From Folioceros fuciformis (lineage: Eukaryota): a stretch of DNA of 64,000 bases. The notes beneath the pieces were generated by a model. The model made no database searches. It was given only the letters and a program-made list of their open reading frames with translations, and had not been told where the DNA came from. The translations under genes were made by a program, and so were the position numbers. Below, in pieces: positions 1 through 64,000 of this stretch (the first letter of the stretch is position 1; the number at the start of each line of letters is the position of its first letter). The stretch spans positions 354,157-418,156 of the forward strand of contig JBNGIO010006304.1 in assembly GCA_049999805.1 (NCBI GenBank). Direction: 5' to 3'.

Positions 1-1019
1 GAACTACGTAGCCATGGAGCGAGGCAGGCATTAGGTGATTGCGGATGTGGAACTTGGTCTGTGAAGAAATGGGGGCTAAAGGTAAACTGTTAGGATAGCG
101 GCAAGTATGTCAGATTGTGTGTGAAACACTATGTGCATAGATAAAGGCCAGAAGCTTGAACCCAAAATCTGTGTGTGCTTCCGCTTAGCAGCACTAGGGG
201 CAGTACAGCAGGTAGCCCGACATTGTGAGACAACAAGCAGAAAATGTGGGCACCTGCAATTCCAGCATATGAAGGCTGCGTGTATGCAACTTCATCCTTA
301 TACGAGGATTGCCTTATGCACCCCTCTGCGTTTGGGCTCACCAGGGCGGACGACAATGTAGCCGCACTCCAGTGCATCATCAATTGTCCAAGAAATGATA
401 TCAGCAACAAGGCCCACGCAAGGAGGGCAGGGGTGAACAAGCCAACACTCTAGAGGTGTTTGTGAAGCGCACGGGAGCCCTTTGAACGCATTGGAGGTGT
501 TTGGGAAGCGCAGGAGAGCCCTTTGAATGTAGAGTGTGTTCCCTTTTTCTCTGTGTGAAAAAACACCTTGAAGTTGTTCACAATTGATCTTGGAGGCCAC
601 ACAAGGCGCGGATGATAAAGGACCTTGGCTTCAAGAGGAAGTACCATAACTGCCATGATCTGTGGAGACTTTGTGACAAAGCTTTAACAGGCAGCAACCA
701 TGACAACACTGATGGAATACTTGGATGTTGGCCGGCAAATCATGAACTAGCAACACAACTTTTAATCCACCCCCAAAGTATTGCCCTATTCCACGGATGG
801 AAGTATGCAGAGTGCTAGGGCACAAGATCTAGTGCGGATGTATGTACGAATGCACCGCAAGCAAAGTTGATGCGTCGCACATCGACCATGTTGACCGCTA
901 CCTCACCAACAAATTGAGAGGATCCTGATCCTACCACCGAGAGTGTCAATCCTTGAGCGCATGAACTTGCATGAGCTTATAGCTGCAGATGCCTGGCGTA
1001 TGGGGGAAGGCGTGTGTGT

Positions 1020-1708
1020 GCGTTGGAAGGTAGAAGGCATGCGAAACCCTAAACCCCGAGCATGAAAGGCAGAGAATGGGTGGCGAGAGATTTAGCTAGG
1101 GTGGTGGCAAGTTTTTTTTGTCGATCCAAGGAAACGTCTTTCAAGTGGCCTCCACACAAGTTTTTTCACATGCATCTGTTAATTGTCCGGTTTGGTTTTG
1201 GCCCTCAAACTCATGTATGCGCTAAAGGGGACGTATAACTCGTGTGTTTATAAAAGAAACCTAGAGAGAGGGGGCATGTCCCCTTTGGTATGCTATACGG
1301 AGGTGGAGGGCATTGGTATGGCATGGGGTTTGAAGGGGGGGCTGAGGGCAGGAAATAGAATGAGCGTCTAGCGATAGATGCCGGGCAGATGGAAGAAGTT
1401 TTTCGTCCTTCCATAGTGGTTGGGCGGGTGCGTTGGGAGGTGGAAGGGATGTGAAATCCTAAACCTCGAGCAGGAAAAGCAGAGAATGGGCGGCAAAAGA
1501 TTTGGTTGGAAGGTGGTGGCATGTTTCCGTCCATCGTGGACGGAAACGTCTTTCAAGTGGCCTACACACACGTTTTTTCACATGCATGTGCCAATTGTCT
1601 TTCGGTTTTGGCCCTAAAACTTGCATACGCGCCAAAGGGGATGCATAAACTGTGTGTTTGTACTAAAACCTTGGGAGAGGGGGAGTGTCCCCTTTGGCAT
1701 GCCATACT
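1020..1708. repeat. Two direct copies of a MITE-family end segment (approx. 1020-1298 and 1430-1708)
   Basis: Both copies share AAACGTCTTTCAAGTGGCCT, TTTTTTCACATGCAT and GTCCCCTTTGG(T/C)ATGC(T/C)ATAC. The reverse complement of the same end occurs at 47668-47782. Confidence 0.75.
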
Positions 1709-1904
1709 CCATAGCTTTAGGAAAGCACGATTTCAGTCTTACGCAATTGAAATAAATTCGACACTCGATTTGAGATTACATTCCTATGGAATACCGATAC
1801 GATCAAGCTGGCTTTCACTTTGCGCGGTGGTATAATGTTTGGACTTTATACCACATCTACCTCCTTCGGTTGTAGGGTCCCATCTTGGGGTCCCAATCAG
1901 GACA

Positions 1905-2006
1905 CCTACTTATTGATAATATCTAGGACCGAACGAGGATGACACACCTGTGCGTACCTACTTATTGATAATATCTGGGACGGAACGAGGATGACACACC
2001 TGTGCG
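1905..2006. repeat. ~51-bp tandem duplication
   Basis: CCTACTTATTGATAATATCT..GAACGAGGATGACACACCTGTGCGT occurs twice head to tail. Confidence 0.85.
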
Positions 2007-2451
2007 TCCACGGCGGTGTCAATCGCAGCATCTCTGAAACACTACCAAATTCTAACCTCTACGAACTCCCGACATGTTTCATCCTGAATTTTTATGATGA
2101 AGGTGCATGAACCCAAATAAAAAACATAATACGTGTCCGAATCGGTCTATATGCCCGGTTACAGTCCGGATCGGTCCACAGGCCCCGTTACAGTGATGAG
2201 GAAAAAGAAAAAAGTACGAGAAAAAAATACGTCTACGGTGTATAGGTAGGTCTCGTGACGTGGCTATATTCAGTTCGGGAATCTGCGGTAGATTTTACCG
2301 TATATTCTCATATAACTACATATAAAAAAACCATCACTGTTTAGGGCGTGTCCGAATCAGTATTCCATACATTCCATCTTGTCTCTCGAATGGAACTAGC
2401 AGTGCTCCCGAGTTATAAGCGTCTCAGGCTTGTCTCAGTTGTAGGCATCTT

Positions 2452-3420
2452 GTCTTACCATCCTTGCAACTTGCATTCTCCACTGGGTGCTTGGCCAGGG
2501 CCAGGGCAGTGGCCTTCGCCAAAAGANNNNNNNNNNACAGCCCCTTGCATGGCGGTAAACGGGACAGTGGTGCCTGGAACCACGGCGGCCGCAGCGGGAG
2601 CGGGAGCAGGAGCGGACTTGACAGCAGCAGCAGGAACAGGCGCAGCCGGAGCCGCAGCCGGGGTAACCAGAGCAGCAACCGGAGACGTGTCGGCGGACGG
2701 CGTCCTCCCTGCCGCAATCTCCACATCCGACGCCACAATTCTTCCCAACGGGCCGGAGCCGGCCACTGTCGCCAAATCCACCTTGAACTGCTTTGCAAGC
2801 TTTTTAGCATACGGCGTGGCAACAATTCTCTTCCCGCCCTCGGACGCGGGGTGCGTGGACACCACAACGGGCGCGGCAGGCGCAGAAGCAGACGCGGCAG
2901 GGGGAGGCGGGGGCGGCGGAGCCACAGCTTCCTCCTTCACAGCGGGAGCGGGAGCCTGAGCAACAGCAGCAGGGGCAGAGGATTTAGCACCCTTGGCTTT
3001 AGCCTCTGCAATCTCCTCCTCACTCTCGGCCAGCAATCCTATGGCCGTGCCGACGGCGGCCACCTCGCCCTCCCCAACCACAATGGCAGCCAGGTAGCCG
3101 TCGTAGAACGTCTCCACGTCCATGTCCGCCTTGTCGGACTCCACTACCACCACGCTCTCACCCTTGCTCAGTTTCTCGCCTTCCGACTTCACCCAGGACA
3201 CGATCTTGCCCTCCGTCATGGTGCTGCTCAGTGCGGGCATGAAAATCTCGCGGATCTTGGACTCCACCACCAGTGCCGAGCTCCTGCGGCCGGCCCTCCG
3301 GACAGGCACCACGACTGCATGCCCGGGGCGGAGGCCGAAGAAGGGACACTGCGCGGAGGCGCTGGCCGCGCCGGCATTGCTGCCTCCAAGGGCCTGCATG
3401 CAGCCGAGCGAGGCCGCCAT
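2452..3420 (-). CDS. LTA2: Plastid pyruvate dehydrogenase E2 (dihydrolipoyllysine acetyltransferase), 3'-truncated or partial; possibly a pseudogene
   Basis: Transit peptide, lipoyl domain (EIFMPALSSTMTEGKIVSW...ESDKADMDVE) and E3-binding domain (ATPYAKKLAK...GSGPLGRI). After the N gap the catalytic domain begins (LLAKATALALAKHPVENASCKDGK) and homology then stops. Confidence 0.85.
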
Positions 3421-3959
3421 GGCGAGCTGTGCAAGAGAGCACGCGGGCGAGCTGCGAGGCAGTCGTGGCAGTCGAGCACGCGAGGGAGCTGGTTGGCAGG
3501 AGGCGCGCACCAGCCCCTCACATAAATGCTGCTTCTACTCTGCTACCTCCGCCTACTCGATCGGGTCGGGCTGGTCAGTGAGCTTTCCTGTCAATAAGGA
3601 GAACAGGCCTTTGGGCCAGCCGTCACGGGCATCGTTATTTCACCCCTTGCATTTTCCGATTCGGATCACGACCAATGTCTGACGCCTGGCGCTCTCCTTC
3701 TTGTCACGCTGCACCTCGGATGGGCCAGTCAACGGAACGGTGGCTACACTTACCAGTTGCGTTACCGTGTTCATTATCCCCATCGTGTTGTTCTCCAAAC
3801 AAAACTATCTATGGAACACTAAATTTGGTCTTCCGGGTACACGATCATATATTACAAATTAAACAGGTATCTCGTCTGCCACAACAAATTATTATTTTTC
3901 ACACCAACTTCATTATATCACACGACATCAGATGAGCTTCAATTCCGCATAGATATCGA

Positions 3960-6010
3960 TCAATACTGTCCGGTGTTCCACAACCAGCCCACTGTCTTCT
4001 CCGCTTCCATGGAGCCATGATCTCTAGCTATTTTGAACCTGCGACGTGGGGCTTCAGATCAGATTCATACACAGCTGCATCTGTACAAAACACAAAAGCT
4101 AACTTGGATCACACGCATTTAACTTCCATTGGTGCTTGAGACTAACTCACCATTTCACAGCTTCAGAGTTGTCGGCTCCATCCAAGCCTTCTCCGTCCAA
4201 GTACATGTAGCCCAGCATCATCTGCACGACTCAACGGTAATGACCAGAGATACGAGTCAATGACCCGACGATGTTAATGAAAGCTTACACTGAAGAAAAA
4301 GGGGATAACCTACCGCAGCCGCCCCACATATCGAGGCATTAGGCTCATCCTCATGCTTGGCAGCCTTCTGCAACCACTTCAGCGCTTCTTGACAGTCACG
4401 CTGCCAGAAATATGACCCACGGTAGTAGCTCTCACCCAACTTGTACTGGCTTGCCTGCGCGAGAAGGAAACTCACTTAGACGTGAGTTACCGTCCCACAA
4501 CATACGAGGAAATGTTGTCCCTACGAGACAAAAGGAGGGACAACATTTTTGCTACCATGTTCAAGGATTGAAACTTCACACAAGTACCTGGTGGCCCTTT
4601 CTAGCCGCCTGCCTGTACCAGGTGAGGGACTTTCCCTTCTCTCCACGTATCTCCAGCTCTTGCGCAACAAGGACTATGGCATCCAGATTTCCTGCGTCAG
4701 CAGCACACTGGAGAACAAAGGGGATTCGTTGCTCTGTCTTGGATAAGCTGGCGTGGGCACGAGGTGGAGCTTTCATGTGACTTGCCAAAGACCGATACCG
4801 GATTCGAAGTGAACGAAGAGCGATCTGCACAGCAGCGGCAGACGCTTGGCAGCTTAAGACTAGACCATGGCTTGGCTAAGGCTGTCATGCCTCGTCAATA
4901 AGAGTCTCATAACCGTGACAATCCATCCAGAAACTGATGATACCTGATCCTCACCAATGAGGAGCTTCCAATGACGACAAACCGCAGCACATGAGCTCAG
5001 ATCTGTGAAGGATAAAAAAGCAAAAATATTCTGCAGTAATCCTGCTGGAAGGCAGTCCATGCCGATAAAACCAAACTCCTCCTCCATAAACTCAGGACCT
5101 ACGGCATTTCCTGTGACTTCCAGCTTTAGCCTCTTTGAATCCGTAAACTCCGCAGATTCTGGAAGGGACACCGGCACCGCATCTGTTGCCAGAGTTTCGT
5201 GCAACTGCAAGTTCTCCAGCACATGCTCTTGAATGGCGTGTTCTGGACAACATCCAGCCTCATGCAATCCTTGCACTCTGCAAGATTTAAGTACGTTCTC
5301 AGCCTCCTGTAGCTTGGGCTCAATCACACAGTTCCCAGCATCCTCCACTGTTAGGAAGTTATTCGCTACATCAGCAACCGGGGCAGCATTCGATTCCCGC
5401 AGCTTCCTTTGGAAGTTCAACACAGTCCTGGGACTGATCTTGAAGCCACCCCTGCCTACGAGCCTCGGGCCGGTATGCTTTCTCCCGTGCTGGTTCTCAG
5501 GTTTACCGTTCTCACATTTTTTTACACTAAGCACCTTGTGCTGATGCTTTGGACGAACAACACAACAAAACCCCACGCAAGTGGCCTTACTCCCTTGATC
5601 TATATGAGAAGCCCTACCCGTCCCTGCAGCGGCCATATTGGAGGTTACAAGGTGCCTCACAACGTCTTTCTAACAGAAGATGAAGATAAACACCCACACA
5701 ATACCAGAAAAATGCCTCACCGTGTCTAACACGCGCACCACCCGAAGCCACAGGCCATCGTTTTCTCTCTGCACTCACTTCCTCCAGACATGCCCCGTGC
5801 TTAAAAGTGTCAATGCGGAAGCTAACCTTCCCAACCGGGGACCGAACCGTGACATCCCGGGATTCACACGCAGAATCGCTCAACAAAACCTTGCACACCG
5901 CACTCCCACACCCCGAGGCTTTTGACCGCTTCAAAGCATAGTCGGACACGACGAGCGCGTCACCCCGCACATCCGGAACCCCAGCCATCTCTGCTGCTCT
6001 TTCATTCACC
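3960..6010 (-). CDS. F-box protein with C-terminal Sel1-like repeats (multi-exon, 5' end uncertain)
   Basis: F-box motif LPAGLLQNIFAFLSFTDLSSCAAVCRHWK. Sel1-like exons read QYKLGESYYRG...EALKWLQKAA and MLGYMYLDGEG...EAVKW|FKIARDHG...GQY*, with the stop at 3960. GT-AG junctions are phase-consistent. Confidence 0.7.
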
Positions 6011-8136
6011 TGCAGGAGCGCGAGCCGATTTCAATCTCCGTGCTGCGCTGCACAGATCTGTTGTCTGCGCCGGATTCCAACTTCCCACTCGAAATTACAG
6101 CGCAAAAACGGACTCACATGCAGCTGGAGATGCGCCATCCAAAAAAGCGTGGACGAGGAGCCCCCGATTTGGCGAAACGCCATGCTGAAAAGCGGCGCTC
6201 CAGGACTGCCTTCGATCATGTCCAGTACCCATGCTCCCATGGCTTGCGTCAACCACGCCTGTCCATGCTCCGCAGCGCAGCCCCATTCCACCTGCTGCGG
6301 CACCTGCAGCTTCAGGAGGGGCTGGTGCGGTGCCGCAGGTATGAGAGTGGCCCGCATGGAGGGCAAGGGCGCAGAATCATAGCCACCGCTGTGACTGGTG
6401 CCCTCCCGTAGGCTCAATTCCACACACAGTCGCACCCCATGGGCAGAAGACGTTCACAGAAGACGGCAAACACGATCCAGCCGGCTCCTGCTGTGAGCCA
6501 GAATGCGTCGGATGCCACAACCCTCGTTCACACAGCACACCGGTCTCGTCGGCCGGGCTCCATCGCGTCATCCAGACTAGTGTGATTAACGATCAAAGAA
6601 CATATATTTGACCTGTAAACATTTATTCATTCCCCTCCCAAGTAGGGACCAGATACGTAACGAATCGTTCCACGACAAGGATGCGCATATAAAGTCAAAA
6701 ACTACGTTAAAGTGTTCGAGGGCAGAGTCTCAAAATTGCCCCGGCGAACCAAAATCGTTCGAGCTATCAGTTTAATATCCGCAGTTTGCACAAAGACATG
6801 CCTAGAGACAATTCCAACGCGGCTACAGCAACTGAACCTGATGACCTGAAGGATCAACAACTACGGCCGATGGCCAACCGGTAGGACACCGGAGGCTCTG
6901 AAGCGTGGATTTGGATGACACGCACCTCGGACCTGCGTGTCATTGAGGAAAAACACTTCGGATGCGCAGGGCAAAGGGCAACAACCATCTGCTAGCTTCC
7001 AAGGGAGGTTGAGGAGAAGGGCCTTACACTAGGAGGAAGCCACGCTTGCCAACCTCATGCTCAACGGCCGCCAACTAGGTTCGACAGGATGGACTGGATG
7101 ACTTCGCTTCTACCGTAACCGCAGAATCAACGAGATCGATAGGGCAAATAATCCGCATGCGCAAACCAGTGGTGGAATAACAGTCTCTTCCTGCCCCAAA
7201 GCCACCATCTAGGTCCGCCTACAACCTTTCTGGTTCGCAACATTCCTGCCAGAGTCCCAGGAGGGAGGGTCAGTGAGGGTGCGACCTTCCTCATGACTGA
7301 AGCTCCAGCATTAAACAACTTAATGAAAGACAATCAAAACCGTAGCTGAGAATCTATGCTAGCAATACTGCCACCTGCCGCATAAGGAAAACTAGAACGT
7401 CATGGAGACTTGACCCAGGATGAACTGACAATCCTTGGCAGGGTGGTTGACAATGATCCACTATGATGCTACGTCACATGCAGTTCCCAATTAGAACTCA
7501 CGCATCAGCTCTACCGCTTTTATGAAGAACGGACAAACCCAGGATATAATAGCAGTCCAAGTCGAAGAGGTCAGAACTCACTGGTCTCTTAGCTGCCCAA
7601 CCCCCCATGGATAGAGACAAAAACCTTTGATCGCAATCACTCTTCCCAAGACGCAGTCTCCCCAGGCAACCCAAGAAGAACGATACTGCACACTTTCTTG
7701 CAAAGCACATTCAAAAACACTACGAAGAGGAGAAAAGGAAGCAGACATCGACAGAGTGATAAGGTTTTATACCTCGTACAACAACAGGCGACATGTGCAA
7801 ATTGTGACAAAGAGGCAAGCTTTTTATATCCATCAAAGGGACAGAGAGAACATTGGCTAGGCTTCAAGAACCCCAATCACATCAAATCTGCTGAAGGGGC
7901 TCTAGCATTTGCTGCTGGAGACCCCACATTGTGCACATGCTGTTTCTGCATGAATTAAGTGCAGAATGAATAGCACAAACGGACAAACAAAGCTGAATGA
8001 ATTTCACCGCTGTACTTTCCAGCCTTGTAAAGAGTCATAAGCGACAGATGCAAGCGCCAGAAGCTCCCCGACAGTGGCTCTAATGGCCAAACCTCCTGCA
8101 TGTTATAGTACTCCAATGCGCTGCCAAAAGGGGGGC

Positions 8137-11100
8137 TCAATCTGTACCTTTCTTGACTGTCAATGATTCGCAGCCTGGAGGGGTCTCCAGCTTTGGCCAA
8201 TACTTTAACTGTGCTTGTATAGCTTGACAGACTGCCTTCTTCCCTTCTTCACTCGGATTTAAATTATACAGAATGGGCGTAGGGCAATCACCAAGCAAGA
8301 CCTGCCAAAGGTACAAACTGAGCACAACACCAAGAGTACGTTATGTGCTTTCAGATCAACCATCACAGCAGCACATACCTTCACAACAGCCACTGCTGAG
8401 TCGGATAATGAAACCAGGTTGTACCTGCCATAGATTCACAGGTGTAAACGAGATGAGACAGTGAGAGGGAGGAAGCTCTCAAGCAACACCGGCCCACCTC
8501 CAGAAAGTGAAGCAAGGCCTGAGTTACATAATGACTCACCCTCCTTCTAAAACCAAAAGGATTTTTCCACCAGCAAGAGAGCTCAACAGCTGAGTCATAC
8601 GACCAAAACCGGTAGGCGATACCTGCCCCAGGAACAAAGATATCCCATACGCAAATTACTTGGGGCAGAGGAAACACATGGGCAACCTCAGCCTTAACAA
8701 ACGCCAGACAGACACCAGCTCCATTTATCAGGCTCTATTCAACAAAAAGACAGGAAGGAGTGATACCTTGCATTCTCCCAAAGGATCCCCATCGGCAGCA
8801 TCAAAGCCAGCGGAAACAACCGTTATGTCTGGGGCGAACTCCTGGGCTGCAGGAGCACACAGCTGTGAGGATTCGAAAACGATTGGAAAATCCAAAAAAC
8901 ACAAAACTTCCAAGATTTTTGTGCGGTACCTATTGGCATAACAATATGCTGGAAAGCAAACATGTAGTCATCATCTTCGACACGGTCGTGAGGCCACATA
9001 ATGTTCACTGAAAAGCCAGCACCAGGACCCTTCCCTACCTGCTTCATGGCATCAAGCAAACAGCCAATAATGAACAAAAACTTCTATTAAAAAATAAGAA
9101 CTTATTGAGCATTAAGAGTAGTACATAATTTACCCTAGCTGCAGATCCAGTTTGAGGAAAAATATCCCTGTGCAGCGAGATGAAGAGAACCTACAAGTAC
9201 AGAAAACATACAGTTGGCAAGGCCCAGAATCGATGGGGCACTTAGGCAGTTACATCAAAACACTCACCGTTGGGTCAGAACTAAAGATCGCTTGCGTCCC
9301 ATTCCCATGATGAACATCCTGTGAAGTCCAATCCGCTTACATTAGACGAAAACTCTTCTCATCAGAACAGGCACTGACACCGGGAAGACATAAGAGGAAA
9401 GGGTCCGTTAGATGAGAGCTGCTCACCCAATCAAGAATCAAAACCTTCTTTGCACCTGCTTTTTGTGCCGCCCTTGTTGCCACAGCAGCATTATTGTGAA
9501 AACAGAAACCTTGGGCTCTTTTGGCTGAAGCATGATGTCCAGGAGGTCTCACCTGACAACAGAATTGGCCGAGGCGACCGTAAGCTAAACTAAAGATCTA
9601 CCAGGTTGTCCTCAACCAACAAAATCTGCCAGGTCCAACTTACAAAGGCAAAACCATTCTGATAACGTCCATTCATAATATCCGTAGCCATGGCTGCGCA
9701 CGTGCCCGCAGCCAACCTTGCTGCCAGTGGCGTGTGCTCAGTAGCATAGGTGCCGTCATAAAATCTTGCTCTGGTGATGAAACACTCCAATCATCAATGT
9801 ACTGTGATATTAGAGGGCATGCTCCTGAGAAGACAAGTATTCAGGTGAATAGCAACAACAGTTGGGTTTACCTCTTAACGTTTTCCGGGCACACGAATGA
9901 CCGAACCAAGTCGACGGAACTTTCCGTATGCACCTGCGTAGTACACGAAACTGAGATAAACACGACCTAGCAATCTAGTCCGTTAACATAAGGGGGAAAG
10001 AGAAAATAAGATACAGAGCAGCTGAAGGCCGTACAAACTAAAGTTCACAGACCACATACCATCATAAGCTCATCACGAGTGGCCTCCCGAGAAGGAACAA
10101 GTATACAACGTTCCAGCAGACCTGAAGCAAACAAAGATGTCTGAATAACTCAGAGGGCACAAAGAGCATCTTGAAATAAGAAGAGGTACTGGATGCACAC
10201 CTTCAACTGCCAATGTATCCATGATCCAACGAACGCGATCAGGCCTCTCAGGGTGCAAGCGTCCCCCATTCTGCTGCTGGAGGGAAATGCTGCTACGTTA
10301 GCACACGAGATGGCGATAGTTTCCGTCCCTGCTGCCAATGAATTGCGCTTCAAGCAGTCGTAAAAGAGAAGGAGAGACCACTTACGGGCTTCGCATGCTT
10401 TAACATGCGTCTATCATAAGCAATTGCAGTTCGACTCCCAACGGGAGCATGACCTGATGACACTCGCCCAAACAAGGTAGCTGGTGAGTTTCCGCCAAAC
10501 CAGTAGGCCTTCTCGACAAGTGGCACAATCTTGTCGTCGTCACACAGGCACACACGCAGGCAGGGCAGGGCAGCAACGCCACCTTACACATCATGAAGAC
10601 AAACGGGGAAAACACTACCTCCGGCACGGAGACGTTGGCATTCAATTTCTGCTCCCACACCAGCTTCCGCTGCTACGCCATGGGGTGCCTTATTTACCCC
10701 TCTCTTGCTGAAGAAGTTGAAGTCCCATGGCTCGTTGCAATCCTGAAATTAATGTTACACGCAAAAAGCCAGGGAGCAATGACATGAGAAACAACAACCA
10801 GGAAACCAATGCCCGTACTGCGGCATCGCATTACTGAAGAAAAATTCCAGCGCAGCACGTACCGCACAAACTTTGGAATCCTTGGACTTGCTCTCCAGAT
10901 AGGTGCAATTGGTGCACACGCGATTGCGAGAGATGGAAATATTGCCGATTCCCGCTCCGGCAGTCTCCAGACTGTCCAGATGATGCAACAGACCAGTCCA
11001 ATCACTCTCCGTGTGGTCGTCATCGTAGTCGCTGAGGCTATCGCTGGCACCTGCATTGACATCGACACCGACAGCGTCAGCATCAGCGTCGGCAAGTTCA

Positions 11101-11291
11101 TTCCCACTGGAGCTCGAGTTGACACCAGTAGCTAGAGGCGAAACAATATGGATATCCGTTTTACCCAGGGTTTGCTCCTCGGTATCTTCGGAGACTCTGC
11201 CCCTTTTCTCCGTGGGCTGCGACTGCTCTGCAGCCCGATCGTTCGGTAACGCCACCATGCCCAGCCCAGGCCGCGGAGCGGCAGGCGACAT
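8137..11291 (-). CDS. Class II (RPD3/HDA1 family) histone deacetylase, HDA15-like, multi-exon
   Basis: Exons encode [52 protein letters not shown] and LVLEGG|YNL. There is an N-terminal CxxC..CxxC finger, and the last exon ends at 8137. Confidence 0.85.
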
Positions 11292-12519
11292 CCGAGAAGG
11301 CTCGTCCGCTGTTCGCGGAGACACTGCCGAGGCCCACCTTCCTGTTCACACACTCAAGCCAATTTAGCTTTCCGATTACTGCAGGTCTACTATCTAACTC
11401 TCCCCACAACGGCATTCAAATCAACATCCTCCCTCCCTCCCTCCCTGTATCACTCAACTCACTCGTACACACTTAAACGCGCCTGACTGAAATCAAAGAT
11501 CACGGGAAAGTTTGAGTACAACTGTACAAGGTTACAGATCCAACTCACTAATATTCAAACTCTCTATCATATATATAATTCTTTGGTCACATCTTATTAG
11601 CTCTCATCTTATGGATGTATTTGAAATTAGCTTAATTTTAACCAGCAATCCTTCAAGCATTATCTATATCAAACATATATTCCTTCAATTTGCTATTCCT
11701 CTCTCATAGACTTGTTCAATAACATTGCCTTGCTGTAAAGTCCTACATGACCTCACATATAAATGAAACAACATGCTGACAGGTACACAATGGGCAAAAT
11801 CAAAGCAATATCTCACCTGTGATTGGATCTCTTAGTCTGTACCAAAACGGAAGCGAAGGCTTAATTTCACCTCCTTCGCTTGCAGGCTCATCGGTTCTTA
11901 AGACATGTCAATGAGAATAATTGTTAATAAGATGCAAAGACATGTACATACTTCAAAATACCAACTAGCAAAGTAATATAAGGGCTTCTTGTCAAAACTA
12001 GTAGGGTTTGACAACGCGAACCATATGAGTGAAGAAATAGCTTTAGATCAGATACCACAAAACAAAGATACTGTATGACAGGAATGACTTCAAATTATAC
12101 AAGATAAAACAAAGATCCGATATGACAAAACAAAGACACTTCGCATCAAACAAAGATAGGGTTTAGGGTAGAACACGTCGCACTCGTCAAGTCAAAGTAA
12201 AGGTATCATACACCTCAGTGTGAATAAAAATATCATGAGCGTCACATCATCATGACAAAGATGCTACACGACAAAACAAAAATGATGTTGACGGAACAAA
12301 AATCCTTCTAACGCGATAGATAGATATCAGTACGTCCAATCTGACAACTTTTGTGTCTCAAACGTATGATGAAAAGATTTGACCGTGCAACAAGAACTAG
12401 CTTCAACGTCACGAGAGGAACCCTACGAACCCTATAGCTATGCTGATTACCCTAATTGGATAATCGTGAAATTCACACAAGGGAAATAAGGGTGCCTAGA
12501 TTCCATCACACACGCGGAA

Positions 12520-13452
12520 CCATCGCTTTCCTCAACAAGGTTGCAAGAAGCCACTGTTCTCTAACAGAATAACCTTTTCCACCTCTGCAACTACCCTCAG
12601 GTATTGCGCATGGAAAACCATCACTCTCATGAACAAGCCTGCAAGAAACCATTCCATCCTAGCAACTACTCTGAGGTTTAGGGTTTAGCAAGTCATCTCT
12701 CTCCTAAACAAGGTTGCAAGAAACGATTCCACCCTAGCAACTACTCTTTTTTGCAGATGGGAAACTATTGCTCTCGTGAACAAGGTTGCAAGAAACCATA
12801 GCTCTCCGATACATACAGTAGCCTTATCACTCTCCTGAACAAGGTTGTCCATAAAGCATAGCTCTCTGATACATACAGTAACCTCATCCCTCTCCTAAAC
12901 AAGGGTGAAAGAAGCCATAGCTCTCCAATAGAGTACCCTTTTCCGACCTAGCAAGTACTCTCTCAAGTTTGCGAAAGACCATCGTTGTCTATCCTTTTTC
13001 AACTTGACAACACCACCTGAAAACTTGGCGACTACTCTGTCTCAGGTTTGCGAAAAACATCGGTTGTCTAGAACAAGGTGAACTACTCTTTTTCAACCTA
13101 ACAAGACCACCCTTTTCATGCTTAACAACCTACTATTCCATACTTGGCCAAGTCCCAAGCTTCATAGGTTACTCAAGAAGCCACTAACACATGACTGACA
13201 AACATACAAGTTTGGCAAAGTCCCAAGCTTCATAGGTTACTCAAGAAGCCACTGACACATGACTGACAAACATACAAGTTTGGCAACCGATACAAATCTT
13301 TCCAACTAGCAACTAGTAGGCATACAAGCGTACAAGTATGGAAACCCATAAGTTACTAAAGAAGCCACGGACACATGACTGACGAACATACAAGTTTGGT
13401 AACCAAGGCAAATCTTTCCGACTAGCAACTAGCAGGCGTGCAAGCGTACAGG
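12520..13452. repeat. Degenerate tandem repeat arrays, probably a transposon remnant
   Basis: The motif AACAAGGTTGCAAGAA(A/G)CCA recurs from 12535 to 12920. A second ~66-bp unit (AAGTCCCAAGCTTCATAGGTTACTCAAGAAGCCACT.ACACATGACTGACAAACATACAAGTTTGG) repeats from 13150 to 13400. Confidence 0.7.
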
Positions 13453-14164
13453 CTAGGAAACTGAGATAAGCCTTTCTGCCATAGCAGCAAAGTCAACCAA
13501 GGTGATGACGCAAGTGAGAAACACAGAGAGATGCCGCAAGTAGGTACGTATGTACCTCCATCTCTCGCGCTTCTCATTTGTCCGACCTGATAGAGCCCCA
13601 CGCTTCAAGTTTGTCCGACCCAAAATAGCCCCATCGACAGTACCTGACAGAGGCATCATGGGTTCTACCACGCAAAAGAGAGTACAGTACAACAACAACA
13701 ACAATACATGAAAAAGATGGCGCATCACAGTCTGAGCTCAGAGATCTTGCAATGCGATTGTGAAAGTAACGCCTTGCATAACGTTTAAGTACTACTTTGC
13801 ATAGAGAACCCTTGATTAGGGCAAAACCGATGAATCCTACGGCTTCTTAGGGTCTCATAGACAATCATCAACATAGTTAAGACAAATGCAATAATTCTAG
13901 AAGGTTACAAGAGTCATGACATTAAGCAAACTTAATTATTCTCTATGATTGAAAAAGAAATGGACAGTACCAAGCAAACTTTACTTATCCTTTTATCCTC
14001 TAAACAACCTTACATCTAAACACATGAGTATTCATCTTTGCTTACCCTTCGATCCGTTAAAGAACCTTGCATTTATATAGCTATTGATCTTCTTAAGCAT
14101 AGGAAAATAAAACAGGTTGAAGTGAAATCACAATGACCCATAGAAAAATAAAATAAAATAATAA

Positions 14165-14282
14165 TGAGCATTGTGAGAATCGAACTCACATCTTCAGGGT
14201 ATAGTAGGAGGATTCTATTTAACTACTATATTTCCTCATTACATAGAGGAGCCCTAATGTCGGACCACTAGACTAAATGCTC
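14165..14282 (-). ncRNA. tRNA-like RNA (118 nt) with a non-canonical, bifurcated anticodon arm
   Basis: Minus strand reads GAGCATT TA GTC-TAGTGGTCC-GAC A TTAGGG [insert] CCCTGA AGAT GTGAG-TTCGATT-CTCAC AATGCTC A. Acceptor stem and T-arm pair perfectly, A and B boxes are present, and T-runs follow downstream. Confidence 0.65.
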
Positions 14283-14807
14283 AATGCTATGTTAAAATCA
14301 GTGTTACCTATTAATATATATTATATTATATTTATGCTGAAAATGTTCTATATATTTGCTGAATAATAATTATTGATTAAAAATAGGTATATATATATAA
14401 ACAAGGTCGGAATTGGACTCGTGCCGTTAGGGGGCGTAGGATTAGGAGAAGTGAGCTCGGAGCAAAATGGAAGGGTTGTTGGCCCACGTCCCGGTTCCCG
14501 TTTCAGGCTCTGGTCTGTTTTGTTTGCTTCCCTCTCTCCTCTCTTCTGGTCTGGTCTGGTCTCGTGTCGTCTCCGGTGGCCTGGCCACACAGAGCGAGTT
14601 GAGGCCGTCAGTGCACCCGTAGCGCCAGGAATGCCCCGGGCGTCAGCAAGCTGTCCACGCCGCGGCCACAGCAACGATCGCTGCCCCGCCTCAGATCTGG
14701 CTCTTGGTTCCTCGGCGATCCGCGCTGCACCGCATTCCAGCTGACTTGGCTGGGATTTTGTGCCGCGAGGTGTGATCGAGGGAACCAATTGCGCGATTCC
14801 GCCGGCC

Positions 14808-17134
14808 ATGGCGAGGCGCTTCTGCCTTGTGTCGCTGCCGGTGCAGGGCTCCGCTAATGAGACGTGGAGCACGCTGCAGCACACCCTGTCCGCGATTGCC
14901 TTCGACACGCCCAACTACNNNNNNNNNNNNNNNNNNNNNNNNNNNNNNNNNNNNNNNNNNNNNNNNNNNNNNNNNNNNNNNNNNNNNNNNNNNNNNNNNN
15001 NNNNNNNNNNNNNNNNNNNNNNNNNNNNNNNNNNNNNNNNNNNNNNNNNNNNNNNNNNNNNNNNNNNNNNNNNNNNNNNNNNNNNNNNNNNNNNNNNNNN
15101 NNNNNNNNNNNNNNNNNNNNNNNNNNNNNNNNNNNNNNNNNNNNNNNNNNNNNNNNNNNNNNNNNNNNNNNNNNNNNNNNNNNNNNNNNNNNNNNNNNNN
15201 NNNNNNNNNNNNNNNNNNNNNNNNNNNNNNNNNNNNNNNNNNNNNNNNNNNNNNNNNNNNNNNNNNNNNNNNNNNNNNNNNNNNNNNNNNNNNNNNNNNN
15301 NNNNNNNNNNNNNNNNNNTTTTTTTGTGTGGAGCGTATGGGTTGGGGGTGCGAGCGGGGGAGAGGGTCGATGGATGGATGGATGGGTGGAAAGAGGAGGG
15401 AGGAGGCTGGAGGCTGATGCCGTCGTCGTCTTTCCTTGCGGCGCAGGCGAACTCGATGGTGGAGGGAGTCGCCCATAAACTGCGGCGTCAGATTGAGGAC
15501 TTCCAAAGACTGGACGCAGGTGCTGAGTCGACTGCCTTGACTGTCAATGGAGTCCCTATTGATACTTACATCACCGGGTTGGTAAACTTGCTAGCGATCT
15601 GGCATCCGTTGATCTGCTGTCTGGAGTGCTGTGTTGACGGGCCGGTTGGTGGGTTTCTCAGCTTCACATGGGATGAGGCCAAGTATCCGGTTGTGAGTCC
15701 GTTGAGAGAGATTGTGGACGCAATCCACAAGAATGTGGCAGAGCTCGAAGATGACATGAAGGTGATGGCCCGTCCAGGTTTGCTGCTCTTGATGACCTAC
15801 AGACTTGGGTGCACCAGTGTTCTGATTGGCTTCCTGTGCAAGCACAGGTCCGAGTCGCTGAGGCTAGTAGTGTGAAGAGCCAACTGAATGCCCTGAGTCG
15901 CAAGCAAACTGGCAGGTAGCTGGCGTATTTTCTCATCTGGACTGACCGTTGTGCAAATCTTGGACACTGCCAAGAGTCTGTGTGGTGTGCAAGTGCCTCA
16001 CTTTCCACTTGACATGGATGCAGTCTGCTCGTGCGGGACCTCGCAGCCTACATCAAGGCCAACGATGTTGTCCATTCTGAGAATCTCACCACGCTCTTGG
16101 TGATTGTCCCAAAGTTCTCTCAAAAGGAGTGGATAGCAAGTTACGAGACCTTATCCCAGTGGGTGGTACTGAACATCTTGAACTTTCAACTTGCTCGTTA
16201 TCAAAATCATCAGCCATTTGTACTGTATTGAAGATGACATCCGTTCTGCGATTCCTGGTGTTCCAGGTTCCTCGGTCATCGAAGCTGCTGTTGGAAGAAA
16301 ATGATTACGCTCTGTATACAGTGACGCTGTTTAAGAAAGTAGCTGAGGATTTCAAGGCTGCTTCCCGTGCCAAGGGCTTCCAAGTAAGCTCACCTTCCAT
16401 TGTCTCTCTGGTGTACTCAGGCCCAGCAAGTTTGTGTCAGTCACACTAACAAAAGGAGGTAGGTAGGTCCGCGAATATGCCCATGATCCAGAGGCCCAGG
16501 AGAAACAGTCAGCGGAGCTTGTTACCCTCACAAGAGCCCAAAAGGAGCTGCAGAGTTCGCTAAAAACTTGGTGTTATGCCAGCTTCGCAGAGGTGCAAAT
16601 TCTCAGCCTGTCAGCCTCTCGTCTGACGATGCCCTCAGGTCAGGGCAAATGTGTGATGTGTGAAACTGGCTCGTGAGTGCAGACTGTCAAGTGTTGGATG
16701 CACTTGCTTGCAATTAAACTTTTCGCCGAGAGTATACTTCGATATGGACTGCCACCAGCATTTGTGGTATGTCTCGCTTTTTGTCGCTTTGCATAAGCGA
16801 GCTGCACTCCCTGGACCATCAGACTTCCGAACTGATCATGAAACGTTTTTTTTATCTTACTTTGCAGGCGGCCGTTATAGCCCCAAATCCAAAAAATGAG
16901 AAGAAAGTCAGGCAACTTCTTGATCAGCTCTCAGGATCATCAGACAGGTGAGGTTCCTTCAATTCGATCTAACTTGGATCAGAGCTTCTGCTTGCAGCAG
17001 TCCCTAACGACGTGCCTTCTGCTGCTATCAGTTCACTCTGGAAAGGAGAATCAGAGGCAGCTCTGGCGGGATTGACTGGTGGGGAATCTGAAGTTTATCC
17101 TTACGTGTCACTAACCATGAACTTAGGTGGTTAG
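14808..17134 (+). CDS. VHA-C: V-type H+-ATPase subunit C, multi-exon, with a 400-N gap inside
   Basis: MARRFCLVSLPVQGSA...FDTPNY, FTWDEAKYP, ENLTTLLVIVPK, VPRSSKLL, ESILRYGLPP and the C-terminal YPYVSLTMNLGG*. Confidence 0.92.
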
Positions 17135-17754
17135 CGGACATGAGAACCGCGCTGTCCGGTTATGCTGAGATAAGCATCATGCTCCCTCGTTATGAGAGAT
17201 ATTCGAGGCTGTTCCTCCTGCAGTGAAGCTTACCGGCTCCTGACAAAATCGGTTTGAAAGGATGTTATCGCCCATGTAGAGTGCAACTTTGGTACATGTA
17301 TGTAAGCTGACAAATGACCAACGTGAACATGGTGTGATGCTTATGGCCTAACGGTTCGGACTGATTCGTGTTCCTTTAGTGAGCAATCAAAGGAGTCCAG
17401 GTGTTGACAATTTGCATTGACAGCTCCCTACAGCGTAGTTGTGGGGAAAGTTCCTGATCTTTGGCATGCTTTGATGCGGTCACCTGTTGGATCCACGCAC
17501 TTGCTTTTGCGGTCTTTTGTGGCCTTCAAGAGAATTATTATAGATTCGTTGATACTTTATGTAGCTCCGAAGGCAGGCTGAGAATCTTCCGGAGCAATTA
17601 TATACATTTTCCTTCAACTTGAACTCCTCGATCCTAACTCAGAGAGGTGCCCCTGCCTCCTACATAATGCCTATTCTTCAGTTTTGCATCAGCGGTGATT
17701 GTAGCGACCAGGATTGTTCCAATTCGTGTTATTTGCAGGTTGCTTACACCAGCC

Positions 17755-19394
17755 ATGGCTGCTAAACAGCGTGGCGCAGAAATCGCTGTCTTACTTCTAT
17801 CTTTGCTCGTTGTGTCATCTCTAACGGTGTCCCATGCGTCTGCGAATCCTCTTTGGACATCCTCTAGTCAGCCCAGCCATGCACCCGGGCTCATCAAGTC
17901 GAAAACATACCTTTCTCCAGCAATCAGGCTGGGCCCAGGGGAAGTGAGCAACAAGAACTACACAATCGAGTTTCCGAAAGGTCACATTGCCATCAAGGGG
18001 CTGCTCGCGGAGTTGGTGGATGCCAAAGGCAACCCTGTTCCCCTGCACGAAGTCTACCTGCATCACTGGGTCATCATGAGGTGATTCCCGCGTAGACGAT
18101 GACAGCGCAGCTGGCTGCTCCGCCTTGAACCATAATTGAGAGAACTTCCCGTGGCCAGCGAACGAATGTGTGCGACTGACGTAACCTGGCTGCAGGACAC
18201 TTGAGAAGACACGCGATCCAGAAGGCTTGTTCTCGCCAGAATTCAAGCCCACAGTAGAGATGGTCCCTAACCGAGGACTGTGTGACGACGGCGTCCTTCG
18301 CCAATACTTCGGTCTGGGCTCTGAAACGAGGCGTACCAACTACGCCATCCCTGATCCCTACGGCATCGTGGTCGGCGACCCGAATGGGGTACCCAAGGGG
18401 TTTGAGGACGGCTGGGACCTGACCGTGCACGCCATCGACACTCGCGCAACTTTGGATCCGAGAGGATGCGCAGAGTGCAGGTCTGTCCTAATTTTCACTT
18501 TCACGCAACACCGAAGGTGCAGACAGCGGCGATGAATTTCCACTTCTACCAACTCACGCGGGCCTCGCCTACGGTGCAGATGCAACTTGTACAACGAGTC
18601 GGCAACCATAACGATCCCTAAGACCTACGGAGGCGGGTTAGCCTGCTGCCTGGATGGAACACAATGCGCTCTCAAAAAGGGTCTGAAATCCCTACCCCCG
18701 ACGAAGACGTTCTACTTAAAGTACACGGTGGAGTGGATCGACTGGGACTCCAGCGTTGTACCGGTGGGAATCTACGTAATCGATGCCACAGACACTGGAG
18801 TCCGATCGAAGTCCAAGAACGAATACTTGGGATGCAAGGTGCTGCCAAATTCTATCTCCCGTGATCCGCTACCTGCTGGAAGACAATCCAGGCAGCGCTG
18901 CTCACAACCTCATGGCCTGTTGTCTCGCAGGTAGAGTACCAGGTTCCCGCTTGCAACACGGGCCTGAGGTCGGACTTGTGCGTCCACACCGCGGAATCCA
19001 CCTCGCCTGCCCTCCCAAAGGCTGGCCGTGTGGTCTACGCTGTCGCACACCAACACGCTGGAGGCATTGGTTCCACTCTCCACAAAGAGGTTCGCGTTTT
19101 TGAACGTCTCAACTAGCTCGTCTTTCGCGTTTCGCGTCTCACCAACCATTGCATTCTCGAGTGACCTAATTTGACAACGTTGTCCAGGATGGAAGCGAGA
19201 TATGCACCTCCGAGCCCATCTACGGAAGCGGCAAACAAGCGGGTGATGAGGCAGGCTACATCGTGGGCATGACCGCGTGCTACCCTGATGTAGACGTTAA
19301 GCAGGGCGGCAAGCTCCACATGCAGTCCAGATATAGCTCACTCCGAGCCCACACTGGCGTTATGGGTCTTTTTTATCTTCTGATATCAGAGTGA
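17755..19394 (+). CDS. SURNod19 (stress up-regulated Nod19)-family protein, copy 1, secreted form
   Basis: Signal peptide, LGPGEVSNK, FPKGHIAIK, PLHEVYLHHW, GLGSETRRT, PDPYGI, VHAIDTR, FYLKYTVEW, AHQHAGG and HTGVMGLFY. Five exons. Confidence 0.88.
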
Positions 19395-19938
19395 AATCCC
19401 GGTGGAAATCCGGTTCTGAATCGTGTCCCTGCTTCTTACATATGTAGTTACATATTTTGAATAAACCCCAAAGGTCAGTGTGATTGAAGCATCCAGTTGA
19501 GCTATGGCTATGGCTTGGATGAGTAACTTTATAAGACCGAATCATGAAATGGCTTACTGGCCTGGCTGTATGTAGGCTTGATCTGAAATTTGACATTTGG
19601 GGGGGGGGTGTAGTTGCCATCGTCTGGTTGCGTGTAAGCATCGGGTGTGAAAAAGCAAAGACGTGAAGATAGCATGACAGGGTATCAAAGCACACGCAAA
19701 GAGCGAGACTAGAGACGAGAGATGGAAGATTTGAAGGAAACGCCGGCTTCATGGAGCATGACACCGGCGTGTTCAGGCATCACCGTTGTCCTCACCCTGC
19801 GTGCATCGCGATCCCTGTGCTTATAACAAGAGAATTGAGCGACTCATGATTCGTGTTTCCAGGAGTCGGTTCCACTTCCACTTCCCTGAACCTGTACCCG
19901 GTTGCTACAACCAGGACGATCGCAGCTTCGCCTCAGGC

Positions 19939-20532
19939 ATGGCGGCTTGGAAGCATTTGTGGATAGTAGCCTCCATCATCGTCACGCTCGCAGCGTGCGT
20001 GGTGGCTACGGGAGGCGGCCTGGCCGCCAACGCCCTAACGGAGCCGCAGAGAAGCGCCGTCGTCCGATTCTGGCCGCAGGTCTACAACCAGACCGGACGG
20101 CAGACCCTGCAGGTGACGGTGCCGCCGGTGGGAGCGAATGGCTTCGGCCAGGTAATCGTCATAGACGCGGACGTCACCATCGGCCCGGACCCCGATTCCA
20201 CCCTGATCGGGAGGGGCAACGGTGCCATCTTCTTCGATAACATGGAGTTCCCGGGCTACGATAATGCTGTAACGCTAACGCTGAACAGCGACAGCGGCGT
20301 CCCTCAGAATAGCAGCCTCAACTTCGATGGATTCACGCCGTACCCTTCCGTCTTCCCGGAGCCTTACGACTACTCGGTCGTGGGAGGGACCGGCGCTTTC
20401 GCCTGTGCCAAGGGAGTTTCCACCCAGTCCGTTTTCTACTCCAACGCAACCCTCACCACCGTTGCCGAGATCGCGTACATCGTCTTCGGGTGCGGGTTCA
20501 ACCCCGACAAGGCATTCTACCTCTTCTTCTAA
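19939..20532 (+). CDS. Dirigent-like protein, single exon, secreted
   Basis: Signal peptide plus dirigent motifs FGQVIVIDADVTIGPDPDSTLIGRGNG and SVVGGTGAFACAKG. Confidence 0.8.
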   Translation: MAAWKHLWIVASIIVTLAACVVATGGGLAANALTEPQRSAVVRFWPQVYNQTGRQTLQVTVPPVGANGFGQVIVIDADVTIGPDPDSTLIGRGNGAIFFDNMEFPGYDNAVTLTLNSDSGVPQNSSLNFDGFTPYPSVFPEPYDYSVVGGTGAFACAKGVSTQSVFYSNATLTTVAEIAYIVFGCGFNPDKAFYLFF

Positions 20533-21119
20533 CGGCCATCGGTGTAGGCAGAGGCGTAAGCACAGCCACAGACACAGACGCGGGCATAAAAACACGCATA
20601 GGCGTAGCCACAGCCGTGCGTATAGACACAGGCCCAGGCATAGCCACATCCATAGGCATAGCCATGGCCATGGCCTTGTTGTGTAAGCACGGTTTCTGAC
20701 GCAGTTTCGCTGCTGGCACGGCGGGATTGCCGATCTATCAATAGCCGAATCCAACTGGACGACCGTTGTAGGTGCTGGGTGGGGCCACATTACTGGCCAA
20801 GGAACCTGCAGGACATGAAAGGAAGGATGCCTACCACCATCCTGGCTGTCTCGATACTACTACGTCATCACTGTGCGTCATCGAGGGCTCTCTTGCGAGA
20901 TCCCTCGACTGACGATCCTCCACGGATGGTACTGTGGGAGAGAGGACGCCAGGTGAGCCTGCCGGCGCCCGAAAGTAGCTTGCCTCACACGTTTGGAGTT
21001 GGGATGGTAGGAATGAGAAGGCTCGATCTTTGTCGAGCTCGAGTTTTTGACGATGACCCACGGAATTGAATTCGGAGTGTTGCAGGTGTTAGCGTGGGGG
21101 AACTGACGAGGCACCCAAC

Positions 21120-23161
21120 ATGGAACGCGCCAGCACCGGCACTGTAGGACTGGCGTTTGTGGTTGGATTGCTCTGGGTTTGCCAGACTGTTGTGTCTCTC
21201 GAGTTGCCCGAGTGGAGCACTTTCAGCAGCTTCCAGCATGGGGTTGGGGTCAAGTCCCGGTCTTTCCTGTCGGAGCCTATCACTCTGGGCCCTGGGGAGG
21301 TCAGCAACAAGCTCCACCGGATGGGGTTTCCCAAGGGCCATATCGCGGTAAAGGGGTTCGATGGGGAGCTGGTGGACGAGGAGGGCAACTCTGTGCCTTT
21401 GCATCAGGTCTATCTCCATCACTGGCTGCTCTCACGGTGAGTCGTGACGACGGGGGGGGATGTCAAGTGTGTGGTGAAGGAGGCAGGCAGGTGGGGAGGC
21501 CGTGGCTCTGACACCATTTGTGCCATGGAGCAGGTTCCATGTCGCAGACACGCCGGATCCGGATGGTCAGTTCTCGCGCCATTTTAACTCCACAGTTTTC
21601 AAGGTTCGGAATGATGGGATTTGTCAGGACGGTGCTCTGGACCAGATCTTTGGACTCGGTGCCGAGACCAGGCACACCAACTATGCTATCCCTGATCCGT
21701 ATGGGATAGTTCTCGGTGATCCGGATGTCATACCGCCAGGATTTCACGAGGACTGGTTGCTTAATGTGCATGCTATAGATACCCGGTCAGTCCTGGATAG
21801 GATGGGCTGCGCTGAATGCAGGTGAGGCTTGCACTGGTCCTGGTTGGTTTCTCTTCTGCTTCTAAGCTCTCAGCTGACTGGTATTCTGAGAGATGATAGT
21901 TTGGTTCGATCTTGTGCAGGTGCAACCTATACGATGTGGATGTGGCCTCCATGTATGGACAAGAACTAGCCAACTACACTGGGGGTTTGCTTTGCTGCGA
22001 TGACGGATTTCGATGTGCACTGACGGCAAATCCTGTGCCTGAGAAGAAGACCTACTACTTGAAGTACACCGTGCACTGGGTAGACTGGAGTCCTGCCGTT
22101 GTGCCTTTGAGGGTTTACATTTTCGATGTCTCGGACTCAGGGATACGGAATCAAGGGGACGTTTTCCAGGGTTGTGTGGTAGGACACTCATTCACTTCTC
22201 GCATCCAGATTTGTTGATTCTGTTGGCAAATAAGGGGAGCCACAAGGTGAGATTGCGTGGTGCACATGTGACAGGTCGAGTACAATGTTCCTATTTGCGA
22301 CAGGAGCTTGCCATCAACCTCATGTGTACACACCATGACCGGAACTATGCCACCTCTGCCTGAGGGCGGGGTAGTTGTGTATGGTGGCGGACACCTACAT
22401 GCTGGAGGCTTGGGACTCACCGCGTACAATGAGGTGGCTTCTTTCTTCCCTCTCAGAAACTTCAATCTTTCCGATAGGCAGGCAGCTTTTGGGGCTCTCA
22501 GGGGCACTACTGATACTAGTGTTTGGAGTGAAAGCCTGAGTGTTCTCCCTTGAGACACGTGTGACCGTGCTCGAGTTCATGTTGTTGCAGGACGGTCGAG
22601 AAATTTGTACCTCAGAACCATTCTACGGGACAGGGACAGCAGCAGGTGATGAGGCTGGCTACATTGTTGGGATGAGTGTATGCGTACCAACACCAGGAAC
22701 TGTGAAAGTGCACACCGGTGAGAAGCTCCAGCTTCAATCTCGGTACAGCTCACTCACAGACCGCTCTGGTGTGATGGGACTCTTCTATCTGCTAGTGGCA
22801 GACTTCGATCCTCTCACTGCTGGAAACTCTCAGCTTCAGTCGGCATCCTCTTCCCCGTTGACTGCGGATGCCCTGGTACAGTCCAGTCGCCTGACCTCTT
22901 CCTCTTTGGTACTCACCCTCAGGCTCACCTCCTTCCTACAACAAGTGCATGCACATGATGCTAACACGAATTCCCATACAACTTCTCACACAAGCACACG
23001 ATGCTAACACGAATTCTGCTTTTGGCTTCCACCAGGTGTCTGCTTACGTGACGACCATATTCGGACTTGCAGGGGTTATTGCGGCGTGTGGCATCATCGC
23101 TGTATGCCTGGTGGTCCTCAAACGAAAGAGAGAGCTGCAACAGTACGAGCACCTTGGGTGA
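21120..23161 (+). CDS. SURNod19-family protein, copy 2, with C-terminal transmembrane anchor
   Basis: Same motifs and intron positions as copy 1 (YLHHW, NVHAID, GHLHAGG, GVMGLFY). An extra last exon reads VSAYVTTIFGLAGVIAACGIIAVCLVVLKRKRELQQYEHLG*. Confidence 0.88.
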
Positions 23162-23932
23162 CTGGCCAAGGGACACCTAAGCTGTGCGGCACGTTGTGAA
23201 TAAGCAATGGTGTGTGTAAAGATAGGCAAAATGGCCTGGCCAGCTGTGCTTGCCTGTAGGTGCGGGCCGTCAACGTAACTGAATGTGAGCATGGAACGTG
23301 ATAGTTCTTGGCCACAGCTCTCCACGTGTTTATTCATCGAGAGTATTGTATTGTAAAGGTTCGTTGGATCATGGCGCCATCACCTTTGCGTAAAACCTCT
23401 CACAGCATCAACCGATCGGATCGGGTGCACACAGTTCCTCGACTACGAACTCCATTGTCGGTACAGGCCAAGCTTAGCGTACAGCTGATACTCTGACAAG
23501 ACCTTGGCTCGCCACCAACACGCGACACGGCATTCTGTATGACGCTATCCAAGTACCTAACGACACGTTTGAAACGAAAAAAGCAGGAAGGTGGTTTCTC
23601 TCCGCGCGCACTGGAAGTTGTCCAGAAAGTGGTCGAGCATATTATTGTTCGGCAGCCGCTATAAACGCAGCGAAGTTCCAAGCCTCAGCCGGAGCCAGGA
23701 GAAGACGGAGGAGTTAGCGTGTTGAGCGCGTCAACAGCTGATTTGCGAGAGAAGAGGAGGAAAAGGGACAATTCGGGGCAGGCTCAGGGTATAGGAATGC
23801 AGAGCAGCTCGCGAGAGACTGAAGGTGAGCGGCCTCGAATTCCCACATTCTCGTGAATTGAACATTCTTGTTCACGGTGTGTTGTTGCAGAATTCGGGGC
23901 AGCTCTGATGGTTGTGGGACAGGGGTGCAGGT

Positions 23933-25929
23933 ATGGGCGCCATGGCCAGGGAGCGCAGGAGCTGGATTCTTGGAGTCGTGTCGGCGTTTGCTTTCCAATT
24001 GCTCGTTTTGTCCCAGAATGCGGCGGCCGGTCGGGAGTTCAACTTGCCTGAAGTTACTGCTTCCAGCAATTTGAAGCAAGGGGCAGGAGTCATGTCTCAG
24101 ACGTATCTGTCGCATCCCTTCACGTTGGCCCCTGGGGACGTAAGCGATAATAATTACCGAGTTGAATTTCCGAGGGGTCATATTGGCATCAAGGGGTTCG
24201 ATGCTGAGGTGGTGGATGAGGAAGGCAACTCTGTCCCTCTGCACGAGGTTTATCTGCACCACTGGCTGTTGGCACGGTGAGTCGTTGTGCGTGGGCGTGA
24301 GCTCTCTCACTTCCATGTGAACGTGACGAGGCAGGGGCTTGTGGGTGTACCAGACTGACCTTTCAGCTCGCGTCGTTTGGATGATGCCTGCAGGTACCAT
24401 GTGGCGGACATTCCGGATCCGAAAGGTCGGTTCAGCGAACTGTTCAATTCTACGTATACCAGGGCTCGGAATGATGGACTTTGTCAAGACACGGCTCTTG
24501 ACCAGATTGTGGGAGTTGGTTCTGAGACCAGGCGCACGAACTACACCATCCCTAACCCCTACGCAATAGTTCAGGGTGATCCGAGTGTGGTACCGGCAGG
24601 ATACCATGAAGACTGGTTGCTTAATGTGCATGCCATCGATACTAGATCGGCTGTGGATAAAATGGGATGCATAGAGTGCAGGTCGGTGAATAACGTCCTT
24701 GTTAAGATTTCTTCTTGAGGCTCTGGTTGTTTAGCATACCTTCACGTGGAGTTTGTTTCTGGTGCAGGTGCGATCTGTATGGGGCGCTGTATACAGGGTC
24801 TGCGAATTATACTGGAGGCATATATTGCTGCAGGAATGGGTATCGCTGTGCAGTGACCGGTGAGCCTTTACCGGAAAAGAAGACATACTATTTGAAGTAC
24901 ACTGTGCATTGGGTGGAGTGGAATCCTAGTGTTGTACCTGTGCGAGTATACGTGCTCGATGTCACAGATTCAGGGCTACGTGATGGAAACAGCCTGAGTG
25001 TCGGATGCGCGGTGGGTTTATCACTGCCTTGTCTTCATTCAATGTTTGAACTGTGTTGGTATGGAAGCTATGGGACACGAGAGTAAGACAGCCTGCAGCC
25101 TACAACAAGTCTGACTCTCTCCATGCGTGAGTGGCAGATTGAGTACACCGTTCCTGCCTGCGACAGGAGCTTACCCGCAGCGTCATGTGTGCATGTTCTC
25201 GAGGGGAATATGCCACCTCTGCTTAAAGGTGGTCGGGTTGTGTATGGTCTCGGACATCAGCATGCTGGAGGATTGGGGACAACCCTGTATCATGAGGTGC
25301 GTTGTCTTCTGACTTGAAGGTTCAGGGCTTTGAGGAATGAGCAACCGGCATGTCTTGGAGGAGATGTTCGGGAAGTGTTTTTTCTGGTAAAGTTCGGTCG
25401 GAGTATGGTGACCAGAACTAGCTGATGTGGTTGCAGGATGGTCGTGAAATCTGCAATTCAGATCCTATTTACGGAACAGGGACAGCTGCAGGGGATGAAG
25501 CTGGATATATTGTTGGGATGAATGTGTGCTACCCACAAGTCAACATCTACCCTGGAGAGAAGTTGCGTCTTCAGTCTCGTTACAGCACGCTTGAAAGTCA
25601 TACCGGTGTGATGGGACTTTTCTACCTGCTAGTGGCAGACTCCGATGACGCGGAAGCTTCGAATTTTGATCTTGCCTCATCCCTCACCTCAAGCACGCAA
25701 GATGTTGTGGTACGATCTATTACTTCAAAGCCATCTTCTGCTACTTAAGTGTGTCTTGAAGAGAGGAAGACAGCATTAGTTGACACTGGAATTTTAACAA
25801 ATCGTTCCTTCTTGGCAGGTGTCTGCAGTTACATTTGGGAAGTTAAGTGCAGCTTGTACAGTAATTGTTGTGATTGTGGTGATTCTCACGAAACGGAGAC
25901 AGACCCACGATTACCAGCAACTTCGCTGA
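23933..25929 (+). CDS. SURNod19-family protein, copy 3, with C-terminal transmembrane anchor
   Basis: Same motifs and introns (YLHHW, NVHAID, GHQHAGG, HTGVMGLFY). The last exon reads VSAVTFGKLSAACTVIVVIVVILTKRRQTHDYQQLR*. Confidence 0.88.
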
Positions 25930-26032
25930 CTGTAGTACGCTGGATAGCCGTGCTATAGTTATAATTTTATGAAGGACACTGTGACATTTACAAGCCGGCG
26001 AACTGTAGTACTGCGTAGTGGTTGCCGTAATA

Positions 26033-27869
26033 CAGTCACACCCCTCTAATTGGGAACAATTGGGAGTAGAAAAATCCTTCCATTCAGAGATTTGTTTAGG
26101 CGTTTTCATCTTTTTTTGAAAATAAAAATATTTAAAATTCTTAATATCAATCCTTGATTGATGTTGAGTTGCTTTCATCCAATGACTAGCAATATGTTTT
26201 TAGTAATATGTTTTTTCAACTGAGAATGCAACTTCAAAGTATCAAAGAGTGTTATGTGGCATCTCTGCCAAAAACATCTTCGCTATCCTCATAGCATTAT
26301 CTACAGCATCCTTTGTTGTAAACGGTCTTGGTGCTATGGTCTTCACTGACGCTGTATCATTTTCCTCACCCTCCTCATTGACAGGCGAAGGGATTAATGC
26401 TTGCCATATTTCGTCCTCTGTAGGAATATACATAGTCTCCAATCCTTCATCCCCCTCAAACTTCATATACTCTTCAACTATCATCGTTGGATATCCAACA
26501 TTAGCAATTCTTGTCATATCCTCAGATATTAGTAATGCTAAGCTTCGTATGGACTCTTGTAGCTCTTCTACCTGCGTTTCCAACGAATTAGATTGATTTT
26601 GAGATCCAACAATGGATCCTCTGGATCATATGGTTTAGATCCTAAGACTCACGGAACCGAGCATCTTGTGCACACAATTCCGCATCCAAAGTGTTATGTC
26701 TCCAACAATTGCGTATGGTAGGAGGACTCACAAATGAAGTCCAAGCGTTTACCATTATAATCACTGCTTGATAGTCACGATACAACTTGATGCACTCATG
26801 AAGCAAGTCATTTGAAATTGTGGCACCTTGAGCTTGGATTGCAAGAGCCCAAACGTGTACTACGTGGTCAACTTGTGGGCATACGACTGGTCTATCCTCA
26901 TTCTTGCCATATTAGTTGTTGGACCAATGGAGGGTCCAACCATTTGTCTCTATCATTCACAATCCTAAACAATGTACTTTTAGAAGCTGCTATTGAAAAC
27001 TTCTATGATGTCCATCTAGTCAACTCCTTAAGTGTGCAAGAGTGTTGGACATAATATTTGCAAACCTCTTTCTTTTGTTGTTTTGTTAGAGTAGCATGCT
27101 TGCGCAGCAGCTTGGGCGGCATTGTTCCTATACGTCAAAGAGCATTCAATGGGTAAGGAACACATACAAAATATCTCACAACAGCAAGATAACAACTTAC
27201 AAGACCATAACACAACTTACAACACCATAACTCAACTTGTACAATGAAACAACTTATGTACTAGGAACAATGCTTTTAATCACAAAGCATAGTGGACATA
27301 ACTACTACATATATAGGCTCAATCTCGATGATTGTCTATGTTTTATGATATAATCTCGATAGCCTTTAACTTGACATAATCTTAATAACTCATGATTTAA
27401 TCTTGATAAGACGATTTTCTCTTCTTCTTTTTAAAATTATTTTTTTTAAATATATATTTTTCTTATTTTTTGTAAATATATATTTTCTCTTTACATGTTC
27501 CCATTTACAAATTAGAGGGTTTCTCATTTAGCATGTAGCATGTTCGGGAGTGTTCCCATGTTCGGGAGACAGGTTCCCATGTTCGGGAGATATGTTCCCA
27601 TGTTCGGGATATTGTTCCCATGTTCGGGATATTGTTCCCATGTTCGGGAGATATGTTCCCATGTTCGGGAGATATGTTCNNNNNNNNNNTGTTCGGGAGA
27701 TATGTTCCCATGTTCGGGAGATATGTTCCCATGTTCAGGAGATATGTTCCCGTTTATAAATTAGAGGGTTTCTCATTTAGCATATAGCACATTCAAAGGA
27801 GTATTAGCATATAGCACATTCAAAGGAGTAAGCCCGGGCGTCCCACATCCCAATTAGAGGGTTTGACTG
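26033..27869 (-). mobile_element. Decayed Tc1/mariner (pogo-like) DNA transposon
   Basis: TA-flanked terminal inverted repeats: ta|CAGTCACACCCCTCTAATTGGGA and TCCCAATTAGAGGGTTTGACTG|ta. Minus-strand transposase remnants include TIRNCWRH (~26695-26718) and an acidic C-terminal ORF at 26242-26583. Confidence 0.8.
27538..27751. repeat. ~21-bp minisatellite (CCCATGTTCGGGAGATATGTT)n inside the transposon
   Basis: About 10 near-identical adjacent units with no spacers, interrupted by an N gap. Confidence 0.9.
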
Positions 27870-27929
27870 TATATTCGAATTAGAGGGTTTGACTGTAAAA
27901 TGTCAATTTATGGTATGCACCGTATAATT

Positions 27930-29634
27930 TTATGAGCTCATGAACTGAGTTAAGGTGGAGGCAGCGGGATCCGACAGGAAGCTGAATTTGGTCAATCCTT
28001 CACTTGCAGACCACAGCTTGGTAGCTAGACCAAGGTCTTGGGCAGTAGAACTTGGTGTCATTTCCCTGCAATCCTGGTAGTACCCAATTGAGCGACCTTC
28101 GACGGCTGGTGAGGTAGCCAGGTAAACTGCAGTAGATGCTCCCTCTGCCGCGCTCTGCATCGCGTGTGGTTAGACTCTGGTAAGGTGTGAACCCAGTCAC
28201 TCCAACAAACAAAAAATACTACGGACGCTTACACGAATCGGAAGAACCTTCAGCATGACTTCTTGCAAGAAAGAGGGCACAGACATCATGCCTCTTGGAA
28301 GCAAATATCTGACGAGCTGCACGGTTCGTGGCTGCCTTTAGTTATCACACTCCAGTGCCTTCAACTGGCAACGAGTGCAAGACAGATATACCTCGGTGGC
28401 AACGATGCCTGGATGCATGCAATTACAGGTGATGGGTAGTTTTTGAGCATTGCACCGCCTGCCAAGCTCGAAGGCAAAGAGCACGTTTGCAAGCTTGGAT
28501 TGCGCATATGCGAGCCACGGCTGATAAGCTGTGCAAGAAGGATAAAAGTTAGACGACTATCAGCGAGTTTTGGGACCAAGTGGCAACGGGAATGTATGCT
28601 ACGACAAACCTCGAGAGCCTGTGAAATTGAGGTCATCAAAGTCTATTCTTCCCAAGATTTCAATGGCAGAGGCCAAAACTACTACCCTCGATGCAAACCT
28701 ATGCAGGCCAACAGAGCTTATCGTCGGTTAGTCACAGGAAAGTGAAGGAGCCTGGCAAGGCGGAATCTGATGGACATTGTGCTTACTTGGACGAGCCACT
28801 CCTTGTGAGAGTAGGAAGAAGCAGACCAGTGAGAAGGAAATGTCCCAAGTGGTTTACCTGACCCTCATATAATCAGCATACTTCAGCAAAACACTCAAGG
28901 AAGGGTGGCATACTCCCTACGTACCCCGAGCTGCTGCTCAAATCCATCTTCTGTGTATGCTTGGGGACAGGCCATGACACCAGCATTGTTTATCTGAAGA
29001 CAGCCAGTGCCAGCTTCCGCGATGCAGGTCGTAAGAAACGGTTACAAACTGACCACCAATGCTACAATATGATCCTGACCAAATATTCCATCCCTCTCAC
29101 CAGCACATGCAGAGGCAGATAGCTTGCTTTGTACTCCTCAGCAAACCGACGCACCGACTGGAGCGAAGCAAGATCGCAAACCATAGCTCTGGTGCCATGG
29201 AAGTTCATCCAGAGTGAGAGTCCATGCATGGCAAGCAAGCTTAGGTGCGAATTTGTAGAGAAATTACTGTCCGTGAAAACACCTGATAGAAGAGTTTTTG
29301 GTAAGATCAGCAATCTCTGCCGCTGCCTTGAGCCCTTTCTCCTTGTCCCTACATGCTGAGGTCAGCAACCTGTCAACTCTGGCTCTGATGAAAGAAGAGG
29401 TGATACAGGAATGGGAGCGTCACCTAATGTTACTGCCATTCCCTGCCCGGCTAGTTCGATTGCAGTTGCCTTGCCGATTCCTGTAGAAAGGGGTCTTAAG
29501 CACAGCACCAACTTCATCGTCTAAACTCCTTAACGCGAAAGCTAGCTCCTTGGTTGAACAGCTACTTGCTTCACACCTGTGTTGGCGCCAGTGATCACCA
29601 CATGTCTCTTGGAGGATTCCTCGCTGACCATCAT
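27930..29634 (-). CDS. Short-chain dehydrogenase/reductase, TIC32/retinol-dehydrogenase-like, multi-exon
   Basis: [37 protein letters not shown], catalytic [15 protein letters not shown] and [14 protein letters not shown]. Confidence 0.88.
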
Positions 29635-30352
29635 AACAATGCCTCCATGTCCTACCCTCTGTTCGGACCGCATGACCATGCATATCCGTGAAATTGGTTG
29701 CATCTCATTGGAAACAAAGCAATGTAACGGTCTCTGTTTTCGGAAAACTCTGGAACATCCATACGGGAAGCGGGAAGCGTTCAAGCCATCCTCCGAATCC
29801 CAAGCGTACCTTAGTCACCAGCTGCGCACCCGGAATCAGCTTACAGGGGCGTCGAAGACCGTAAGAGCAGAAATGATGCGCCCCGTGTGGAAACACAGCA
29901 GGAAGAGCCGCCATTCCTTGCGCTCCTGGCCAACGCTCCTAGGAGCCGTTCATATATACAGCTATCTCACGGACTACAGTTTGCACGCGAATCCGAAATG
30001 TCGAAGATAGGCCTCCACACCGCAAGCACTCCGTTTGCCAGCATGCCACCCGACGGTCGGAAGACGACTGCAAACTGGCAACTGTGACGCATTTTTGGTA
30101 ACCGACCCTCACAACGCACAAAGTGTGACAAATCATGTTAAAACCAAATCTGTTTAAACGGCGATGGTATAATACACAAATTGGCCTCAGATTCAAATCC
30201 AAAGAGAAAGAACCCTTGTCTCTGATGCCAAAAGCTAACTAGACTACACTACAATGCGCTGCACAGTAAAATCGCAGTATACTCCCCCAAATCATAGGAA
30301 ACAGCTGTCGAGCAGCAGCATCAATCAGACGAGGCAGGGTAAGTCACGAATA

Positions 30353-31530
30353 TCACAAGGTTAGCCTGAGGAACTGCACAGCAAGGTAAAGGAGGGCAAT
30401 GACCAACCCAATCTGGTACACGTCCCTCTGGAAGTTGTCTTCCACAAAAAACTTTCTGGGATCGCCAGAGGGATCCTGGTAGTAGTAGGACGTGTCGGAA
30501 TCGTCACTGCTGTCGATCAATTTCCTCAGTCCACCTGCAACCAACGCTGCATCCTTTCCTAGTTGAACTGCAGTGTAGGCCAGCCGGGATGACCAGAAGA
30601 AGAGCTGCGCAGGCAAGGGAGAGGCGGACAAATCCCACTCCTCTTCATGCTCAGTGACCTGCCCGCTGATTTGGTTCAGCGTGTAGGTGGACACCACTTT
30701 GAGCACGAGGCGGTCTAGTCCAGGGAGCCTAGGCTTCCCCCTCAGCGTCCAGTAAATCTTCAAAACGCTGGTGGACTGCATAGCCATCCCAGTGATGCTG
30801 ACGGTGGAGTTCTCGAGCACACTGTCCGCCCAGGTGGGCCGCTTGTACGCCTCCCGCCCCTTGAAGGACCGCAGCGGGTCCTTATATTTCACGAAAGCCG
30901 CGTAGATTCCCACGGCTCTGTTCCCGTCTCTGACTCCCAGCAACTCCTTGGCAATCAGCCTGGCCGTCTGCTCCACGGCGGGGCTGCTGGTGCACTCGAA
31001 TTCATCGCACAATTGCGCAAAGGTCATGCCGTCCACCAGCTTGTCGGCCTCCGACCGGGGCAGGGCGCCCGACTCCACAACCGAGATCCCTTTAGACGAG
31101 CCCGCGTCCGCCTCCCCGTCGGCTGCTCTGGCCAGGAAGCACATCCGGAGAGGAGCGGAGGCCGCGGGCCCCGGGACCGCGCCAATTCTCGATGCGCGCA
31201 AGGCCGGCACTGGTGGAGCCTGAATCCACAGCAAAGCCCGCCTCAGAACCGCACCTCAAGGCGCATGCATTCAGGAACGGCAACTGGAACAAGAACGCAT
31301 CAGCACCACACCACACGGATCTCCGCAGCAATGTCACCTACTTGGTGCACCAGCCGATTGGTGCAGGCGAGCATCCGTCGCGGCCCACGGCAAGCCCGTC
31401 TTGCCGCAGCGGAGAAGAAGACGGAGCCCCAGCTTCTGCCCAGCCCGCTGTCAGCTGCAGCGTCCCCGAACACGTGCTTGAGGGCAGCGAGCGGGTGGCA
31501 GGCAGCCGCGCTCACTGCATTGCCTGCCAT
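30353..31530 (-). CDS. Plastid-targeted DUF2358-like protein with C-terminal TM helix (2 exons)
   Basis: Transit-peptide exon MAGNAV...LVHQ joins by a phase-0 GT-AG intron to an exon with LCDEFECTSSPAVEQTAR, YKDPLRSFKG and LNQISGQVTEHEEEWDLS. Confidence 0.75.
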
Positions 31531-32239
31531 AGCCCCGGCCACCTACAATCCGGGACCAGTATGGAGCACACCGTGCGCGTCCCAGCCAAGAAACCCTTCC
31601 TCCCCTGCTTCCGCAACTGCCTGAACATCAACAGCCTCAATGTTGGCTCAAATTGCACACCTGCGAGGCTGCGAGCCAGCCCGGTCCGGCCCAGCCCAGC
31701 CCAGTCGGCCCGATATCTCTTCACAACCTGCAGATACTAGCAATCCACCATTCCACGGCGATTCTGCTCCACTTTCCGCAATTGCGAGCACAGGCAGACG
31801 GACCAGCACTTCTCCACCCGAGTAACGAATTGTGGATCAGCGCAATCCGCTGCGGTCCCAATCCAGCCGACTCCAAACCCCGCACTTATTTAATTCCGCA
31901 CTAAATCTTACTTATCCGCCGTACTAGAGCTTACTTCCACACATTAACACCTGCCTACGATATTCAAGTTTCCGTCTTAGTGATTTATACACATCTTTCA
32001 CATATCCACAACTACAGCTTGTCGGTAATAGGGCGTGTCATTCTTATTGGTTTGTGTCGTATTTGGTGGAGACATGTCATTGTAAGATACATACGTATTA
32101 GATCAAATACTTAAGTATTTGGGCCGAATCCACTAGGGGTACCCTAAGAGACTTCCCTAATACGTCATACTTTGTGGACTCATATGCCACCCGCCATTCC
32201 GTCTAGGGTGCGACCCACCGATATAGGTGCCGTGTTGCT

Positions 32240-32460
32240 TATCGCCCTTGCTCTCCCTCCAAATCGCTCTTGCTTCTCATCGCCCTCGCCCTCCCTCCCT
32301 CGTGCTTCTCATCGCCCTCGCTCTCCCTCGAAATCGCTCTTGCTTCTCATCGCCCTCGTCCTCGCCCTCCCTCCCTCTNNNNNNNNNNTCGCCCTCGCTC
32401 TCCCTTCGAATCGCTCTTGCTTCTCATCGCCCTCGCCCTCCCTCCAAATCACTCTTGCTT
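32240..32460. repeat. Pyrimidine-rich degenerate tandem repeat
   Basis: Repeating TGCTTCTCATCGCCCTCGC(T/C)CTCCCTC and AATCGCTCT units next to the Harbinger ORF. Confidence 0.8.
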
Positions 32461-32584
32461 GGATCCCTCTAGGCTGCCCACCTTCCAATGCATCACTAAA
32501 TGGCTTGCCAAGGGTTTGGTGTTGATTACTTTGAGTGGTGGCCCATGACTATGCCATACCGCTCACTCCGGAAGCAATTTTTTA

Positions 32585-33760
32585 TTGGACTTGGAGAAAG
32601 TTATGGCCATTACAAGTTTGCTCAACGACACTTCAGAGGAGGAGGATTTGTCAGATGAGGAAGAAACTCCCTTTGATTTATATATGCTTGCTCAACCATC
32701 TCGATTTGTGAATGTGAAAGGCAAAGGTGATCGCCCCTTGTACTTGAGGTCATCCACACTTTCTAACATGCATCCATACGAGTTTAGACAATTGCTACGT
32801 ACTTCACATTAGGGATTCAAGTCGCTCTGCAGCCTCCTTAGCAACAACCAAGTTTTCTTTAACAACTCCAATTGTTCTCATAGTCAAGTTGCTTAGTAAT
32901 TGAGAGTTACTTNNNNNNNNNNTAATTGAGAGTTACTTTATGTAGATTTGGAGCTACAGGAAATGGAGCAAGCATTGGGAAAATATATCAACTATTTCAC
33001 ATTGGTCATAGCACCGTTGTAAAATGGACCCAACGTGTGTTCACTGCTTTGCTTGATATGCGCCATGAGTGGATGAAATGGCTAGATGAGAGAAGATGTT
33101 CCGAGATTAGTGAAGTGATGTGCCTAGAGGGTTTTGAGGGATGTGTTGGCTTCATTGACGGAACAACTTTGCCGTTATCACAAAAGTATGGTATTGGCGG
33201 TGAGCAATATTTCGATAGGAAACGAAGGTATGCCTTTAACATTCACAAACATCAAAGACCTCCAACATGCTTGATTTATGATTCCAATACTATGTTTTGT
33301 GTATAGGTATTCTATGAACCTCCAAGTTGTCTGTGATGTAGACAAAAGAATCACTACTCTACATGTTGGTTGTCCTAGCTCTAATCATGATGCATTTGTG
33401 TTTCAAAGAATGAGTATTTATAAGAATCCAAGAGCTCATTTCTGGATAGGGCAATACCTTCTAGGAGTTTCCGCATATCCAATGTCACATTTTTGTATTC
33501 CATCATATCGAGCTCCTTCCTCTAGGGAGAATGTAGAGTTCAATTATTGCTTATCTAAAAGCAGAGTTCGAAATGAGCATTGCAATGGCATATTGAAGTT
33601 CAGATCGGGATCTATGCGAGAGCTACGACGCCAAATCAAATGTAAAGAGAACGTCAAATAAATATCTAGGTGGTTTGTTGCATGTTGCCTCCTACACAAC
33701 ATGTTGGCCAACCTTGGGGATGCTTGGAATGAGCTTCATCATGAGGAAGATTTGTTGTCC
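32585..33760 (+). pseudogene. PIF/Harbinger transposase (HARBI1/DDE_Tnp_4-like), inactivated
   Basis: GCVGFIDGT, YFDRKRRY|SMNLQVVCD, NHDAFVF, YLLGVSAYP (expected GDSAY) and SRVRNEHCNGILK, with in-frame stops near 32810, 32895 and 33659. Confidence 0.85.
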
Positions 33761-33799
33761 TCATCATATTTGTTGTCCTCTTTGGCAATTTTCAGTTTA

Positions 33800-35060
33800 A
33801 AATGTCCCTTTCCGTTGTATAACTTGTTGTCATTCTCTCTCCTCTCTCATTGCAGTTTGTTGCATTTGGAATCTTTCTTTTTCCCACGCCAACTTCTCGG
33901 TCTTTGTTGCTTGTCGTATTATCATTACAGGAAATATTATTATACGACAAGAATTTTGTTGGTTTGCCATTGAAAACAAGTGCTTCGAAGCCACAACTTA
34001 CATTGTGCTTTGGCCTTGGCAACCATATGGAAAGAGTGTGCAAAAGAGTTGGTGCTTTTGTTATCACGTGCACTTGGACCTACATCAAGTTTGGCCGGCG
34101 CCCTCCTATTGTCCACTTTTCCAGCTTCAGCCTTCACTTTGTGTGAACTGGTGAATGATGAAGAGGGCAAACTCTTTTGCTTACTCCCAACTTTACGTCC
34201 CTGTAGTTCATTGTCACCAAGTTGCATGGAAGCACCAATGATGGTATCATCGTCAACTAGAGAATCAAGATCTACTACTTCATGATCCCTTTACATACTA
34301 TCCAAATCCTCTATAGCATTAAGCATACTAGTGAAGCATTCTACATCTTTTGTTGTATTATCAAGTAGTGAGGGCATAGTGAAACCATGTTGGGTGCCTT
34401 CTAGGTTTTGCTCAAGATTATTTGCATTAACCTCAGCTTTAGGGAGCATTGGCATGTCTTCATCTAAGAAACAATGTAGCTGACCTCCTGATGTGCCTTC
34501 GACCCCCTGATCGTATTCAAAATGAGGCTCAATGTTTGCCCTGCTACTAAACAATTTGACCATTCTATAAAAAAGAGGACATAACATCTCAACCTTTCGC
34601 TCACTAGTGTGAATCCCTTTAGCTTTATTAGATTCATCTAAACCAAAACCGTAGTTTGACTACCAAAACATTGAGCCTCATTTTGAACAATTTGACCACG
34701 GTAGTATTGAGGAGGGCCTTTGTCTTTGTGTATCTCTGCTTGTAAGTCTTGAACCTCTCCCGCATCGCCTTACTGTCTAGCATAAGGCGACCCTTGTTAG
34801 CTAGAGTGACATGATCAGCTAGTTTTTTATCCTATAGTAGCTAGTATACATGTCATCCTAATGGAAGTCTTACCTTCCTCTCCCCAAGGCATGCTTCTAT
34901 TAGCCGGATTTTCTATCCGTATCACAATTGTAGCATAATCTGCATGGTTGATATGCGCCTTTTTGTTAATAATTGATGCATCATTGGGCATACCCTTCTT
35001 CCAGGTTTGTTTTTTTGCAAGAGGCTGAGTTAACGGGTCTAGCAAACTATCCATACTTGT
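33800..35060 (-). pseudogene. Harbinger accessory ORF1 (Myb/SANT-like) remnant, convergent with the transposase
   Basis: Fragmented ORFs with AMRERFKTYKQRY and MLCPLFYRMVKLFSSRANIEP. The convergent two-gene layout is typical of Harbinger elements. Element ends were not identified. Confidence 0.55.
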
Positions 35061-35736
35061 ACTGCAATCTTGCCCATAGAGAGTCCTGCTAGGTACTTGC
35101 ACAAAGAGAGGCCACAACACCAGATTGAGGCATGGCAAATAGAAGGCACTCTGCATGTACTTGTCAATTCGCCACTTACCACAAAACAGCTTCCCAGCTC
35201 TAAGAAAGGCGCATAAAACAGCACCTGGATCACGCGCTGGAAGAGCTCATCACGAGCTTGGGAGACTGCAACACGGGATTTCAACGCAGGCGGGTTAGAG
35301 GTGATGAGCTTCAAGGTCTTTAGCAATGAGCCGACTCGAAGGTCTTCAGCCATGAGATGACTACACACTGTATAGTGTACTCGAGATCAGGGGTCACCCG
35401 TTTTTGCTTCACACCCAGAATGCACAATGATGACCCTCGAGATGCGCACACGTATAAGTATAATGGTGTGACCATGCGTATCCCTGTAGGATACGCCTTG
35501 GGGCCGGTATCTCGGGGATACGGCATACTCGATTTCACGAAACCGCAAGAATGACACACCCTAATATATATTTTGTCCAAAGTATCTTCATGATCCTTCA
35601 TCAGCAAGATTATTCTTTTCTAGTCTTTTTATGATATTATTTTTTAATTAATAATATAAATAATTTTAATTAATAACTAACACACCATCTAATCTCTATC
35701 TTGTACGGAGCATTTTTTCAGCATAGGGCAAACTTT

Positions 35737-35882
35737 AACGTTGGATAATGCTATTTAAAGGAGCAAGAGAGTGAACGTTGGATAATGCTATATAAAGGAG
35801 CAAGAGAGTGAAGGTTGGATAATGCTATATAGAGGAGCAAGAGAGCGAATATTGGATAATGCTATATAAGGGAGCAAGAGAG
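35737..35882. repeat. ~37-bp tandem repeat, 4 copies
   Basis: TTGGATAATGCTAT(A/T)TA(A/G)AGGAGCAAGAGAG repeated adjacently. Confidence 0.9.
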
Positions 35883-36186
35883 GTGGTGTCAGCAACCCTA
35901 GTGGTACGTAGACCCTTCCTCCTCCCAAACCCCTTCCTCTTCCTTAGTGCTATTGGTAGTTATTAAGCTTCAAAGAGCTTCCCAAACCCTAAGCCCTAGA
36001 CCCTAGACCATGAAATCCTAAACCCTAGACCATGATGTTTTATATGCTATGGGTAGTCATTAGGCTTCAAATGGTTAGCCTTAGTGTTCCTATTAGGGTT
36101 TATCTCCCTCTCTAGGGCTAGGTGTGCTGGTAACAGGATCAAGAAAATGGCCAATGTGACATTGGCCGAAGCCGTTTATAGGACTT

Positions 36187-36300
36187 GACATTAACTCATC
36201 AAGTGGTGCATAAGACTAGGTGTTGTTTAATATGACCTATGAGACATTGACTCATCAAGTGGTGCATAAGACTAGGTGTTGTTGAATATGACCTATGAGA
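36187..36300. repeat. ~56-bp tandem duplication
   Basis: GACATT.ACTCATCAAGTGGTGCATAAGACTAGGTGTTGTT.AATATGACCTATGAGA occurs twice. Confidence 0.9.
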
Positions 36301-37008
36301 TCTGGTGTTGTTAGGCGATCGTGTCATATAGGACTCAGTTGGCCGACCCGAACCAAACACGAGCCAACCCGATATTTAGGATTGGGTGTTGGCTGGTATG
36401 GTGTGTAGTATCGGGTGTTGGCTAATGTAAGATGTAATATAGACTGAATGGCTAATGCGGTGTAATAAGATGTAGTATAGACTGAGCCATAGACTGAGCC
36501 ATAGACTGAACCAAGTCTTGATATAAGACGACGACAACAACAACAACAACAAGGATATCCAAGTGGGTCATATAAATAGTGTTTTAAGATCCGGGGTACG
36601 TGCATGATTGATGGGTAACTTGTGGGGGTTAGTCACCGCTGCTTTTTTGTTTTTTCGTGTCTATCAATGGATTTCTCCGAAGGCGTGTCCCTCCCACGCC
36701 TCTGCAAATAGAGACTCCATTATGTGAATCCGAAAGGCATGTGTATGCAGCTGGGAGAGGAGGGCCTGCACACAGTACGTATGTATGTCACAGGGCTCTA
36801 TATATAGGGCGACAAAACGGCGGGAAGCCCTAGCTCCCGACCAACCACGTCAGCATGGGAGAAAGGAGGCTCGGGCCGAGGCTGGGCGGGCGTGGGCCTG
36901 CTTTTTGTTGGTGCCTACGGTCGCCACTTCTCGCGATCCTCTTCCCCTCTCGCTTCTCTCTCTGCGCTCGTGTCGATCATCCGCAAAGGAGCAGTGTAGT
37001 CTATTGCC

Positions 37009-38440
37009 ATGGCGGCACATCCGCACCACCTGCAGCAGGCGGGCGGCTCCTCGCCTATGCCGGCTGTCATGCCGCCCCCCCTTCAATACGGCCACGCCGC
37101 GCAGCAGCAGCAGGCAAGCACTCCGGATCCGCTGCATTGGACCACTGCATCCCGCGGTGTGTCCGAGTACAGCTAGGTTGTGTGCAATTTCAGGCTTGCT
37201 GGCTGTCCTAGGGCCTCCGGGAAGCCCGGAATTCCTCCTGGCTACCAGCGTATGCCTCTTGTGCTTGAATTGCTTGTGATATTTGGGGCCGTCCGTCCAT
37301 TTGGATGTGCAGCTGCAGGCACAAATGCAGCCGCAGCTGCACTACCAGCAAATTCAAAAACAGCAGCTGCAATTATTCTGGCAGCAGCAGATCCAGGAGA
37401 TGGAGCAAGTCAGTGGTAGGGAATGGTGCTTGTTTGCCGCTTGCTCTGCCCTGCCTGCGCCGCTTCCTCTCACCGTGCTGTTGCGCCGCTTGCAGAGTTC
37501 AAAAACCATCAGCTGCCGCTGGCAAGGATAAAGAAGATCATGAAGTCGGACGAAGATGTTAAGGTGAGTGTGGACCGAGTTAGTCTACTTGCCGCGGCGT
37601 CTTCCCTAAGCTCGTTGTCTCTCTCTCTCTCTCTTTCCTTTTACGCCTCTAAACATTTTGGAGCCGTGGCCGTGGCCGTGGCCGTGGCCGTGGCCGTGGC
37701 CGTGAACTAAGGCGTCTTTCCTCGCAGATGATTGCAGCAGAGGCTCCGGTGCTCTTTGCCAAAGCTTGTGAGATGTTCATCTTGGAGCTCACGCTGAGGT
37801 CATGGATACACACGGAAGAAAATAAGCGCCGAACCTTGCAAAGAAACGATATTGCTGGCGCTATCACAAGGGGCGACATTTTTGACTTCCTCGTAGACAT
37901 TGTGCCAAGGGATGAGCTGAAGGTGAAGAACCTAGTTTGGCTTGCGATGCAGGGTGCTAGATCCAATGTGGAATCCTTGTGTGACGTGTCTTTGTCGGTA
38001 CTGACAAGACTCTTTCTCCTTGCAGGAAGAGGATATTGGGGTGCATTGGACTGGAGTACCTGGTGAGCCTGTCCCTTACGGAGGAATGTATTATCCGCCC
38101 ATGCCACCGCAGCCTCTTCATCATCCTGCCATGACTAATCCGGTAAGCATCCTACCCGACTCGGGGGTTCGCTGCCGTCCTTTTCTCAAGCTCACTGTAT
38201 GTGCGCTAGGGTTTTCTTGTTCCTCTCCCCTAATGACCTTTCCCTGCTCTCAGGAGATGCTGGTTGTGCAGGCAGGGATGCCTGGAAACCCTCAAGTAAT
38301 GTACCCTCCACAGGTAACGTGCTCGTCTCTGGGATACCCTGTGGATGCTGCTCTCCCATGTGTGACGTTGTAATTCTGACTGCTTTGTTGATACCTGTTG
38401 CCAGCAATGGCAGCCTCAAGAGCCTTCTTCGACAACATAG
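37009..38440 (+). CDS. NF-YC: Nuclear transcription factor Y subunit C, multi-exon
   Basis: [56 protein letters not shown] and [16 protein letters not shown] (histone fold). Confidence 0.93.
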
Positions 38441-38763
38441 GAATTGGGGGAGTTACTACACAAGTGCCTGGGGCCAACAGAGCCTGGCACTGTGAAGTGC
38501 TCGTTGTCGTGGTGGTAATCGATAGAAGCAGGTTTGCAACCCATTCCATGCTGTATCGAAGTCCAAAGTGGCTTCACAGCCCTGGAAAATTACAGGGCAA
38601 ATTCCTGTACATATAATACACCACATCAAAATGTCTTTCGTCTTCACTTCTGTCTTTGATCCACTATTCGTCTATCTTGGCCCGGGCGCTGGACACCCGG
38701 GATCGGATGCAAGGCTTGTCCCACGCGCTCGCGGCTTATACAGTCGGGCAGGTGCCCTAGAAA

Positions 38764-39438
38764 ATGCGCAGCAGTATGTCGATAGCGTTGAAAGGAGTTG
38801 CAGGTGGCTTGGAGGGGCGGGGCGCGCTCATCGTGCTGGAGGGCCTGGATCGGTGCGGGAAGAGCTCTCAGAGCGCCAGTCTCACGTCCTTCCTGGAGGC
38901 CAGTGGTGTGCCTGTGGAGGCTTTGCGGTTTCCAGATCGCACCACTGCTGTCGGTCAGATGATCTCCTCCTATCTCAGCAGGGACAAGGAGATCGATGAC
39001 AGAGTGGTGCATCTGCTCTTCTCCGCTAACCGGTGGGAGAAGCAAGCCTTCATCGAATCCAGGTTGCGAGCAGGAGTCACGGTTGTTGTCGACCGCTACT
39101 CTTACTCCGGGGTTGCCTTCACGGCTGCAAAAGGGTACGACTTGGAGTGGTGCAAGCAACCAGAGAGGGGCCTTCCCGCTCCGGATCTGGTCTTCTATCT
39201 TGATATCTCGGCTGAAGAAGCAGCCATGAGAGGGAAATATGGCGAGGAGCGGTATGAGAACCTCGATTTCCAGCAACAAGTTGCAAAACAGTATCAGCTT
39301 CTGCGCGACTCAACCTGGATGGAGGTGGACGCGATGCAGTCCATGGAGGACATGCATGAGATAATTCGCGAGGAGACGCTCAAGGTTGTCCAGCTCTGTC
39401 GTGGTGGTAGGCGGCTCTGGTCACTGTGGCAGTCATGA
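38764..39438 (+). CDS. Thymidylate (dTMP) kinase, single exon
   Basis: RGALIVLEGLDRCGKSSQ P-loop, RFPDRTT, LLFSANRWE, VDRYSYSGVAF and YGEERYE. Confidence 0.93.
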   Translation: MRSSMSIALKGVAGGLEGRGALIVLEGLDRCGKSSQSASLTSFLEASGVPVEALRFPDRTTAVGQMISSYLSRDKEIDDRVVHLLFSANRWEKQAFIESRLRAGVTVVVDRYSYSGVAFTAAKGYDLEWCKQPERGLPAPDLVFYLDISAEEAAMRGKYGEERYENLDFQQQVAKQYQLLRDSTWMEVDAMQSMEDMHEIIREETLKVVQLCRGGRRLWSLWQS

Positions 39439-40348
39439 GCGACGATGTTTCCTTTGTCAGCGTTTGGATTTAGGGTTGGAGGATGTCATCCGTATCCGCT
39501 ATCCGACCTGACGCTCCATGACACGGTGAGTACGTAGTTGAGTCTCAATTGCTTGGTTTGCACGAGATGGATGCGGACAGAATTTGAAGTTTTGAACCAG
39601 TTCTGGAGACTAATCTCCCCGAGTTGTTAGTGCCTCCAGTTGCTCCACCGGCTTTTGACGGCTTTGTTTTGGCCATTTGTTCTTTTGTAGCAGCATCGTC
39701 GTTACTCACTGGGTTGGGCACGTTTCTCGTGATTCATGCTGTCGCTCCTTGTACAGCGATGGTGGGCTGTCAGGGGGTTTTCGTGACTCGGGATATCTGC
39801 CTAGTTTTACGGGTCCTTCTTCATTGAGAAGAGGGTATCTTGGAGAAGCAGGAAGGTCCCTCATCACCGCCGGTGTGCTGCATTCCAGCAGGGCTCGGCC
39901 TGAAGGTGCATTTCTCGAGTGGTACGTATGGGGATGCAGAATTGCGGTCTGCCTTTGTCACGCCAACTGTGTGAACGTGTTCTTAGGGAGGGGCGGTTCA
40001 GAAGTTGCATCGTTTCCGTCGTTGCGATTTTATCAGAGTGAGAATCCCTAGCATAGTGGACAGAACTGTCGACCACTTACATATCTACGACCTAGAACGT
40101 ATTGGGAACGGCATCCTGAAATGGTTCATCTTTTAATGAAACCCGGTCCGAAATGTCCCGTTATCGCGTCCATCCGGCATGTGAAAGAGGTGGCTTGCTC
40201 TTCAGTTCACGTTACTCCATATACCCGAAGAGTGTGGAGGACACACACTCCAGTCTCCACTGTGTGTGAATGACTTGTGATGTCGGTTGACTACTAAGTT
40301 GTGAGTGCCACCAAGTACTCTCCCGACAAGTTTGGCCTCGGGAAGATG

Positions 40349-42199
40349 TCACTCGATTTCCGGCCCTAGCCTGTGCTTGAGAATCTGGACTCCCATGTAT
40401 CTGCTCAACCAGCCACCGCGCATGCAAGTGAGTTGCAAGTACCATCTCTGACTGGTGCTCTGCCGACAAACACAGCAACCTGGGACTCTCACCTTCCCAA
40501 CATCATGACAGTCGCCTGCGGATTTGCACCAGGAGAGACTGTCGATGCAGAGCCATCCACCATACGGAGGCTACGCACCCCCTTCACCAGGTGACGGCTG
40601 TCCAGCACAGAGCCGGCGCGGCAACCGCCATGGTAGTGCCAGATGGTGCTCAATGTATCCTTGCACCACTGCTCCAGTCTCCGGCGGGTGTCATTCACGT
40701 AGCGGTGGAGCAACATTTTGGCCAGGTCTGGAAAGGAGGACAAGTGCTGCAACGCCTGGCCGTATCCGTACGTGAAGTTCAGGAAGGCCTTGGTGCGCAC
40801 AAGGCGATCAAGCAGCCGCATTCCATCCAGGCACGACCGAGGATCCTCAGGGCTCTCGTAGTAGTCAAACCGCACCAGAGGAGAGTCCATGGCATCAGCG
40901 CTGCGGAGCTTGAGCCACCCTGGCAACCGCGGCCGGTATAGCTGTGACACAATCCACCATCGTAGCACAGAGTGGCGTCAGAGACAGGCTAGGATGATGA
41001 CATGGGACTGCGACAGCACTGGCAAGAAGTTGAATCAGGGAACATGGCCGCGATCGGCACAGCCTCGCCTTTTGGAGAACGAAGCTTCCTTGCACCAACG
41101 GAGCGTGAGGTGAAAGTGACAAGTCCCGCAAGTGGAGGGCGAACTGTTGCACCCGGTCCAGGCTGCTCAAGTCAATCCCTCCCGCCACAACCAGCATCCC
41201 GATTCCGCTTGCGCCTTCGGCGATGTTGCCTTGACCGGTAATGCCGACGACCTGCACGAAGGATCCTTCAACCGGGCTCGGCGATGGCACGAACACACTG
41301 TTCTTCGGGTTGTCAGCCATGCCCTCCCCGACGCCGTCCAGCTCCACCTCCTGCCGGATGCCGAACTCCGCCAGCTTCGACGCCGGCCCAATTCCGCTCA
41401 ATAGCAGCAGCTGCGGGCTCCCGAGCGCTCCCGCCGAGAGCACCACCTCCCCGCCCGGGCGCAGCAGAGCGACGTGCTTGGCCCCGGAGAGGTCCTTGTA
41501 CTCCACACCGTATGCCTGGCGATGGCGGGAAGCGGCGGAGGCATTGCGGAGCAGAATTCTGGTCGCGTAGGCATGGACGTAGACGGTGAGGCGCGTGGGA
41601 TCCGCGTACTGGAGCAAGTCGGCTGCCGTGTGGCGATGCGCATTGGCGTCAAAGATGGAGCCTCCGACCTTGGTTCCCAGCACATGCCGGTACTTGTCTC
41701 CGTTATCCGGCTCGACGCCTGCTTCCACAAGCCCCAGCCTGAGGGCCTCCTGCCACGGACGGAGCGTGGGGAATCCAGCCACCACTCGCGCAACCCAGGC
41801 GTACGAGGCCTTCACCAGCTCCCCGTCCCACCCGAAACTACGCACGTCGTCGTCACTGGCGTAGGTGAAGAATCCCGCGTTCACAGCACTCCCCCCTCCC
41901 AAAACGTTGGCTCGGAGACTCACCACCCCGTCTTCGGAGGTGAACCTCTGGCCGGCAGTTGTCGGCGTCGTGGCTGCCTGCACTTGAATCCGAGTGTATC
42001 CCACAGCTTGTTCCACATCGGGGTCTGTGTATGGAAGGCCACCCCATTCCAGCAGCAGGACGGTGAAATTCTGGGACAGGGTGGCGGCGAGGGGGCATCC
42101 CGCTGTGCCGCCTCCTACTACGACGTAGTCGTAAAAGGAATGTTCCGCCGGTGCGGAGGTTGCATTGTGCAGGAAAGCGTGCTTGGGATCCATGTCCAT
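40349..42199 (-). CDS. GMC (FAD) oxidoreductase, HOTHEAD/mandelonitrile-lyase-like; 5' end uncertain
   Basis: YDYVVVGGGTAGCPLAATLS, VLGGGSAVNAGF, HRHTAADLL, LSAGALGSPQLLLLSGIGP, TIWHYHGGC and PGANPQATVMMLGR|YMG. Confidence 0.9.
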
Positions 42200-43552
42200 C
42201 AAGCCTGCTCCTAGGCCACACGGCTGTGCAAATCAGGCCTGAATCGTACACGAATGCAATTCGACTCCGACAGGCATATAATCCCAAGTTGTACATGTGA
42301 AGACCAATGAGCAGCCAGGCTTATGGCGAGAAGCCTTTGTGTTTGTGGATTCATGAGATGACGATCTGTTAAGATCTCTTTTCCATCAGAGAGCTTCATG
42401 TCTGACATCGATGCAGCTGTGGCCTGAAAATCCTCTTACACCTTCAAACAGGGAAAAACACATGACGCAGGCAACTGCAAACACGCACAGCTTCAATCAG
42501 AGGCAGGTCCAGTACCTGGCTCACACCAGACCTGGTGCAGCGAATTGCAGACAGCAAGGTACCCCAAAACGAGTTGTGACATCTTTAACCCGCTGAAAGG
42601 AGGAGGAGGAGAAGAAGAAATGCATCTAGGTGGAGTCCGTGAAGTCGCTTTTGGAGCAGTGGGATTTTGTAATGTCGCACACGGGCATTGCGAGCAACCC
42701 TAAGGGAGCCGTGTGATCTTCTGACGCTGGAGTGAAAGCGGATGGCCATCCACGACGCGAGGTGGTGGGAGTCACTGGTACAACTGCCACCGACCGCGGC
42801 ACATGTCGAGGTCGTTGTGCGCAGTCGCAGTCGCAGTCGCAGCCGCAGCCGCAGCGGCATCCGTAGGCTTGGCATGAAGGAGTTTGCGGCCACGGAAACC
42901 GTCGGATGCGAGGGGATAATCCTGGGGCGGCTTGGGTTTTGCAACGGGATTGGAGCGGGGAGAGGGGAGGGGAGAGTGAAAAAGTTACTGCCCTGGTAAC
43001 AGAGAGGAGGAGGTGGTCAGTGTGGTGCAGGTGAAGCGAGTGAGACAGAGCAACCGCCACAGAAGCTCATCAGGCAGCGCCGTTGGAACAGTTGTAGTAT
43101 ATCGCCGCTTGAGGAAGGATGGCGTTGCGGCTGCTGGATGTGGGGACGATCGAGGTGCCGCCACGGCCCGGAGGCTGCGGCATGTGTAGGAGAAGTTTGT
43201 AGGCATCCGGGTTTAAATCTCTGCACAGTGAATTGCGCGTGGTGAGGAAGCGCGCACCTCTAGTGAACCTGTTTGTGGCAGGATTTCTGGCTTTATTGCA
43301 TGTCTTGTGTGCGGAGGTGGGATTGCTTTTGAGGTTTTCTTGTGAGGGAATTCGGAGGGAGAAAGGGAGCAACGAGAGCTGGGAATTGCCGAGGTTGTAG
43401 AGCAACCTCTGGGAGGAGATGGTGGAGGGATGAAGGATTGTAGGATTCTGTAAGCTGTGGTTAGGGATTTTTACTAGGAACTTGTGAAGGAGAGGGAGGG
43501 ACCTAACCGGATTGTGGAGGGAGAGGGTCAGAGGCTGTTGTGATCGTCTTGA

Positions 43553-44563
43553 ATGGCGGCCATGTCGGGCGTCCGGGAGGATAACGAGGATGTGTTGCCG
43601 GTTGTAGATCGGGGTGCGGCAGACGACGGGCCAATTGGTGTGGCGCAGGAAGGGGTTGATCGTCTGGAAGATTCGGATCATGTAGATGCTCCAGATGGTT
43701 ACCAGGGGAGCCATCCGGAGCAGCCACAGCAGCTGTCACAGGAGCAGCCACAGCAGCTGGCACAGGAGAAGCCACAGCTGCAGGCACAGGAGCAGCCACA
43801 GCCGCAGGCACAGGAGCAGCTACAGCTGCAGGCACAGGATCAGCGACAGCTGCAGGCACAGGAGCAGCCACAGCTGCAGGCTCAGGAGCAACCACAGCAG
43901 CAGGCACAGGGTCAGCCCCTGCAGCTGGGGGTGGCGGAATCTTCCTTCAACGGAACGATTCAGGCTCTTGTACGAAGGTCCAAGCAAATCCCTGAGTATA
44001 CCTCTAGCCATTATCAGCACTGGCAGACGATGAGGGACGACATGAGGCATGGCCAACAAGATTCGCTGCAAAAGGTAAACCAACAGGGCTACAACGACAG
44101 GCTCACTCTTCACATTGGTGGCACCCGGTTTGAGACCTCCAGGCAGACTCTCTGTGTGGATGCCGATTCTATGCTTGCTGCCTGGGTGCTCCGGCACCTG
44201 AATGACGGTGACACTATGATGTGGCTAGATAGAGATGGAAACAGATTTGGCCACGTTTTGAATTACCTCAGAAATGGCACCATTTTCCTTCAGGATGTGC
44301 CGTCTCTTAGAGCAGTGCAAGAGGAGGCTGCTTTTTTCGGTCTCAGTGGCTTGCAAGCCCTCTGTGAGGAGAGAATCAAACACCTTGAAATAAGGGAACG
44401 AGATAAGATGCGGAAGAAGGAACAGTATCAGGAACACGTGATGGCGTTGCTTAGAGCCATCCTTGATAGAGAGCCACGTTGCCCGCACAGCAAAGCACCT
44501 CCAGTCGTGGCAAGAGCTCTACCAAAGGAAGATCCAATTTTCGACACGAACGTTGATTTTTGA
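43553..44563 (+). CDS. KCTD/T1-type BTB-domain protein with a Q/E-rich repeat, single exon
   Basis: LHIGGTRFETSRQTL, WLDRDGNRFGHVLNYLRNG and EEAAFFGLSGL. A 24-bp coding repeat (QEQPQLQA) spans 43717-43925. Confidence 0.8.
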   Translation: MAAMSGVREDNEDVLPVVDRGAADDGPIGVAQEGVDRLEDSDHVDAPDGYQGSHPEQPQQLSQEQPQQLAQEKPQLQAQEQPQPQAQEQLQLQAQDQRQLQAQEQPQLQAQEQPQQQAQGQPLQLGVAESSFNGTIQALVRRSKQIPEYTSSHYQHWQTMRDDMRHGQQDSLQKVNQQGYNDRLTLHIGGTRFETSRQTLCVDADSMLAAWVLRHLNDGDTMMWLDRDGNRFGHVLNYLRNGTIFLQDVPSLRAVQEEAAFFGLSGLQALCEERIKHLEIRERDKMRKKEQYQEHVMALLRAILDREPRCPHSKAPPVVARALPKEDPIFDTNVDF

Positions 44564-45307
44564 AGGTTGTTTTCCTCCTCTCCAGTCACTTGTTCAATGC
44601 GAAGGCAATCCTGCCAAGTCCCTGACCCTGCAGTTGCCAGCCAACCACTCTTGACTGTTACCAGGTCTGCCCGTTCAAGCTGAGCCTCAATGTGGATGAG
44701 TCTCTGATGTGAATTCAAAGACCTAGCCTCTCTGGATGGCTCATTGACAATTGTGAATGTCATTCTATCAGTTTTTCGTGATTACATAACTGAAATGGAT
44801 CACGCAAACCTTGTTTCATAAGATAATAGCTGCATAGGTACGTTTACAACTGCCATATATTGCGGGCTACCTACACGATGTCAAGGACATCGCTATGTAC
44901 CGCCCAAAACGTCATAAATCGGACACAGGTGAGACCTATCCACCTCGATTGGTGTTTAATCCACGGCACTTCACCTGTCTCAGATCAGATTCCTGTTCCC
45001 GTTTCCGCTCAAATCTCTTCCGTCGGTGTTTCCAAGGGACTGCAACGACCGAGACCGAATTCATTAGAAGTAACCAGCTTCACGACCAGATTCACGACCA
45101 GTAGTAACCATGACCTTCCAGTTCTGGTCTCGTCGGTATGACACGATTATCAGTCCCCTGGACGGCACAGCGAAACGAGTACTGTGACACTTTGAGGTTA
45201 CTGACGCACGTCGTCCAACGTGATGGCCTTCGCCAAACAGACATCTCCTTGCTGGACAACCGCACTACAGTGCAAGACCTGAGAGTTGTCGAGCACAGCC
45301 GATCGCC

Positions 45308-47452
45308 TTATGCAGGTTGTCTCGTGAGTGGCCTTGACCACTCCCCACTGCGAAGCCATGTTTGGACAGCATCACCAGATGCCAAGAGAAAATGGAGCGT
45401 GTCCCGCCCATCTTCTGACATGGTAGACTTCTCGGTGAAAGGAGATTTTCTCGCAGTCAAATAAGAGATTACTGCGTCTTTCTTTTTCTGCTCTGTGTCT
45501 ACCCATCGACCCCTCCCTGATCCAGTTTCTATCATAACTACTTTAGGCAGTTCTTGCTTCTCCTCGAGCACCTGAGACAGAGTGCGCATCCACCACTCAA
45601 CAGCACACTGGGATGCGCCCAGGGAGAGGTGGCGTAAATGCAGTCGCCACACTGCAGGTGCACGGGATTGAATATCTGCAAATACTCCCAGGTTCACTGA
45701 CAGCATAAGTAGATCTGACGCCCTAGCCTCAATATCCGTCACCCGACAAAAATCAACCATAGCATTGATGAACCTACGATAGGTCGCAGCTGGGTACCTC
45801 TGCGTTAACGAATGGAGCACAAGGTGAAGTTCTTTCTCCTCTGACCCCGGAGAAATCAATTTCTGCACTGTGTCGTGCAATTCCAGGTTACCCTTCTTGA
45901 AAATCCCGAAGACAGTACTCCGCTGCTCATCGTTCTCACAGAGAACCAAGATACTGAAAAGACTGCTCCACAGCAGATCATCTGGCTCACATCCACAGCT
46001 GATCATTTCATCAAAGAGCTCATTAACTCTCGCAAAATCCTTCGCTTGTCCATGAGCCTGGATTAGTGAGGTATATGTGACAACATCCCTGGAGAATCCA
46101 GACCGAATCATTCGTGAAAAAGCACTCATGGCCTTGTCCTTGCTGCCACGCTTAGCATACAAGTGCAGCATAGTCTTGTACGAGTACGCATTTGGTGGCA
46201 TCCCGAATTTTTGCATGTCATTGAAAATCTTTTCAGCTTGCTCCTCAGAACCATACTCCGCACAATGTTTGAGAACTGAGTTATGAACAACCGCATCACA
46301 ATCCCAGCCTTCCCGTTGCATTCGATGGAAAAGGTCTAGACAATCCTGAAATTGCCCACCTTTACCATAGGCATCAATCATAGAGCTAACGGTTACAGCA
46401 TTGGGCTTCAGACCAGAGGTGATCATCTCATTCATCACTCCTGCAGCTTCATCAGTTCTTCCTGCATCGCCATAGATCCGAATCAGAATATTATAGACAA
46501 CTGTGGTAGGCTTCACCCCTGAATTCCTCATCTCCTTGTAAGTCCTCTCAACGTCTGTGTACCTACCAGCGTTGCCCAACATATTCAAAATGGTACCATA
46601 TGTGACGATATCGAATTTCCAGCCAGCATCTCTGAGCTCATAGAAGAGAACAAGCGCTTGCTTTACATTACCCGCTTTCGCATACACGTCCAGGACGGAA
46701 CAATACGTCACGGCATCGGGAACACAGCCGGCATCATGCATCTTTTCGTACCATTCCAAAGCCTGTTCATGGCGATTGCACCTGCTCGCACAGCTTATCA
46801 AAGTGCTGTAAGTGATGTTATCAGGAGACATACCCTTCTGAATCATCTCCACCACCAAACCCTCTGCCAGGTCCCACTGCCGGCCTTTCCTCAGCAATTT
46901 CACCATGACATTGTAGGTGAAGACATTCAAGTCATACTCTTTGGATTCGGCCCACCTGAAAAAGGGCAAAGCTTTCTCCCACCTTCCCAGAGAATTCAAA
47001 ATGGTCACCAAGCTGCGTGCGCTCAAGGGAGTCCCCCACCCTTCCATAGCCAGAGCTACCCCTGCCTCTGTCTCATCGCAGCCCTTCAACCTCCCCAGGA
47101 TGGACGGTAAAACCGACAGAGGCCTTTCCACCTTTCCAGCCTCCACAGAGCCTACATTCCGGTCAGTCCCCTCCGAACCCTGTCCCCGTCTCCACCTATC
47201 CACCCCCACCGCATTCCTAGACACTCTTTGGCTGGAGAACTCCGAATGCAGCTTCCGCAACTGCTTGACCATGGAGGAGGAGCCTGAATCGCTGGATCCC
47301 GCCGTCTCATCGGGAGAAACCGTGGGTGCAGCATTTTCACTCAAGCAGCACACATAACGCCACTTGCATGCTCTCCTGGTGTCCGAGCACGACGTCGATG
47401 GGAGAGCGTGGCTTAAGCCAAGGAGCTGCGTCGAATGAGAGGACATAGCCAT
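45308..47452 (-). CDS. P-class PPR protein with C-terminal SMR domain (SVR7/ATP4-like), single exon
   Basis: Tandem 35-aa PPR motifs (YNVMVKLLRK, PDNITYSTLISCA, PDAVTYCSVLDVY). SMR-like region WRLHLRHLSLGA...IETGSG. Confidence 0.9.
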   Translation of the reverse strand: MAMSSHSTQLLGLSHALPSTSCSDTRRACKWRYVCCLSENAAPTVSPDETAGSSDSGSSSMVKQLRKLHSEFSSQRVSRNAVGVDRWRRGQGSEGTDRNVGSVEAGKVERPLSVLPSILGRLKGCDETEAGVALAMEGWGTPLSARSLVTILNSLGRWEKALPFFRWAESKEYDLNVFTYNVMVKLLRKGRQWDLAEGLVVEMIQKGMSPDNITYSTLISCASRCNRHEQALEWYEKMHDAGCVPDAVTYCSVLDVYAKAGNVKQALVLFYELRDAGWKFDIVTYGTILNMLGNAGRYTDVERTYKEMRNSGVKPTTVVYNILIRIYGDAGRTDEAAGVMNEMITSGLKPNAVTVSSMIDAYGKGGQFQDCLDLFHRMQREGWDCDAVVHNSVLKHCAEYGSEEQAEKIFNDMQKFGMPPNAYSYKTMLHLYAKRGSKDKAMSAFSRMIRSGFSRDVVTYTSLIQAHGQAKDFARVNELFDEMISCGCEPDDLLWSSLFSILVLCENDEQRSTVFGIFKKGNLELHDTVQKLISPGSEEKELHLVLHSLTQRYPAATYRRFINAMVDFCRVTDIEARASDLLMLSVNLGVFADIQSRAPAVWRLHLRHLSLGASQCAVEWWMRTLSQVLEEKQELPKVVMIETGSGRGRWVDTEQKKKDAVISYLTARKSPFTEKSTMSEDGRDTLHFLLASGDAVQTWLRSGEWSRPLTRQPA

Positions 47453-47667
47453 AGCACCAGATTCCTACCCCAAAACGCCAGTTCTAAGTCTAGCATCCCA
47501 TCTCCAATTACATTCCACAACAGTGTCGTCTCGTGAGGCCTTCGACTAGCGTTGGAACATGCATGGCTTAGGGCTTTGCTCCAAACCTAACACCCAAGCC
47601 TCCCGGCTCGGTTGAATATGTACTCCCGTCGACTTGGAAATTCCTCATCTCTCATCATAGGTGTTCT

Positions 47668-48198
47668 GTATGGGATGCCAAAGGGGACACGCCCCCTCTC
47701 TCTAGGGATTTTTTACAAACGCACCGGTTATGCGTCCCCTTTGGCGCGTACGCGACTTTGAAGGCCAAAACCAAACCGGACATCCAGCATACCGCAAACC
47801 AAACCCTTTCGCGAGGACCACAACCCAAACCAAACCCCTTCCTGCCATCCAGCACCCCCTTCCTGCCATCCAGCACCCACCCCCNNNNNNNNNNNNNNNN
47901 NNNNNNNNNNNNNNNNNNNNNNNNNNNNNNNNNNNNNNNNNNNNNNNNNNNNNNNNNNNNNNNNNNNNNNNNNNNNNNNNNNNNCCATCCAGCTGTGAAC
48001 ATGAAAACGAAGAGTTATGGTTTTTTCTGTGTCTGTCCCCTTTGGTGCGGAGTCCAGTTTGGTCCGTTTTGGTAAACCGTTACCAAAACGGACAGGAGTC
48101 CGATTTGGTAGGCATAAAAAAGGAATTTTCTGGTAAATACCCATGGGAAAGCATTAAAAACTATATATAGTGAGAGAGTGTCCCCTTTGGTATGCCAT
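47668..48198. mobile_element. Putative MITE with ~21-bp imperfect terminal inverted repeats
   Basis: ATGGGATGCCAAAGGGGACAC (47670) is inverted with GTGTCCCCTTTGGTATGCCAT (48178-48198). The left arm matches the repeats at 1180-1298 and 1597-1708. No TSD was identified. Confidence 0.65.
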
Positions 48199-48266
48199 CG
48201 AGGACCTCGCGGGATTTTTGAGTCTGTGTGTGCCCCTTGTGAGTACCATTTGAGGGCCGATGAGCT

Positions 48267-50261
48267 ATGGCCGGGGTGAAGCGTAAATCGCTTCTGGACG
48301 AAGAGGATGATGATCATAATGGTGTTGGGAACCAGGTTACCCTCAAAGTGAACAAGGTGTATGCTGAACGGTTTGAGCACAACAAGCGAAGAGAGGATTT
48401 GCATCGCCTGCAGGAGTTGCAGAAAAAGGGCATTGGTCTGTCGGACGGGGAAGATAGCAATGGATCGTCTGAGGGGGAGGAGGAGGATGAGGATGGGTTG
48501 TTGCCTGAGCGCGTGAATCTGCAGATCTTCGAGACTCTAGCTAAGATTAGGAAGAAGGACCCGTCGATTTACTCGTCAGATGCCAAGTTTTATGATGAAG
48601 AGGAAGATGGAGAGGAGTCACATGAGGAGGGGAAGGGTATCGAGAAGAAGAAAAAGCCGCTGTATCTGAAGGACGTGATTGCCAAGCAGCTTCTGGAAGA
48701 CGACGGACCGGACGCGAAGGAGGTGCCTGTCAAGCCAGGGCCCGGGAAGAGCTATGTTCAGGAGCAGCAAGAGTTGAAAAGAGCCTTCCTGGAAAGTGTG
48801 ACCAAGGCTGATGTCGACGATGCGGATGGCTTGTTTCTGGTAAGGAAGAAGACGAAGGAGGAGCTTGAGAAGGAGACAGAGGAGACTGTGGCAGAGGGTG
48901 ACGAGACGAGAAAGGATGTGGGGGCCGTTATCGAAGAGTATTTTGGTAATGACACAGACCTGGATGAGAACGAAAGATTTCTGAAGTCATATATCCAGAA
49001 CCAGGGTTGGATTGACCGAGAGAGTAGGAAGGAGCCATCGTTTGGTGATATTGATGTTGGTGAAGATGATGAGGAAGTAGAGAAGCAGGATAGGTTTGAG
49101 GCTGAGTACAATTTCAGATACCAGGATGAAGACGGGTTTCAGGTCCAGGGCTGTCCTCGCATATTGGCAGGGTCTGTGAGGAAGAAACCTGACCAAAGGA
49201 AAAAGCAAAGACTAAGCAAGCAGGAGAGGCTGACAGAACAGGAGAGGGCCAGACAGGAAGAGGTGAAACGTTTGAAGAACGTAAAGAGGAATGAACTCTT
49301 GGAAAAGCTTGAGCAGATCAGAAGCATCGCTGGTGCTGACGAGGAAGCCTTAGCTGCTTTGGGCGAGGATGATCTAGAGGAGGATTTCAATCCAGATGAG
49401 TATGACAAGAAGATGGCTGAGGCTTTTGGTGATGCCTACTATGGTGGCCACGATGTTGATGACAGATTCAATAAGGATGATGCTGATGATTTTGATGAAA
49501 TGGACGACATGGAGAAACCTGATTTTGAGGCTGAAGATGAGCTGTTGGGACTGCCCGAGGGGTGGGACAGTGGGGCCAAGACTGGCTTTTCAGCTGTCTA
49601 CGCAAAGCAAAAGAAAGTTGACATTGATGGCACAGCTTCTTCCGCAGGGGAGAAGAAGACCTTGAAAATGTCTCTCAAGGACAAGATGGAGTTTGAAAAG
49701 AAAATGGAAGAGTACTACAAGCTGGACTATGAAGACGTGGTGGGGGATTTACCAACGAGGTTCAAGTACACGAAGGTTAAACGCAATCTGTATGGCTTGA
49801 GAACTAAGGATATCTTAAATACAGATGACCAGGACCTAAATCAATATGTGTCTCTTAAGAAGCTTGCCCCTTATCGGACTGAAGAGTGGAAGGTTCCCCG
49901 ACATCTTCGCCAACAACGTTTTAGTAGGAAGGACCGGGAAAAGAGATCTTTGGATGTTGTCCCGAGCGACAGCAGTAGCGCCAAAGAGCTGAAGTCCAAT
50001 GCTGATGCGCATGGGGCTCCAGCAAGTACTAGTACAGGTATGGGGTTAGATAGCACTGAATCGGTGGCAACCAAGGCGGAGAAGGGAAGCCAACCGAATG
50101 GCAAAATAGCTGAGCAAGGCAATGAAATTATTTCCAAGAGCAAGAAAAAGAGGAGGAGACAGAAAGGTCCCCAGCTCCCCATGTCTCGGTTACTAGCATA
50201 TAGAGGGATCCAACCCCCTCCGAAAAAGCAGAAGAAGCAAAAGGTTGCTCCATCCAATTGA
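48267..50261 (+). CDS. KRI1: KRI1 homolog (40S ribosome biogenesis, KRR1-interacting), single exon
   Basis: YAERFEHNKRREDL, FEAEYNFRY, EEVKRLKNVKR, YYKLDYEDVVGDLPTRFKY and LNQYVSLKKLAPYR. Confidence 0.92.
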   Translation: MAGVKRKSLLDEEDDDHNGVGNQVTLKVNKVYAERFEHNKRREDLHRLQELQKKGIGLSDGEDSNGSSEGEEEDEDGLLPERVNLQIFETLAKIRKKDPSIYSSDAKFYDEEEDGEESHEEGKGIEKKKKPLYLKDVIAKQLLEDDGPDAKEVPVKPGPGKSYVQEQQELKRAFLESVTKADVDDADGLFLVRKKTKEELEKETEETVAEGDETRKDVGAVIEEYFGNDTDLDENERFLKSYIQNQGWIDRESRKEPSFGDIDVGEDDEEVEKQDRFEAEYNFRYQDEDGFQVQGCPRILAGSVRKKPDQRKKQRLSKQERLTEQERARQEEVKRLKNVKRNELLEKLEQIRSIAGADEEALAALGEDDLEEDFNPDEYDKKMAEAFGDAYYGGHDVDDRFNKDDADDFDEMDDMEKPDFEAEDELLGLPEGWDSGAKTGFSAVYAKQKKVDIDGTASSAGEKKTLKMSLKDKMEFEKKMEEYYKLDYEDVVGDLPTRFKYTKVKRNLYGLRTKDILNTDDQDLNQYVSLKKLAPYRTEEWKVPRHLRQQRFSRKDREKRSLDVVPSDSSSAKELKSNADAHGAPASTSTGMGLDSTESVATKAEKGSQPNGKIAEQGNEIISKSKKKRRRQKGPQLPMSRLLAYRGIQPPPKKQKKQKVAPSN

Positions 50262-51221
50262 TGGCCTGCGAAGCTTACCAACACTGACATGTCCCTTGAA
50301 GGTTTGTGCTGACGTGGGAGTGGCCGCTGCTCGCTGGGTATGCCCAGCAAGGGCTCTGCATGAGGCACTTGCTGTCTGTGGACAAGTGGAGCAGGAGAAC
50401 CTGATTTTGGCTAACCATGGGCGATGTGGTTTTTCGAGGATCCGGTCAAACTGGACCCTCACCGAGCCCATGTGCTTGTGGCCACCGCCCACGAGATGCA
50501 TTTTGAGATGTAGAAACGATGAAAGATTGGTAGTAATAGGAAGCACGAAACTCGCAGTGGCGGACAGTGAGGACGATGAAGGGGTAGTGCCTTGTTGCTT
50601 CGCATCCTGTATCTGCAATCAAGGATTGCGACCATTGTCGTGCGCGGGCATATCTCGAGAACCGTCTGACAGGACTGACCTTTACTTTGAGCCCTGGCTT
50701 GCTGTGTGCCAGAAATGGCTAGGGTGAGGAGAAAGAGATTGTGCTGGAAGCTGGTGCTCGTCAGGTAGATCGGATCCCTGTACATTATACCTTCAGCGGT
50801 CGTGAAGCCCGGGGTCGGCCAGGCCCCCCTCCAGGTGCGCCTGAAGGGCGTGGCATTCTAACGTCCTACAGAATGTTATTGACTTCCATTTTCTGCACTG
50901 CCATTTACAGCGTGTCGGTGTAGAAAAATTGATGGAAGCTGGAAAGTGCAGTGAAGGGGCCCGAAGGTGTTTAGTGTTAAATAGGATTAAAATGAGAAGA
51001 CTTTTTTGGAGAGGATATTAATATTAATATATTACGACAAGTACTATTGGGTCAGAAAGTAAATGCATGGGACAAGGGAGAGCGATGGGTTTGGATAGAG
51101 CGATGTCTCTACTTTCAGCTAGTTGACTTTGCGAACGTTCCAATGTCTGGCGTGAGAAAAGAGGCGTGCCTATTCAATCCAACTCCAAGCACACTACTGA
51201 TCATAACATTTATTTGTATTC

Positions 51222-52799
51222 TCAAAGGTTGTTTGACGCCGTTTCTTCACCTTTGGCACCATTTTCTGGACTACGAGCCTGTTCCAACATCCTATCGAAG
51301 TGCACACCAATGGCATCTCGTTTGTCCAGCTCCTCTCCCTCCAATGCCAGCCATCTTTCGCGAAAGTCATCCAAGACGTTTCCTGGATGTTTGCCTCCTA
51401 TTGCGCTGGTCCGGGTACACGATTCGCCCGACGGGGGTGGAAGGCTGGCTACCATGGTCTTGAATTCTGCCGTTGATACGAACTGCTTGAAGTTCATAAC
51501 CATTACATCCAGACAACGGTCTCTAAGTTTACGCAACTCATACTTTTCAGCCATAACCAGCCAGCAGCACAGGTCGGCAGGAGTTGCGTCATCCAGCCGC
51601 AGTAGGAGAGCATCACCAACAAGGCACTTCAAGTCAAACATGAGGTAGCGTGAAGCTGCGTCGAGGATCTCCTCTGCCTCACCAGGGTCCACCTCATCCT
51701 CCAGAGTATCGGTATACACGAATTCCAGCAGTTTGCAGAAAGCTGTGCATCGTATCTCATTTTCTTCAAACACGGGCAGCTCCTCTGTCGACCCCGACCC
51801 CTCCTCCTCTGCTGTTGCTCCACGAAATCTTGCCTCAAAGTAGTGTGACCGTGCTTCTAAGATGAACTTATGACCTCTGAATATCATGCCGTCAACAAGG
51901 AAGCATACGTCCGCATAGTCGCACTTTCGGAGTTGAGCGAGAGGCCGCCGAAAAGACAATGGCGAGGTGGGTTTCCTCGTCTGCATTTCTAAACCTCCAC
52001 GACATTGAGCCCTAGGCCGCTTTGAAAGGGACTTGGCTAGGGTGATGTGAAATATCTTGCGCATAGCTGCTACAAGCCGGGACTGGTCAGGTGGAAGATC
52101 TCGATGCTGTGCATATACCCAAGCCAAGTCATCACCGTCCTTCCTTTTGTCCACAAACGCTAGCCGCTTAGCTCTGCGTCCCGCGTTGGTGTCTTTGCAA
52201 ACCTGCATAGTGGTGTACAAATGGTGGAGGAGGCTGAAAAATTCAAAGAAGGGAAGATTCCGTCGTAGGTGTTTCTGCCTCATTTCCTCCCAAGCGTTGC
52301 CAGCCCTATGGGAGAACAAACGCGAACAACCAGCCAGGTTCACTCCAAAGGCGAACGACGGTCTCAGGGCTCTCCGACGAACTTGTACTGGTGGAGGATT
52401 CCAGTCGTCCGCATAGTTCCGGAACATTTTGGAGGCCACGCATCTCACGGGTAAGAAACCGGGAGCATCTAGAACGACCCGATCGTTGCCGCCGACTCTT
52501 GGGGGGCCTGAGCTGAATGCATCGCGAAGGGCAGCGACAAGAGGCTGGTGCCGCGCAGGACGGGTTCCCCTGGCAGCATCCCAGTGGCCAGCGCGGGAGC
52601 TGTAGTAGAGCGGCACGCAATCCCAGCAGTCCCGAGCGTTCACATCCACGCGCTCCTCATGTAGCAAGAACCTCAGTCGGTCGACATCTCCAGCACGAGC
52701 TGCCTCGAACACGTCTGCGTCTCCAACCTCCCTGCACCGCAACGGAGGCTCCTGCTCCATCATGAAGAGATCGTTCAATGCATTGTCGAGGGGCTCCAT
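51222..52799 (-). CDS. Ankyrin-repeat and BTB/POZ domain protein (ABTB1-like), divergent, single ORF
   Basis: VFEAARAGDVDRLRFLL..VNARDCWDCVPLYY and the BTB domain YADVCFLVDGMIFRGHKFILEARSHYF...LLEFVYTDTL. Confidence 0.8.
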   Translation of the reverse strand: MEPLDNALNDLFMMEQEPPLRCREVGDADVFEAARAGDVDRLRFLLHEERVDVNARDCWDCVPLYYSSRAGHWDAARGTRPARHQPLVAALRDAFSSGPPRVGGNDRVVLDAPGFLPVRCVASKMFRNYADDWNPPPVQVRRRALRPSFAFGVNLAGCSRLFSHRAGNAWEEMRQKHLRRNLPFFEFFSLLHHLYTTMQVCKDTNAGRRAKRLAFVDKRKDGDDLAWVYAQHRDLPPDQSRLVAAMRKIFHITLAKSLSKRPRAQCRGGLEMQTRKPTSPLSFRRPLAQLRKCDYADVCFLVDGMIFRGHKFILEARSHYFEARFRGATAEEEGSGSTEELPVFEENEIRCTAFCKLLEFVYTDTLEDEVDPGEAEEILDAASRYLMFDLKCLVGDALLLRLDDATPADLCCWLVMAEKYELRKLRDRCLDVMVMNFKQFVSTAEFKTMVASLPPPSGESCTRTSAIGGKHPGNVLDDFRERWLALEGEELDKRDAIGVHFDRMLEQARSPENGAKGEETASNNL

Positions 52800-53584
52800 G
52801 GACCATAATACATAATAAGTCTTCGCCGCTGGTGCCGACTCCTACTCCAAACGAGACTGCCAGTCCCGCCTGCGCAGCGCTGACCAGGACTCTTCACCGA
52901 GCGCCGTAGTACCCACCTAGCATGTATACTTCACAGGCGTGCTGCGGGAATCGTTAATGGGTTATCTTCACACGATCGCTATGGAAGCGACGACACAAGG
53001 GGACCCAAAGCAGCTGACAGCAAATCAGCATGGAAGCGAACAGACATGATCCGAAGTATTCGATTAAATATGACTAAGGAAAGGGAAGAGGAAAGAAATG
53101 TTTCCAGTCTTCAGTCGTGCCTCATGAATGTGATGCGTTTCGTTACGAAGAGTATCATTATGGCCTATACGGTAGGGCTCACCTCTGTTACCAGCATGTG
53201 GACACTCCTCGAGAGGCCAGAGTCACTGGTCACTTTCAAAATCTTCAGGGTTACCCGCAAGCCTTGCATTATATCACGGCGAGGAAACAGCCACCCAACA
53301 GCTAAGTGCGGGGAATCCATCCATCCTTGAGACACGGATATGTATGACAGTATGCGCGCTGCTCGACGGCATCCTAAGTGAAAAGGAGCGTCAGTATGGA
53401 GGTCAGGTTAGTTATCCGACATGTGATACTTGGTGTCAGAAATAATAAGATTGTTCTCTGCTGAGGTTACCTGACATTTAGATCCATCTTCTGGTCAGAA
53501 TGAAGTGATGTTCCCTGCTCATCACGTGGAAAAACACAGTTGTCCTTGCCGATCACAATTCAGCAACCAGCGTGGAGACAAGTC

Positions 53585-55607
53585 CTAATCCACGGGAGCA
53601 TCCTCTGATGCCGACACCCGGCTAGTCGTTGGCTCCCTCCCAAGCCTTTTGAAGGCTACCAAGGCCCTTCTGAACTCTGTCGCTTTGATCTGGAATAAAA
53701 GGTCATGCACGACACAGGGCAGGTTGGATGAATTGACGACGAAGTTGGCATTACAGCAGCAGCAGATTGGCTGCACATCCACGTACCGCAGGCATGCCTC
53801 CATAGTCACCAGACTCAAGGATGTTGTTGGTGACCCCACTTTTTGCTGCTATGCGGACCTAAAAGTGACGGGCAAATGGCATGTCAGCCCAGAACACGAA
53901 GGAGCATTAGCCTACAGCAAGGGCAATACCTTCGAAACAATCGTTCTGTGGTCCGCAACACCTGATTGCCCTCCCATCACCACATAATCTCCAAGCCTTT
54001 CAACAGAAACCAAGTGTGAGCTAGGAAGCCTAGTCGAAACGTGTCATTCTGCGAAATGCAAGACTGCTCACTCCCACAAGCCACACTCACGTAGCAGAAC
54101 CGCCGATCCCAACTTGCCCACATAGCATGCAGCAACGGCCAATCACTGCATTGTGGCCGATCTGAACTTAGAATCCATAAACGTCTAGTCAGACGGAGTT
54201 GTTACCCAAAGGGACGAACACGTTTAAGCAATTAACAACCAAACAAGAGTACCTGAACTAGGTTGTCAATTTTTGTGTGATCGCCAATGACAGTATCTCG
54301 CCAGCTGCCAGAGTCCAGTACCCTTTTGTTACTGATCAATAACATCTAAAAGTGCTCATGCAAGTGCTTCAGGAACACAGAGCAACAAATCCTAGAGAAG
54401 GGAGAAACTTAAGTCTCAAGGAAAGGACCGAGCGGTGCTACCTGCCCCTGTCTACACACGAATTGGCCCCAATCTCTACGTGATTTCCTATCTTCACCTG
54501 TAGCAGCTGTATAAGAAATGGGAATGAATTACTTCACTGACACTCAACCTCCAGTGTTCGTGTGCGCATGTGCATCAAAGTTCATAACACTGCTGCTCTT
54601 CCCCTAAGTAGCCTTTAAAGCTATCCAGCAAGGCTTGCATTTGGGCACAGAAAACACAACACCATTCCGGTTACCTGAGGCTTCTTGACTACTTCACCTT
54701 CCTCGTTGACCAAAAAGCCAAATCCTACCACCAACAACACCGATGTGATCACACGAAGTGACGAACAAAAAGTTTCCTTACGCTCACGTTGGTCACTGAA
54801 AAACGATTCACTCCACTGAAGGGCAGCTGCACACCATCTTGGCCAACACAGACACCATTGTGAAGGATGCAAGATTCCCCGATGGAGCAGTTCTGCAACG
54901 AAACATTATACCTGCACACCGTAAGCACACACAAGGGTAGGCAGAGTTAGAATCCCGTCTGAGTTAGCATCCTCAAAACATCTGACGAATACTACCAGTG
55001 GCCAACAACAAACGCGTAGGATCTCGGAGAGTGCACACAACAGCAAGAGGCAACCAGATCAAACTCTGTCCTTCATGAATTTCATAAAGAAGGCGCAAAC
55101 AACAACCCCAGCACGGTGGAGGAGCCGATAGTGACGTCGCGTCCTACGATGGAGCCCGATCCGATGTGAGCATTGGGGCCCACGCGAGCATGGGCTTGCA
55201 CCAGGGCTCCCACCTCCACAACCACACTTGGATCCACGTGAGCCAATTTGTGAACCAGGCCCCCTCCTCTGTCCCAATTCTCAACTCCAGTGCCCTCCGC
55301 TTTCCCGCAGCCAAGCGCCACAGCCACTGCAAAACCATGCCACCTGCAATGAGACAAATGGAGCTCGCATCCTAGACTTGGCCGGACCAAGCTTTGCCTC
55401 CGATTGCCCTTCCCAAATTGGACAATCAAGCTACGAACCGGAGCATCTGCTCAGGCGCGGTGCCTTCCGGTACTGCGCATGAAGCTCCTGCCTCCGGGGT
55501 GCCGCCAGGGAAGATATCAGTCCTAGTCTTCCCAGCTGGGAGACCTGAGGAGGCGACCATGGAAGGGACAGGCTACGTGCACACACTGCCGCCGTGGCCG
55601 CTTGCAT
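53585..55607 (-). CDS. LPXD: UDP-3-O-acylglucosamine N-acyltransferase (LpxD), probably mitochondrial, multi-exon
   Basis: Hexapeptide repeats, HNGVCVGQDG|FGF, EIGANSCVDRG, DTVIGDHTKIDNLVQ|IGHN and LCGQVGIGGS. Exon 1 is Arg/Ser/Ala-rich like a targeting peptide. Confidence 0.88.
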
Positions 55608-56639
55608 CGCTTCAGCTGCTCCCTCCTACTCCCTACGATCCGACACTACCGAGCCGGAGTTCGAATCTCCATTCTCCCATACGACACATATAGTTAACAT
55701 GGCCTGACTTTTCCTTCCGCGTTGGTTCGAAGTTCTGTTTCCAGGCGAGTGACCAGGAGCCTGCTCGAAGACACAGAAACAGGCCGAGGCTCGTATTTCA
55801 TTCGACCTGTTCCCGAGCAATGAGAACTTGCCACAAACTTGGCATGAAGTGAGCTCTGTTGACACCATGGCAGAGTGAGCAAATGCTGGTGCATTTGTTG
55901 ACGAATCTCTCTCCGGTGGATGAAATTGTGGCAGAAAGTGCGCACATCAGCATCCGGAACCGAGCTACGTCTCGATCTCCCCTGGTGCAATGCTGCCCAG
56001 GATGCATAGTTCATTTTCTTACTTGACAGCGAGAACAAAGGCTCTCTGGTAGGCCCCTTCTGATTGTCACGACGAGCTCTCTCTGCACCTCGACAGAACG
56101 GAAGGTGTAACCTGGCACCTGATTTTTTGGCGAAAATAATATGAGGAGTATGCAGGCATTATTGAATTATATAGTATTATCGGTTACAAGAACCACCGTA
56201 CCCACACTTACCCGCCAGGGACTCTACGTATGATCCACTGTACGAGATACGTATGTGCAAGAAACCTACAATGTGGACTGTGTGTATAGGTAGTCCTCAT
56301 CGGGCGACGGCTATCGGAGATTGGCACACGACATGCCTGTCTGAAAAAGATTTTGGCGGCTTGGACCATTTAGCGAACAGGCGGCAGCAGGAGATCTGAC
56401 AGCGCCAGCGCCGAAGACGGGAGAAATGCGGCCAGCTTGCTCGACAACATGAACAGTACTGCGTACTCTATTGTGTTCGCCTGGACCTTTAGTAGGGCTT
56501 GAACAGGGTTTAGGGTTTGACCGCCCAAGGAATTTTGAAAAATCAGCCGAGTTTGCAGCGGAGGATGGAATGTGGATTCCAGAATAGCTCTGCAGCGTCA
56601 ATGTTGTAGTGGGTCGCCATCAGAGCTGACTTAGACAGA

Positions 56640-59600
56640 ATGGGGCCCGAAAGTGGCGGGAGAGGGTCTTGCTGCCAGCAGGTGCGTTACTCGAACTGCC
56701 GATTTGAGCAAACTGCAATGGGGTGTTGCATCTGGAAGAACGTGTGACTGAATGGCAGGATTGCAGGTGGCAGAGAAGTTGGAGAAGAGCGAGGCTGGCA
56801 GGAAGAAGTTGAGGCAAGCCATTACCTTGCTGAAGGAGAAGCTGGAGGCTACTGAAAAAGTGTTACAGGTCAATGAGACGTTGCGTCAAGGTGGGCACTC
56901 TCGCTTAACTTTCTGGTTTCAATCGTGTTCCACCCCGCGTTCCTGGTTTCATTATTGCTTCCATTTTTCTCCTCATCACAGAATTGGAGAAAGAGCGGAA
57001 GAGGGCCGAAGCGGAGAGCCTGAACGCTACAGAGCAAATGAGGTTGCGTGAAGAGCTGGAGAAAGATGGGCGTAGTTTGAAAGATGAATTGTCCAGAGTA
57101 TTTCAACGTCTGGATGCGGTGGAAAGGAGACAAAAACTAGATAGTAACGGAGTTGATCGCCTTCTCTCAGAGGTGCACCTGTCAGTTAGAGCGATCGTGC
57201 TGCCTTGCAATCACTTGAGGAGGATGAGTGTACGATACTGCATTGTTCTGAGGACGCTGTAGCTAACTTCTGCTTCTGTGGCCCTTTCAGGTCCGAGAGG
57301 CAGCTAAAGGTCTTGGCCATTCTGTTGTAGCGATCGAATCTGCTCAAAATTCTTTCCAAGGTTTAGAGAAATCCCTCCTGACCAAGGTCTGCCTCTGTGT
57401 GTCTGTGTAACGATGTTGAATGTGAAAACTTTCTTGGTCCTCGGATTAACCGTAGTGAATCAGAGTTTGGCAAAGAGTCTTTCTTCTGACGAGTGTTTTT
57501 CTTCTATCCAGATCCAGAGTGCTTCCAAGTCAGCAGAGAAGGGGATGGATTTGGCCACGAAACTGCAATCAGATGCATCGACTGCCCGAACCAAATGTGT
57601 GGCAGCAGAGACTATGTCCAGAACTGCTCAGACAGTAGCCATATCAACTCAGACGGAAGTGCAGAAGCTGTCTGCGAACGTTGTGGCCTTGCAGAAGCAC
57701 ACCAGTTTGATGGAGGAGCAGCTGTGTAGCTTACTTCAAGGTCGGGGAAGGACTAGTGAAGTGAAAGCAACGGCTCCTACACCTGCCACCAGAGACCCAC
57801 TGCCGAATGCATTTGCAAAGTCAAAAAGTAAGTCCAAATTTGGGAGGGGAATGGTGCTCAGTAAAACTCAGGTGCAAAGCACGCCACTTATTCAAGTTCG
57901 AAAGGCAACTAATGGAGGCTCAGATTTGGTGGTAAGTGAAAGGATTTCAACATTTTTCCTTGCAAGGATAGCAACTGTTATGTTTTTTGTGTGTTAGGCA
58001 CCCTTATAGTTGCGTTACGCTCCCTTGACCTTGCACCAGAGCTTTCTGCTGCCACCCTGACATTACTCTTGTGCGCTCTCTTCTTGCTGTGCCTGATTGC
58101 TCCTGTACAGGATCCTGGAGAAATGGTATCCAACACCAGCTCTGCGCCCTTAACCACAGGTGCTGTTCAGAGTGAGCGTATTCCGATACCAAGTACTTCA
58201 AAGCCGGCCTCAGTGAGGGCTGTTGACACCCTTTCTGCCCATGTCGAATCACTTGAAAAGCATAATAGTTGGCTTGAGCAGCGGATATCTACTCTGCTAC
58301 AAGATGGAGCACAAACTGATGACACTGGAAAGGTTACTTTTACCATGGACGTGGTCGGGGACAGGATGTCAAGTGGGCATATTAGACCCAGAAATAGGTC
58401 CAAGGCCGGAAAGGAAACCTTCTTCAGTAATCCCCAGCTTCAAACTACACTAGCTGTGAAGACTTCTGAACCATGCAAAGCTGACAGCAAGAAAAACGGT
58501 ATTGCTCAGGAATCTGCCCAGAATGCAAGACCGGAAGAACGGAAAGAGGGATATGGTGAAAAAATGTCACAAATGTGCTCCTTAACTGAGTTGTCGGTGA
58601 AGACAGGAGCGCTTACCGATAATTTGGTTGATTCGAGGAGAAAGGAGTCCTCTTCAGAAGACAAGCCAATGGCTATAGTGCAGTCCATCACAAGACTGTT
58701 ACAGAAAGGGAACAAGAATCAAACAAAGATGCAGTCCAAGCTCGAGGCTCTGGAAGAAGCGCTGGTGAATATCCAAAGCAAGGGTAATGGCAATGTGTGT
58801 TCGGCTGACGGTTTGCAGAAGGAGGGAGAGAAGAGACCCAAAAGGAAAGCGATCGAAAAGAAAGAGTTGAACGTTGGTATTGGAGATGGTGACGCATGCA
58901 TATCTCAAAAGAATGGGAAATGCAAAGAACGTAGGAAGAGAGCTCGAAAGGAGGACAGCACACATGGACAGCATATCGAAAAGAAGATAGGTGTCACTCT
59001 TGAAGCTGATGCGGCTTTGCAACCAGCAGACAAAATAAATTTGAGTGGAACGGGCTATCCACTAGAAGTGGCAACTCAACCGAATGGGAAATCTGAGCTG
59101 CATGAACAGGTGAAACTAAAGGTTGACCCTAGTTGTCTTGACCTTGGGAGTGAAGATGGAGAAGCAGTGTGGTTGAATTCTTGTGTGACAGAAAGAGACA
59201 TACCGGTGTGGAGTGAGTGGGACTTGAAATCTGGATGTGACGATCCATTGTGGGCTGACTGGTTGGCAGGAAAACTACAATTATTGTCCCCACTCTCACC
59301 TATTATTCCCGTTGGAGCAGAGAATGAAGGTATATGCGTAGTGGATGTTGGTCATGAGCTCATACAGACCAAGGAAGCACATTCAGAGGATGAGAACAGT
59401 CACCTGAGCTTTCCACAGGTAACGTTGGTGGACATGCAGGGTGCCGATGGCAATTGTTCGAGGGAAACTTGGCCTTCCAATTGTGAGGGACGTCCACAAG
59501 TTTCTGTACAAACATTTCTGATCGAGCGCGGAAGTTCATTCTTAGATCTCTCCACATCCTTGCCTGAAATTCCCATCGACGTAAGGACTGGAAGTCGAGA

Positions 59601-60240
59601 TTCAGCTGATGTCGCAGGAGTGGGCGTTCTGGAACTTGTGAAGTCTACAGAACCACATATTGAGGTTGAAGATGGGCGTCTGGACGTTCGGCAGGTAATT
59701 TCAGTGGATGCGAAGGTTGCAGCGGAGCATTATTTGAAGCAATCGTCCCCTTCAAATTCTGAAGCACCTCCACGATTTCTGTTACCCACGACATCGGACA
59801 AGTTTGGACGATCAAGCGCAGATGTCGCGAAGTTAAGCGGTGAATATCCAGCTGAAGTGGATGAGAAGCTGCCTGTTATCCAGCCCGTGGGAGGAGATCA
59901 TGGTTGGAAAGACCTGTGCCCGACGCCAGTGCATTCGAAGTCATGCCATTCTGGGAGCACCTCACTACGTGAGCTGGCTCATGAGGGCGGGGCCCCTGCT
60001 GATGGTAAAGGTTCAGGAAATGTCATTGAGAATTCTTCGGTGCTCCAGTCTGTCGGAAATGAAGGTTTGACGGAACTGCCTCGAGTACTCATCACCCGAA
60101 TTCAGGCCACCTGTGCACTGCCACTTGTCAGTGAGATTTCTTCTGAGGACGCGGTTCACTTCCAGGGTGGAGGTCCAGAAAAAGTGCATGAGGGCTGTGA
60201 TGATGCTTGTGAGGAACTCCCAGAGAAGCAGGATCACTGA
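56640..60240 (+). CDS. Long coiled-coil/disordered protein, N-terminus resembling plant MEE22/EMB1611
   Basis: Phase-consistent first exons give MGPESGGRGSCCQQ|VAEKLEKSEAGRKKLRQAITLLKEKL. A ~2.1-kb final exon stays open to 60240. The family call is from memory of the N-terminal pattern only. Confidence 0.6.
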
Positions 60241-61301
60241 AAGGCGAGCCATTCTGTGGAGTTGTGTTTCATCAACTGCGCGGTCGGGCCAGTGGGGCTG
60301 ATCATTGCAGATGTTCAGAAATGTTGGTGTACGTCTTGTAGTGGTACAGCCGAAAGGAGATGGTTGGAAAGAACAGAATGATCGAGGACCCAACTTTTAT
60401 TTTGTAGCACTGTTTGCCAACAGCTTTGTTGAGGGCTAGATTTTGACATCTGCGCTTTGAATCGAGGGTTCAGTGCAATCCAGGGCTGTACCCAGTTGTA
60501 GAGAGCAATTACTGTACTCCAGTAATCAAGCAATCAGCAGCGTCTTACCCCAAAGGATAACCTGTGGTTTTGATGTGGTGTGACTCATTCTCTACTCAAT
60601 TACAGATCATTCCACCTTCCATTTGGTTGTCCCAGTACGCTGTACAAATGCTTCACCTGATTAGTTTCAAATAGCCAGCGGGCTATCGGTTGCACGCGAT
60701 GAGGCCGTGAGTACTACTCGGGTTCCGTTGTGTGGTTAGATGCCACTTGGGTTCTATTGTAGCAGGCCAAATGTCAGTTATATTACAAAACTTGTGGTTA
60801 ATTGCCATACAAGATATGGGTCATTACAATTTTTTTTAGCACTCCTTGTTTTGGCAAAATTATCAAGGAGAATATTCAGATGGCAAATTGAAACATAATC
60901 TATATGATATATAATACTTTTAACACCCGTGTGAAGAAAAACTCAAGACAATCTAAGAGTGAGTTACTTCATCATGAATGGGATCACCCATGTAGTAATA
61001 AAAGTTAACCGATCTTGCAGCATAGAATCGATCCTCTTTCTTCGGGGGGGAAGGAGGCTTGGCTGCCGAGTAGGAGCCTTGAGGAGTGGGGGGAACGGGG
61101 CCTCGATGTCGGCCGGGAACGGGGTGGCGCGGCAGCGTCGGCGTTGACGGGGGGTTGGAAGTGGGGCATCGTGGCCGAGTTGGGCTGGAGAAAGCGGGCC
61201 TCACGTCCTGTAAAGGCTTATGGAAATATGTCTGTATGCAACCTTTCCAGTGTTCGGTCGGCATACACATGTCTGACGTACCCATTTTGCCTGTTCCCAT
61301 T

Positions 61302-61610
61302 TCTGGGTTGTAGCTCCAGGAGCAGACAACGGGTCCTGCCTTGTGGTGAGCAGTTGTTGGCCAGCACTAGATTGAGAGCTGGGGGCAGTTTCAACCTCGA
61401 CTATTGTANNNNNNNNNNCAGCACTAGATTGAGAGCTGGGGGCAGTTTCAACCTCGACTATTGTAGGCAGGCATGGCGTACCGATTATGCCAGTTTCCAT
61501 TGCTGGGTTGTAGCTCCAGGAGCAGACAACGGGCCCTGCCCTACGTTGAGCAGTGAGCAGTAGTTGGCCAGTTCTAGGTCGAGGGCTGGGGGCAGTTTCA
61601 ACCTCGACTT
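61302..61610. repeat. Composite tandem repeat
   Basis: CTGGGTTGTAGCTCCAGGAGCAGACAACGGG occurs twice and GCTGGGGGCAGTTTCAACCTCGACT three times. One copy flanks an N gap and may be an assembly duplicate. Confidence 0.75.
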
Positions 61611-62587
61611 CAGGCGTGGGCATCCGGCAGCTGTACTTGATTCTTTTTCATCTGAGCTCGTCAGGATAGTAGCCGAGAATAGGGATGAGCTGAGTGCAGA
61701 CCTCCAAGGCTCGAAGGCCGAGGCCGGTGTGTGTGGCTCACTTGCCTAGTTGCCATTGGTTTTTTGCTGTGAACTTACGCTCGGATCCAGTTGGTCATTG
61801 TTGCAGTGCAGGGTTGGCGGATGGAATTTGAGCACCGCTGGCGCCATTTGTGCTGTCTAATCAAGAAGTGACTTCCCTACCTCGCTGTGGCTCCACTCTA
61901 TTTCCGTCATAGGGCAAAGCAGCAGTCATTCTTGTCTCATTCAACCTAGCCAAGCCCTTAGCTATGGTTTGAAGCAGCTATATTCATCGGCAAGCTTCTT
62001 TTCGTTTTCTCTTGATGTAGAGGAGTCCCAGGGAGCCCAACTGTGTGAAACGCCTTTCCCCGCACCGTTCCCTCACAAATGACTGACCACCGGATGGGCT
62101 GTCCGACCTTCCTGTTACCTCACCTCCGTCTCTATCACACCAAGTACGCTTCAAAATTTAAACAACGGGACTAGATCGGACCCCACAAGCTTTCTCGGTG
62201 CCAATCCATCTGAATCATGGACTTGGTGCACAGGCGCTTGTGAAGTTTCGAAGGTTACACGACAGCCCAAAGGTCCGAGGATCAATTCGGACATTTATTA
62301 CGGAGCAAATAATCAATCATTCGTAAATCACATCTTACAATACAAACGCAATACAGCGTGTAAAGCGAGCTTGCCCTGCGTCGCTCCAAGTTCAACCTGA
62401 GAAGGGCTCCCAACTCGCTTTCCCCAATTTCCCTGTACACGGCGGCGTGAGGGTTATTAAATCCCGTTCACGCCAAAAACAAGCATATCGTTCGGGAGTG
62501 ACCGACGAACATGCATACCGTCCATTCGGTTGCAGAAGGTGAGAATAAGTTAGATGTCGGGAAGCAAGCCTCCGTAGCGCAGCGCTG

Positions 62588-64000
62588 TCATACTGACCCT
62601 TCCGGTTCATGATGGAAAACCTGCGTCTGATCGCGGTCCCCGAGGGGAAAGGCAGCTTTGGTCGAGAGCTCGTCGACCATGGAGAGGATGTACTTGGTCT
62701 TGGCCACCAGTTCGATGAGCAGCGAGGAAAACTTGACGAAGGACAGCGCAGCCACTCTTTCGGAGGTAGCATCCCACTCAGTGTCGAGGGAGTCGCTGTG
62801 CTGAAACAAATCGCTTTGCCAGTCCGGCCGACAACTGGCGTCGGTGGCATCAAACTCTCCTCCATCCGCATTCGGGTGCGAGTGCTGAGCTCCCTGAGGC
62901 CGCGCGTTGGTGGCGCCGGGGATGGGAATGCCACCACTGTTGCCGGTGCCTGGATTCGAGGGATGGTTATCCCCCAGGAGGATGGAAGAATGTTTCCGGA
63001 TCTTGTGCTGGAGCCGCAGCGCGGCCTCCTGCGCCTTTTGCACCACGTCCTGGTGTTGGTAGCGGCGCATGTTGCGGATGGTGGCTCCCATGAGCCTCAG
63101 GGCCGCTCCGCACTGGTGCCCTATCATCTGCAGCTCTTCCCGGAAGATGAAGCGCACAAAGTGCGGGGCTTGGATCTCGGCTCGCAGACAGGCGTCCAAC
63201 GCGATCACGTCGTAGAGCTCGTACCGCAAGTTGTCGATAATGTCGGAGTAGAGATCCCAGGGAAAACCCCAGAAGAAATTCCCATGGCAGGGTTCAAAGG
63301 GCACGGCCTTCATCAACTTGTCCACATCCGAATCGGCCGCGAGGATCTCGTAGAAGCTGGTGAAGATGTTATCCACGGGAGTCTTCTTGCGGAGGGTTTC
63401 GGGAACAGGGTCCAGGACGACCCCGTTGCAGTAGGCGCGGACGCAGCCTTCGACTACGTTGCCCGCAGTGTGGAAGTTCTTTGCCACCAGCTTGTTCACC
63501 ATGTCCCCCGCGTACGCCGGCGCCAGGCTCAGATTCACCAGCAGCGCGATGAGGAAGCCGATGAAGATAGTCACCAGTCGCACCAGCGGTAGTGCCAGCT
63601 TCTCCCGGAACGCACTCTTGGAGAGGATGAGCAGGTGGAAGGTGATCATGGACATGACCACTGCGTAGTTCCACTTATCCTTAAACGGCCTCCGGAACTT
63701 GAACACGGTGGGGATAGCAGCCCCCAGGAACACGCAGAAGACGATGAAGTGAGTCTCGTAGCCACCGAACGAGGGCGCCGACAGATTGACAAAGAGCGCC
63801 ATCATCGCCGCCACCAGCGTCCCCACCGTCCGGTTCAACCCCTTGCTGAAGGTGAGCCCAACGGAGGCCTCAAGAACGATGTCCACCGTCACCACGGCCC
63901 ACACCCCGTTCTGGTCGATGTTGCTGTACAGCGGCGGCAAGAAGCAGAGCATGGACGCAATGGTGGCCGCCAGCCCTGCCTTGAAGGGGAAGGCCAGAGG
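62588..64000 (-). CDS. ALMT: Aluminium-activated malate transporter (ALMT family); 5' end lies beyond the window
   Basis: FKAGLAATI, WAVVTVDIVLEASVGLTFSKGLNRTVGTLVA, FEPCHGNF.WGFPW and FSSLLIELVAK. No intron in the visible part. Confidence 0.92.
   Translation of the reverse strand, partial: PLAFPFKAGLAATIASMLCFLPPLYSNIDQNGVWAVVTVDIVLEASVGLTFSKGLNRTVGTLVAAMMALFVNLSAPSFGGYETHFIVFCVFLGAAIPTVFKFRRPFKDKWNYAVVMSMITFHLLILSKSAFREKLALPLVRLVTIFIGFLIALLVNLSLAPAYAGDMVNKLVAKNFHTAGNVVEGCVRAYCNGVVLDPVPETLRKKTPVDNIFTSFYEILAADSDVDKLMKAVPFEPCHGNFFWGFPWDLYSDIIDNLRYELYDVIALDACLRAEIQAPHFVRFIFREELQMIGHQCGAALRLMGATIRNMRRYQHQDVVQKAQEAALRLQHKIRKHSSILLGDNHPSNPGTGNSGGIPIPGATNARPQGAQHSHPNADGGEFDATDASCRPDWQSDLFQHSDSLDTEWDATSERVAALSFVKFSSLLIELVAKTKYILSMVDELSTKAAFPLGDRDQTQVFHHEPEGSV

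What the first reader, a model, noticed from the sequence alone, without database searches (positions are those of the whole stretch)
14140..14330. tRNA-like Pol III gene with the anticodon loop replaced by a three-way junction
Seen in sequence (minus strand, 14282 to 14165): perfect 7-bp acceptor stem GAGCATT/AATGCTC plus discriminator A, D-arm GTC/GAC with the GG, perfect T-arm GTGAG-TTCGATT-CTCAC, and a 6-bp anticodon-position stem TTAGGG/CCCTGA. Instead of a 7-nt loop, that stem encloses two hairpins: TCCTC-TATGTAAT-GAGGA and TATAGTAG-(15 nt)-CTACTATA. Upstream is AT/TATA-rich and T-runs follow the 3' end. No register gives a canonical U33/purine-37 loop, so it is not an ordinary intron-containing tRNA (land-plant nuclear tRNA introns are known for Tyr and elongator Met). 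The 5' part resembles plant tRNA-Pro as I recall it (GGGCATTTGGTCTAGTGG) but with stem-preserving changes. Inference: a structure-conserved, non-decoding tRNA-like ncRNA, or the head of a tRNA-derived repeat family.
Basis: partly seen in the sequence, partly recalled or inferred. Interest (0 to 1): 0.75.

Follow-up and report, generated by a model that had tools for sequence, protein, structure and literature searches.

The report
Diverged intron-containing tRNA gene copy
The flagged element is a plant nuclear tRNA gene interrupted by a 45-base intron at the usual place, a diverged duplicate that has lost the standard codon-reading loop, so it is most likely a decaying gene copy and not a new kind of RNA.

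Summary
The claim that no splice register gives both U33 and a purine at 37 also holds: 0 of 16 registers.

The element is still not an anticodon-less scaffold. It is the only such call in the 64-kb window, against 0 calls in 30 shuffled windows.

The first "hairpin" is the anticodon pairing with the intron, a common feature of eukaryotic pre-tRNAs. The second is an intron-internal hairpin.

Contigs from the source sample hold one paralogue, about 81% identical and carrying the same intron. As listed, its loop reads CUCUCA, which is canonical: U33, a Glu-type anticodon and A37. Its D loop is canonical too. The second hairpin is destroyed in the paralogue with no compensating changes, so the three-way junction is not conserved.

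Best reading: a diverged, probably decaying duplicate within a small family of intron-containing tRNA genes. No RNA data or related genomes were available, so expression and splicing are untested. Interest is low to moderate.

The parts
14165..14282 (-). Whole tRNA-type gene: two exons plus a 45-nt intron, 118 nt including the discriminator A. ARAGORN reports 14164-14283 because it adds an eighth acceptor pair.
   Evidence: Sequence. ARAGORN -i calls it. It is the only call in the window, and there are 0 calls in 30 shuffled windows.
14276..14282 (-). Acceptor stem, 5' strand GAGCATT.
   Evidence: It pairs perfectly with 14166-14172.
14258..14275 (-). Positions 8-25: the A-box region TAGTCTAGTGG and the D arm, GTC/GAC plus a T-C mismatch. 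The D loop ends in CC where the paralogue has AG.
   Evidence: substitutions at 14262 and 14263.
14252..14257 (-). Anticodon stem, 5' strand TTAGGG. This makes 6 bp, or 5 bp plus a U-A pair at positions 26 and 44. Either way there is one nucleotide more than a standard cloverleaf allows.
14246..14251 (-). 5' half of the anticodon loop, CTCCTC: U33, anticodon CCU in ARAGORN's register, and C at position 37.
   Evidence: The paralogue reads CTCTCA here, from the indels at 14245 and 14248.
14201..14245 (-). 45-nt intron at the canonical 37/38 site. Its GAGGA (14233-14237) pairs with loop residues 33-37. Its TATAGTAG (14223-14230) pairs with CTACTAT (14201-14207) plus exon base A38.
   Evidence: In the paralogue it differs by 11 substitutions and 5 gap letters.
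14190..14200 (-). A38, the anticodon stem 3' strand CCCTGA, and the variable loop AGAT.
14173..14189 (-). T arm GTGAG-TTCGATT-CTCAC, which contains the B box.
   Evidence: The Rfam tmRNA model matches this 3' end as a fragment at 12.3 bits.
14165..14172 (-). Acceptor stem 3' strand AATGCTC plus the discriminator A.
14141..14164 (-). 3' trailer with T4, T4 and T5 runs, which look like Pol III terminators.
   Evidence: The terminator role rests on established knowledge, as restated in PMC13578239, section 20.
14283..14345 (-). AT-rich 5' flank with TATA-like runs. The first 21 nt (14283-14303) are also shared with the paralogue contig.
   Evidence: alignment 14167-14303.

Best explanation
This is a nuclear, Pol III-type tRNA gene on the minus strand, interrupted by a 45-nt intron at the canonical site between positions 37 and 38. 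It belongs to a small family of at least two copies in this genome. As listed, the other copy has a canonical anticodon-loop half: U33, a Glu-type anticodon (CUC) and A37.

The expected pathway is inferred and not shown. [quoted passage not shown] Transcription would start near 14282 and stop in the T runs. RNase P and RNase Z would trim the ends. The anticodon region would pair with the intron, and the tRNA splicing endonuclease, which measures distance from the tRNA body, would cut after position 37 and before 38.

The window copy differs from its sister at the positions that matter for a working tRNA:
- loop CUCCUC instead of CUCUCA, so no purine at 37;
- D-loop positions 21 and 22 are CC instead of AG.

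It is therefore most likely a diverged duplicate that no longer decodes: a young pseudogene, or at best a poorly functional tRNA. The 'three-way junction' is the ordinary consequence of a long intron: one helix with the anticodon and one hairpin inside the intron.
For: It is the only call in the 64-kb window, and there are 0 calls in 30 block-shuffled windows.

2. Loop residues 33-37 (UCCUC) pair with intron GAGGA. This is the anticodon-intron duplex seen in many eukaryotic pre-tRNAs (PMC4090602, section 5, read). Canonical eukaryotic tRNA introns run from 6 to 133 nt (same section), so 45 nt is within range.

3. One other contig from run X2 (884 nt, depth 12.1 against 7.65 for the source contig) aligns to 14167-14303 with 20 substitutions and 7 gap letters, about 81% identity. 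It covers the exons, the intron and 21 nt upstream.

4. The listed differences turn the loop half into CUCUCA and the D loop/stem into the canonical ...GGTA GGAC. The intron differs by 11 substitutions and 5 gap letters in 45 nt. In the itemised part of the exons, positions 12-37 and 83-84, only the two D-loop bases and the three loop positions differ.

5. Hairpin 2 is not kept in the paralogue: 5 of 8 pairs are broken or deleted and none is compensated (derived by hand).

6. The A box, B box, AT-rich upstream region and T-run terminators are all present (the motifs are as described in PMC13578239, section 20).

7. Predicted intron-containing tRNA genes outside Tyr and Met are reported in plant genomes. 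Of 1826 such genes in 50 species, 86.87% are Met or Tyr and the rest cover all 20 amino acids (PMC12652284, passages read).

8. In a run that behaves like bisulfite data (X3), all 3 CG sites between 14026 and 14211 are left unconverted, including the B-box CpG, while CHH sites are converted. This is a weak hint that the locus is methylated.
Against: 1. All four stems of this copy are perfect where they pair (7, 3, 6 and 5 bp). The anticodon-intron helix is also perfect at 5 bp. One of its pairs differs from the paralogue on both sides, U36-A in this copy against C36-G there. That could mean this copy is still under structural constraint.

2. Both copies share an extra nucleotide at the junction of the D and anticodon stems, or equivalently a 6-bp anticodon stem. 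The whole family is therefore slightly non-canonical, and the paralogue may not be a standard tRNA either.

3. The paralogue is only partly known. Of its 20 substitutions, 13 are itemised. One further G>A is counted in the run summary but not placed. If it lies in the loop, the anticodon would be UUC (still Glu) or CUU (Lys) instead of CUC; U33 and A37 hold in every case.

4. In the predicted fold the 3' splice site sits inside the base of an 8-bp helix and not in a single-stranded bulge. C32 also cannot pair with the intron base 3 nt before the 3' site.

5. There is no expression or splicing evidence either way.

6. Rfam's tRNA model does not report the element, and ARAGORN without the intron option misses it.
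Confidence: 0.58

Rival explanations
1. It is a selected, non-decoding tRNA-like RNA. Pol III transcribes it, RNase P and RNase Z trim it, and the branched domain in place of the anticodon loop is the functional part or is displayed by the tRNA scaffold.
For: No register gives U33 plus a purine at 37. All helices are perfect, and the anticodon arm plus insert folds better than 200 of 200 shuffles. One pair of hairpin 1 differs from the paralogue on both sides while staying paired.
Against: Hairpin 2 is not conserved in the only relative available: 5 of 8 pairs are lost and none is compensated. That relative has a canonical anticodon-loop half, so the ancestral state is an ordinary intron-containing tRNA. 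This copy has also lost the canonical D-loop residues 21 and 22. CG sites appear methylated. One compensated pair between two sequences is anecdotal.
Confidence: 0.17
2. It is a working decoding tRNA with an unusual loop: tRNA-Arg(CCU), as ARAGORN names it, or a Glu-type body with a shifted anticodon. After splicing it carries a pyrimidine at position 37.
For: ARAGORN calls it at its default threshold with a canonical-position intron. The Pol III signals are intact and so are the stems.
Against: C37 in place of a purine, C21 and C22 in the D arm, and an extra nucleotide at position 26. The 3' splice site is buried in a helix. Among the metagenomic tRNAs compared, the body lies closest to a tRNA-Glu (54 of 73 against 51-52 for the next isotypes, not discriminating; no Arg was in that set). 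The sister copy reads as Glu-type, so a CCU anticodon on this body would risk misreading AGG codons. From recalled general knowledge, tRNAs that read A-starting codons normally need a modified A37.
Confidence: 0.12
3. It is the head of a tRNA-derived SINE or MITE family.
For: It has a tRNA-like 5' part with A and B boxes, AT-rich flanks, and at least one related copy.
Against: Only 1 other contig matches at 80% likeness or more in the contigs of three DNA runs, and there is no second copy in the window. The unit ends with the complementary acceptor strand, as a complete tRNA does, with no tRNA-unrelated body or tail. Similarity to the paralogue extends 21 nt upstream of +1, which points to DNA-level duplication and not retroposition. 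Caveat: contigs can drop copies.
Confidence: 0.03
4. The insert is a box C/D snoRNA housed in a tRNA intron, as in archaeal tRNA-Trp.
For: The Rfam snoZ105 model aligns across 14194-14247 with a C-box-like AUGAGGA, a CUGA, and a 9-nt match to the model's guide region.
Against: The score is 21 bits against a gathering score of 45, with E 0.6. The CUGA is the 3' strand of the anticodon stem, outside the intron. The putative guide segment is changed in the paralogue: a substitution at 14208, a deletion at 14206 and substitutions at 14202-14203.
Confidence: 0.02

Closest known systems
Eukaryotic nuclear pre-tRNAs with a canonical 37/38 intron (plant tRNA-Tyr and elongator tRNA-Met; yeast intron-containing tRNAs)
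   Same: The intron sits directly after position 37. The anticodon and its neighbours pair with the intron. Internal A and B boxes, an AT-rich upstream region and an oligo-T terminator are present. The intron length of 45 nt lies within the 6-133 nt reported for eukaryotes (PMC4090602, section 5).
   Different: The isotype is not Tyr or Met, the only intron-bearing isotypes the 2026 review gives for land plants (PMC13578239, section 9). The intron is far longer than the roughly 12 nt typical of plants (PMC12652284). The spliced loop would carry C37. There is one extra nucleotide at the junction of the D and anticodon stems. The 3' splice site is predicted to lie inside a helix.
tRNA pseudogenes and diverged duplicates within tRNA gene families
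   Same: It is one of several related copies. It departs from its sister at functionally critical positions, the anticodon loop and D-loop residues 21 and 22, while keeping the overall cloverleaf and promoter.
   Different: All stems remain perfect, and the anticodon-intron helix is intact with one doubly changed pair. Decay, if that is what this is, is recent or incomplete.
tRNA-derived SINEs of plants
   Same: tRNA-like 5' region with Pol III boxes.
   Different: It is a complete cloverleaf closed by the 3' acceptor strand, with no unrelated body or tail. It is low copy.
Non-decoding tRNA-like RNAs: plant mitochondrial t-elements, mascRNA-type tRNA mimics, phage and bacterial YrlA-type RNAs
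   Same: tRNA-shaped and lacking a standard anticodon loop.
   Different: Here the non-standard loop is explained by a homologous intron in a sister gene that has a canonical loop. The element is divergently oriented to the next gene, so it does not punctuate a longer transcript. The families named here are recalled or come from earlier notes of this scan. I did not test them.

Membership tests
Intron-containing nuclear tRNA gene (canonical 37/38 intron) | Cloverleaf with acceptor, D and T arms that a tRNA finder detects | tested here: met
   ARAGORN -i calls it, with 0 calls in 30 shuffled windows. The drawn cloverleaf has an eighth acceptor pair and no nucleotide 26, so it is slightly irregular. 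ARAGORN without -i and Rfam at gathering score miss it.
Intron-containing nuclear tRNA gene (canonical 37/38 intron) | Intron located immediately 3' of position 37 | tested here: met
   ARAGORN's register puts the 45-nt intron between loop position 37 and position 38.
Intron-containing nuclear tRNA gene (canonical 37/38 intron) | After splicing, a 7-nt anticodon loop with U33 and a purine at 37 | tested here: not met
   0 of 16 registers give both. The canonical register gives CUCCUCA, with C37. The paralogue's listed loop half, CUCUCA, does meet this feature.
Intron-containing nuclear tRNA gene (canonical 37/38 intron) | [quoted passage not shown] | tested here: inconclusive
   The duplex UCCUC/GAGGA is present and the 5' site opens into an 8-nt loop. 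The 3' site lies between the last two pairs of an 8-bp helix. According to PMC4090602, section 5, such local features are common but not strictly required.
Intron-containing nuclear tRNA gene (canonical 37/38 intron) | Pol III signals: A box, B box, upstream AT-rich or TATA-like region, oligo-T terminator | tested here: met
   Read directly from the sequence, using the motifs described in PMC13578239, section 20. The CAA motif at -10 to -3 is absent.
Intron-containing nuclear tRNA gene (canonical 37/38 intron) | A spliced, CCA-tailed product exists | not testable with these tools
   No RNA holder is listed. The one run guessed to be RNA covers only 14460-14499.
tRNA-derived SINE | Many dispersed copies with a tRNA-unrelated body, a tail and target-site duplications | tested here: not met
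   One other matching contig in the contigs of three DNA runs. The halves are unique in the window. The unit ends as a complete tRNA.
Box C/D snoRNA (Rfam snoZ105, RF00145) | Reaches the family's gathering score, with C and D boxes inside the unit | tested here: not met
   21 bits against 45, E 0.6. The D-like CUGA belongs to the anticodon stem.
   In the one paralogue, hairpin 1 keeps 4 of 5 pairs (one changed on both sides, one on one side). Hairpin 2 loses 5 of 8 pairs with none compensated (derived by hand). This rests on a single relative whose sequence is only partly itemised.

The most novel reading that the evidence does not exclude
This is a land-plant-grade streptophyte, a grouping in which reviews report nuclear tRNA introns only in Tyr and elongator Met. 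It nevertheless carries a lineage-specific family of Glu-type tRNA genes with a long (45-nt) intron and an anticodon stem one pair longer than standard. In one member the anticodon loop has changed to a non-decoding CUCCUC, while the intron changed in step to keep the anticodon-intron helix. That would make this copy a tRNA gene caught turning into a non-decoding, Pol III-made tRNA-like RNA, for example a source of small RNAs or a chromatin boundary element, and not simply a dead copy.
Probability: 0.12. Interest if true: 0.55.

Novelty: new member of a known kind. Interest (0 to 1): 0.27.

Why it matters
If the main reading is right, this is routine annotation: an intron-containing tRNA gene copy that default ARAGORN and Rfam settings miss, and that should be labelled a probable pseudogene.

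Two points give it modest wider interest:
- Recent surveys say land plants keep nuclear tRNA introns essentially only in tRNA-Tyr and elongator tRNA-Met (PMC13578239, section 9). The best named protein matches of this window are all land plants. A Glu-type family with a 45-nt intron would therefore be a lineage-specific exception worth listing once the whole genome can be scanned.
- The pair of copies shows how a long intron evolves fast while its pairing with the anticodon is kept.

Tried and rejected
- ARAGORN at default settings and Rfam at gathering scores found nothing in the window. Rfam in E-value mode gave only sub-threshold rows. I rejected the snoZ105 reading because of its score, the position of the D box, and the lack of conservation in the paralogue.
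- No whole genome is held for this window, so family size and the standard tRNA-Glu and tRNA-Arg genes could not be surveyed.
- Earlier findings of this scan gave nothing for this place or sequence, and only unrelated phage, archaeal or algal cases by keyword.
- In the sequencing-run search, no RNA holder is listed. Only the source sample's DNA runs hold the stretch.
- The run guessed to be RNA (X4) laid only on a 40-nt repeat at 14460-14499 and not on the element. This says nothing about expression.
- A metagenome scan with the 5' 20-mer gave 0 hits.
114 were usable; 3 were dropped because the contig end cut them.
  - ARAGORN names 71 of the 114 tRNA-Ala (37 CGC, 34 TGC) and 9 Glu, the rest other isotypes, with no call for 15. 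Their isotype mix and sources look mostly archaeal or otherwise unrelated, which is my impression only.
  - By eye in the listing, none has this acceptor stem. They therefore give no orthologues and no usable isotype assignment.
- An archaeal-type bulge-helix-bulge at the splice sites was looked for by hand. The intron's last six bases cannot pair with loop positions 32-35.
- Supplementary tables of PMC12652284 and the appendix figures of PMC13578239 could not be opened. They may list which isotypes carry introns in which species, which would bear on how unusual a Glu-type intron is.
Full report
**1. What is there**

- a perfect 7-bp acceptor stem, GAGCATT/AATGCTC, followed by A;
- a D arm with GTC/GAC and the GG dinucleotide;
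- a perfect T arm, GTGAG-TTCGATT-CTCAC;
- a 6-bp stem, TTAGGG/CCCTGA, enclosing 52 nt.

Those 52 nt fold into two hairpins, TCCTC-(8 nt)-GAGGA and TATAGTAG-(15 nt)-CTACTATA. The 64-nt arm folds into this three-way junction as its minimum-energy structure: -17.9 kcal/mol, z -2.58, and 0 of 200 shuffles fold as well.

The whole 119 nt has z -3.26, with 2 of 200 shuffles as good, although its MFE pairs the D region differently.

The 5' flank is AT-rich with TATA-like runs. The 3' flank has T4, T4 and T5 runs starting 7 nt downstream. Both halves are unique in the window.

**2. What the standard tools say**

ARAGORN as served, which does not allow introns, finds no tRNA in the window. Rfam at gathering thresholds finds nothing either.

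In E-value mode the only rows over the element are:
- a fragmentary match of the tmRNA model to the T arm and acceptor end (12.3 bits);
- a sub-threshold snoZ105 row (21 bits against a gathering score of 45, E 0.6).

ARAGORN with introns allowed, run in the script box, calls one gene: 75 nt plus a 45-nt intron at the canonical site directly after loop position 37. It names it tRNA-Arg(CCT).

Run over the whole window with introns of 0-120 nt, this is the only call. Thirty block-shuffled copies of the window give no call. The tRNA call is therefore far beyond chance.

ARAGORN's drawing is slightly irregular. It has an eighth acceptor pair, formed by base -1 with A73, and no nucleotide 26. Put another way, there is one nucleotide too many between the D stem and the anticodon stem. 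The same anomaly can be described as a 6-bp anticodon stem with a 4-nt variable loop.

**3. The loop**

I listed every way of removing one intron for both possible anticodon-stem registers.

The canonical register leaves CUCCUCA: U33, anticodon CCU, C37 and A38.

**4. Reinterpreting the two hairpins**

Hairpin 1 is loop residues 33-37 (UCCUC) pairing with intron bases 9-13 (GAGGA). It is an anticodon-intron duplex. The 5' splice site opens into its 8-nt loop.

Yoshihisa's review (PMC4090602, section 5, read) states the following:
- eukaryotic canonical introns are 6-133 nt long;
- the endonuclease finds its sites by measuring from the tRNA body;
- the loop-intron duplex is common but not required.

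Hairpin 2 lies within the intron, apart from its last pair, which uses exon base A38. In the predicted fold the 3' splice site therefore sits between the last two pairs of a helix, which is atypical.

I found no archaeal-type bulge-helix-bulge by hand.

**5. A paralogue**

No genome is held for this window, and two metagenome scans gave no orthologue. Laying the Logan contigs of the source sample's runs on 13950-14550 at 80% likeness did produce one.

Besides the source contigs, one other contig from run X2 aligns to 14167-14303. It is 884 nt long, at depth 12.1 against 7.65 for the source contig. It covers the whole gene, intron included, plus 21 nt upstream, where the contig ends. The alignment has 20 substitutions and 7 gap letters, about 81% identity.

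Thirteen substitutions and all six indel events are itemised. Translated to the gene strand, they show four things.

(a) D-loop positions 20 and 21 in my straight count from the 5' end (standard tRNA positions 21 and 22) are AG in the paralogue and CC here. This gives the paralogue the canonical A21 and a fourth D-stem pair.

(b) One C of the loop is missing and an A is inserted after position 37. The paralogue's loop half therefore reads CUCUCA: U33, anticodon CUC (Glu) and A37.

(c) The intron carries 11 substitutions and 5 gap letters in 45 nt.

(d) The two hairpins fare differently:
- In hairpin 1 the paralogue keeps 4 of 5 pairs. One is changed on both sides (U36-A here, C36-G there) and one on one side.
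- In hairpin 2, 5 of 8 pairs are broken or deleted and none is compensated.

Caveats on the paralogue:
- Seven substitutions are not itemised. Most are probably within about 36 nt of the alignment ends.
- The run summary counts one more G>A than the table shows. If that one lies in the loop, the anticodon would be UUC (still Glu) or CUU (Lys). U33 and A37 hold in every case.
- The contig comes from the same sample as the window. It is a second locus of the same genome, or less likely of a co-sampled relative, and so is not independent support from another species.

**6. Copy number**

Only this one extra contig matches in the contigs of three DNA runs, and nothing else in the window does. Contigs can drop copies, so this is a lower bound, but it does not look like a SINE family.

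The similarity also begins upstream of +1 and stops at the gene's 3' end. That fits DNA-level duplication of a gene and not retroposition.

**7. What organism**

The window is a gene-dense nuclear region at roughly 50% GC. It encodes a PPR-SMR protein, KRI1, a dirigent-like protein, a GMC oxidoreductase and other plant-type proteins; apart from the two searched, I named these by eye from the ORF translations.

The best named matches of two of its proteins are all land plants:
- PPR-SMR: a moss at 38% and a lycophyte at 37%.
- KRI1: a lycophyte at 47%, liverworts at 47-49%, and a conifer at 52% over part of the length.

The best unnamed matches (59% and 57%) both come from contigs of the same length, 7145 nt, possibly one contig. 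If so, a fairly distant relative keeps these two genes adjacent.

The source therefore looks like a land-plant-grade streptophyte that is poorly represented among named proteins. I cannot place it more precisely.

**8. Context from the literature**

A 2026 review (PMC13578239, section 9, read) states that land plants and some streptophyte algae keep nuclear tRNA introns only in tRNA-Tyr and elongator tRNA-Met, always at 37/38. Other streptophyte and green algae reach 34-61% intron-containing genes.

A 50-species survey (PMC12652284, passages read) found 1826 predicted intron-containing tRNA genes. Of these, 86.87% are Met or Tyr and the rest are spread over all 20 amino acids. Intron lengths run from 3 to 261 bp with a peak at 12.

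Sporadic intron-bearing genes of other isotypes are therefore already reported in plant genomes, but a 45-nt intron is long for a plant. I could not open the supplements that list them by species.

**9. Surroundings**

The gene lies in about 3 kb without convincing ORFs. It is divergently oriented to a gene on the plus strand that begins beyond 14.7 kb, which I read by eye as resembling a V-ATPase subunit C. Part of that region is masked by N. The element therefore does not punctuate a longer transcript.

Run X3 behaves like bisulfite data, with G>A at nearly every plus-strand G. Between 14026 and 14211, all 3 CG sites and 1 of 2 CHG sites are left unconverted; one of the CG sites is the B-box CpG at 14182. 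Of 28 CHH sites, 26 are listed as converted. The 2 unlisted sites lie in or next to a stretch the tool skipped.

This hints at CG methylation over the locus. From recollection, not from any call, that is the state reported for silent tRNA genes in Arabidopsis. It rests on one contig and an inferred library type, so it is weak.

**10. Verdict**

The element is an intron-containing, Pol III-type tRNA gene belonging to a small Glu-type family. The three-way junction is an anticodon-intron helix plus an intron hairpin that is not conserved.

This copy has lost the canonical loop and D-loop residues that its sister retains. It is most likely a young pseudogene or a poorly functional duplicate (confidence about 0.58).

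Three things keep a functional reading alive, either as a non-decoding tRNA-like RNA (about 0.17) or as an odd decoding tRNA (about 0.12):
- its stems are perfect;
- one pair of the anticodon-intron helix is compensated;
- both copies share the extra nucleotide.

Expression, splicing and conservation in other species could not be tested with the tools available.

Noticed in passing
window 14026-14211 (run X3): Run X3 shows G>A at nearly every plus-strand G, as bisulfite-converted DNA would. All 3 CG sites (14051, 14056 and 14182, the last being the B-box CpG) and the CHG site at 14197 are not listed as converted, while CHH sites are. This suggests CG methylation over the tRNA gene and its 3' flank.
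   Followed up: partly
window 14460-14499: A 40-nt GC-rich piece upstream of the tRNA gene recurs, with 7 differences, in other contigs of runs X1 and X2. It also occurs in a 1945-nt contig of the run guessed to be RNA (X4, depth 24.5). It is a short repeated or conserved motif of unknown nature.
   Followed up: no
window 14920-15480 and about 2520-2535: Runs of N mask part of the region between the tRNA gene and the next plus-strand gene, and a short piece of the dihydrolipoamide acyltransferase-like ORF. Source contigs run into the first stretch, so it is masked sequence and not an assembly gap.
   Followed up: no
window 45311-47452 (-) and 48267-50258 (+): The neighbouring PPR-SMR and KRI1 genes each have their best database match (59% and 57% identity) on an unnamed contig of the same length, 7145 nt, possibly one contig. 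If so, a distant relative keeps this gene pair adjacent. Both genes are single uninterrupted ORFs here, of 714 and 664 aa.
   Followed up: no
window 12500-12950: Overlapping short ORFs on the minus strand show repeated peptide-like motifs, which suggests a tandem or dispersed DNA repeat in the gene-poor stretch downstream of the tRNA gene.
   Followed up: no
L001:185-293 and L066:5044-5152 (metagenome loci): Each holds a truncated 5' part of a tRNA-Ala(CGC)-like gene, followed about 25 nt later by a complete copy. This is the pattern an element integrated into a tRNA gene leaves behind. L105 holds a tRNA-Ala(TGC) with a 47-nt intron. L024, L052, L060 and L065 hold other tRNAs with long inserts. 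All are unrelated to the window's gene.
   Followed up: no
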